Source of the DNA: Wigglesworthia glossinidia endosymbiont of Glossina morsitans morsitans (Yale colony) | Lineage (GTDB): Bacteria > Pseudomonadota > Gammaproteobacteria > Enterobacterales > Enterobacteriaceae | DNA: 32,000 nt | Reading direction: 5' to 3' | Assembly: GCF_000247565.1 (NCBI RefSeq) | Contig: NC_016893.1 | Location: 270,001-302,000 of the forward strand | Shown: positions 1-32,000 of the stretch, in pieces | Numbering within the stretch: the first letter of the stretch is position 1 | How the letters are laid out: each line of letters starts with the position of its first letter | Program-made: the position numbers and the translations under genes | The notes under the pieces: model-generated | What the model saw: only the letters and a program-made list of their open reading frames with translations | Told to the model about the DNA's origin: nothing | The model's database searches: none

Positions 1-1061
1 GTCCAAGCATGTTACCTAAAGCGGTATTAGTAAAAATAAAAAATGAGTTATTTAATTGGAATAATACTAAAGTTTCCATAATGGAGATAAGTCATCGTAA
101 TCAAAAATTTTTAGATTTAATTGAGATAATGAAAAAAGATCTAAAAGATCTTTTAAATATTCCTAAAAACTATAATATCTTGTTTTTACAAGGAGGAGCG
201 CGTACACAATTTTCTAGTATTCCAATAAATTTAATCAAAAATGCATCAGAAACAGCAGACTATATTAATAGTGGATATTGGGGGGAATATGCAGCATGTG
301 AAGCTAAAAAATATTGTATAGTAAATTTAATTGATGTAATTTATCAAAAAAAATCGCAAAAATTTATTTTACCTATGAAATTATGGAAAATTTCAAAAAA
401 TAGCAAATACATACACTATTGTCCAAATGAAACGATAGACGGAATTGCAATACATAATACGCTAAATTTTAAAAATAAAATAATTATAGGCGATTTTTCA
501 TCTACTTTTCTCTCTAGTCCCATTGATATTAATAAGTTCGGAATTATTTATGCTAGTTCACAAAAAAATATTGGTCCATCAGGAATGACTGTAGTAATTT
601 TTCGTAATGATTTAGTTTTTAGTAAAAATATTACTATACCGTCTTGTTTAAATTATCAATTATTATATAAACATAATTCTCTTTTTAATACACCGCCAAC
701 TTTTACTTGGTACGCATCTAGCTTAGTATTAAAATGGTTAAAATCTCAAGGAGGATTATTAAACATGCATAAAATAAATCAAAAAAAATCTAAACTACTC
801 TATAATGCTATAGATAAAAGTAACTTTTATCATAATAATATTGCTCATGAATATCGTTCTTACATGAACGTAATATTTCATTTACCAAATGAAACTTTGA
901 ACAATCTTTTTTTAAAATTATCGCAAAATTCTGGTTTGCTTTTTTTACAAGGACATCGCGTTGCAGGCGGTATTAGAGCATCTTTATACAATGCAATGCC
1001 AATATCAGGAGTTAAAAAATTAATAAAATTTATGAAATATTTTGAAAAAAATTATGGATAA
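1..1061 (+). CDS. serC: Phosphoserine aminotransferase, 5'-truncated by the window edge
   Basis: ORF 9..1061 aligns along its length with recalled E. coli SerC (ISHRNQKF, HYCPNETIDGIAI, SSQKNIGPSG with the PLP lysine, FNTPPTFTWY, GHRVAGGIRASLYNAMP). Codons before the listed Met (..PS-MLPKAV) still match E. coli GPAMLPAEV, so the gene begins upstream of position 1. Confidence 0.93.
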   Translation, partial: PSMLPKAVLVKIKNELFNWNNTKVSIMEISHRNQKFLDLIEIMKKDLKDLLNIPKNYNILFLQGGARTQFSSIPINLIKNASETADYINSGYWGEYAACEAKKYCIVNLIDVIYQKKSQKFILPMKLWKISKNSKYIHYCPNETIDGIAIHNTLNFKNKIIIGDFSSTFLSSPIDINKFGIIYASSQKNIGPSGMTVVIFRNDLVFSKNITIPSCLNYQLLYKHNSLFNTPPTFTWYASSLVLKWLKSQGGLLNMHKINQKKSKLLYNAIDKSNFYHNNIAHEYRSYMNVIFHLPNETLNNLFLKLSQNSGLLFLQGHRVAGGIRASLYNAMPISGVKKLIKFMKYFEKNYG

Positions 1062-1099
1062 AACAAAATTTAAATTTAGATATTGTTAGTATAAATAAT

Positions 1100-2383
1100 A
1101 TGAATAATAGTATTGTTATAAATCCTATTTCTTATGTGTACGGTAATGTGTATCTTCCAGGATCAAAAAGCATATCTAATCGCGCAATTTTATTATCGGC
1201 GCAAACCGAAGATCAAACACAATTAATTAATCTTCCAAATAACGATGATATCACAGTGATGTTGCAAGCTCTTAATTGTTGCAAAGTAAAATATAAATAT
1301 CATTGCAACAATCAAACCTGTAACATTCAAGGCAATAAAAATGCATTAAAAAGTTTTGCCGAAATTATATTTCTTAAAAATTCTGGTACTGCTATGCGTT
1401 TGCTTACTGCAGCATTTTCTATAAGAAAAAATAATGTTGTTTTAATGGGCAGTGATAGAATGCATCAAAGACCAATTGGACCTTTAGTAGATGCTTTAAG
1501 ACAAGGTGGTGCAAAAATTAATTATTTAAATAAAAAAAATTTCCCGCCATTAAAAATTTTTGGAGGATATCGTGGAGGTCATATTACAATTAACTGCAAT
1601 ATTTCTAGTCAATTTTTAACTGCTTTACTCATCATGGCCCCATTAGCACCAAAAGATACAGTAATTTATATAAAGAAAAAAATCACTTCACTATCTTATA
1701 TTAAAATGACAATGTCTATAATGAAAATTTTTAATATTTTTGTTCAACATAATAATTATAAAATTTTTTATTTAAAAGGAAAATGTTTTTATAAATCACC
1801 TAAAAAATACGTTATCGAAGGAGATGCATCAAGTGCTTCTTATTTTTTAGCAGCAGGAGCTATAAAAGGGAAAAACGTGCAAGTTTTTGGTATAAATAAA
1901 GATAGTATACAAGGTGAAATTAAATTTGCACATATTTTAAAAAATATCGGTGCTAATATTCATTATGGAAAAAATTATATCTTATGTTCACGTAATCATC
2001 TTAACAGAATAAACGTAAATGTATTCGAAATGCCAGATTCTGGCATGACAGCAGCTATTGTAGCGCTTTTTTGCAAAAAATATAGTATATTAAAAAATGT
2101 TCAAAATTGGAAATTAAAAGAATGTAATCGCATAGAAGCAATATTAAATGGATTAAAAAAAATTGGAGTATATTACTTTTATAAAAATAATAATCTTATT
2201 ATTCATCCTCCTAAAAAATTTATACATGCTACTATCGAAACTTACGAAGATCATAGAATAGCAATGTGTTTTTCGTTATTAGCTTTATCAGAAGTATCGA
2301 TTAGGATTATAGATCCTAGCTGTGTCAAAAAAAGCTTTCCAAAATTTTTTGAAACATTAAATAATATCAGTTATTCAATTTAA
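1100..2383 (+). CDS. aroA: 3-phosphoshikimate 1-carboxyvinyltransferase (EPSP synthase)
   Basis: 427 aa, the same length as E. coli AroA. Motifs LPGSKSISNRA, NSGTAMR, RMHQRPIG, SSQFLTALLIMAPLA, EGDASSASYFLAAGAIKG and DHRIAMCFSL are present. It follows serC as in E. coli. Confidence 0.95.
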   Translation: MNNSIVINPISYVYGNVYLPGSKSISNRAILLSAQTEDQTQLINLPNNDDITVMLQALNCCKVKYKYHCNNQTCNIQGNKNALKSFAEIIFLKNSGTAMRLLTAAFSIRKNNVVLMGSDRMHQRPIGPLVDALRQGGAKINYLNKKNFPPLKIFGGYRGGHITINCNISSQFLTALLIMAPLAPKDTVIYIKKKITSLSYIKMTMSIMKIFNIFVQHNNYKIFYLKGKCFYKSPKKYVIEGDASSASYFLAAGAIKGKNVQVFGINKDSIQGEIKFAHILKNIGANIHYGKNYILCSRNHLNRINVNVFEMPDSGMTAAIVALFCKKYSILKNVQNWKLKECNRIEAILNGLKKIGVYYFYKNNNLIIHPPKKFIHATIETYEDHRIAMCFSLLALSEVSIRIIDPSCVKKSFPKFFETLNNISYSI

Positions 2384-2430
2384 TTTTTTTTAAAAGAGTT
2401 AAAGCTTGTTGGTTAATTTAAAATATTAAA

Positions 2431-3135
2431 ATGAAGAGGACAAATAGAAAAACCAAAAAAAATGTTATTACGATAGATGGACCTAGCGCTTCTGGAAAAG
2501 GAATAATCTCTAAAAATCTTGCAAGAATTTTCGGTTGGAACATTTTGAATTCCGGTGCAATATATCGATCTTTAGCATTTTTGTCAGTAAAAAATAAAGT
2601 TTCATACTTAGTAGAAAGTAATTTATTATTTTTAACAGATCAATTAAATTTAAAATTTAAAATTAAAAAAAATAAATTATTTATAATTTTAAATAATCAA
2701 GATGTTACTCTAAATATATTAGATGAAAAAATAGGAATTATAGCATCAAAAATTTCTATTTTTCCTTCATTAAGAAAAAAAATATTAAACATGCAAAAAA
2801 ATTTTTATCAACCTCCAGGTCTCATAGCAGAAGGGCGTGATATGGGATCTATAGTTTTTCCAGAAGCTTCTGTTAAAATATTTCTTGATGCTTCATTAAA
2901 AATACGAGCTATACGTCGTACGAAACAGTTGCAGAAAAAAGGCTTTAATGTTAATTTTAAAGATATATTTTTTAAAATAAGGGATCGAGATAATTCGGAT
3001 ATAAATCGAAAAATAGCACCTTTAGCACCAGATTCGCAAGCTTTAATAATTGATTCTACATTGTTAAATGTAGAAGAAGTAATACAAAAAATTATTTTTT
3101 ATACAAAACAAAAAATTAATTTAAACATAAATTAA
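2431..3135 (+). CDS. cmk: Cytidylate kinase
   Basis: VITIDGPSASGKG P-loop, SGAIYR, GLIAEGRDMGSIVFPEA.VKIFLDAS and RD..D.NR.IAPL all match E. coli Cmk. The cmk-rpsA order is conserved. The exact start codon is uncertain by a few residues. Confidence 0.92.
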   Translation: MKRTNRKTKKNVITIDGPSASGKGIISKNLARIFGWNILNSGAIYRSLAFLSVKNKVSYLVESNLLFLTDQLNLKFKIKKNKLFIILNNQDVTLNILDEKIGIIASKISIFPSLRKKILNMQKNFYQPPGLIAEGRDMGSIVFPEASVKIFLDASLKIRAIRRTKQLQKKGFNVNFKDIFFKIRDRDNSDINRKIAPLAPDSQALIIDSTLLNVEEVIQKIIFYTKQKINLNIN

Positions 3136-3199
3136 TTTAATTTTAAAAAATTTTATTCAATTTAATTAAACTAATTATAATACTTGAAGACTACAAAAT

Positions 3200-4873
3200 A
3201 TGACAGAATCTTTTTCCCAACTTTTTAAAGAATCTTTAAATGAAATTCAAACTCGTCCAGGTTCCTTAATTAAAGGTACCGTCATTTCTATTTTAAAAGA
3301 TATAGTATTAGTAGATGCAGGACTAAAATCTGAATCTGCTATCCCTATAGTACAGTTTTTAAATTCTCAAGGAGAATTAGAAGTTAAAATAGGTGATGTA
3401 ATAGACGTTACATTAGATGCGATCGAAGATGGTTTCGGAGAAACAATACTTTCTCGAGAAAAAGCTAAAAGATATGCAGCATGGTCACATTTAGAAAAAG
3501 CTCATGAAGAATCTACGATTGTAAACGGGGTAATTAACGGCAAAGTAAAAGGTGGTTTTACGGTAGAATTACACGGTATTCGAGCATTCTTGCCAGGGTC
3601 ATTAGTAGATATCAGACCAATTAGGGATTCCGTAAATTTAGAAGGAAAAAATTTTGAATTTAAAGTTATTAAGTTAGATCAAAAAAGAAATAACGTCGTT
3701 GTTTCACGTAGAGCAGTAATAGAATCTGAAAATAGTGCAGAAAGAGAACATATTCTAAATAATTTACAAGAAGGCGCACAAGCTACTGGTATTGTGAAAA
3801 ATTTAACAGACTATGGAGCATTTATAGATTTAGGAGGCATTGACGGCTTATTGCATATTACAGATATGGCTTGGAAACGAGTAAAACATCCTAGCGAAAT
3901 AGTTGGTATGGGAGATGAAATTACTGTAAAAATTTTAAAATTTGATCGCGAAAAAACTCGCGTATCTTTAGGATTAAAACAGCTCAGTCAAGATCCATGG
4001 ATTAATCTTTCTACTAAATACCCTGAAAATAAAAACGTATCTGGTAGAGTAACAAATCTTACAGATTATGGATGTTTTGTGGAAATAGAAGAAGGCGTAG
4101 AAGGCCTAGTACATATTTCAGAAATGGATTGGACAAATAAAAATATACATCCTTCAAAAGTAGTTCAAATAGGAGATATCGTAAATGTTTTAGTATTAGA
4201 TATCGACGAAGATCGTAGAAGAATTTCGTTAGGATTAAAACAATGCCAACCAAATCCATGGAAAAAATTTTCTGAAATACATAAAAAAGGCGACTGTGTA
4301 AAAGGAAAAATAAAATCTATTACTGATTTTGGAATATTTATTGGATTAGAAGGCGGAATAGACGGATTAGTGCATCTTTCCGATGTATCATGGAATCTTT
4401 CTGGAGAAGAAGCAGTAAAAGAATACAAAAAAGGAGACTTAATTTCAGCAATGGTTTTACAAGTTGATTCAGATCGAGAACGTATTTCTTTAGGTGTGAA
4501 ACAATTACTAGAAGATCCTTTTCATCATTACATCACAAAATATAAAAAAGGAGATATAGTAGACGGGAAAATTATCAAAAGAAGTGATAATATAATATTT
4601 GTACAATTAGAATCAAATGTAGATGGAATAATTAAAATTCCCGAAATATATGAAAAAAATATTGATGATATATGTAAAAAATTAAAAAATTTAGATACTT
4701 ATAAATTAAAAATTATTAATATTGATCGAAAAAATCGTATAGTGAATGTTTCATTTTTGATAAATACTAAAAATAAAAAAATGAATCACGAAAAAATTAT
4801 TCAAGAAAAAAGTTCAGATTCTTTTTCTAATGTAATGACGGAAGCATTTAAAGCAGCTACTAAAAGCGACTAA
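3200..4873 (+). CDS. rpsA: 30S ribosomal protein S1
   Basis: 557 aa, the same as E. coli S1, with six S1 repeats (e.g. [49 protein letters not shown]). This is the most G+C-rich coding region of the left half. Confidence 0.97.
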
Positions 4874-4939
4874 ATAATTCATAGAAATTTTTTTATAAGA
4901 AAGAAATATTGTAAATTTTTATAAAAATTCAATTTAGTA

Positions 4940-4977
4940 TGCACACAAAAATAGCTTAAAATATAAAGATGTGTGCA
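4940..4977 (+). terminator. Possible stem-loop downstream of rpsA (8-bp stem TGCACACA/TGTGTGCA, 22-nt loop)
   Basis: The inverted repeat is read directly: TGCACACA at 4940-4947 and TGTGTGCA at 4970-4977. It stands out as G+C-containing in an AT-rich spacer. The large loop and lack of a clean U-tract make a classical intrinsic terminator doubtful. Confidence 0.25.
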
Positions 4978-5002
4978 AAATATTGTTTAATATTTAAAAT
5001 AT

Positions 5003-6739
5003 ATGCACTCATTATTATATGTAATTTTTTTTATTTTTTTTTCTATAACTTCGAAGTGTTACAGTAATCAAGTTATTTTAAATATAAAAAACTCTAATAA
5101 AATTATATATAATAAAATAAAAAAATGTATAAAAGAAAATAATAATCTGATTTTTAATGAAATAGAATTTAATTTAAAAATAAAAAAAAAAATAACGACA
5201 TGTTTACGAATTATAGGATACTACAAGCCTCAAATAAAAATCAACTTTCTTGATACTAAAGATCAAAAAAATAGTATTTTAGTAATCAATATAACACCAG
5301 GATTTTCTACGAAAATATTTGATACAAAAGTGATACTGTATGGTGATGCTAAAAATGATTCAGACTATTTATTATGGATAACAAAAAATGTTCCAAAATT
5401 AGGTGATTCACTTAATCATGTCGAATACGATTTATTTAAGCAAGGACTGTCTGATATTGCTATAAAAAAAGGTTATTTTGATGCTAAATTTAAAATACAT
5501 GAATTACAAGTGTTTCCTCAACGTTTTCGTGCTCGTTGGTATGTTATATTTGATAGCGGAAGACGTTATCGATTCGGAAAAACTAAATTTTATGGATCAC
5601 AAATTAATACAAAATATTTAGAAAATATAACAAAAAAATATTTCTATAGATTTTATGATCTAGATATCTTATCAGATTTAACTAAACAGTTAGCTTCAAC
5701 AGGTTGGTTTAATTCAATTACAGTATTTCCTAATTTTTCTTATTTTAACAAATCTGAAAAAATTATTTCATTAGATGCTATTCTAATTCCTACCAAAAAA
5801 AATAAACTAGAAATTGCTTTAGGGTACAGTGCAGATGGAGGATGGCATATTAAAAGTAATTGGGAAAAACCTTGGATTAATTCTTTAGGGTACAGCATGC
5901 AGACTAATTTCAATATTGCATTACATGAAAAAACTATGAATATTAGTTATAAAATACCCATGATTATGAATCCTATTCAGGAATATTATTTATTAAAATC
6001 AAAAATAAAATATTTGCATTTAAGTAATTTCATATCTAATTCTATAATCTTGACTGCTGCAAAATATTGGAATATTAACAATTTTCAAACAGCTATTGAT
6101 ATACATTGGATTTTAGATCATTCCATAGAAAATAACTACAAAAATAAAAAAAAAATATTAATTTATCCTGGATTACAAATTAATAGAGTGCATAAAGATA
6201 CAAATATATTTCCTATGCGCGGAAATAGTCAACATTATACATTAAATATATCCAGTAATTTTTGGGGATCACATGTAAATTTTTTACTTTTACGTTCAGA
6301 AAATATATTGATTAATCATTTTATAAAAAAACATAGATATGTAATTAGAAATAATTTTGGATGGATTATCACAAATGCTTTTGAAAAAATTCCAATATCT
6401 ATGCGATTTTTTGCTGGAGGCGATCGAAGTATAAGAGGTTTCAAATATCAATCTTTATCTTTTAGAAATAAAAATAACGATATTATAGGCGCTTTAAAAT
6501 TATTTACAGTATCATTAGAATATCAATATAATTTTTATAAAAACTGGTGGAGTGTTATTTTTATTGATAGTGGTGACGCAAATAATCACTTGAAGTATCG
6601 TAATTTTAAAATAGGTATTGGATGTGGGATTCGATGGTTATCTCAAGTTGGACCAATTAAAATTGATATAGCTACGCCGATGTTTGAATCAAAAGAAAAT
6701 CGACTAGAATTTTATGTCGGATTAGGATCAGAATTATAA
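5003..6739 (+). CDS. tamA: Translocation and assembly module outer-membrane subunit TamA (Omp85 family, YtfM)
   Basis: 578 aa (E. coli TamA is about 577 aa). It has an N-terminal signal peptide (MHSLLYVIFFIFFSITSKCYS), POTRA-like N-terminal part, and a C-terminal Omp85 barrel with the RFFAGGDRSIRGF motif and an aromatic-rich C-terminus. It sits immediately upstream of tamB as in E. coli ytfM-ytfN. Confidence 0.85.
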   Translation: MHSLLYVIFFIFFSITSKCYSNQVILNIKNSNKIIYNKIKKCIKENNNLIFNEIEFNLKIKKKITTCLRIIGYYKPQIKINFLDTKDQKNSILVINITPGFSTKIFDTKVILYGDAKNDSDYLLWITKNVPKLGDSLNHVEYDLFKQGLSDIAIKKGYFDAKFKIHELQVFPQRFRARWYVIFDSGRRYRFGKTKFYGSQINTKYLENITKKYFYRFYDLDILSDLTKQLASTGWFNSITVFPNFSYFNKSEKIISLDAILIPTKKNKLEIALGYSADGGWHIKSNWEKPWINSLGYSMQTNFNIALHEKTMNISYKIPMIMNPIQEYYLLKSKIKYLHLSNFISNSIILTAAKYWNINNFQTAIDIHWILDHSIENNYKNKKKILIYPGLQINRVHKDTNIFPMRGNSQHYTLNISSNFWGSHVNFLLLRSENILINHFIKKHRYVIRNNFGWIITNAFEKIPISMRFFAGGDRSIRGFKYQSLSFRNKNNDIIGALKLFTVSLEYQYNFYKNWWSVIFIDSGDANNHLKYRNFKIGIGCGIRWLSQVGPIKIDIATPMFESKENRLEFYVGLGSEL

Positions 6740-6744
6740 AAATT

Positions 6745-9700
6745 ATGTCACGTATTTTTTTAAAAATATTTTACATAAATCTAATATTTAACATTTTTTT
6801 ATTTTTTTTTCATGTTACTTATAATTTACGCGTAATAGAAAATACTGTAAATTTTTTTATACCTAATTTGTTCATAAATAAAATACAAATAATTTCTAAT
6901 AGCATAAATTTTTATTCTATTAAATATCAAAATAAAAAATTTGACTTAACAATCGATGAATTGCAAATATTTTTTAATTTTGATTTGCTAAATTACAAAA
7001 AAATTTTTAGTAGTTCTTCTAAATTGAAAAACATCAAATTGCAATTTAATTTCACACAATCAGAAATGAATTTTATTGAGAATATTGCAAAAGAAAAAAA
7101 TATTTTTAGTTTTTTAATTCAATTATTTTTGAAAAATATTTATATAAACAATATTTATATTTATTGTAGAGACTTAATAATCTTTTCAGAAAAGATCATC
7201 ATGAATATGAATTTTTTGAAAGATTCTATAGATATTAATTTTATACAAGCTTTGAACAATACTTTAAATGTTCCAATTAATGGGAATTATCAAAATAGCT
7301 TACTAAAATTAAAAAAATTATTGGAATCAAAAAATGTTCAAAGTTTTTTTATAAAAAACAAAATATCGTATCAAACAAAAAATATTTTAAGTTTTAATAA
7401 AAAAATTGGTTTTTTTAGCAACTTATTTGTTCCTGAAATTAGAAAAAATAAAATAAATAATTCAAGTAATTATAATAAAAATTTTTTACACAATAAAAAC
7501 ATTTTAAAAATAAATTTTAATTTTCATGGAAAATTAAATTATACAAAAAATTTTTTAAATTGGAATATAAAAACGAATTGTAATAATTTTTTTATTCTAG
7601 AAAAAAAAATATATGAATCAAAAATAAACAATTATTTTTTGGAAGGTTACATTTCCAAGATTAAAAAAAATTTAATAGAATTAAATTCTAAAATTATCTC
7701 TGATAATGATAAAAAAACTGCATATATTTTTGCATCATTTTATCATAATGCAAAATATATTTTGAAAATTAACAACTTTTATTTTTCCGTAGATGAAAAT
7801 ACAATCTTTTTACAAAGAAATATTGCAAATATTAATAATTTAAACATTCAATTTTATATAAATTTTGAAATACTCAAATTTAATGGAAATTTTAAATTGA
7901 ATTTTAAAAAAGATAATAAAAATATGTATTTTTTAATTAATTTAAATAAATTTTTATTTGGTAGATTACAAATCGAAAATATTTATTTAAAAGGGGAAAG
8001 ATTTAATATTTATAATTACAAAAATATTGTTTTTTATTTAAAAAATATAACAATTTTTAAGCAAATATTTGTTAAAAAATTATATTTTAATATTTGGGGT
8101 AACGTTTACAATCATATTGCATGTTTATTATTTCAAAAAAATAATTATATTAAAAAAATTAAAATCTATGGTACATATAATAATCAAAAATTTTGGAATG
8201 GTTTGATTAAATTTGAAAATTTATATAAAAAAGAAAATTCATACAAGGTACTTTTAAATAATTTTTTCGAAATAAATTTACATAAAAATAATTTTTTTAT
8301 CAAACATTATTCAAAAAATAAAAAATTTATATACATTATTGCACAACATACTATTTTGCAAACTTCTAATACAATAAAAATACAAATAAGAGATACAAAT
8401 ATAGAAATTTTAAATTATTTTTTACCATCTAAAATTTTTTTAAAAGGATTAATTCACGGATATTTTGAACTATCTTTACAACAAGATAGGATAGTACCAG
8501 ATATTAAAGTATATCTTACAGGCAACAATATCCATATAAGATATTATCAGGAATTTATTCAATGTAAATATTCTTTTGAAACTGTAAAATTTTTTACTAT
8601 TTTAAAACAAGATAAAATATATTTATCATGGAAAACACAACTCGAAAATCATAGTAAATTTGAAGGATATATTAATATTTTAAATATAACAAATAAATAT
8701 AATATATCTGGTTATATTTTATTTCAGAAAGTTCCGTTAACTTTTTTAAAACCTATTATGTTACATTTAAATATTACAGGTATAATAAATTCTGAAATAT
8801 TTTTTAATAATTTTAATATTATTGGAAATACAAATATTCAATTATTATCTATAAATAATGAATTTATAAAATTAGAATTTATTAGCAGCGAATTTAATAT
8901 GAAATTTTTAGGTAATATATGTATTTTAGATGGATTAGTGCGTACTAATAAAGGAACTTTAAAATTAAACGGTATAGCAAATTGGCTTGATAAAAATGTT
9001 CGACAGGTGCTTATTAATTTATCAGGAAATAAAATAGATTTAATTATATTAAATTTTATGAAGATAGAAGTTTCTCCTGATATCAAAATAAAAATTAAAG
9101 AAAATTTGTGTACTATTACGGGAAAAATTCAATTATCGCAATTTTTTATAGAAATTGAAAAAATTCCAAATCGTACTTTACGTATATCACCAGACGAAAT
9201 TTTGTTTAGCAAAAATAATGTATCAAATATTTTAAATAAACGTAAAATTATACCGTATGATATTAAAATATATTCTAACATATCTATTTTTGTAGAAAAT
9301 AACCTAGAAATTGATTTATTAAATATTAAAGCTAAATTAAAAGGAAATTTAAAATTTGTTAAAAATTTATATAACATTAATTTAAATGGTCGTATAGAAA
9401 TTATTTCTGGCTATTTAAATATTTATGGACAAGATTTAGAAATTAAAAAAGGACAAATTATATTTTCTGGTCCTATTAAAATGCCATATATAGATTTAGA
9501 AGCAAATCAATATGCATTTTCTAACAAACAACATACAATTTCAAGCATGCAAATTTTTGGAGCATTAGATCATCCTAAATTATATATTTTTTCTGATCCA
9601 GAAAAATCAGATCAAGAAATATTCTCTTATTTATTAGATCAAAACAAAATTGATGCACCAAATTTTGATACTAAAAACATACTTGCTTCCATGTTATTAG

Positions 9701-9978
9701 AACTAGGAATAATGAAAAGTGAATATTTTATTCAAAAAATTGGAAATATACTAGGCATACAAAATTTATCATTAGATAAACAAGGATTAGGTAATAAATC
9801 GAAAATTCTATTAAGTGGAAGTTTATTTCCGAAATTAAAAATAAAATACGGAATTGGTATATTTGATATCACTAAATCAATATTAACGTTAAGTTATAAA
9901 TTAACCAAAAATATATATTTAGAAGCTATATCGGAAGAAAATCAAGCGGTAGATATAATCTACCGATTTGATTTTTAA
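6745..9978 (+). CDS. tamB: Translocation and assembly module inner-membrane subunit TamB (AsmA-like, YtfN, DUF490 C-terminus)
   Basis: 1077 aa with an N-terminal hydrophobic anchor. The C-terminal ~200 aa align well by eye with E. coli TamB (YGQDLEIKKGQIIFSGP, IFSDPEKSDQEIFSYLL, KIKYGIGIFD, LEAISEENQAVDIIYRFDF versus LEAVSGVDQALDLLYSFEF). The rest is N/K/I-rich and highly diverged. The start lies 5 nt after the tamA stop. Confidence 0.85.
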   Translation: MSRIFLKIFYINLIFNIFLFFFHVTYNLRVIENTVNFFIPNLFINKIQIISNSINFYSIKYQNKKFDLTIDELQIFFNFDLLNYKKIFSSSSKLKNIKLQFNFTQSEMNFIENIAKEKNIFSFLIQLFLKNIYINNIYIYCRDLIIFSEKIIMNMNFLKDSIDINFIQALNNTLNVPINGNYQNSLLKLKKLLESKNVQSFFIKNKISYQTKNILSFNKKIGFFSNLFVPEIRKNKINNSSNYNKNFLHNKNILKINFNFHGKLNYTKNFLNWNIKTNCNNFFILEKKIYESKINNYFLEGYISKIKKNLIELNSKIISDNDKKTAYIFASFYHNAKYILKINNFYFSVDENTIFLQRNIANINNLNIQFYINFEILKFNGNFKLNFKKDNKNMYFLINLNKFLFGRLQIENIYLKGERFNIYNYKNIVFYLKNITIFKQIFVKKLYFNIWGNVYNHIACLLFQKNNYIKKIKIYGTYNNQKFWNGLIKFENLYKKENSYKVLLNNFFEINLHKNNFFIKHYSKNKKFIYIIAQHTILQTSNTIKIQIRDTNIEILNYFLPSKIFLKGLIHGYFELSLQQDRIVPDIKVYLTGNNIHIRYYQEFIQCKYSFETVKFFTILKQDKIYLSWKTQLENHSKFEGYINILNITNKYNISGYILFQKVPLTFLKPIMLHLNITGIINSEIFFNNFNIIGNTNIQLLSINNEFIKLEFISSEFNMKFLGNICILDGLVRTNKGTLKLNGIANWLDKNVRQVLINLSGNKIDLIILNFMKIEVSPDIKIKIKENLCTITGKIQLSQFFIEIEKIPNRTLRISPDEILFSKNNVSNILNKRKIIPYDIKIYSNISIFVENNLEIDLLNIKAKLKGNLKFVKNLYNINLNGRIEIISGYLNIYGQDLEIKKGQIIFSGPIKMPYIDLEANQYAFSNKQHTISSMQIFGALDHPKLYIFSDPEKSDQEIFSYLLDQNKIDAPNFDTKNILASMLLELGIMKSEYFIQKIGNILGIQNLSLDKQGLGNKSKILLSGSLFPKLKIKYGIGIFDITKSILTLSYKLTKNIYLEAISEENQAVDIIYRFDF

Positions 9979-10035
9979 AATAAATCTAATATTTATTAGA
10001 AAGTTTTAAAATTGAAAATATAAAATAATTTATAT

Positions 10036-10575
10036 TTAAGTAGATAACGATTGTTTACGATTAAAAGATGATATAATTTCTTTTTCAGCTTCTTGAATTC
10101 CTTTCCAAGAAATTACTTTAGTCCATTTTTTTTCTTCAAGATCTTTATAATGTTCAAAAAAATGAGTAATTTGTGACTTCAGTAAATGAGAAATGTCGTT
10201 AATGTTCTTTATTGCATTACTATATCCAGCAAGTAACTTTTGATGTGGAATAGCAATAATTTTAGCATCTTCTCCTGATTCGTCGATCATTTTTAATACG
10301 CCAATTGGTTGACAACGTATCACAGAACCATGTAATACTGGAAATGGAGTAGGTACTAATATATCTAACGGATCTCCGTCTAAAGAAATTGTATGATTTA
10401 TATATCCATAATTGCATGGATAAAACATAGATGTCGGAATAAATCTATTCACAAATAATATTCCGGTATCTTTATCTACTTCGTATTTAATTGGACTAGA
10501 ATGTGTAGGAATTTCTATGATTGCATAAATATCATGCGGAAGATTTTTTCCTGCCGGTACTGAATTTAAATTCAT
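10036..10575 (-). CDS. ppa: Inorganic pyrophosphatase
   Basis: 179 aa, near-collinear with E. coli Ppa ([60 protein letters not shown]). Confidence 0.96.
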
Positions 10576-10655
10576 AATGTTTCCTTAATATTTAAAATAA
10601 GTTATATATAAAATATATAATAAAAAAGATCTAATTATTTAAAATTTATTTTTTT

Positions 10656-11663
10656 TTAATTTTTAATCGAATCACTTTGAGAATCTAAGATAAATTTTTT
10701 TACCATTTCTACCATAGATGCTGTTCCAGAGAAAAAAGGAGAACATTGATGTATAAATTTTGGAATGATATCTAAAATTCTTATATCACCATTAGTAGCT
10801 TTCCCTGACGCTTCTTCTGCAAGATATGCGATAGGATTACATTCGTACATTAATCTCAATTTGCCATACATATAAGACTGAGTATTTGGATATAAATATA
10901 TTCCGCCTTTCAGCAAACTTCTATGAAAATCTGCTACTAAAGATCCTACGTATCTGGAAGATATTGGATTTTGATCATATTGATTTTTGCAATATTGAAG
11001 GTATTTTTTGATACCTTTTGGAAAAGAATTATAGTTTCCTTCATTAATTGAATAAATATTTCCTGTATCAGGAAATTTTACATTTTTTTGAGATAATATA
11101 AAAGTTTCGTACGATGGATGATATGTAAATATGTGTACTCCTGATTTTATAGTAAATACTAAAATAGTTGCAGGTCCATATAATATATACCCTGACATTA
11201 TTTGTTGATTGCCTGGTTGTAAAAAATCTTGTTCACTTATTGAAATTCCAATAGGACTGACCCTAGGATAAATAGAAAAAATTGTACCAATAGGAATATT
11301 GATATCTGCATTTGAAGAACCATCAACTGGGTCAATAAAAAAGATATATTTACCATATTTTTCTTGTTCTTGAAATGTTATAATTTTTTTTTCTTCCTCA
11401 GAAACTATTCCTGCAATATTGCTGCATGTTTTTAATATATCTTTAAAATTATTGTTAGCAATGATATCTAATGTGATCTGATTTTCTCCGTGTATATTTT
11501 TTGTATTTTTTTTTTGAAAAAAATTTGATGTATTTCCTAAACTAACATGATAACGTATTATTTTAACAACTAATTCTATAATAGTAAAAAATGAGTATAT
11601 TTCTTCTTTTGAAATTAAAAAATTATTATGATGATGAAAAATAAATTTACGTAGCGATATCAT
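10656..11663 (-). CDS. fbp: Fructose-1,6-bisphosphatase class 1
   Basis: 335 aa with DPVDGSSNADINIPIGTIFSIY, FLQPGNQQ, YSINEGNY, SRYVGSLVADFHRSLLKGGIYLYP and KLRLMYECNP, matching E. coli Fbp throughout. Confidence 0.96.
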   Translation of the reverse strand: MISLRKFIFHHHNNFLISKEEIYSFFTIIELVVKIIRYHVSLGNTSNFFQKKNTKNIHGENQITLDIIANNNFKDILKTCSNIAGIVSEEEKKIITFQEQEKYGKYIFFIDPVDGSSNADINIPIGTIFSIYPRVSPIGISISEQDFLQPGNQQIMSGYILYGPATILVFTIKSGVHIFTYHPSYETFILSQKNVKFPDTGNIYSINEGNYNSFPKGIKKYLQYCKNQYDQNPISSRYVGSLVADFHRSLLKGGIYLYPNTQSYMYGKLRLMYECNPIAYLAEEASGKATNGDIRILDIIPKFIHQCSPFFSGTASMVEMVKKFILDSQSDSIKN

Positions 11664-12146
11664 AAGTTCCCTTAAAACTAAATTGTTTTTTAATAACTAA
11701 ACGATAAAATTTTTAAACGAATATAATAGTTTAATTTTTTAAAAAATAATATCAATTAAATTGAAAATTTTAATTTTTAAGAATTAATAACGTTTTTAAT
11801 ATTATACTGGATTAAAAATTTCGAAAGAAATTTCAAATTTTTGAAAATATTATATAATTGTAATTTTTTTATTATCTTTAGTAAAATTAAATGTTTTAGT
11901 TAAATTATATATGATAAATTTATTATTTTAAATAAAATAAAATTTTAAATAAATTTTAATAAAAAATTGAATCATTCAAATATTATCAAAATAATAAATA
12001 TCTAAATTTTTAGATATTCTACATTGTATATTCGTGAATAAATGTGATTTATTGCTTACTGAAAACTCTATATTATTTAGTAACAAAATATCTTTCGCAT
12101 TTATTGTTAATAATTATAAAAATTATAGATAATTATATCAATATTA

Positions 12147-13130
12147 TTATTTATAATTTTTAACATGCTCCTTTAAAAATACTTTTGCGAGTGCTTTCAA
12201 ACCTTGACGATATGAAGATGAAGGTAATACATTTAAACAAGAAATTGCTTTTTCTATTTTTAATTTTGCACAATTTAATGTAAATTCTAAAGAATTGTAT
12301 TCGTACATAATTTTTAAAATGTTATGCAATAAGTGTCTTTGGTTTCCTACTCGTATTGCTGTTTGAATAAAGTTAAATTGTTTTTGATTACTGTTTTTCA
12401 TCGCGTGTAGTAAAGGTAAAGTTAGTTTGCCATTATTTAGATCATTGCCTGCACACATTTCAGATCGAATGTTTTTTACGTTATAATCTGATACATCATT
12501 AATCAATTGAAACGAAATCCCTAAATATTTACCGTAATTTCGTAATGCTTTTTCTTCCATTAAATTGGCTTCGGATAGTATTGCACTGGAATACAGTGCA
12601 GCTTCAAAAAGACTTGCAGTTTTTTGATATATAATTTGCATATAATTTTTTACTGTAATGTTTGGATCATTTGCATATGTTAATTGTAATATTTCTCCTG
12701 TTGCAATCATATTTACTGAGTTAGCAAGTATTTTAAAAATTCGTAAAGAATTTAAAGAAGAAATCATTTGAAAAGCACGAGTATAAATAAAATCGCCTAC
12801 TAAAATAGCAGATGATCTACCAAACATAAAATGTGCAGATTTTTTACCTCTACGAATTTTAGCATTATCTACGATATCATCATGCAATAAAGTTGCCATA
12901 TGGATTAACTCAATTAAGGTAGATAAAGTAAAATATTTTTTTGTTTTGCATTTTAATGCTTTTGTCGCTAATATTATCGCAATAGGACGAATATATTTTC
13001 CTTTGTTTTTTAACATATATTTACTCAATTTATTAATCAATTTAATTTTTGAATTTAATTCAGTAGCGATTTTTGTATTTAAAAATAAAATATCTTGAGA
13101 TATTAGTTTTTGAATGTCTTTTAGGTTCAT
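12147..13130 (-). CDS. ispB: Octaprenyl-diphosphate synthase (long-chain trans-prenyl diphosphate synthase)
   Basis: 327 aa. The first Asp-rich motif LLHDDIVDNAKIRRG is intact. It is divergent from rplU-rpmA as in E. coli. The second Asp-rich motif reads NDVSD instead of DDxxD (see findings). Confidence 0.9.
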   Translation of the reverse strand: MNLKDIQKLISQDILFLNTKIATELNSKIKLINKLSKYMLKNKGKYIRPIAIILATKALKCKTKKYFTLSTLIELIHMATLLHDDIVDNAKIRRGKKSAHFMFGRSSAILVGDFIYTRAFQMISSLNSLRIFKILANSVNMIATGEILQLTYANDPNITVKNYMQIIYQKTASLFEAALYSSAILSEANLMEEKALRNYGKYLGISFQLINDVSDYNVKNIRSEMCAGNDLNNGKLTLPLLHAMKNSNQKQFNFIQTAIRVGNQRHLLHNILKIMYEYNSLEFTLNCAKLKIEKAISCLNVLPSSSYRQGLKALAKVFLKEHVKNYK

Positions 13131-13275
13131 ATATAGAAATATAAAATTTAATTAAATATTACTATTTTCTATTATTTTATATTTTTAAAAAAGAAATAAA
13201 TATTATCAGCTTGTTTTTATTTTACAATTTCACTAAAATAGAAGCTCAAAATTTATTAAATTTCGAGAAAAATGT

Positions 13276-13587
13276 ATGTATGCAATTTTTGAAAGCTATG
13301 GAAATCAATACCGAGTGAAAAAAGGCGAAGTTTTATTTTTAAATAAAATTTCCGCTAATTTAGGGAGTGTTATTGAATTTGAAAAAATTTTGTTGTTATC
13401 TAAAGATAATCAAATATTTTTAGGACAACCGTATGTTCAAGGAGCACGAATATTAGCTAAAATCAATAATCATATTCAAAAAAAAAAAATTAGAATTATT
13501 AAATTTTCTCGAAGAAAACATTTTAGAAAAAATCAAGGATATCGACAAAAATTAACGAGTTTAAAAATAATAGATATTTGTTATTAA
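13276..13587 (+). CDS. rplU: 50S ribosomal protein L21
   Basis: 103 aa (MYAIFESYGNQYRVKKGE...), collinear with E. coli L21. It is followed 11 nt later by rpmA. Confidence 0.96.
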   Translation: MYAIFESYGNQYRVKKGEVLFLNKISANLGSVIEFEKILLLSKDNQIFLGQPYVQGARILAKINNHIQKKKIRIIKFSRRKHFRKNQGYRQKLTSLKIIDICY

Positions 13588-13598
13588 AAAGGTAAAAT

Positions 13599-13856
13599 AT
13601 GGCACATAAGAAAGCTGGAGGTTCTACAAGAAATGGTCGAGATTCAATCGGAAAAAGATTAGGGATCAAATTGTTTGGAGGACAGAAAGTGCACCCAGGA
13701 AACATTATTATTCGACAAAGAGGTACTAAATTTCATCCTGGATTTAATGTAGGATGCGGTAAAGATCATAGCTTATATGCTTTAAAAAAAGGCGTAATAT
13801 ATTTTAATAAAAATAAGAAAAACAAAAAAAAATTTGTCAATGTTCTCGTAGAATAA
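13599..13856 (+). CDS. rpmA: 50S ribosomal protein L27
   Basis: 85 aa ([50 protein letters not shown]), nearly identical in pattern to E. coli L27. Confidence 0.97.
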
Positions 13857-13956
13857 AATAAAAAAAATTTTATTGATATTGAAAACATCTAAAATATATT
13901 AGAGTTCATTTATTTTAAAAATTAATTTTATTTCAGTTTTTAATATTGGAGAAAAA

Positions 13957-14973
13957 GTGCATTTTTTAGATTACGCGACAATTTTAGTACAAGGAGGCAA
14001 AGGTGGGGATGGACTTATAAGTTTTAGAAGAGAAAAATACATCCCTTATGGAGGTCCAGACGGAGGTAATGGAGGCGATGGAGGAAACGTTTGGATTTGT
14101 TCGAATAAAAACTTGTATGACTTATCTAAATGTGTTTCTCGCAATTCTTTTATTGCTCAAAATGGACAAAACGGAAAAAAAAATAATGCTTCTGGAAAAA
14201 AAGGAAAAGATATCGTTATTTCAGTACCGTTAGGTACAAAAATATTTTACATGCGTAATACACACGAAATTGTTCTTGGAAATACAAAATATCATGATGA
14301 AAAATTTATTGTTGCTAGAGGCGGAAAACATGGTTTTGGTAATTATCATTTTAAATCTTCCGTTTGTAGAGTACCAAGAAAATGTACTACCGGTGAACCG
14401 GGAGAATCAAAAATAATTAACTTAAATTTTACTCTTTCAGCAAATGTTGGATTATTTGGACTTCCTAACACCGGACGTTCTTTATTTATGAAAACTGTTT
14501 CACGTGCAAAACCTAAAATTGCACACTATCCATTTACTACAAAATTACCATATTTAGGGGTAGTAAAAATAGATAAAAATAAAAAATTTATATGCATCGA
14601 TATACCGAGCATTAAGATAGACCACTATGCAACAAATGCAAATAAGTTTAGTAAACATTTGCAAAAATGTAAATTAATTTTGCATTTCGTACATATAGAT
14701 TGTTCAAACATAAAAGATACTATTAAAAATATTGAGATCAGCATAAAAATAATAAAAAATTTTGGAAATTTAAGATTAAAAACTTTTTGGTTGATTTTTA
14801 ATAAATCAGATCTAATCTGCAATAAAAATCTATTTATGAAACAAGCAAAATTTATATCATATTCTACAGGATATCAAGATAACTTTTTTGTGATTTCTTC
14901 TCATACAAAACACAACTTAAATTTATTATTGCAAAAAATTTATGACTTTATTTTAGTTAAAAATAATAGATAA
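13957..14973 (+). CDS. obgE: Obg-family GTPase (ObgE/CgtA) with atypical G-domain motifs and no C-terminal tail
   Basis: GTG start at 13957 preceded by GGAG at 13948-13951. The N-terminal glycine-rich Obg fold is well conserved (FRREKYIPYGGPDGGNGGDGGNVW). The G domain is collinear with E. coli ObgE (AKPKIAHYPFTT, NKSD), but G1 reads GLPNTGRS and G3 reads DIPS. It follows rplU-rpmA as in E. coli. Confidence 0.88.
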   Translation: MHFLDYATILVQGGKGGDGLISFRREKYIPYGGPDGGNGGDGGNVWICSNKNLYDLSKCVSRNSFIAQNGQNGKKNNASGKKGKDIVISVPLGTKIFYMRNTHEIVLGNTKYHDEKFIVARGGKHGFGNYHFKSSVCRVPRKCTTGEPGESKIINLNFTLSANVGLFGLPNTGRSLFMKTVSRAKPKIAHYPFTTKLPYLGVVKIDKNKKFICIDIPSIKIDHYATNANKFSKHLQKCKLILHFVHIDCSNIKDTIKNIEISIKIIKNFGNLRLKTFWLIFNKSDLICNKNLFMKQAKFISYSTGYQDNFFVISSHTKHNLNLLLQKIYDFILVKNNR

Positions 14974-15037
14974 ATATTATTTTGATTTATTTAATTTAAT
15001 TAAAAGTTAATTTAATTTGAACTAATTTTTTTAAAAT

Positions 15038-16216
15038 ATGGAAAAAATATTTGACATTGTTATTGTTGGTGGAAGTATTATAGGAAGCAGTATAGCAATT
15101 AAATTGCATCAAGCAGGATTTTTAATAAAATTAATTGAAATGAAAACTCCATGTAGATTTATAAATAATCAAATTCCAGATTTTAAAGTTTTAGCTTTAA
15201 ATAATACTTCAATACAATTTTTACGCGAAATTAATGTATGGCAAAAAATTGAAAAAAAATTTTACACTAAATTCAAATACATTGAAACGTGGAAAGATCC
15301 TTTTTTTCCAATATACTTTTGTTCTGAAATTTTAAATAAATCTAAATTAGGCGTAATTATTGAAAATTACAGATTATATCAAGAATTATTAAATGTAATA
15401 AGTTCTAAAAAAATCAATGCTCAATACAATACATATTTAAAAAATATATGCTATCTTCCTTCAGAAAATCTTTGGAAAATTCATTATGACAACGAAAAAA
15501 CTATATTTAGTAGGATGATTATTGGTTCTGACGGACAAAACTCTTGGATTAGAAAAAAATCTGGTATACCTTATTTAAGTTTTCAATATAATCAAGCTTG
15601 CATGTTGATTATCGTAAAATTAAAAGTAAACAATAAAGATACCGTATGGCAATCATTAGATCCAACAGGTCCGAAAGCATTATTACCTTTATATGAAAAT
15701 TGGGCATTGTTGATTTGGTATGATAATCCTAATTACTTATATGAATTACAAAAAATGCCTAATCAAAAAATTGAAAAAAAAATCATAGAGAATTTTCCTA
15801 AAAAACTTGGACCAATACATTTATATAAACATAAAGTAGTTCCTTTAAAGTTTTTATATGGGTATCAATATGTTCAACAAGGACTAGCATTAGTAGGAGA
15901 TGCGCTGCATACTATACATCCATTAGCAGGACAAGGTGCTAATCTTGGTTTTAGGGATATAAAAATTTTGTCTGATTTATTAATTTCAGTTAAATCTGAA
16001 AAATATACATGGAATCACATATCAATATTAAAAAAATATGAAAAGAAATGTAGATTATATAATACAATTATGCAGTTTGGTATCGATACGTTTCGCTTAT
16101 TATTTTCTCATGATTCTATTTTAACTGAAAATATATGTAATCCTATTTTTAATGTAGCAGAATCTTCTAAAATATTAAAAAAAATATTAATTAAATATGC
16201 TTCTGGAATTTTTTAA
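15038..16216 (+). CDS. ubiF: FAD-dependent ubiquinone-biosynthesis hydroxylase, best match UbiF (UbiH/UbiF/UbiI family)
   Basis: 392 aa. By eye it matches recalled E. coli UbiF more closely than UbiH (QYNQACMLIIV vs QYAQSCMLISV; GPKALLPLYENWALLIWYD vs GPRAFLPLFDNWASLVWYD; GLALVGDALHTIHPLAGQGANLGFRD; C-terminal LIKYASGI vs ALKYALGL). Paralogue assignment is less certain than family assignment. Confidence 0.8.
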   Translation: MEKIFDIVIVGGSIIGSSIAIKLHQAGFLIKLIEMKTPCRFINNQIPDFKVLALNNTSIQFLREINVWQKIEKKFYTKFKYIETWKDPFFPIYFCSEILNKSKLGVIIENYRLYQELLNVISSKKINAQYNTYLKNICYLPSENLWKIHYDNEKTIFSRMIIGSDGQNSWIRKKSGIPYLSFQYNQACMLIIVKLKVNNKDTVWQSLDPTGPKALLPLYENWALLIWYDNPNYLYELQKMPNQKIEKKIIENFPKKLGPIHLYKHKVVPLKFLYGYQYVQQGLALVGDALHTIHPLAGQGANLGFRDIKILSDLLISVKSEKYTWNHISILKKYEKKCRLYNTIMQFGIDTFRLLFSHDSILTENICNPIFNVAESSKILKKILIKYASGIF

Positions 16217-16220
16217 ATAT

Positions 16221-17023
16221 TCAATAATTTATCAAAATAAAAATAATATATGCAATTAATAATCTATATATAGCAAAAAATATTAAAGATGTACGATATA
16301 GAATAGGAATTAAAAATTTTCCTAAAAAAAACGATACTAAAAAAGATGTAAAAATACTTAAAACTATCAAATAAGCATTTATTATAAAAAAAGAAAAATT
16401 TTTATAAGTATCTATTATAAACGTTCCACAAGCAATAACAATAAATAATATTAAAGAAAATTCAAATGCAACTTTTCGTGTAAATCCCAAAATTAATCCT
16501 GTAGCAACTGTAATTCCTAGTCTAGAAATTCCAGGAAAAAGAGAAAAACACTGAATAAATCCAATAATTGATGCTTGATAATAATTTATTTGATATATAT
16601 TTGTTACTTTTTTTGTGTCAGATTGTAATAATTCTGAAATAATAAGTACTATTGATCCTGCTATTAAGTGATATGTTATATGTTCAGGTAAATATATTTT
16701 TTGTATATCATGATAGAAGTACGTTCCTGTTACAAAAACAGGTAATAATCCTAAAATACAGCATACAAAAATTTTGAATAGTTTTTTTTTTCATTAAAAT
16801 TACTTAATAAGTAATATGTTGTATTTTTTATATTATTTTTAAATATTAAAAATAAAGATAGTACTGGACCAATTTGAATCATTATTGCTAAATTCTTAAT
16901 ATTTTCTAAATTTATATTGAATAAAAAATTCATTAAAATTAAGTGTCCACTAGACGAAATAGGCAAAAATTCAGTAATGCCTTCTACGATGCCTAATACA
17001 ATTGAAATTAATATTTGCTTCAT
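16221..17023 (-). pseudogene. uppP: Undecaprenyl-diphosphate phosphatase (BacA/UppP), reading frame broken by a 1-nt shift in an A10 tract
   Basis: The N-terminal ORF 16751..17023 carries VEGITEFLPISSSGH. My manual translation of the minus strand shows UppP homology continuing in another frame directly after the A10 run (KLFKIFVCCILGLLPVFVTGTYFYHD...IGFIQCFSLFPGISRLGITVATGLILG), running into listed ORF 16221..16490. One extra A (A11) fuses everything into about 267 codons (E. coli about 273). Confidence 0.85.
16782..16791 (-). repeat. A10 homopolymer (T10 on + strand) at the uppP frameshift site
   Basis: Counted directly in 'gaatagttttttttttcatt'. The frame changes exactly across this run. 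Confidence 0.9.
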
Positions 17024-17052
17024 AAATTTTTTTATAAAAAAATATGTTAAAA

Positions 17053-17415
17053 TTATTGTTTTTTTATATGACGTATTATTGTAATACCTACATTCGATGC
17101 TTCTAAAATTGCTGAAGGCTTATTAATTGTTATTTTTATAAATGAAATAATAGAAAAATTAGTTATTAACATATCTACTATTTCTTCGGCAAGATTTTCA
17201 ATTAAATTGAAATGTTTTTTCTGTACTAAAAAAACAATTGCATCTTTAATTTTTATATAATCTATATGATTTATCAATGAAACTGTATTTTTAGAACAAC
17301 ATGAACGAATTGAAAGCTCAATGTCTATAAATATTTTTTGTAAATAATTTTTTTCCCAATTGTTTATTCCAATTGAAGCCATAATTTGTAATTTTTTAAT
17401 AAATAAAATGTTCAT
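17053..17415 (-). CDS. folB: Dihydroneopterin aldolase
   Basis: I place the start at the internal Met (ATG at 17415). MNILFIKKLQIMASIGINNWEK...INKPSAILEASNVGITI aligns with E. coli FolB MDIVFIEQLSVITTIGVYDWEQ...LSKPGAVARAANVGVII. This gives 120 aa against 122. The listed 167-aa ORF extension overlaps the 3' end of tsaD and has no homology. Confidence 0.88.
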   Translation of the reverse strand: MNILFIKKLQIMASIGINNWEKNYLQKIFIDIELSIRSCCSKNTVSLINHIDYIKIKDAIVFLVQKKHFNLIENLAEEIVDMLITNFSIISFIKITINKPSAILEASNVGITIIRHIKKQ

Positions 17416-17438
17416 ATTATTTTTTAACAAAAATTTTA

Positions 17439-18449
17439 TTAAGGTTTTGAAAGATCTTCTAAACACCATCGTGGTCGAATAAATATTTTTCTTGATGCAT
17501 TTTTTTTTAAACGGATTGACCCGACATAAGCAATCATAGCAGCATTGTCGGTGCATAAAGATTGTTTTGAAAAAAATAATTTCCCTCCTCTACTTCGCAT
17601 TACTTGATTTAAACGTTTTCTAATAGCATGATTTGCACTGACCCCTCCTGCGATTACTAAATTTTTGCATTGAGTAAAATTTAGTGCTCTACGACATTTA
17701 ATTTCTATTGTATCAAGTATTGCATCTTCAAAAGCACGAGCAACGTCGCAGCGTGTTTGATGATCTATTTTAGAATATGAACAAATAACATTTTTTACAT
17801 ATGTTTTTAATCCAGAAAAACTAAAATTTACTCCAGATTGTTTTATCATAGGTCTAGGAAAAAAAAATCTTTGAGAATTTCCATATTTTGCTAATATAGA
17901 TAACTTTTTACCTCCCGGATAATTGATACCTAATAAATTTGCAGTTTTGTCAAATGCTTCTCCTAATGCGTCATCGAGACAATCTCCGAGAATTTTGTAT
18001 GTTCCAAGACTATTTGCTAAAATTAATTGAGTATGTGCGCCAGATATAATTAGACCTAAAAATGGAAAATTTGGTTTTTTATTTTCAAGCATTGTGGTTA
18101 GTAAATGTCCTTCTAAGTGGTGTATGCCTACGGAAGGTATACTTAAAGAATATGCTAAAGCGCAAGCAAAAGAAGCACCGATAGCTAAAGATCTTTCCAA
18201 ACCAGGTCCGGCTGTATAGGCTACTCCAGAAATGTCTGAAATTAATATATAAGACTTTTTCAATATTTTTTTAAGAGTAGATTGGATATATTTTAAATGA
18301 TATTCGGATGCTAGCTCTGGTACGATTCCTCCATAGTTAGCATGCACATTTTTTTGATGTACGACTTTATTTATAATTAAACCTTGCTTTGTATCATAAA
18401 TTGCTACGCTTGTGTCGTCACATGACGTTTCGATGCCTAAAATTAACAT
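17439..18449 (-). CDS. tsaD: tRNA N6-adenosine threonylcarbamoyltransferase TsaD (YgjD/Gcp)
   Basis: 336 aa with GIETSCDDTSVAIYD, the HHLEGHL metal-binding motif and GGVSAN. It is divergent from rpsU as in E. coli. Confidence 0.95.
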   Translation of the reverse strand: MLILGIETSCDDTSVAIYDTKQGLIINKVVHQKNVHANYGGIVPELASEYHLKYIQSTLKKILKKSYILISDISGVAYTAGPGLERSLAIGASFACALAYSLSIPSVGIHHLEGHLLTTMLENKKPNFPFLGLIISGAHTQLILANSLGTYKILGDCLDDALGEAFDKTANLLGINYPGGKKLSILAKYGNSQRFFFPRPMIKQSGVNFSFSGLKTYVKNVICSYSKIDHQTRCDVARAFEDAILDTIEIKCRRALNFTQCKNLVIAGGVSANHAIRKRLNQVMRSRGGKLFFSKQSLCTDNAAMIAYVGSIRLKKNASRKIFIRPRWCLEDLSKP

Positions 18450-18642
18450 AAATATGAAAATAAAATGATAAAAGTAAATATTTTTACATATGTTTTATAT
18501 TTTGTGTTATAAAATATAAGTTTATGATTTTATTATATTTTTCATAGAATAACTAGTTAAAATTAAATTTTTAAAATTTTTATAATATAATAAAAATTTA
18601 ATACTAAATAATATCAAAAATTTTAATAAATAAGGTACATAT

Positions 18643-18858
18643 ATGCCAATAATTAAAATTCGTGAAAATGAACCATTTGACGTAGCTTTACGTCGCTTTA
18701 AACGTTCTTGTGAAAAAGCAGGAATTTTAGCTGAAGTACGTCGAAGAGAATTTTACGAAAAACCTACAACAGAAAGAAAAAGGGCAAAAGCTTCTGCTAT
18801 TAAAAGACATGCTAAAAAAATAGCACGCGAACATGCAAGAAAAATTAGATTATATTAA
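18643..18858 (+). CDS. rpsU: 30S ribosomal protein S21
   Basis: 71 aa ([46 protein letters not shown]), near-identical to E. coli S21. AAGG lies about 9 nt upstream of the ATG. Confidence 0.97.
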
Positions 18859-18908
18859 TTGTTTCAATTATATAAAATATTATAAATCTTTTTGCAAAAA
18901 ATAAGAGT

Positions 18909-20657
18909 ATGCACGTTTCACAGTTATTGATTAATGAATTATTGATAAAAACAGATATTGTCGATTTAATTCGTACTAAAATTAATTTAAAAAAATCAGG
19001 TAAAGACTATTTTGCACGATGTCCTTTTCATAATGAAAAAACTCCATCTTTTACTGTAAGCCCAGAAAAACAATTTTTTTATTGTTTTGGATGTGGTGTA
19101 CACGGAAATGTAATTGATTTTTTAATTAATTATGATCATTTATCTTTTATTGAATCACTTGAAGTTTTATCATATAAAACAGGAATTAAAATTGATTATG
19201 AAAATAAAAAAAACTTTATAGATAACTGTGAATTAAATCAAAGATTTGAATTATATAAAATAATGAACAAAATTAATACTTTTTATCATAGATCACTGCA
19301 GTATTATACTTTGAATCCAGCAAATACATATCTAAAAAAAAGAGGTTTAAATTTCAAAATAATCCAAGAATTTTCTGTTGGATTTTCTAATCCTAAACAG
19401 ATCAGTTTAAGTCAATATTTTAAAAAATCTCCAAATGATTTATCTCTATTACAAACTTCTGGAATGATTATATGTAAAAATCATGGAAAAATTTTTGATA
19501 GATTTCAAAATCGTATTATGTTTCCTATGAAAAATAGACACGGAAATGTAATAGCTTTTGGAGGAAGAATTTTAAATGATAAAACAACTCCTAAATATTT
19601 AAATTCTCCAGAAACAAAATTATTTAAAAAAAATACTTACTTATATGGATTATATGAAGTAAAAAAAAGAAACTACAGTATTAGTAAGCTCTTGTTAGTA
19701 GAAGGATATTTCGATGTTATTGCACTTACACAATATGGAATTCATTATTCTATTGCTTCTTTAGGCAGTACAACTTCTAAACAAATAGAACTAATATATC
19801 GTACAACAGACACATTAATTTGTTGTTATGATGGAGATTTATCTGGGAAAAAATTAGCATGGCGCACTTTAATAAAAGTATTGCCATATTTATACGATGG
19901 AAAGGAATTATATTTTGTGTTTCTTCCAAACGCAGAAGATCCGGATACTTTAATACGTAAAATAGGAAAAAAAAATTTTGAAAAAATTGTTAATAGCGCC
20001 CAATCTATGTCGACATTATTACTTAATAAATTGCTATCAGAACACAATTTAATACATACTGATGGAAAAATAAAATTTTTAAAATGCATATTGCCATTAA
20101 TTAAAAAAATTCCAGGAAAAAAATTACGTTTATATTTGCGTAAAGAAATAGGATACAAACTAGGTATTTTAGAAGAACATCATTTAGATCAATTTTTATT
20201 TGCTGATAAAAAGAAAAAAATACATGTACAGGCTTCTCGAGATACACAAACAATTATGCATACATTAATAGGATTAATCATTCAATACCCCAAGTTATCA
20301 CAATTAATATCTGAAAATAAAGAAAAAAAATTAAAAAAAATTAATCTGAAATACATTGATTTGTTTATAGAAGTAGTGCAAATTTGCAAACGAAATCTTA
20401 CGATTAATACTGCACAAATATTAGAATATTTTCGAGATACTACATATTATTTTCAACTGAAACAACTAGCAATTTGGAATCATATGATTTCTAAAAATAT
20501 TCTTGAACTAATATTCAATGAAACATTAGCTAGTGCATATAATATGGTATTAATATCTCGACAAAATATGTTAATTACTCGAGCTAGAATACAAGATCTA
20601 AATGATTTAGAACGTAAAGAACTATGGGAAATTAATAAAAAATTAGCAAAAAAATAA
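18909..20657 (+). CDS. dnaG: DNA primase
   Basis: 582 aa with the zinc-ribbon CPFHNEKTPSFTV..EKQF.YCFGCG.HGN.IDF and Toprim motifs EGYFDV and DGDLSG. It lies in the rpsU-dnaG-rpoD operon order. Confidence 0.96.
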   Translation: MHVSQLLINELLIKTDIVDLIRTKINLKKSGKDYFARCPFHNEKTPSFTVSPEKQFFYCFGCGVHGNVIDFLINYDHLSFIESLEVLSYKTGIKIDYENKKNFIDNCELNQRFELYKIMNKINTFYHRSLQYYTLNPANTYLKKRGLNFKIIQEFSVGFSNPKQISLSQYFKKSPNDLSLLQTSGMIICKNHGKIFDRFQNRIMFPMKNRHGNVIAFGGRILNDKTTPKYLNSPETKLFKKNTYLYGLYEVKKRNYSISKLLLVEGYFDVIALTQYGIHYSIASLGSTTSKQIELIYRTTDTLICCYDGDLSGKKLAWRTLIKVLPYLYDGKELYFVFLPNAEDPDTLIRKIGKKNFEKIVNSAQSMSTLLLNKLLSEHNLIHTDGKIKFLKCILPLIKKIPGKKLRLYLRKEIGYKLGILEEHHLDQFLFADKKKKIHVQASRDTQTIMHTLIGLIIQYPKLSQLISENKEKKLKKINLKYIDLFIEVVQICKRNLTINTAQILEYFRDTTYYFQLKQLAIWNHMISKNILELIFNETLASAYNMVLISRQNMLITRARIQDLNDLERKELWEINKKLAKK

Positions 20658-20756
20658 AATTTTTAACTGATTTGTATTAAAATTATTTAAAAAATATGTT
20701 TTTAAAATTTTTAAAATTTAATAAAAAATAGTTTATTATTTGAGGTTACATTTTTT

Positions 20757-22577
20757 ATGGAAAAAAATCAACAGTCACAACTAAAGCTACTAGTTACTCG
20801 TGGCAAAGAACAAGGCTATTTGACTTTTTCCGAAGTAAACGATCATTTACCAGAAAACATTTTAGATTCTCATCAAATTGATGATATCATTCAAATGATA
20901 ACAGATATGGGAATTCAAGTTATGGATGAAGCACCTGATCCTGATAATTTACTCCTACCAAATTCAACAGAAAATTTAGACGAAGATGTTGCAGAAGTAG
21001 CAGCTCAAGTTTTATCTAATGTTGAATCAGATTTTGGGCGTACTACAGATCCTGTAAGAATGTATATGCGAGAAATGGGCAGCGTTGAGTTGCTAACTCG
21101 AGAGGGAGAAATTAATCTTGCAAAACGCATTGAAGATGGAATCAATCAAGTTCAATGTTCAGTAGCAGAATATCCCGAAACTATTACTTATCTTTTAAAA
21201 CAATATAATTTTATTTTAAAAGGAGAATTGCGATTATCAGATTTAATTACTGGTTTTATTGATCCTAATATTTCTATGGACGCTGCTGCTATATCTGCTA
21301 CAATAATTTCAGACTTATCAGCAGAAGAAATATCTGTAGATGATCATCATGTTACAGACGAAAACAACATCGATGTAGAATTAGCGCATCAAAAGTTCTT
21401 AGAATTACAACAACAATATGATATTACTTATAATTCTATTCATATACATGGAAGAAATCATGTAAATTCTATTAAAGAAATTACAAAACTTGCAGATTTA
21501 TTTAAACAATTTCGATTTGTACCAAAACAATTTGATTGTTTAGTGCATATTATTCGAGCAGTAATTGCAAAAATTAGGATACATGAAAGACGTATTATGC
21601 AATTATGTGTAAGCGTCGGAAAAATGCCAAAAAAAAGCTTTATTGCTTTATTTACCGGGTGTGAAACCAATGAAAATTGGTTAAAAAAAGCTTTGTCTTT
21701 AAACAAATCTTGGTCAAAAACGCTTAATAAACTATATCATTCTATTTATTTTAGTATTAATAAACTAAAGCTTATAGAAAATGAAACTGGATTAACAATA
21801 AAGCAGGCGAAAGATATTAATCGTCGTATTTCTCTCGGCGAAGAAAAAGCTAAACGTGCAAAAAAAGAAATGGTCGAAGCAAATTTGAGATTAGTAATAT
21901 CTATAGCAAAAAAATATACTAATCGAGGACTACAATTTTTAGATTTAATTCAAGAAGGCAATATTGGATTGATGAAAGCTGTAGATAAATTTGAATATAG
22001 ACGTGGTTATAAATTTTCTACTTATGCCACATGGTGGATTCGACAAGCTATTACAAGATCAATTGCGGATCAAGCACGTACTATTCGAATACCAGTTCAT
22101 ATGATTGAAACAATTAATAAACTAAATAGAATTTCTAGACAAATGTTACAAGAGATAGGTAGAGAACCTACACCAGAAGAACTATCAGAAAAAATGTTTA
22201 TGCCAGAAGATAAAATTAGAAAAGTATTAAAAATTGCTAAAGAACCTATTTCTATGGAAACCCCAATAGGGGATGATGAAGATTCACACTTAGGAGATTT
22301 CATAGAGGATACTTCGTTAGATTTACCCTTAGATTCTGCAACATCTGAAAGTTTGCGTTCAGCCACACATGATGTATTGTCAGGATTAACTCCAAGAGAA
22401 GCAAAAGTATTAAGAATGCGGTTTGGCATTGACATGAGTACGGATCACACTTTAGAAGAAGTTGGAAAACAATTTGATGTTACTAGAGAAAGAATTCGTC
22501 AAATTGAAGCAAAAGCTTTAAGAAAATTACGTCATCCTAGTCGTTCAGAAATTTTACGCAGCTTTTTAGACGATTAA
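20757..22577 (+). CDS. rpoD: RNA polymerase sigma-70 factor RpoD
   Basis: 606 aa. Regions 2-4 are essentially E. coli-like ([77 protein letters not shown]; [33 protein letters not shown]). Confidence 0.98.
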
Positions 22578-22648
22578 AAGCTAGTTATATGAACGCACGT
22601 AAAAATGACTCTTTAAAAAAATTCAAAAAACTGATATATTTACTGTTT

Positions 22649-22721
22649 GGCCCTTTAGCTCAGAGGTAAGAGCAGGCGACTCATAATCGCTTGGTCGCTG
22701 GTTCAAATCCAGCAAGGGCCA
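22649..22721 (+). tRNA. ileX: tRNA-Ile2 (anticodon CAU, lysidine-dependent), ileX-like; no encoded CCA
   Basis: GGCCCTTTAGCTCAGAGGTAAGAGCAGGCGACTCATAATCGCTTGGTCGCTGGTTCAAATCCAGCAAGGGCCA is nearly identical to recalled E. coli ileX, including the anticodon stem-loop GGCGA-CTCATAA-TCGCT. It is in the same position downstream of rpoD. A clean 7-bp acceptor stem (GGCCCTT/AAGGGCC) is followed by A then AAA, not CCA. From the anticodon alone, elongator tRNA-Met cannot be fully excluded. Confidence 0.88.
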
Positions 22722-22783
22722 AAATTATAATAATTTTAAAGATTATAATTTTAAAATCAAATAAACTAATTTTTTAACAAATT

Positions 22784-23596
22784 TTACATTTCTCTTAAAT
22801 TATAAAAGAAAAAATTTAAGCAATTAGATATCCGTTCTTTTTCGTCTCTATAACATTTAGCCATAAAAGTACGAGTATTAATATTTTCTTGCATTAAAGG
22901 ATCTGATATGACAGATCTCGAAAAGATTACAATATAATTTTTCTTACATTGTTCGCCTTGCATAACTGAAGCAATTTTTGTATTGTAGTCATTTTTTTCT
23001 AATGTTGGAATGGGATGTATAGTATATACTTTGCAAGAATTTACCTGATCAAAAAAATATAATTTTTGATTAAGATCTTGTTTTTGATTAAATATAAAAA
23101 ATAAACCAGTTCCAGTAATAAAAATAAATAAAAAAGCAAAAATTGTCTTATATTTTTGAAATACATGATTTTGAGAAATTAAATTTTTTCCAAAAAAAAT
23201 GTTTCTTTTAAAGTATGATTTATTATTACTGATAAAATCAAACTTTTTGCTATTCTTTATTTCTTTGATAGCAAGTTGATCATTTAGTTTCAAACCTTTT
23301 TTAGGAATAGTTATGATGACTGAAGAATTTAGACCGAGTTTTCTTAATCCTTTTCGAATTAAACTAATTTGTTGATTTAAATTTCCATTTGACGGTTGTA
23401 ATCCGTGTACATGCCAAATGTTTTCAAATAAATGCTCTCTCGAAAGAGGCCCGGAATTTTTACGATATTTAATGAGTTCTTCTAGAACTCTTCCTGCGGA
23501 ATGTGACAATTTAATGAATTTATTTTTTTTACGAAACAAACTCAAATTATATTCTATTGTATCAAAAATTACTAATGAATTGATTATATATTTCAT
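22784..23596 (-). CDS. ToxR/CadC-family membrane-anchored transcriptional regulator: N-terminal OmpR/PhoB-type winged helix, one TM helix, ~100-aa periplasmic domain with 4 Cys
   Basis: A 270-codon open frame is very unlikely by chance in such AT-rich DNA. GGAG lies 6 nt upstream of the ATG. Residues ~25-105 fit the ToxR/CadC wHTH pattern (LSREHLFENIWHVHGLQPSNGNLNQQISLIRKGLRKLG...IITIPKKGLKL versus ToxR ISRNDLHDFVWREQGFEVDDSSLTQAISTLRKMLKD...VKTVPKRGYQL). The single hydrophobic span is IFAFLFIFITGTGLFFIF (~aa 152-169). The wHTH-coding DNA is visibly richer in G+C than the rest of the gene. Confidence 0.8.
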   Translation of the reverse strand: MKYIINSLVIFDTIEYNLSLFRKKNKFIKLSHSAGRVLEELIKYRKNSGPLSREHLFENIWHVHGLQPSNGNLNQQISLIRKGLRKLGLNSSVIITIPKKGLKLNDQLAIKEIKNSKKFDFISNNKSYFKRNIFFGKNLISQNHVFQKYKTIFAFLFIFITGTGLFFIFNQKQDLNQKLYFFDQVNSCKVYTIHPIPTLEKNDYNTKIASVMQGEQCKKNYIVIFSRSVISDPLMQENINTRTFMAKCYRDEKERISNCLNFFFYNLREM

Positions 23597-23597
23597 C

Positions 23598-23620
23598 GGC
23601 TACTCCATACTCGACTAGCC
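23598..23620 (-). promoter_or_regulatory. Leader of the regulator gene: 5-bp inverted repeat GGCTA/TAGCC enclosing the Shine-Dalgarno GGAG
   Basis: The minus strand reads aGGCTAgtcgagtatGGAGTAGCCgATG. The stem arms are at 23616-23620 and 23598-23602, and GGAG is at 23603-23606 (+ coordinates). About half of these 24 nt are G/C, which is anomalous for intergenic DNA here. Any regulatory role is inferred. Confidence 0.35.
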
Positions 23621-23622
23621 TA

Positions 23623-23654
23623 TCTATTAAGTCTATTTAAGGCGTCTATAAAAG
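23623..23654 (-). repeat. Three tandem ~10-bp direct repeats (+ strand TCTATTAAG / TCTATTTAAG / gcg / TCTATAAAAG) 27-58 nt upstream of the regulator start codon
   Basis: Read directly at 23623-23631, 23632-23641 and 23645-23654. The minus strand reads CTTTTATAGA-cgc-CTTAAATAGA-CTTAATAGA. Confidence 0.6.
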
Positions 23655-24748
23655 TAACAATTAAATTTATCTAAATGCATTAAAATGAATATATTTAATA
23701 AGCATTAAAATATTTAAAAAATTAATTATTACATTATTAATATAAAATTTTTTATTTTTAATAAATTAAACAAAATATTTGTTAAACTTTAAAATATTTT
23801 TAATGCATTAATAATGAATAAATTTTTAAAAAATTTATATCAATATATTTTTTTTATATTTGTAATTAAAATTTTTTTATAATTCAAAATAAATTTCAAT
23901 TGTATTATAATTAAATTATAATAATTTATTTTTTAAAAATTTAATTATAAAAAAAATTTTATTATTCAGATATTTATTTTAACTTTCTTAAGTTTTAATA
24001 TTTTTATTTTATTTATTAAATATAGTATATTTTTTTTGATCTAAAGATTTTATCTTTTTAAGATTGAATTATTGTTTTTTTAAAATATAAATAATGTTTG
24101 ATGAAATATTCCAATTATTTTATTTAATTTTTCAAAAAAAATTTTTTAAATTAAATATATTTTTTATTATATCATATATAAAAAAAAGTTGAAATATATT
24201 TCATTTTAAAATATCAAATATCATAATACAACTATTATTTTAATCATAAACAGAGATTTAATTTTTTTAATATTTATATATTAAAATATTTTTTTGAGAA
24301 ATCATTTTTTATTTTAATTCAATAAAAATAAATTTTTTTTAATATTAACTATTAAACAATATAAATTATATGTATAATATATGCAGTTTTTTATAATATA
24401 GTAAATAAGTTATTATTTATTAACTTTATTAGTTTGTTTTATTAGTAATTTAAATAAAATTATTAACATACTTATATAAAGTATAATCATATATTTTATA
24501 TAAAATAATTTTTAATATTTTATATAAAAAAAAATTATTAATTTAATACATAAATTTATTTTTTATATAAAAATTTGTAATAAAAATATAAATTTTTTTG
24601 AAATATGCAATCTAAATAATTAATAATAATTCATTTTGTATAAAAGTTTTATTAAAAAAATTAAGCATATTAAATTTAAATTTAATTAAAATAATTTTTA
24701 CATTAAAAAATCAATTTTTTATATTAGAAAACTAAAAAATTTAAATTG

Positions 24749-25222
24749 CTAAATAAAAATTTTTAATATTATAATCGAATATATTCCTGCAACAATATCG
24801 TCTAGAATAATTCCAAAACCATTTAAAATATTTTTATGAATAATTCGAATAGGATAAGGTTTCCAAACATCAAAAACGCGAAAAACTATAAATTCAGTAA
24901 TTATATCGTAATAACTATTTTCATGATAAAAAAATAAAATTATCCACATACCAATAAATTCATCTAATACAATACATGGATGATCGTGACATCTTAAATC
25001 TTGAGCAGTTTTGTCACAAAAATATACTGCTAGTAAAAAAAAAATAAATACTATACTCCAATGATATTGAAAAAAAATATAAATATAATTCCATATAAAA
25101 ATTGCAACTACTGAAGCAATTGTTCCCGGAAAATGAGAAATTAAACCGACTCCAAATCCTGTAGCTAAAAAATGTATAGGATTACATATATTAAATTTTA
25201 AATCTTTTTTATTTATTTGCAT
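24749..25222 (-). CDS. pgpA: Phosphatidylglycerophosphatase A
   Basis: 157 aa with HFLATGFGVGLISHFPGTIASV, DHPCIVLDEFIGMWI, FRVFDVWKPYPI and ILDDIVAGIYS, all matching E. coli PgpA. It is the last gene of the ribD-ribH-nusB-thiL-pgpA block. Confidence 0.93.
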   Translation of the reverse strand: MQINKKDLKFNICNPIHFLATGFGVGLISHFPGTIASVVAIFIWNYIYIFFQYHWSIVFIFFLLAVYFCDKTAQDLRCHDHPCIVLDEFIGMWIILFFYHENSYYDIITEFIVFRVFDVWKPYPIRIIHKNILNGFGIILDDIVAGIYSIIILKIFI

Positions 25223-25233
25223 AATATAAAATA

Positions 25234-26231
25234 CTAAAAATGTTGATATGCTGAATTGTTATTTATAATATTTGAATATTTTCCTATTAACTGTAATCCT
25301 ATTTTTTTTGAACAAATTTCTCCGATACAAGTTAAAATGATACCTGTTTTTTTTAATAAAAATTTTAGTTCTTTTTTTTTTTTTTAGGAATTGTAAAACA
25401 TAATTCATAATCTTCGCCGCCATATAAAGCAAATGATACAGCGCGTTTATATTCAACGTTTTTTAACAAATATGATGATATTGGCAAATTATCTAAATAA
25501 ATTTTTGCCCCACATTGACTACTATTCAATATATTTTTTAAATCTATTATAGTACCATCAGAAATATCACAAGCAGCATTAACAAGATGTCTTAAAATAA
25601 TGCCTTCGTTAACTCTTGGAATAGGGCGTATGTGTCGATTAATCAAATAATTTCTGCTTTTCTTATCTGTAATACGCAAATTATTCATCAAAATTGATAA
25701 TCCTGCTGCGCTATCTCCTAAAGTACCTGTAACGTATATAAGATCTTTAATTTTAGCACTATAACGGGACATTTTAATATTGTTATTTTTTGGAATTATT
25801 CCTTGAGCAGTTATAGTAATACTTAATGGACCTTTATTTAAATCCCCACCTATTAATTTTACGTTAAATATATTTAAATTATGAAATAATCCTCGGCTAT
25901 ATTTAGATATCCATAATTCGTTAATAAATGGTATAGTAAGAGACAATAAAATCCATTTAGGAGATGCACCCATAGCTGCAAGATCGCTTAAATTGACTGA
26001 TACAGATTTATAGCCTAAATCAAATGGATGAATTTTTTCTAGAAAATGTGTATTTAATACTAAAGTATCCATAGTGATAACTATATAAGATGCAGCATGA
26101 ATTATTGCACAATCATCACCAATTTTAGATTTAATATATTTGTTTTTTTTATTAAATTTATTAAAATATTTATTAATAATGTATTTTTCTTTCTTGTTAT
26201 AATTTTTTTTTTCTTGAAATTTTATGTTCAT
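25234..26231 (-). pseudogene. thiL: Thiamine-monophosphate kinase, frame broken by a 1-nt shift in an A14 tract near the 3' end
   Basis: ORF 25365..26231 matches ThiL up to GGEDYELCFTIP, then runs into A14 and stops (KKKKKN*). My translation of a shifted frame directly after the tract gives ELKFLLKKTGIILTCIGEICSKKIGLQLIGKYSNIINNNSAYQHF*. This aligns with the E. coli ThiL C-terminus ([24 protein letters not shown]...WKGYDHF). A15 or A12 would give about 332 codons (E. coli 325). The restored stop is at 25234-25236, 11 nt before the pgpA start. Confidence 0.85.
25372..25385 (-). repeat. A14 homopolymer (T14 on + strand) at the thiL frameshift site
   Basis: Counted directly in 'agttcttttttttttttttagg'. 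Confidence 0.9.
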
Positions 26232-26237
26232 AAATAT

Positions 26238-26655
26238 TTATTTAATTTTTAAATTTAAATTTGTTGCAACTTTATCTAATACTCCATTAATAAATTTATG
26301 ACTTTTTTCTGCACCAAAAATTTTTGCCAATTCAATTGCTTCATTAATCGCAACTTTATATGGAATTTCTGTATCATGATACAATTCAAATATAGCTATT
26401 CTAAGTACAGATAATTCTATATGACAAATTTGTTGTATACTACGTGATAACAAGCATGGTAATATTAATTTATCTAAATTATTTTTGTTTTTAATTACTC
26501 CATAATATATTTTTTTAAAATAATTAATATCTATGCATTTTTTTTTTATTTAATAAAACATATTTTTGAATTTCTAATATGTTGTTATTAGAAACTTGCC
26601 AAGAATAAAGCGCCTGCAAAGCACATTGCCTAGCATGCCTGCGATAGGTACTCAT
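26238..26655 (-). pseudogene. nusB: Transcription antitermination factor NusB, frame broken by a 1-nt shift in an A10 tract
   Basis: The ATG at 26655 opens [39 protein letters not shown] (E. coli [26 protein letters not shown]...). After A10 the frame hits a stop (MHRY*). The frame obtained by removing one A reads [52 protein letters not shown]... and runs into listed ORF 26238..26453 ([31 protein letters not shown]). With A9 the gene is 138 codons (E. coli 139). Confidence 0.87.
26538..26547 (-). repeat. A10 homopolymer (T10 on + strand) at the nusB frameshift site
   Basis: Counted directly in 'ctatgcatttttttttttatt'. Confidence 0.9.
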
Positions 26656-26673
26656 ATAATTTAATTCCTTAAT

Positions 26674-27138
26674 TTATATATTTTTTAATAAATTTATCAT
26701 TTCTAGCAAAGATAATGCTGCATCCGATCCTCTATTACCTAACTTTGCTCCTGCTCTATCTATACCTTGTTGAATATTGTTGAGATATAAAATACTTGAA
26801 ATAATCGGAACATTATTTTCTATACTTATATTTGATATAATAACATTCAAATCTCGAGAAATAATTTCAAAATGTAAAGTTTCTCCTTTAATTATTGTTC
26901 CTATAGTAATAAATCCATTATATCTTTTTTTCATTATTAAATTTTTAATTGTCAAAGGTATTTCGCATACACCTGGTACCCAGATGGTATGTATATTTTC
27001 ATAACTTATTTGACCAACAAGTTTTAATGTGCTAATTGCACCATCGAGTAAGTTTTTATTAATAAACTCATTAAACCGTGCTACAACGATAGCAATTTTT
27101 ATATGAGAGGATTTTAGTGAATTTTCAATAATCTTCAT
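26674..27138 (-). CDS. ribH: 6,7-dimethyl-8-ribityllumazine synthase
   Basis: 154 aa (IAIVVARFNEFI, VPGVCEIPL, F..I.. pattern, GTKAGN-like AGAKLGNRGSDAALS.LEM), collinear with E. coli RibH/RibE. It lies between ribD and nusB as in E. coli. Confidence 0.93.
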   Translation of the reverse strand: MKIIENSLKSSHIKIAIVVARFNEFINKNLLDGAISTLKLVGQISYENIHTIWVPGVCEIPLTIKNLIMKKRYNGFITIGTIIKGETLHFEIISRDLNVIISNISIENNVPIISSILYLNNIQQGIDRAGAKLGNRGSDAALSLLEMINLLKNI

Positions 27139-27183
27139 AATAATCCTTATAAAATAATTTTCATTAAATAAAATTCAAAATTT

Positions 27184-28326
27184 TTATTTAATAGGTTTTA
27201 AATTTAATCGAACATCTTCACCGATTCTATATACATTAGATATAAGAAATTTTGGTGCATTATCTAAATCGATTATTTTAGATAAAAAAAATAAAGGAAA
27301 TGCGTGTTCTCCTAGAATTTTAGGAGCTTGATATAATATGATTTCATCTAATAAACCTGCATTTAAAAATGCACCAGATAAACGTGCACCAGATTCTATT
27401 AGAATATTATTAATATTGAAATTCCCTAATTTTAACATTAAAGATAGTAAATTGATATTTTTTGAATTTTGATCTACATCATTTATATGATGTAAAACAA
27501 TTTTTTCTATAGAGCTTGGCCAATTTAAATTATCTTTTTTTGTTCTAACTAATAAAATTTTACCTTGTTCTTTAAAAAATAAATTTTCTGGTGTAATTTG
27601 ATTTAAATTATCAATTACAATTCTAATTGGTTGCCTAACTTCATTTTTTGGATATATATTTTTTATTTTTCTAGAAAATTCATCCCATCTAACTGTTAAT
27701 TTTGACTGATCTTTTAAAATACTAGTAGCACTAGACAAAATTGCATCGCTTTCTGCACGAAGTTCTTGTACGTTCTGACGAGATTTTAATGATGTAATCC
27801 ATTTACTTACTCCATATTTGGTTGCAGTACGTCCGTCTAAGGTAGCAGCTAATTTTAGCTTAATCCATGGAATACCAGATTTCATACGTTTAAAAAAACC
27901 AACATTTAAATTTTTAGCAACATTTTGCATAAAATTATATTTTACTTCAATTCCTGATTTTTTTAAAATTTCGAAGCCTTTACCTGACACTTTAGGGTTA
28001 GGATCAATAGTAGATGCTATCACCTTTTTAACTTTTGCTTTAACTAAAGCATGTGCGCATGATGGAGTTTTTCCGTGATAGCTGCATGGTTCCAAAGTTA
28101 CATAAACTGTAGAACCTTGTACGCATGTTTTAGTAGATTTTAATGCAGATATTTCTGCATGATCAGATCCTGATTTTTTATGATAACCTTCTCCTATAAT
28201 GCAATTATTTTTTACAATCACACAACCGACGTTTGGATTAGGCGAAGTAGTAAAACGACCTAATCGTGCTAATTCGAATGCTCGAGATAAATATATTTTA
28301 TCTTTTTGAGTAAAATTTTTTTTCAT
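27184..28326 (-). CDS. ribD: Bifunctional riboflavin biosynthesis protein RibD (pyrimidine deaminase / uracil reductase)
   Basis: 380 aa with deaminase zinc motifs DHAEISAL and TLEPCSYHGKTPSCAHAL. The reductase half has KLAATLDGR and ESGARLSGAFL. Confidence 0.94.
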   Translation of the reverse strand: MKKNFTQKDKIYLSRAFELARLGRFTTSPNPNVGCVIVKNNCIIGEGYHKKSGSDHAEISALKSTKTCVQGSTVYVTLEPCSYHGKTPSCAHALVKAKVKKVIASTIDPNPKVSGKGFEILKKSGIEVKYNFMQNVAKNLNVGFFKRMKSGIPWIKLKLAATLDGRTATKYGVSKWITSLKSRQNVQELRAESDAILSSATSILKDQSKLTVRWDEFSRKIKNIYPKNEVRQPIRIVIDNLNQITPENLFFKEQGKILLVRTKKDNLNWPSSIEKIVLHHINDVDQNSKNINLLSLMLKLGNFNINNILIESGARLSGAFLNAGLLDEIILYQAPKILGEHAFPLFFLSKIIDLDNAPKFLISNVYRIGEDVRLNLKPIK

Positions 28327-28687
28327 ATTGCAATTTGCTAATATAAAATTTCAAATTTATTTTTTTTATTGTAAAATGGAATTATTTAAATTGATCATAT
28401 CAATGTTTTTATAAAAATGTATTTATATTATATCATACAACTCTAAAATAAAATAATGTTAAAATATTTTAATTTTATAGATTAATTATTTTAATGTAGT
28501 CAAGTATCAATTTTTAGTTATTTATTAATTAAAAAACATTTAATATTAAAAATATTTATAATTCATAGTTCTTTTTTTTAAAAAAAACTTAAATATATCA
28601 TATTTTATCGTTTTTTATTATACGTATGTTGCAATTATTAAAAGTTAATTTTGTACTGAATATATTTTATAAATATGCATATTTTTA

Positions 28688-29617
28688 TCAAAAACTTTTA
28701 TTAAATATTACAGCTAAAATAGCTTGTCTTACAAATATACCATTTGCTGCTTGTTGAAAATAATAAGCATGATTTGTACTGTCTACTTCATATGAAATTT
28801 CATCCGCTCTAGGTAGAGGATGTAATATTTTAAGTGTTTTTTTTGCAAAAAATAAATCTTTTCTACTCAAAACAAATTTTGCATGAATTTTTGCGTATTC
28901 AGATACGTCTAAACGTTCTTTTTGGATTCTAGTCATGTAAAGTATATCAATACGTTTAATTACGTCTTTTACTTCATTATGAAAATAATATTCTATTTTT
29001 TTTTCTTTTAAAATATTAATAATGTACTTGGGCAGCATAAGTTCTTGATGAGCAATGAAATGAATACGATTGTTTTTAAATTTTGATAAAGCTTGAGTAA
29101 GTGAGTGTACGGTTCTACTATATTTTAGGTCACCTACAATTGCTATTTCAAGATGATTTAATCTCCCTTGTGTATCTTGAATGCTAAATAAATCTAAAAT
29201 TGTTTGCGTAGGATGTTGATTTGAGCCATCTCCAGCATTGATGACTGGTATTCCTCCGGAATGTTCAGAAGCTAATTTAGATGCTCCTTCTTTAGGATGT
29301 CGTAAAATAATAGCATCTACATACTTGCTAATTACTAAAATAGTATCTATAAAACTTTCTCCTTTTTTTGCTAAAGATGTATGTGATGCGTCAGAAAATC
29401 CTATTGATGATGCTCCTAATCGATAAATAGCAGACTCAAAAGATAATCTTGTACGAGTAGATGCTTCTAAAAAACAAACTGCGATAATTTTATTTTTTAA
29501 TAATTTTGGTTGAGATTTATTTTTTAGTTGAAAAGCAATTTTAAGAATCAATTGAAGATGATCTTTAGTAAAATCGCTTATTGAAATGAGGTGTTTTTTG
29601 TATAATGGATTTATCAT
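28688..29617 (-). CDS. pyrB: Aspartate carbamoyltransferase catalytic subunit
   Basis: 309 aa with [35 protein letters not shown] and [10 protein letters not shown]. No pyrI ORF follows it. Confidence 0.95.
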
Positions 29618-29680
29618 AACTATGTTTATAAAGAATAGTATACAACTTTATTCTATTTCATTAGGTAATTAGTATGTGCA

Positions 29681-32000
29681 TTATCCTAAATATAATTCGA
29701 CATTTTTTATGAGCTTTGGATTTTCATTTAAATTTTTTTTAGAATTTTTTAAATTAAAATTAATACTTTTTAAATTAAATATTTTGCAAAATATATCCAT
29801 ATATTGGATAATAAAATCTATTTCTTCTCGAGTGCAGTTTATTAAATATGCGTTTATTGGCTGCTTAAGAGGAATTTTCATATCAGTTTTTAATATTCTT
29901 ATTTCAATCAGAATTTTTTTAAACCATTCTACTAAACAATACTGATGCTCGTCATCTAAAGATAAGAATACTTTTTCGGGAAATTTTTCGAGCATAAGTA
30001 TACTTTTTGTTGTCTTTCCAAATTTTTTTTGAAAACTTTGCCAAATTTCTTCAGTAATAAATGGAACAAAAGGATGTAATATTTTTAATAAATTTTTTAA
30101 TATAGTGAGTAAAGTATAATATGTACTCTCTAAATATAAAATAATTTTTTCTTTAAAAATCATTTTACTAATTTCTAAATACCAATCACAAAATTGATGC
30201 CATATAAATTGATATAAATTATTTGCAGACAAATCAAATCTGAAATTATCTAAATATTTTATATGTAATTCTAAAATTTTATTATATTTATAAAATATCC
30301 AATTGTCTAAAGGAGAAAAATAAATTTTATTTTTATCAAAATTTATTTTTTTATTTTCTGTATTTATAAATATGAACCGACTAGCATGCCATAATTTATT
30401 GCAAAAATTTTTGCATCCTATTATTTGATTAATTTTAACATTAATATTTCTAGTATTTGCAGCAATAAAAGCCATACTAAAACGCAATGCATCTGCTCCG
30501 CATGCTTGGATCCCATTTGGAAATTCTTTTTTTGTAGAATTTTCAATTTCTTTTTTTAAATTTAAATCGTATATATTTTGTGTTCTTTTTTGTAATAATT
30601 CGTAAAGCGAAATTCCGTCGATTATATCTATAGGATCAATAACATTTCCTTCAGATTTTGACATCTTTTTTCCGTACTGATCCCTAATAAGTCCAGTAAT
30701 ATAAATTTTATTAAACGGGATATGAGATTTTCCAGATGAATCTTTTACTATATACATAGTTAACATAATCATACGAGCAATCCAAAAATAAATAATATCA
30801 AAGCCACTAACTATTATATTTGTAGGATGAAACATATTAAAATATAAAGATTTTTCAGGCCATCCCAATGATACAAAACTCCATACTGCAGAAGAAAACC
30901 ATGTATCTAATACGTCTTCGTCTTGTACAAGTTTGATATCTGTTTTTATTTTAAATTTTTTTCTTATTTCAGATTCGTTGTTTCCTGCATATGGAACTTG
31001 GTTGTTGTCGTACCAAATTGGAATTTGATGACCCCACCATATTTGACGAGATATGCACCAATCTTCAATATTATTCATCCAGCTAAAATATAAATTTTCG
31101 TATTGCTTTGGTATAAATTCAATTTTACCGTCTTTAACGGCTTTCATGGCAGTTTTTGCTAAAGATTTCACTTTTAAATACCACTGATGTGTTATCATGG
31201 GTTCTAAAATAACATTACTGCGATCTCCTACTGGAAATTTAATTTTTTTCAACTGCACTTTAGTGATATATCCTAATTCTTTTAATTTTTTTATAACTAG
31301 TATACGCAATTTATTTTTTTCTATATTATGAAATTCTTCTGGAATATTAATTTTAGAATTTTTAATTATTTTACCTTGATAATCAAATACCTCCGGTAAT
31401 TCACGCAGATTACCAGAAAATGTAAAAATATTTATCATGTTTAATTTATGTTTTTTACATATATTAAAATCATTAAAATCATGTGCAGGAGTAATCTTTA
31501 AGCAACCAGTACCAAGTTCCATATTAACATGAGAGTCTTCTATTATAGGAACAGTACGATTTAACAACGGTACAATAACACATTTTCCAATTAAATTTTG
31601 ATATCGAGTATCTTCGGGGTTTACTGCAACAGCGACATCGCCAAAAATAGTTTCTGGTCGAGTAGTAGCGACTTCTAAAAAGTTTAGTCCTTCTTTTGTT
31701 TTTAAATGATTATCTATTTTATATTTTAAGTGCCACATTTTTGAGTTTTTTTCATAATGTTTGACCTCTAAATCTGATATAACAGTATTTAGTTTTGTAT
31801 CCCAATATATTAAACGATTCTTTCTATATATTAATTTTTTTTCATATAATCTTAAAAAGATATTACGAATAGATTTTGATGCCTGTTCATCCATTGTAAA
31901 TCTTAACAAATCAAAATCTGCAGTACATCCTAATCGTTTAATTTGTTTAATAATTAATTTTTCTGCTATTTTTTTCCATTTCCAGGCTTTTCGGAGAAAT
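29681..32000 (-). CDS. valS: Valine--tRNA ligase, 5'-truncated by the window edge
   Basis: The listed ORF (742 aa) matches the ValRS body and C-terminus (RFTMDE, WCISRQIWWGHQIP, KMSKSEGNVIDP, GADALRF). My translation upstream of the listed start stays open and homologous to the window end (FLRKAWKWKKIAEKLIIKQIKRLGCTADFDLLRFTMDE versus E. coli ..IWEWK....[21 protein letters not shown]). The N-terminus with the HIGH motif therefore lies beyond 32000. Confidence 0.95.
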   Translation of the reverse strand, partial: FLRKAWKWKKIAEKLIIKQIKRLGCTADFDLLRFTMDEQASKSIRNIFLRLYEKKLIYRKNRLIYWDTKLNTVISDLEVKHYEKNSKMWHLKYKIDNHLKTKEGLNFLEVATTRPETIFGDVAVAVNPEDTRYQNLIGKCVIVPLLNRTVPIIEDSHVNMELGTGCLKITPAHDFNDFNICKKHKLNMINIFTFSGNLRELPEVFDYQGKIIKNSKINIPEEFHNIEKNKLRILVIKKLKELGYITKVQLKKIKFPVGDRSNVILEPMITHQWYLKVKSLAKTAMKAVKDGKIEFIPKQYENLYFSWMNNIEDWCISRQIWWGHQIPIWYDNNQVPYAGNNESEIRKKFKIKTDIKLVQDEDVLDTWFSSAVWSFVSLGWPEKSLYFNMFHPTNIIVSGFDIIYFWIARMIMLTMYIVKDSSGKSHIPFNKIYITGLIRDQYGKKMSKSEGNVIDPIDIIDGISLYELLQKRTQNIYDLNLKKEIENSTKKEFPNGIQACGADALRFSMAFIAANTRNINVKINQIIGCKNFCNKLWHASRFIFINTENKKINFDKNKIYFSPLDNWIFYKYNKILELHIKYLDNFRFDLSANNLYQFIWHQFCDWYLEISKMIFKEKIILYLESTYYTLLTILKNLLKILHPFVPFITEEIWQSFQKKFGKTTKSILMLEKFPEKVFLSLDDEHQYCLVEWFKKILIEIRILKTDMKIPLKQPINAYLINCTREEIDFIIQYMDIFCKIFNLKSINFNLKNSKKNLNENPKLIKNVELYLG

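Follow-up and report, generated by a model that had tools for sequence, protein, structure and literature searches.

The only Obg GTPase (obg, also obgE or cgtA) of the Wigglesworthia glossinidia endosymbiont of Glossina morsitans morsitans carries arginine at the Walker A lysine and serine at the G3 glycine (K172R and G216S, E. coli numbering). The observation is confirmed as real, reflecting neither error nor chance, and by sequence it makes the protein a candidate pseudo-GTPase: an Obg orthologue that departs from the G1 and G3 motifs of its family. The two replaced residues are those of the gamma-phosphate site. Constraint has also been lost on the relay (switch II, D246, E265, T174 and linker residue E155), and purifying selection remains on the guanine- and Mg-binding core and on most of the rRNA-binding N-terminal fold. 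Loss of sensor and relay, with guanine and Mg contacts kept, is the pattern expected of a protein that binds without switching. At a probability of about 55%, the favored reading is that Wigglesworthia Obg binds nucleotide weakly, has ceased to switch, and serves as a placeholder on the 50S subunit through its N-terminal domain.

The gene and its G1 and G3 residues

The gene lies at 13957..14973 (+) of the window (the whole stretch of 32,000 nucleotides analyzed) and encodes 338 aa from a GTG start, with a Shine-Dalgarno-like GGAG (13948..13951, +) 5 nt ahead. Its product scores 339 bits against TIGR02729 (cut-off 280). An N-terminal Obg fold (residues 1-160, 13957..14436, +; PF01018) precedes a TRAFAC G domain (residues 161-338, 14437..14970, +; PF01926) whose GTPase fold is predicted to be intact, an architecture also recovered by fold search. 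Orthology extends to position, with rplU (bL21; 13276..13587, +; TIGR00061) and rpmA (bL27; 13599..13856, +; TIGR00062) upstream in the ancestral rplU-rpmA-obg order. A profile search of the 719,535-bp genome returned obg as its single match, and no second, canonical copy was found genome-wide. The closest solved structures are those of E. coli ObgE. Retention of the fold is indicated by this search and by an alignment-based model (mean pLDDT 85.8, switch regions of low confidence; best fold matches 5m04 and 7bl2), which leans on a mostly canonical alignment and is uninformative on pocket chemistry; single-sequence prediction gives a pLDDT of 32.

A scan for promoters and terminators around obg found nothing above shuffles. 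Contigs from RNA libraries span the gene, which is coverage alone and not a sign of transcription. Here yhbE, which in E. coli lies between rpmA and obgE, is absent. A UbiF-like hydroxylase gene lies directly 3' of obg (window 14973-15038), and uppP/bacA is in two frames at window 16221-17023 (-); the same break occurs in the closest sister (L118:12343-13148) and may be a slippage-type frameshift.

The G1 P-loop (14458..14484, +) has Arg for Lys in GxxxxGK[ST], at residue 174 (CGT, 14476-14478; E. coli K172), and also carries T174L (14482-14484; E. coli numbering). At G3 (14599..14610, +), Asp is kept and Gly is replaced by Ser at residue 218 (AGC, 14608-14610; E. coli G216), and the conserved glycines of the following switch II are gone. 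The first-pass annotation had reported both codons, retained G2 (YPFTT) and G4 (NKSD) motifs, a replaced switch II and a 338-residue protein, all of which sequence and alignment bear out. Its gapless alignment with E. coli holds up to G3 and fails beyond, where switch II is two residues shorter.

The Arg codon is covered by four sequencing runs, each of a separate study, and none shows a variant base there. The Ser codon is also well covered in three of these runs, and the X19 contig stops 12 bases beyond it. The proposed alignment of Obg from sister strains and other endosymbionts finds the pair in every Wigglesworthia sequence covering the sites, that of W. brevipalpis (L003) included: R172 in 6/6 distinct sequences, and S216 in all five that reach G3. 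Among rows from outside the genus, Lys is present in 143/143 and Gly in all but one (Tachikawaea). Agreement of independent runs, together with presence throughout the genus, rules out an assembly error or a strain-specific lesion, and the gene likewise has neither the broken frame nor the neutral evolution of a pseudogene. General decay of Walker A motifs in the genome is also ruled out, as every other authentic motif alignable across three Wigglesworthia genomes keeps Lys.

The codons indicate the age of the change. Arg172 is encoded by AGA in the deeper Wigglesworthia lineages and by CGT in the morsitans symbiont and its closest sister. The founding Lys-to-Arg step would thus have needed only one transition, A>G in AAA, and CGT would be a later, synonymous drift that marks age and not several steps to Arg. 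The earlier argument that AAA to CGT required several substitutions is therefore incorrect; its conclusion, that the change did not arise recently by chance, stands, the changes being old and genus-wide. Judged from the alignment, K172R and G216S predate the split of the sampled tsetse symbiont lineages. Retention of Arg172 is not in itself proof of selection on Arg, since it is not significant against the genome background, in which 71% of AGA-coded Arg sites stay Arg in all three Wigglesworthia genomes.

Erosion and conservation within the protein

The replacements are part of a wider erosion. The switch II loop (14611..14649, +) differs in sequence and length between Wigglesworthia lineages and evolves roughly neutrally: in two deep comparisons its dN is close to dS or exceeds it (dN/dS of 1.1 and 2.3, over 13 codons only). 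Near-invariant D246 is His here (14692..14694, +) and Gln or Asn in other lineages; in G5 (14896..14901, +), Ser is kept and Ala has become Ser. Near-invariant sites lost in Wigglesworthia number 12-14/44 in the G domain versus 4-6/52 in the N domain (Fisher p 0.009-0.07, in a table mixing differently ascertained sets), and 30 other symbionts have lost 0-5 in the G domain. Lost in all three main lineages are K172, T174, A212, G216, A221, G224, G226, G228, D246 and E265 in the G domain, and T55 and E155 in the N domain and linker. The first reading of the lesions had captured K172R, G216S and switch II; it had missed T174, D246 and E265, as well as the recurrence of the pair elsewhere. In E. 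coli, the KD for GDP rises from 0.44 to 115 uM with T174I and from 0.44 to 4.1 uM with D246G, E265K shifts binding away from GTP, and ObgE without its C-terminal tail has a tenfold lower affinity for GTP (PMC6982127).

The residues that contact guanine and Mg have a different history. G2/switch I (14527..14541, +) reads YPFTT and keeps the Mg-binding Thr (E. coli T193) in all lineages, and the G4 NKxD (14800..14811, +) is canonical in all of them. Identical in three lineages are G166, N169, G171, S173, T193, D213, N283, K284, D286 and S314, along with the derived R172 and S216. Of 14 canonical nucleotide- or Mg-contact positions, 12 are identical in the three lineages, as compared to 40% three-way identity for the G domain (binomial p ~6e-4). 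This conservation favors retained binding.

The per-domain dN/dS comparison suggested at first pass returned values typical of purifying selection against the closest sister (0.146 for the gene, 0.17 for the N domain and 0.13 for the G domain; neighbor-gene median 0.16). At depth, where dS is probably saturated, the G domain evolves faster than the N domain, with dN/dS of 0.38 and 0.56 versus 0.20 and 0.40, and dN at genome percentiles of 92-98 versus 71-77. Taken together, these ratios indicate that the gene is under purifying selection, which has continued alongside loss of the G motifs.

The N-terminal domain, previously called highly conserved, is only moderately so (49% identity to the enteric reference, the dN percentiles above, and K31 and R76 lost), although 48/52 near-invariant positions are kept. 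On the contact list of PMC4028186, the PTC-contacting residues R24, R25, K27, K81 and R136 are kept or conservatively changed, and R139 is kept; the changes at PTC contacts are K31>Y, R76>N and R82>K. The acidic C-terminal domain is indeed absent, as had been remarked, but this is ordinary in endosymbiont Obg, most of which is 331-345 aa long.

Recurrence in other bacteria and genome context

The K172R and G216S pair is not confined to Wigglesworthia. A scan of 185,579 genomes for the exact pattern, spacing included, was not exhaustive and missed Schneideria; it returned 51 matches in which Arg takes the place of the Walker A lysine: 10 true Obg proteins (2 from Wigglesworthia), one YchF, and the rest DRG-like in appearance. 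Among 401 family genomes, the sole further in-frame Obg match was Ca. Schneideria nysicola, where K172R, G216S, T174A and a shortening of switch II are common to all three strains. The pair also occurs in an enterobacterial symbiont (P0289), an environmental cluster (P0373) where it is fixed in 12/12 members, and one Omnitrophota genome (L067). These last three lineages have a near-normal switch II, which suggests that the pair may be a working alternative arrangement and counts against the favored reading. A metagenome scan found no relevant locus.

Replacement of G216 with Lys kept (G216S or G216A) is found in Tachikawaea, another symbiont genus, Ca. Sneabacter and most of the Omnitrophota sampled. 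G216 is replaced in 7/11 Arg172 lineages versus 7/143 representatives with Lys (p 3e-6; merging the three symbionts gives 1e-4), a comparison that is indicative, as the sets were ascertained differently. In two matches, L050 and L070, K>R stands by itself; each is a single metagenome-assembled sequence and may be an error. As replacement of G216 is tolerated beside Lys and K172R comes mostly on top of it, the suggested order is G216 first, with K172R tolerated thereafter.

The occurrences in the environmental cluster and in Omnitrophota look like independent origins. Wigglesworthia and Schneideria possibly share theirs by ancestry, an answer that depends on taxon sampling: RpoB+RpoC with the AT-rich long branches rejects the two as one clade (p-AU 0.029), the same proteins without these branches join them (support 90), and the Obg tree without motif columns gives p-AU of 0.40-0.46 for the alternatives.

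Several neighboring patterns appeared in these searches. In ~30 Omnitrophota relatives (L181-L210, L067), the best Obg match has mostly ExxS or ExxA at G3 and not DxxG; in its N-terminal fold, loop 1 is altered and loop 3 looks shortened, and most of these matches score below the TIGR02729 cut-off; a deviant Obg across this clade is possible. Roughly 40 DRG-like loci (L042-L092) have Arg in place of the Walker A lysine and mostly Pro or Ala at the G3 glycine; such proteins turn up repeatedly, in Bathyarchaeia, Asgard archaea, WOR-3, Planctomycetota and Chloroflexota. Several small symbionts (L240-L242, L244-L247, L249) exhibit mirror-image erosion, having lost 7-17 near-invariant N-domain positions, PTC-binding loop residues among them, with canonical G1 and G3. 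A 0.3 Mb symbiont (G379, 97% complete) gave no Obg match at E <= 1e-25, and its congener has one; its obg has possibly been lost or split.

Wigglesworthia genomes lack rsfS, darP/yjgA, era and relA/spoT, of which the absence of relA/spoT was already known (PMC3153485). Two other small symbionts without relA/spoT, rsfS and darP have canonical G1 and G3. Loss of ppGpp signaling or of RsfS/YjgA is thus rejected as a sufficient cause, and loss of relA/spoT, rsfS and darP is at most permissive. For era, no match exceeded the TIGR00436 cut-off in three Wigglesworthia genomes (G000, G001, G002), and the gene was found in two other small symbionts. Era, a GTPase of 30S assembly, is otherwise deeply conserved. 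Co-change in 23S rRNA was also rejected, the cores of the sarcin-ricin loop, A-loop, P-loop and L11-binding region matching canonical short patterns.

Other assembly genes are altered as well. Both der and engB are split by frameshifts (G000:C1:184528-185909 and 646689-647180); der is split in G001 too, and engB apparently in G002. Domain 1 of Der has Ala at the G3 glycine, such that two cooperating 50S GTPases are without that glycine. In W. brevipalpis, rlmE (rrmJ) is in two frames (G002:C1:274171-274727), and it is intact in the other two genomes.

Binding, switching and known systems

In TRAFAC GTPases, the Walker A Lys and the G3 Gly contact the gamma-phosphate, and switch II relays this contact towards the Obg fold; replacement of the Walker A Lys by Arg usually leaves binding in place and strongly lowers hydrolysis. 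A rival reading, held at well under even odds, is that Arg172 and Ser216 together make up a different kind of gamma-phosphate site in a compensated, active GTPase, which would cycle between GTP and GDP more slowly, but sufficiently. Recurrence of the pair and its fixation in the environmental cluster and the three Schneideria strains speak for this, as do the kept switch II of several such lineages, the conserved S173, T193 and D213, and ExxS/ExxA at G3 in the Omnitrophota relatives; the intrinsic GTPase activity of Obg is low in any case (PMC4028186). In Wigglesworthia, however, switch II is unconstrained and variable in length, leaving a hydrolysis signal without a conserved relay; T174, D246 and E265 have gone as well; and the general effect of the Walker A change is to depress hydrolysis, all of which renders continued cycling doubtful. 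The opposite extreme, a nucleotide-free pseudo-GTPase whose G domain serves only to anchor the protein structurally, with the sarcin-ricin loop on one side and the stalk base on the other, would account for the stacking of affinity-lowering changes (K172R, T174L, D246H, no C-terminal tail) and the high percentile of G-domain dN at depth, and E. coli alleles that do not bind nucleotide can support growth when induced. It is nonetheless quite unlikely, given that three lineages with only 40% three-way identity across the rest of the G domain have the same NKxD, S173, T193, D213 and S314.

Slightly deleterious drift (Muller's ratchet) acting on a dispensable, decaying obg is less probable again. 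The elevated G-domain dN/dS at depth, the missing era, relA/spoT, rsfS and darP, and the general erosion of Obg in very small symbiont genomes are consistent with it. Yet no complete lineage has a broken frame, comparison with the closest sister gives a dN/dS in line with that of neighboring genes, even the most eroded 0.2-0.3 Mb symbionts still keep Lys, and the losses cluster in the switch relay instead of falling at random.

The favored reading, a weakly binding placeholder that does not switch, would proceed as follows. Guanine nucleotide would still be loaded, probably weakly, and would stabilize the fold; the difference between GTP and GDP would no longer be converted into a conformational change, with little or no hydrolysis. 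The protein would dock on the late pre-50S particle through its N-terminal domain, hold the place while H89 and the PTC mature, and come off through weak affinity or competition and not through hydrolysis. The need for such a hydrolysis-free way off the particle counts against this reading, as do the ObgE activities that depend on hydrolysis. G216S, tolerated alone in several lineages, would have come first, followed by K172R and finally by switch II erosion; the losses of ppGpp signaling and RsfS/YjgA may have permitted this sequence and do not explain it. The initial proposal that switching was lost and N-terminal function kept is probably right in this respect, with changes that are old and genus-wide and a switch II that is unconstrained; a dead G domain is the wrong description, as the guanine and Mg residues are conserved.

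Obg has been described as essential in all bacteria tested. The need of a GTP cycle for this role is disputed, as non-binding E. coli alleles can support growth and other assays require hydrolysis, and the sole-copy Obg of Wigglesworthia is a natural test of it. The lineages with G216S only, with the pair and an intact switch II, and with the pair and an eroded one form a graded natural allelic series. A broader proposal, held tentatively at somewhat under even odds, is that a sole, non-hydrolyzing Obg builds the 50S subunit in Wigglesworthia and several unrelated bacteria, reached via G216S and then K172R, such that the essential role would be that of a hydrolysis-independent placeholder and the GTP switch a droppable regulation. 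This bears on ribosome assembly in minimal cells, Wigglesworthia being without Era as well, and on the soundness of the Obg GTP pocket as an antibiotic target. No description of the change in Wigglesworthia or Schneideria Obg was found in the literature searched, which mostly excluded subscription journals.

Of the known systems, E. coli ObgE/CgtA (TIGR02729; PDB 5M04, 4CSU, 7BL2) is the orthologue, with the same two-domain fold, a place after rplU-rpmA, ~44% identity, intact G2 and G4, and most PTC-binding basic residues shared. It differs in that Wigglesworthia Obg has K172R, T174L, G216S, D246H, E265I, an eroded switch II and no acidic tail, in a genome without RelA/SpoT, RsfS and YjgA. ObgE is a placeholder for H89/PTC maturation, and changes in its switches have been proposed to trigger its release (bioRxiv 10.64898/2026.02.15.706057). 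Without nucleotide, its affinity for 50S is weak, and it is the basic loops of the N-terminal domain that drive binding (PMC4028186); the activity of ObgE in assays of heterologous rescue and with puromycin needs GTP hydrolysis (bioRxiv 10.64898/2026.05.13.724932). In B. subtilis Obg, contact of the Walker A Lys with the gamma-phosphate has been modeled (PMC2935376).

Schneideria nysicola Obg (UAJ65668.1 and two sister strains) is alike in K172R (AGA), G216S, loss of T174, a short switch II and E155N; unlike Wigglesworthia, it keeps D246 and E265, is more mildly eroded and has another gene neighborhood. The laboratory ObgE mutants T174I, D246G, N283I and D286Y have lowered or abolished nucleotide binding; two of them lie at positions that are also changed in Wigglesworthia, and some still support viability: N283I and D286Y, with no measurable binding, support viability as the sole copy (K268I background, plasmid-induced; PMC6982127). 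They are, however, engineered single changes in the K268I background, and K172R and G216S are not in the set. A functional analogy for the favored reading is offered by TSR1, an inactive BMS1-family GTPase of the pre-40S particle (PMC9723619): a ribosome assembly factor with a GTPase fold that works without GTPase activity. TSR1 is eukaryotic, of another family, and a paralogue beside an active BMS1, whereas Wigglesworthia Obg is the sole copy of an essential family.

Follow-up and report, generated by a model that had tools for sequence, protein, structure and literature searches.

The closest described relatives of the gene treated here belong to the VtrA/ToxR 'co-component' systems, whose FidL-linked branch is represented by the YqeI/YqeJ and MarT/FidL pairs (Kinch et al. 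2022, PMC9214523). In co-component systems, reading the signal is ascribed to the lipocalin partner, and a cysteine pair in the last two periplasmic strands of the YqeI/MarT family is described as a conserved disulfide (PMC9214523). The winged helix-turn-helix (wHTH) domain and the transmembrane (TM) helix of one relative from an insect symbiont, Bfl390 ('yqeI') of Blochmannia floridanus, were described previously (Gaudermann et al. 2006, PMC1360075).

The Wigglesworthia gene WIGMOR_0291 is placed by its sequence in the YqeI/MarT 'co-component' family. It is fairly likely to be the Wigglesworthia orthologue of the Sodalis-clade YqeI-type regulator, i.e., a bitopic inner-membrane transcription factor of the ToxR/VtrA/YqeI/MarT kind. 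The gene and the features around it are located as follows in the window (the whole stretch of 32,000 nucleotides that was analyzed, DNA of Wigglesworthia glossinidia, symbiont of the tsetse fly Glossina morsitans).

22648..22722, plus strand: ileX, tRNA-Ile2 with anticodon CAU (ARAGORN and Rfam), convergent with yqeI
22784..23596, minus strand: yqeI-like gene WIGMOR_0291, 270 aa and stop, ToxR-type transmembrane transcription regulator
23258..23596, minus strand: cytoplasmic wHTH DNA-binding domain, aa 1–113 (the Pfam match, aa 28–102, corresponds to 23291–23515)
23174..23257, minus strand: juxtamembrane linker of low complexity, aa 114–141 (pLDDT below 50 at aa 116–139; G+C 17%)
23090..23146, minus strand: single transmembrane helix, aa 151–169 (Kyte-Doolittle 19-residue mean 2.32)
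22787..23086, minus strand: periplasmic domain, aa 171–270, beta-beta-alpha-beta-(alpha)-beta-beta with four cysteines
Minus strand: periplasmic cysteines C188 (23033–23035), C217 (22946–22948), C248 (22853–22855) and C259 (22820–22822)
23597..23660, minus strand: conserved leader and translation-initiation region, with GGAG at 23603–23606 and TATGGAGTAGCCG invariant
23661..24748, no strand assigned: non-coding spacer, very rich in A+T, that separates pgpA from the yqeI leader and is the presumed site of the yqeI promoter

The open reading frame (ORF) of yqeI is intact in the ORF listing: it starts with ATG and runs for 270 codons on the minus strand, a length that would stay free of stops by chance with a probability of about 1e-11 at the base composition of the window. 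The GGAG is separated from the ATG by six nucleotides (TAGCCG), exactly as the first-pass annotation had read it. The product is an exact match to AFA41129.1/WP_014354068.1, and WIGMOR_0291 is a real and probably functional gene that belongs to a known family and is already annotated. The original deposit labelled it 'hypothetical protein'. The orthologue from the symbiont of G. brevipalpis (W. brevipalpis) was previously annotated as yqeI.

The N-terminal part carries the assignment to a family of regulators. Trans_reg_C (PF00486) matches aa 28–102 with 28.2 bits against a gathering cut-off of 26.2 (E 2e-6), a margin of 2 bits that is narrow for a single sequence, and the winged helix of the OmpR/PhoB type proposed earlier is thereby recovered; no Pfam domain beyond Trans_reg_C was found in the protein. 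A profile built from the orthologues matches the DNA-binding domain of V. cholerae ToxR with E 1.1e-14 and that of CadC with E 1.8e-5. The AF2 model of aa 1–113 (pLDDT about 90–95) comprises four strands, three helices and a hairpin, as in the OmpR/PhoB-type winged-helix fold, and is superimposed by Foldseek on the ToxR-DNA complexes 8b4b/8b4d with TM 0.85–0.88; the DNA-binding domains of CadC, TcpP, SaeR and OmpR are matched as well. Across 52 sequences there is little or no variation in the recognition helix (SNGNLNQQ.S.IRK) and the wing (T.PK.G), and R81/K82 of YqeI would occupy the position of R96/K97 of ToxR. The domain evolves slowly (dN/dS 0.04–0.06). The DNA encoding it is richer in G+C than the rest of the gene, as had been noted: 28–32% compared with 17% in the linker, 16% in the TM segment and 25% in the periplasmic part, the difference residing in codon positions 1 and 2, with GC3 flat at 17–19%.

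The linker that follows cannot be aligned across lineages. The segment aa 151–169, with KYK on its N-terminal side, is the sole hydrophobic segment of its kind by the Kyte-Doolittle scale, and the AF2 helix spans residues 142–170, in agreement with the one hydrophobic helix claimed at first. The chain thus described unites a wHTH domain, one TM helix and a periplasmic domain and has no receiver domain; its orientation in the membrane is predicted. The C-terminal domain of about 100 aa indeed holds four cysteines, which fall in the motifs quoted by the first-pass annotation. Its AF2 model has a pLDDT of 80.9 and a pTM of 0.70. In the suggested comparison of this model with known folds, the periplasmic domain of V. 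vulnificus ToxR (6utc) is the best credible PDB match, and it is marginal (probability 0.96, TM 0.47–0.50, E 0.07). C248 lies in strand 243–250 and C259 in strand 256–263, the last two periplasmic strands of the model, and both are kept in every full-length orthologue except that of Sodalis sp. Psp. Judged by position alone, the disulfide pairs would be C188-C217 and C248-C259. The Pfam match, the TM segment, the AF2/Foldseek results and the profile comparison with ToxR all agree with the original description of a membrane-tethered one-component regulator of the ToxR/CadC type.

The likeness to the known systems is uneven. E. coli YqeI (encoded in ETT2) aligns over aa 1–264 in a full-length BLASTP comparison (E 4e-14) with all four cysteines matched, and it shares with Salmonella MarT (SPI-3) and WIGMOR_0291 an equal length (269–270 aa) and the order wHTH-TM-periplasmic beta-beta-alpha-beta..beta-beta; its identity is, however, just 24%, and the subfamily of WIGMOR_0291 is a separate and narrow clade. 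Among solved structures, the DNA-binding domain is matched best by V. cholerae ToxR, and the bitopic topology and periplasmic cysteines are shared with the ToxR/ToxS system, whereas the periplasmic likeness is marginal, the Wigglesworthia domain has four cysteines, the C-terminal helix of ToxR/VtrA (PMC9214523) is absent from its model, and no ToxS-like gene neighbors WIGMOR_0291. E. coli CadC shares the ToxR-like wHTH domain and one TM helix. Its DNA-binding domain is matched weakly by fold (5ju7, E 8e-4) as well as by profile, and the CadC model NF007540 of NCBIfam reaches 21.6 bits where 400 are required, over aa 51–131 only. Since this model has 516 positions and WIGMOR_0291 has 270 aa, there is no room for the large periplasmic pH-sensor domain of CadC.

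The recovered orthologues come from Sodalis, Acerihabitans, Biostraticola, Wigglesworthia and Blochmannia. Identity to the other Wigglesworthia orthologues is 93%, 85% and 62%, and to those of Sodalis, Acerihabitans and Biostraticola 40–54%. An exhaustive HMMER search yielded eight representatives at or below 1e-30, seven belonging to the Sodalis clade, Wigglesworthia or Blochmannia and the eighth being a Wigglesworthia fragment within a Glossina austeni gene model; after a gap, full-length proteins of about 30% identity follow, including four named wHTH proteins from Rahnella, Erwinia, Serratia and Pantoea. The orthologue Bfl390 belongs to B. floridanus, likewise an ancient obligate endosymbiont of insects, and is 45–48% identical over the shared part; the Blochmannia proteins are, however, only about 210 aa long, with a periplasmic part of about 40 residues that contains C188 plus lineage-specific Cys. 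The term 'orphan' used in the first-pass annotation fits only insofar as the co-sensor has been lost; the gene itself has many orthologues, one of them (in W. brevipalpis) already bearing the name yqeI.

In all 12 of the 12 free-living loci, yqeI is followed by a gene for a FidL-like co-sensor and by a dCache-GGDEF gene. The gene that overlaps the yqeI stop in these relatives encodes the Pfam family FidL_like (PF15941), and the two reading frames overlap by 1–4 bp. No FidL/YqeJ-type gene adjoins yqeI of Wigglesworthia, where just 61 bp lie between the stop and ileX, and tblastn of the window and of the Wigglesworthia and Blochmannia loci detected no relic of FidL; in Sodalis sp. Psp, a weak relic was found (E 0.016). 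None of the 21 matches of a FidL profile search is from Wigglesworthia or Blochmannia (those named are from Sodalis, Acerihabitans and 'Martelella alba'), the genome-wide absence resting on a word-indexed protein search and local tblastn and not on a full-genome HMM scan. A tblastn search of the window, the 1152-bp spacer included, for remnants of FidL, dCache-GGDEF, OprC and DUF2946 gave nothing below E 1. The earlier remark that a partner gene is missing holds both for the neighborhood of yqeI and for the profile search. Hence, in contrast to the YqeI/YqeJ and MarT/FidL pairs, WIGMOR_0291 is a homologue of the transcription-factor component, and its locus is not a co-component system; fidL was not found in Blochmannia either. 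The gene yqeI descends vertically from a Sodalis-like ancestor, where its translation was coupled to that of a FidL-like periplasmic co-sensor and a dCache-GGDEF gene came next; neither of these two neighbors was found in Wigglesworthia.

The gene of the TonB-dependent copper receptor OprC and yqeI are divergent neighbors in Biostraticola, in two Sodalis-type loci and in B. floridanus. OprC was considered as a general conserved target and rejected: no Wigglesworthia homologue occurs among the best 120 matches, which sets Wigglesworthia apart from B. floridanus, and the gene is not adjacent to yqeI in most free-living loci. It is a possible target in Blochmannia.

Upstream of the gene, TATGGAGTAGCCGATG is invariant in four aligned Wigglesworthia upstream regions, within a spacer that otherwise has about 10% G+C, and ATGGAGTAGCC is common to the Wigglesworthia leaders and three Sodalis-type loci. 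Folding of the leader RNA was not significant (z from −0.1 to −1.4), the Wigglesworthia leaders being no better than shuffled sequences. In the free-living relatives, an inverted repeat, TATTGG-N~13-CCAATA, adjoins the GGAG, but RNAalifold yielded −0.3 kcal/mol and little covariation, and a structured leader RNA is not claimed. The full spacer (23597–24748) is the longest of the window, with 1152 bp and 9.5% G+C; its counterpart in W. brevipalpis has 235 bp. It contains low-complexity tandem repeats only and no ORF longer than 32 aa, and Rfam matched nothing except the tRNA. Sigma-70-like promoter sites in the spacer are as numerous as in shuffled sequences, so that such a scan is uninformative at 9.5% G+C.

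The position of yqeI beside a tRNA gene had been taken as a hint of island integration. The gene does lie close to the tRNA 3' end (61 bp, 3' end to 3' end; 62 had been given), at the junction of two conserved gene blocks, and E. coli yqeI and Salmonella marT reside in pathogenicity islands (PMC9214523). Nevertheless, a horizontally acquired island gene integrated beside the tRNA is highly improbable. The tRNA, called Met(CAT) by ARAGORN, is ileX (95% mean column identity to E. coli ileX in a two-sequence alignment), and it stands in its ancestral place, since E. coli ileX is likewise found just downstream of rpoD. The order pgpA-yqeI-ileX-rpoD is kept in W. brevipalpis, its yqeI-rpoD side also appearing in a third MAG and in Logan contigs. 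The G+C content of yqeI (24.6%) is native to the window (24.0%), and the tRNA 3' end has no second copy in the 32 kb. Among the ORFs of at least 100 aa scanned with Pfam, no integrase or other non-housekeeping family was found, nor any pathogenicity island, T3SS or autotransporter beside yqeI. Unlike the YqeI/MarT loci, yqeI of Wigglesworthia is surrounded by housekeeping genes, namely serC, aroA, cmk, rpsA, tamA/B, ppa, fbp, ispB, rplU, obg, an ubiH-like gene, folB, tsaD, pgpA, thiL, ribH, ribD, pyrB and a gene for a class-I tRNA synthetase; dnaG and rpoD were identified as orthologues of Pfam-annotated genes. The early observation that yqeI is the sole non-housekeeping gene is valid for the scanned ORFs of at least 100 aa, and the idea of island integration was abandoned. 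The closest homologues are chromosomal genes of the Sodalis clade, kin of Wigglesworthia, and the arrangement trxB-oprC-yqeI is common to B. floridanus and Sodalis sp. Psp; yqeI is ancestral and not acquired.

A functionless ORF whose inactivation is still to come could be imagined on the grounds that the ancestral neighbors fidL and GGDEF are gone, that the first deposit named a hypothetical protein, and that the Pfam score of the single sequence is borderline. Such a relic is, nonetheless, scarcely credible in view of selection. Compared with the two closest strains, yqeI has dN/dS values of 0.055 and 0.067, which is the level of rpoD (0.055 and 0.091; dnaG has 0.22 and 0.20), and the gene is conserved about as tightly as rpoD. 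These values are far below 1, and the claim that retention of the gene is meaningful gains support from such strong purifying selection; the full range is 0.055–0.157, magnitudes against W. brevipalpis being unreliable because pS is high (0.43–0.66). The ORF is intact in at least four Wigglesworthia lineages, sister strains among them, and in many Blochmannia, and the ribosome-binding region is invariant inside a spacer of 9.5% G+C. The transcript called for by the first-pass annotation has been reported: yqeI is among the differentially expressed Wigglesworthia genes (PMC8166097, supplementary file 3), two other Wigglesworthia transcriptome papers having no usable supplementary entry for it. 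Another alternative, a doubtful one though with far more in its favor, is that YqeI is a constitutive activator that senses nothing, is kept only since one or a few indispensable promoters became dependent on it, and needs its tether and periplasmic domain for folding and stability. The lipocalin FidL/YqeJ, the presumed ligand-binding member of the family (PMC9214523), was not found, and in Blochmannia more than 30 sequence clusters still contain the gene despite its short periplasmic part, which makes most of the periplasmic domain dispensable in this sister lineage. Against such an activator, constraint in the Wigglesworthia protein is strongest in the periplasmic domain (dN/dS 0.019 and 0.065 between close strains), and all four cysteines are kept there, which exceeds the needs of an anchor; moreover, transcription in Wigglesworthia is tissue- and stage-specific (PMC3280448), and some regulator must respond.

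WIGMOR_0291 is a vertically inherited, partnerless ToxR-like regulator that is probably functional. Such a YqeI would reside in the inner membrane and bind A+T-rich promoter DNA through its invariant recognition helix and wing, and it may directly activate one or a few promoters, as ToxR, TcpP and MarT do. The periplasmic domain is probably still relevant, folding or dimerizing through the two disulfides C188-C217 and C248-C259. With the lipocalin partner gone, conditions in the periplasm or outside the cell would in this way govern how stable or active the regulator is. YqeI could act as a host-cue-responsive switch; since reading the signal is ascribed to the lipocalin partner in co-component systems, a partnerless YqeI may also sense nothing.

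A more specific role could be considered, in which YqeI supplies the switch that the regulated flagellum of Wigglesworthia is missing. Reports of the flag-4 flagellar locus are confined to Sodalis, Biostraticola and Wigglesworthia (PMC7526173), taxa that overlap strongly with those where the YqeI subfamily was found. In Wigglesworthia, flag-4 lacks fliA, flgM, fliT and fliZ, and fliC and motA are on in the extracellular population of the milk gland and larva (PMC3280448); in E. coli APEC, a yqeI mutant loses its flagella and has reduced flhDC expression (PMC7552227). The partnerless domain would report the passage from bacteriocyte cytosol to extracellular milk, e.g., via disulfide formation, and would activate transmission genes. 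This flagellar role is rather unlikely.

Nearly all transcription factors have been lost from ancient obligate endosymbionts. Wigglesworthia nevertheless has tissue- and stage-specific expression, to which no regulator has been assigned to date (PMC3280448), and yqeI is a concrete candidate for this function. Its candidacy follows from a build that reaches from the envelope or the outside to the promoter, from conservation at the level of rpoD, and from transcription. To our knowledge, Wigglesworthia is neither culturable nor genetically manipulable; for this reason, the practical value is limited. For the ToxR/VtrA co-component family, the finding is a natural experiment, in which two independent lineages of obligate symbionts have the DNA-binding component and the lipocalin was not found. 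Sodalis sp. Psp, with its weak fidL relic, may be an intermediate. This bears on the question of which half of a co-component system holds the indispensable function.

The yqeI-like gene WIGMOR_0291 is a real reading frame, as the first-pass annotation had proposed: the chance of an equally long stop-free run at 24% G+C is about 1e-11, and a GGAG motif (23603-23606) stands six bases ahead of the ATG. The product exactly matches AFA41129.1 / WP_014354068.1 of Wigglesworthia glossinidia from Glossina morsitans, deposited as "hypothetical protein" and presently named "winged helix-turn-helix domain-containing protein" in RefSeq; neither the family nor the annotation of the gene is new. Its description as the only non-housekeeping gene agrees with the scan, in which all other ORFs of at least 100 aa in the window are housekeeping (serC, aroA, cmk, rpsA, tamA/B, ppa, fbp, ispB, rplU, obg, a ubiH-like gene, folB, tsaD, pgpA, thiL, ribH, ribD, pyrB and a class-I tRNA synthetase). 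The dnaG and rpoD genes were identified through orthology with Pfam-annotated genes of the compared locus L001.

Features of the window
22784-23596, minus strand: yqeI (WIGMOR_0291), ATG start, 270 codons
23597-23625: recognisable 3' half of an inverted repeat that lies upstream of yqeI in free-living relatives
23597-24748: spacer upstream of yqeI, 1152 bp, 9.5% G+C, the longest in the window
25237-25365, minus strand: putative thiL truncation or frameshift
26232-26673, minus strand: nusB, seemingly split over two reading frames

Pfam Trans_reg_C covers aa 28-102 by a narrow margin (28.2 bits against a threshold of 26.2), and a 52-orthologue profile matches the DNA-binding domain of V. cholerae ToxR (E 1.1e-14) and CadC (1.8e-5). 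The full-length AF2 model (mean pLDDT 81) consists of four parts.

Parts of the AF2 model
aa 1-113: winged helix
aa 116-139: disordered linker
aa 142-170: long helix
aa 180-263: beta-beta-alpha-beta-(alpha)-beta-beta domain

In Foldseek comparison the N-terminal domain matches ToxR-DNA complexes (TM 0.85-0.88, E about 7e-7), followed by CadC and TcpP. The sole hydrophobic segment is aa 151-169 (Kyte-Doolittle mean 2.32), and the proposed ToxR/CadC-type membrane regulator is borne out by domain match, transmembrane segment and ToxR profile and fold matches. The higher G+C content noted for the winged-helix DNA was also found (28-32%, against 16-17% in the linker and transmembrane segment), codon positions 1 and 2 making the difference. 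Across the 52 sequences there is little or no variation in the recognition helix SNGNLNQQ.S.IRK and the wing T.PK.G, and R81/K82 stand at the position of ToxR R96/K97 (hand count on the profile alignment). Among solved structures, the periplasmic domain modelled by itself (pLDDT 80.9, pTM 0.70) credibly matches only the ToxR periplasmic domain 6utc (probability 0.96, TM 0.47-0.50, E 0.07), a suggestive though not conclusive resemblance of the predicted fold.

E. coli K-12 YqeI aligns with the protein over its full length (24% identity, E 4e-14), and all four cysteines (C188, C217, C248, C259) align with cysteines of YqeI. YqeI/YqeJ and MarT/FidL are "co-component" systems (Kinch et al. 2022, PMC9214523), in which a ToxR/VtrA-like membrane transcription factor works with a periplasmic partner resembling lipocalins, and the last two strands of the factor's periplasmic domain are joined by a conserved disulfide. 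C248 and C259 fall in those very strands of the AF2 model.

Orthologues are found in other Wigglesworthia (93, 85 and 62% identity, the last of them annotated yqeI), Sodalis spp. (42-54%), Acerihabitans and Biostraticola (40-42%), one "Martelella alba"-labelled assembly, and Blochmannia, whose proteins are about 210 aa; Blochmannia Bfl390 was described in 2006 as a winged-helix and transmembrane protein (PMC1360075). The subfamily is narrow, since exhaustive HMMER search gave just 8 representatives at E 1e-30 or better, followed by a gap. Seven are Sodalis-clade, Wigglesworthia or Blochmannia proteins from the earlier orthologue search, and the eighth is a Wigglesworthia fragment within a Glossina austeni gene model. 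Beyond the gap are full-length proteins about 30% identical, including four named winged-helix proteins (Rahnella, Erwinia, Serratia, Pantoea).

Two database entries deserve mention. UniRef protein P0053 (340 aa, "PurM-like N-terminal domain-containing protein", attributed to Glossina austeni) is about 90-93% identical to aa 184-255 and looks like a chimeric model on Wigglesworthia DNA (thiL plus yqeI) inside a tsetse host assembly. Contig NZ_SZPQ01000011.1 ("Martelella alba" BGMRC 2031, L031), labelled as an alphaproteobacterium, bears a Sodalis-clade yqeI-fidL-GGDEF cassette, its yqeI being 56% identical in the best tblastn segment and 39% in the protein alignment; either a wrong organism label or contamination of the assembly may explain this.

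In 12 of the 12 free-living loci examined, yqeI is followed by a 155-aa FidL_like (PF15941) gene and a dCache-GGDEF diguanylate cyclase gene; where gene calls exist, there is an overlap of 1-4 bp between the yqeI stop and the FidL-like frame. The yqeI-like, fidL-like, dCache_1-GGDEF cassette was recorded in L002, L009-L011, L015, L019, L021-L029 and L031. Its retention in every free-living Sodalis-clade locus examined suggests that the ancestral cassette fed into c-di-GMP signalling. In the window, the tRNA follows the yqeI stop after 61 bp, and tblastn gave no FidL relic here, nor in the loci of other Wigglesworthia or of Blochmannia. A weak relic (tblastn E 0.016) does occur in the reduced Sodalis sp. 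Psp, directly downstream of a yqeI devoid of cysteines 3 and 4. The FidL profile retrieved 21 proteins, the named ones all from Sodalis, Acerihabitans or "Martelella alba" and none from Wigglesworthia or Blochmannia; a like search with YqeI readily retrieved both. The absence of a detectable partner in Wigglesworthia, claimed earlier, is accepted because the protein profile search and local tblastn both found none there.

The hint of a tRNA-linked island is contradicted by the data. The CAT-anticodon tRNA matches E. coli ileX (tRNA-Ile2; 95% mean column identity), which lies directly downstream of rpoD there too; the order pgpA-yqeI-ileX-rpoD recurs in W. brevipalpis, and its yqeI-rpoD side in two other assemblies; yqeI has the G+C content of the window, and no second copy of the tRNA 3' end was found. 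A further point against an island is that yqeI has a common location, unlike that of Wigglesworthia and probably older, in B. floridanus (trxB-infA-oprC<->yqeI) and in the reduced Sodalis sp. Psp (lrp-trxB-oprC<->yqeI). The gene is vertically inherited.

OprC, a TonB-dependent copper receptor (TIGR01778), is divergent from yqeI in Biostraticola (L028), two Sodalis-type loci (including Sodalis sp. Psp, L020 682-4813) and B. floridanus (L030 1409-4639). It adjoins trxB in both reduced symbionts and is kept in many Blochmannia species, where it is a candidate YqeI target; none from Wigglesworthia was among the top 120 hits of a homologue search.

The dN/dS ratios were estimated by the Nei-Gojobori method against L012/L013 contigs of other Wigglesworthia (yqeI 93% identical), the L007 MAG (85%) and W. 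brevipalpis.

dN/dS against L012/L013, L007 and W. brevipalpis, respectively (magnitudes rough because synonymous divergence is high, pS 0.43-0.66)
yqeI: 0.055, 0.067, 0.157
yqeI winged helix: 0.042, 0.036, 0.060
yqeI periplasmic domain: 0.019, 0.065, 0.152
rpoD: 0.055, 0.091, 0.115
dnaG: 0.22, 0.20, 0.42

Thus yqeI, far from a ratio near 1, is constrained at the level of rpoD, and its contrast with dnaG is clear despite the rough magnitudes. A transcript is also reported, since yqeI is listed in supplementary file 3 of PMC8166097 with Wigglesworthia genes that are differentially expressed. None of the outcomes that the first-pass annotation named as refuting occurred.

The segment TATGGAGTAGCCGATG (the ATG with the 13 bases ahead of it) is invariant in four Wigglesworthia, within the A+T-rich spacer. 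This spacer contains low-complexity A+T tandem repeats only, with no ORF above 32 aa, whereas the homologous W. brevipalpis spacer is just 235 bp. It appears to break assemblies: in other Wigglesworthia strains, three short-read (Logan) assemblies and a MAG contig all stop 170-480 bp upstream of yqeI. Most loci of Sodalis, Acerihabitans and Biostraticola (L019 1470-1505, L024, L027, L028 and others) have an inverted repeat, TATTGG-N~13-CCAATA, directly beside the GGAG; in Sodalis SoCistrobi it is a perfect 11-bp hairpin. Wigglesworthia still has a recognisable 3' half of this repeat, together with ATGGAGTAGCC. The consensus fold of the repeat is weak; it may be an operator or else an RNA element.

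Two neighbouring genes show irregularities. Between ribH and thiL, the first part of an apparently split gene, which we take to be nusB by its resemblance to the E. coli sequence (MSTYRRHARQCALQALYSWQ...), has 43 codons and stops right after a lysine/poly(A) run; the remainder (which includes a 47-letter protein stretch) resumes in another frame, and W. brevipalpis has a 41-aa gene call there. It could be a pseudogene or a gene rescued by poly(A) slippage. With its end at 25365, the thiL ORF encodes 288 aa, whereas W. brevipalpis ThiL has 329 aa; the last ~34 residues of the latter match separately beyond the stop (25341-25237, minus strand), which points to a C-terminal truncation or frameshift in this strain.

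ToxR, TcpP, MarT and relatives bind promoters directly while membrane-tethered, their activity being set by periplasmic domains with partners (PMC9214523). Wigglesworthia YqeI would likewise be an inner-membrane activator, its DNA specificity probably common to the subfamily because the recognition helix and wing are so conserved. The strongly constrained four-cysteine periplasmic domain would now do its work unaided by FidL, the simplest route being folding, dimerisation or stability that depends on disulfides. The leading alternative is a constitutive activator that senses nothing; the truncated Blochmannia proteins speak for it, and the constraint on the periplasmic domain in Wigglesworthia speaks against it.

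A role of YqeI as a switch for the Wigglesworthia flag-4 flagella is a testable candidate, albeit an improbable one. Flagella would not be the sole target, since Blochmannia, which is not known to have flagella, keeps the gene. The candidate arises because the Wigglesworthia flag-4 locus is without fliA, flgM, fliT and fliZ, fliC and motA being tissue-regulated nonetheless (PMC7526173, PMC3280448), and because an APEC yqeI mutant loses its flagella (PMC7552227); flag-4 is reported from Sodalis, Biostraticola and Wigglesworthia only (PMC7526173). The analysis adds three points: no co-sensor could be detected in either of two obligate symbiont lineages, the gene is placed in the YqeI/FidL co-component lineage, and it is constrained at the level of rpoD.

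What the first reader, a model, noticed from the sequence alone, without database searches (positions are those of the whole stretch)
26238..26655. nusB interrupted by a frameshift exactly inside an A10 run, with homology continuing in the shifted frame
Seen: the N-terminal 39 codons (MSTYRRHARQCALQALYSWQ...) and the C-terminal ~95 codons (...YFKKIYYGV...LSRS...[10 protein letters not shown]...[31 protein letters not shown]) are both good NusB sequence but lie in different frames. The switch occurs within the A10 tract at 26538-26547. A9 or A12 would give a 138-codon protein against 139 in E. coli. There is no other damage, and both halves look as constrained as the intact neighbours. Established: in Buchnera and Blochmannia, genes with frameshifts in long poly(A) tracts are rescued in part of the mRNA population by RNA-polymerase slippage (Tamas et al. 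2008; Wernegreen et al. 2010). Inference: nusB is probably still functional through slippage. Alternatively this is a homopolymer sequencing or assembly error. A recently inactivated gene is less likely, given the clean remainder.
Basis: partly seen in the sequence, partly recalled or inferred. Interest (0 to 1): 0.62.

Follow-up and report, generated by a model that had tools for sequence, protein, structure and literature searches.

The report
Conserved poly(A) frameshift in nusB
The transcription-factor gene nusB of the tsetse-fly symbiont Wigglesworthia is broken by a one-base frame error in a run of A's in every sequenced lineage, yet it evolves like a working gene, so it is probably rescued by slippage at that run, as in aphid and ant symbionts.

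Summary
nusB lies on the minus strand at 26655..26238 and changes frame inside the A10 run at 26538-26547. A9 or A12 would give an uninterrupted NusB of 138 or 139 aa.

The genome is Wigglesworthia glossinidia from Glossina morsitans (719,535 bp; Rio et al. 2012). That paper already lists nusB as a "pseudogene" that is also truncated in the G. brevipalpis symbiont.

- **The break is universal.** It sits at the same tract in all five lineages I could recover, across 12 independent assemblies. Four lineages have A10 and need -1. The brevipalpis lineage has A12 with a shorter linker and needs +1. This rules out an assembly error.
- **Both halves are under strong purifying selection.** ML omega is 0.02-0.04 (LRT p = 3e-15 and 3e-37). 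Pairwise dN/dS is 0.10-0.18, lower than in the intact neighbours ribH, thiL and pgpA. The 27 codons after the tract, which precede any canonical start codon, are also constrained.
- **The Lys run falls in a surface loop** of a confidently modelled NusB fold.
- **NusB's working partners are retained.** nusA, nusG, rho and boxA-like rrn leader elements are all present.

The best reading is a functional gene read through by slippage on the A run.

It is a new member of a known class. This scan has already reported der, fliJ, epmA, mrdA, lpxK, pssA, mltG and engB in the same genome as the same kind.

The parts
26238..26655 (-). nusB, complete gene region (start ATG 26655-26653, final TAA 26240-26238), interrupted by one frame error
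   Evidence: The read-through protein P0001 hits TIGR01951 at 138.9 bits over profile 2-130/131 and E. coli NusB structures at E=3e-38.
26539..26655 (-). N-terminal 39 codons of NusB in frame 0 (helix 1, helix 2 and the Lys run)
   Evidence: TIGR01951 profile positions 2-31. ML omega 0.036, LRT against omega=1 p=3e-15 over five lineages.
26538..26547 (-). A10 homopolymer (T10 on the + strand): the site of the frame change and the presumed slippage site
   Evidence: The same tract is present in all five Wigglesworthia lineages: A10 in four and A12 in the brevipalpis lineage.
26524..26537 (-). Out-of-frame tail of the unshifted product (MHRY) and its premature TAA stop (26526-26524); base 26537 is the last base of the Lys39 codon (26539-26537)
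   Evidence: The tail differs in each lineage (MHRY*, MHRC*, MCRYQLF*, MYRYKLF*, and an immediate TAG in brevipalpis), so it is not conserved as protein.
26238..26546 (-). C-terminal reading frame (+1 relative to the start): 102 open codons carrying NusB helices 3-7, followed by the final stop
   Evidence: TIGR01951 profile positions 40-130, 112.6 bits. ML omega 0.021, LRT p=3e-37. In the first 27 codons, which precede any ATG/GTG/TTG, there are 5 synonymous changes and 1 non-synonymous change between M and G001.
26674..27138 (-). ribH, the intact upstream neighbour in the ribD-ribH-nusB-thiL-pgpA cluster; used as a selection yardstick and as bait for other lineages
25365..26231 (-). thiL, the downstream neighbour; truncated in this assembly by an A14 run at 25372-25385 (context, not part of nusB)

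Best explanation
nusB of Wigglesworthia glossinidia is a functional gene whose DNA is permanently out of frame at a poly(A) tract. The bulk transcript encodes only a 43-aa N-terminal peptide.

A minority of expression events change the effective length of the A run and join the two halves. In the morsitans-type lineages the change is A10 to A9 (or A12). In the brevipalpis lineage it is A12 to A13 (or A10). The product is a full-length NusB of 138-139 aa with three or four lysines in the loop between helix 2 and helix 3.

The most likely agent is RNA polymerase slipping on the run of 10 or more A:T pairs, as shown experimentally for Buchnera and Blochmannia genes. tRNA-Lys slippage on the ribosome at the same run may contribute. 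The full-length protein then acts with NusE (S10), NusA and NusG on boxA-like elements of the two rRNA operons.

Shown here:
- The frame break is real.
- It is present in the whole genus as sampled.
- There are no other lesions.
- Both halves are under purifying selection.
- The tract lies in a loop.
- The partner genes and boxA-like sites are retained.

Inferred: that slippage happens, which machine slips, and how much full-length protein is made.
For: **1. Real break, not an artefact.** Twelve independent assemblies of five lineages agree.

**2. Ancient.** All five lineages are out of frame at the same tract. Four have A10+TG(C/T) and need -1. The brevipalpis lineage has A12 directly followed by TAGAT and needs +1. 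The morsitans and brevipalpis symbionts are put 50-80 My apart (PMC3280448).

**3. Purifying selection in each half, in its own frame.**
- GY codon model: omega 0.036 (N half) and 0.021 (C half). The LRT against omega=1 gives 2dlnL 62 and 163, p=3e-15 and 3e-37.
- NG86 gives 0.10-0.18 for nusB, against 0.22-0.35 for ribH, 0.18-0.26 for thiL and 0.30-0.42 for pgpA.
- The C half read in the wrong frames has 9-17 stops.

**4. Translation enters the C frame at the tract.** The 27 codons right after the tract contain no ATG, GTG or TTG, yet show 5 synonymous changes to 1 non-synonymous. This argues against entry at an internal start.

**5. The read-through protein is a good NusB.**
- TIGR01951 scores 138.9 bits.
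- All 40 columns that are invariant across 28 Enterobacterales NusB sequences are kept.
- E. coli NusB structures match at E=3e-38, with the only gap at the Lys run.
- The AF2 model has pLDDT 89 and seven helices, with residues 37-42 in a loop.

**6. Pathway retained.** nusA, nusG and rho are intact. A GCTCTTTAA / GTTCTTTAA boxA-like core is conserved in otherwise divergent rrn leaders.

**7. No intact copy exists in the data.** No full-length Wigglesworthia NusB is found among 5.8 billion proteins, and there is no second copy in the genome.

**8. Precedent.** Full-length products from homopolymer-frameshifted genes through transcriptional slippage are reported for Buchnera and Blochmannia, as summarised in PMC3017870.

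**9. Probable transcription.** Contigs that are probably from bacteriome RNA-seq span ribD-ribH-nusB-thiL. This suggests the gene is transcribed with the genomic tract length as the majority form. The link between those runs and the published studies is inferred, not verified.
Against:
- **A published argument against slippage here.** Baranov et al. 2005 (PMC1088944) found that A/T runs of any length are equally frequent in coding and non-coding DNA of W. glossinidia. They suggested this means transcriptional slippage does not occur in this species. If so, the rescue would have to be ribosomal or at the DNA level.
- **RNA-derived contigs show only the genomic length** (A10 or A12), so corrected transcripts are at most a minority.
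- **Limited independence.** The four A10 lineages share ancestry, so there are only two independent observations of an out-of-frame state.
- **Saturation.** Synonymous divergence to brevipalpis is near saturation, so omega on that branch is imprecise.
Confidence: 0.78

Rival explanations
1. The gene is rescued mainly on the ribosome, not by RNA polymerase. tRNA-Lys slips on the run of AAA codons, +1 or -2 in the A10 lineages and -1 in the A12 lineage. In the A12 lineage the run is immediately followed by an in-frame UAG, giving an A AAA AAA UAG 'shifty stop'. The gene is functional either way, so this rival concerns mechanism only and overlaps the best explanation.
For: - The run contains the classical A AAA AAA slippery heptamer.
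- In brevipalpis a stop codon sits in the A site right after the last Lys codon, and a -1 slip there gives NKKKK-IDIKYF, exactly collinear with E. coli NusB.
- Baranov 2005 doubted transcriptional slippage in this species.
Against: - There is no Shine-Dalgarno-like element within 50 nt upstream.
- There is no downstream structure beyond shuffled controls (z -0.29 and +0.57).
- The morsitans-type context (AAA AUG CAU) has no slow codon to drive a +1 shift.
- In this genome, persistent frameshifts are concentrated in runs of 9 or more, about the length of the RNA:DNA hybrid. Runs of 7-8 are more than five times as numerous and suffice for ribosomal slippage. Run-length-dependent mutation supply confounds this point.
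Confidence: 0.15
2. Rescue happens at the DNA level. The symbiont population, or its many genome copies per cell, is heterogeneous for tract length through replication slippage. A minority of in-frame genome copies supplies NusB, while the consensus stays out of frame.
For: - Long homopolymers are replication-slippage hotspots.
- The neighbouring thiL tract reads A14 in the reference and A15 in an independent contig of the same lineage. This shows that tract lengths do vary between data sets.
Against: - All 12 assemblies give the same out-of-frame consensus for nusB within each lineage.
- If in-frame copies arose readily and were better, they should have been fixed at least once in 50-80 My.
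- From my memory of Tamas et al. 2008, DNA was homogeneous while RNA was heterogeneous in Buchnera. That paper is not held, so I could not re-check this.
Confidence: 0.05
3. nusB is a true pseudogene, or survives only as a truncated 43-aa peptide. The conservation of the C half would then be due to something other than translation.
For: - It is annotated as a pseudogene in both published genomes (PMC3280448).
- From my memory, nusB is not strictly essential in E. coli, where deletion gives cold sensitivity.
Against: - Omega is 0.02-0.2 in both halves and significantly below 1.
- There are no stops or further indels in five lineages, although random sequence of this composition would hit a stop about every 11 codons.
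- nusB is more constrained than its intact neighbours.
- Reading the C half in the other frames gives 9-17 stops.
Confidence: 0.02
4. The frameshift is a homopolymer sequencing or assembly error.
For: - The reference was made from MDA-amplified DNA with PCR-made Sanger templates.
- At least one neighbouring tract (thiL A14) disagrees with an independent contig.
Against: - The nusB tract length is reproduced by Sanger, by Illumina DNA and by probable RNA-seq assemblies from at least five studies.
- Two different tract architectures are both out of frame.
Confidence: 0.01

Closest known systems
Poly(A)/poly(T)-tract frameshifted genes of Buchnera aphidicola and Blochmannia rescued by transcriptional slippage (Tamas et al. 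2008 PNAS; Wernegreen et al. 2010 MBE; summarised in Williams & Wernegreen 2010, PMC3017870)
   Same: - A single 1-nt frame error inside a homopolymer of 9 or more bases in an AT-rich, reduced insect-symbiont genome.
- No other lesion.
- The frameshift is shared between diverged lineages.
- The downstream part is under purifying selection.
   Different: - A different symbiont genus (Wigglesworthia) and a different gene (nusB).
- The break spans the deepest split sampled in the genus and has opposite phase in the two clades (+1 nt versus -1 nt).
- RNA heterogeneity and full-length protein, which were shown in the precedent, are untested here.
nusB 'pseudogene' annotation in W. glossinidia morsitans and brevipalpis (Rio et al. 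2012, mBio, PMC3280448)
   Same: The same locus. The paper states that nusB, ftsK and nlpB are truncated in both genomes, and notes in general terms that frameshifts in homopolymeric tracts may be corrected during transcription or translation.
   Different: - In the text I could read, the paper gives no nusB-specific analysis. Its supplementary tables are not held.
Other homopolymer-frameshifted genes of this same genome
   Same: The same genome, the same kind of lesion and the same inference of slippage rescue.
   Different: In my three-genome comparison, only nusB and ung were split at the same tract in all three species-level genomes. nusB is also the only one I saw with opposite phase in different lineages.
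Programmed frameshifts dnaX (-1, A AAA AAG) and prfB (+1, CUU UGA) of E. coli
   Same: Two frames are joined at a slippery site to make one protein. The brevipalpis tract followed by UAG resembles a 'shifty stop'.
   Different: - No stimulatory Shine-Dalgarno element or hairpin.
- No evidence of a regulatory purpose.
- The site is a long homopolymer, not a defined heptamer with auxiliary signals.

Membership tests
NusB (TIGR01951 / PF01029), transcription antitermination factor | Whole-protein score above the curated equivalog cut-off, with full-length profile coverage | tested here: met
   The read-through protein scores 138.9 bits against a cut-off of 88.35, covering profile 2-130/131 in one stretch. 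PF01029 matches in the genome at E=1.5e-29.
NusB (TIGR01951 / PF01029), transcription antitermination factor | All-helical NusB fold | tested here: met
   The AF2 model has pLDDT 89 and pTM 0.85, with seven helices. Sequence match to E. coli NusB structures 3IMQ, 1EY1 and 3D3B is E=3e-38. No fold search was run.
NusB (TIGR01951 / PF01029), transcription antitermination factor | Conserved residues and enterobacterial gene neighbourhood (ribH-nusB-thiL) | tested here: met
   All 40 columns invariant in 28 Enterobacterales NusB sequences are kept. The gene order is ribD-ribH-nusB-thiL-pgpA.
NusB (TIGR01951 / PF01029), transcription antitermination factor | Encoded by one uninterrupted reading frame | tested here: not met
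   The frame changes inside A10. The unshifted ORF is 43 aa.
NusB (TIGR01951 / PF01029), transcription antitermination factor | Binds boxA RNA with NusE and promotes rrn antitermination | not testable with these tools
   Context only: boxA-like cores are present in the rrn leaders and spacers, and nusA, nusG and rho are intact.
Slippage-rescued homopolymer frameshift genes of insect endosymbionts (Buchnera/Blochmannia class) | A single indel inside an A or T run of 9 or more bases, with no other lesion in the gene | tested here: met
   A10 in four lineages and A12 in one, with no in-frame stops in either half in any of the five.
Slippage-rescued homopolymer frameshift genes of insect endosymbionts (Buchnera/Blochmannia class) | Frameshift conserved between diverged lineages | tested here: met
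   Five of five lineages and 12 assemblies.
Slippage-rescued homopolymer frameshift genes of insect endosymbionts (Buchnera/Blochmannia class) | Purifying selection on the part downstream of the frameshift | tested here: met
   Omega is 0.021 for the C half, LRT p=3e-37. NG86 gives 0.105-0.21.
Slippage-rescued homopolymer frameshift genes of insect endosymbionts (Buchnera/Blochmannia class) | mRNA pool heterogeneous in tract length, including frame-restoring lengths, beyond the DNA baseline | not testable with these tools
Logan contigs keep only the majority form.
Slippage-rescued homopolymer frameshift genes of insect endosymbionts (Buchnera/Blochmannia class) | Full-length protein produced | not testable with these tools
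   No proteomic data were accessible.
Programmed ribosomal frameshift cassette (dnaX / prfB type) | Slippery site allowing tRNA re-pairing in the new frame | tested here: met
   An all-A run. In brevipalpis it reads A AAA AAA UAG.
Programmed ribosomal frameshift cassette (dnaX / prfB type) | Stimulatory elements (upstream SD-like sequence, downstream hairpin or pseudoknot) | tested here: not met
   No GGAG, GAGG or AGGA within 50 nt upstream. The fold of the 70 nt downstream is no more stable than shuffles (z -0.29 and +0.57).
Pseudogene | Relaxed selection (omega near 1) and accumulation of further lesions | tested here: not met
   Omega is far below 1 and there are no further lesions in five lineages.

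The most novel reading that the evidence does not exclude
The out-of-frame state is selectively maintained as a built-in attenuator of NusB dosage, not merely tolerated. Its read-out depends on RNA-polymerase slippage, which the Nus elongation factors may themselves modulate. That would make an autoregulatory loop for a transcription factor.

Persistence of an out-of-frame tract supports this weakly. In-frame revertants (A9, A12 or A13) should arise easily, yet both deep clades are out of frame, with opposite phase.
Probability: 0.05. Interest if true: 0.7.

Novelty: new member of a known kind. Interest (0 to 1): 0.38.

Why it matters
- **Annotation.** nusB should be recorded as a probable slippage-dependent gene in all Wigglesworthia genomes, not as a pseudogene. 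This changes the inferred transcription machinery of a medically relevant symbiont; tsetse flies are sterile without it.
- **A good test case.** It has opposite phase in two clades. That makes it suitable for asking whether such frameshifts are only tolerated or are maintained by selection, the question raised by Wernegreen et al. 2010.
- **A claim to settle.** It also bears on the suggestion by Baranov et al. 2005 that transcriptional slippage does not occur in Wigglesworthia.
- **Limits.** The phenomenon itself is established in other symbionts, so a specialist would find this expected rather than surprising.

Tried and rejected
1. **Read-level test.** No tract-length distribution in RNA or DNA could be obtained.
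2. **Primary papers.** Tamas et al. 2008 and Wernegreen et al. 2010 are not held. I relied on the summary in PMC3017870. No slippage frequencies are quoted because I could not verify them.
3. **Supplementary Table S1 of Rio et al. 2012** is not held.
4. **SRR accessions.** A text search for the SRR accessions of the Logan contigs found nothing. Assigning SRR222998xx to SRP408059 (PMC10126493) and SRR55900xx to PRJNA387614 (PMC5601960) is therefore only probable.
5. **L030** (SRR24489324) is another degraded symbiont with many split genes, not Wigglesworthia, and was set aside.
6. **Split NusB from an internal start: rejected.** The conserved 27 codons after the tract contain no ATG, GTG or TTG, and the first such codon lies at different positions in different lineages.
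7. **ORF-fusion census.** My first census is noisy because it also fuses adjacent genes such as rnpA-yidD, murE-murF, holA-nadD and dfp-dut. Only cases checked by tblastn layout in three genomes are reported.
8. **Fold search.** I did not run one. The sequence match to solved NusB structures is already decisive.

Full report
**What is in the sequence**

- On the minus strand, an ATG at 26655 opens a frame that reads 39 codons of NusB-like sequence ([39 protein letters not shown]). It continues with MHRY and stops at TAA 26526-26524.
- A run of ten A (T10 on the + strand) occupies 26538-26547.
- The +1 frame is open from 26546 to the TAA at 26240-26238. It reads ...[17 protein letters not shown]...[31 protein letters not shown]....
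- Changing the run in silico to A9 or A12 gives one open frame of 138 or 139 codons. A8, A10 and A11 do not.
- The read-through protein (P0001) scores 138.9 bits on the NusB equivalog TIGR01951 (cut-off 88.35) over profile positions 2-130 of 131 in a single stretch. The two pieces alone cover 2-31 and 40-130.

**Where it comes from and what is already published**

- The window is bases 270001-302000 of a single 719,535-bp contig with 25% G+C.
- That size, the G+C content and the gene content match the chromosome of Wigglesworthia glossinidia from Glossina morsitans described by Rio et al. 2012 (PMC3280448).
- A congener in the genome collection has a 697,724-bp contig and carries the ribH that sources name as W. 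glossinidia of G. brevipalpis. A third genome is a MAG named W. glossinidia.
- Rio et al. list eleven "pseudogenes". [quoted passage not shown]
- They also remark, citing Wernegreen et al. 2010, that transcription or translation may restore function at frameshifts in homopolymeric tracts.
- The locus and the general idea are therefore in the literature. I found no nusB-specific analysis in the text; the supplementary tables are not held.
- The reference was Sanger-sequenced at 9.4x from MDA-amplified DNA, so an independent check of homopolymer lengths was needed.

**Is the tract length real?**

I recovered the nusB region from every Wigglesworthia source the tools reach. I used the C-terminal ORF and the neighbouring ribH as bait.

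| Lineage | Source | Tract at the break |
|---|---|---|
| M | this genome, plus Logan contigs L024-L026 from three runs | A10 + TGC |
| D | L108, a 417-kb contig | A10 + TGC |
| E | L109-L112, four runs | A10 + TGT |
| A | G001 MAG | A10 + TGT |
| B | brevipalpis reference, plus L029 | A12 followed directly by TAGAT |

- All twelve assemblies are out of frame.
- The M-type tract is one base too long relative to the collinear in-frame form AAT-AAA-AAA-AAA-NNN-ATA-GAT. The B-type tract is one base too short. The two deep clades therefore need opposite corrections, -1 and +1.
- No full-length Wigglesworthia NusB exists among 5.8 billion clustered proteins. The best hit to the read-through protein is Blochmannia at 62% identity. 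The genome has no second copy.
- An assembly error is excluded.

**Is the gene decaying?**

I aligned each half, in its own frame, across the five lineages.

- *Codon model.* A Goldman-Yang model gives omega 0.036 for the 36 N-terminal codons and 0.021 for the 98 C-terminal codons. Fixing omega at 1 costs 2dlnL of 62 and 163 (p = 3e-15 and 3e-37).
- *Pairwise counts.* Nei-Gojobori values for nusB are 0.11 (M vs A), 0.18 (M vs B) and 0.17 (A vs B), with dS of 0.67-0.96.
- *Neighbours.* The intact neighbours are less constrained: ribH 0.22-0.35, thiL 0.18-0.26 and pgpA 0.30-0.42.
- *Wrong frames.* Reading the C half in either wrong frame gives 9-17 stops.
- *Just after the tract.* The first 27 codons after the tract precede any ATG, GTG or TTG. 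They differ between M and A by five synonymous changes and one non-synonymous change. Translation therefore enters this frame at the tract, not at an internal start.

According to the literature the M and B hosts have been separate for 50-80 My. A pseudogene, whether recent or old, does not fit these data.

**Would the joined protein work?**

- The read-through protein keeps all 40 columns that are invariant in an alignment with 27 other Enterobacterales NusB sequences, on both sides of the junction.
- It aligns with E. coli NusB structures (3IMQ, 1EY1, 3D3B, 5MS0, 6GOV) at E = 3e-38. The only gap is at the lysine run, where E. coli is one residue longer.
- An A12 or A13 message would therefore give a protein exactly collinear with E. 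coli. An A9 message would give one that is a residue shorter.
- An AlphaFold2 model (pLDDT 89, pTM 0.85) has seven helices. Residues 37-42 (KKKCID) form the loop between helix 2 and helix 3, so one lysine more or less should be tolerated.
- The pathway is retained. nusA, nusG and rho are intact.
- The otherwise poorly conserved rrn leaders of M, A and B share a boxA-like core (AAAGCTCTTTAA or AAAGTTCTTTAA). Similar elements lie in the 16S-23S spacers of M, A and B.

**Mechanism**

The data require that ribosomes reach the C frame through the tract.

- *Precedent.* Full-length products arise by transcriptional slippage in homopolymer-frameshifted genes of Buchnera and Blochmannia (summarised in PMC3017870).
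- *Length argument.* Persistent frameshifts in this genome concentrate in runs of 9 or more, about the RNA:DNA hybrid length. About 13 lie among 131 runs of 10 or more. Only a few (epmA, mrdA) were confirmed among 389 runs of 9, and I confirmed none among 984 runs of 8. This points to RNA polymerase.
- *No frameshift cassette.* There is no Shine-Dalgarno-like sequence and no stable downstream structure that would mark a dnaX-type cassette.
- *Ribosomal slippage is not excluded.* tRNA-Lys can re-pair anywhere in the run. In brevipalpis the run is followed at once by UAG, a classical shifty-stop context.
- *A caveat from the literature.* Baranov et al. 2005 inferred from run statistics that transcriptional slippage might not occur in W. 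glossinidia at all.
- *A third route.* A minority of in-frame genome copies could supply the protein. This is less likely given the uniform consensus.

Several Logan contigs probably derive from published bacteriome RNA-seq (PMC10126493 and PMC5601960). They are continuous across ribD-ribH-nusB-thiL and carry the genomic tract length. This suggests the gene is transcribed and that corrected messages are a minority. The link between those runs and the studies is my inference.

**Context in the genus**

- I took the two congeneric genomes as loci and screened homopolymer runs of 8 or more in all three genomes for frame breaks.
- About 17 otherwise well-conserved genes are out of frame at A or T runs in this reference.
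- Some breaks are unique to this reference: surA, uppP, thiL, pssA, lpxK site a, ftsK and mltG.
- Some are shared with G001: der, fliJ, recJ, epmA, lpxK site b and zapE.
- Among the genes this screen scored, only nusB and ung are broken at the same tract in all three.
- Earlier follow-ups of this scan had already classed der, fliJ, epmA, mrdA, lpxK, pssA, mltG and engB of this genome as slippage-rescued genes.
- nusB is one more member. It is distinguished by its age and by the opposite phase in the two clades.

**Verdict**

This is a real, genus-wide, anciently conserved poly(A) frameshift in a gene that is clearly still under selection. It is most likely expressed by slippage at the tract: confidence is about 0.78 that it is functional through slippage, with RNA polymerase the likelier agent. 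It is a new member of a known kind, at a locus already annotated as a pseudogene. Interest is moderate to low for a specialist. It would rise only if the out-of-frame state proved to be selected as a dosage control.

Noticed in passing
window 25372-25385 (thiL, minus strand): thiL is truncated to 288 aa by an A14 run in this reference. An independent contig of the same lineage (L024) has A15 and an intact 332-aa ThiL, and lineage D (L108) also has A15. G001 and brevipalpis have an intact thiL with a shorter, interrupted run. This break may be a reference error, a polymorphism or an RNA-level length change.
   Followed up: partly
L025 and L026, 3' ends (equivalent to window ~25371-25385): Two contigs of the morsitans-type symbiont end exactly at the thiL A-tract with 27 or more A's, where the genome has A14 followed by GAACT. 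If the runs are poly(A)-selected RNA-seq, as seems likely, this could be reiterative transcription or polyadenylation at the tract. It could also be a library artefact.
   Followed up: no
G000:C1:508546-508555 (outside the window); G001 C10 ~51542; G002 ~333717-333726: ung (uracil-DNA glycosylase) is split at an A10 run in all three Wigglesworthia genomes with the same phase. The catalytic HPSPLSA motif lies downstream of the shift. It is a second genus-wide conserved poly(A) frameshift and is not among those Rio et al. name as shared.
   Followed up: partly
window 16782-16791 (uppP, minus strand): uppP is split at an A10 run in this reference only. G001 and brevipalpis have an uninterrupted uppP.
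   Followed up: partly
whole genome G000: About 17 conserved genes are out of frame at A or T runs of 9 or more in this reference. They include genes I recall as essential in E. coli (der, engB, lpxK, pssA, mrdA). Rio et al. 2012 counted 11 pseudogenes using a criterion of at least 50% truncation. Seven of the breaks are unique to this MDA/PCR/Sanger reference and need independent confirmation.
   Followed up: partly
G000 ~143070 and ~707180 (rrn leaders); G002 136472 and 685852: A boxA-like element (AGCTCTTTAACAA in brevipalpis; GTTCTTTAAAA in morsitans) is the main conserved island about 115 nt upstream of both 16S genes. A second element lies in the 16S-23S spacer.
   Followed up: partly
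L030 (SRR24489324 contig): This is an unrelated symbiont-like contig with the same ribH-nusB-thiL-pgpA order in which ribH, nusB and pgpA are all split. It may be a degrading symbiont genome or an error-rich assembly.
   Followed up: no
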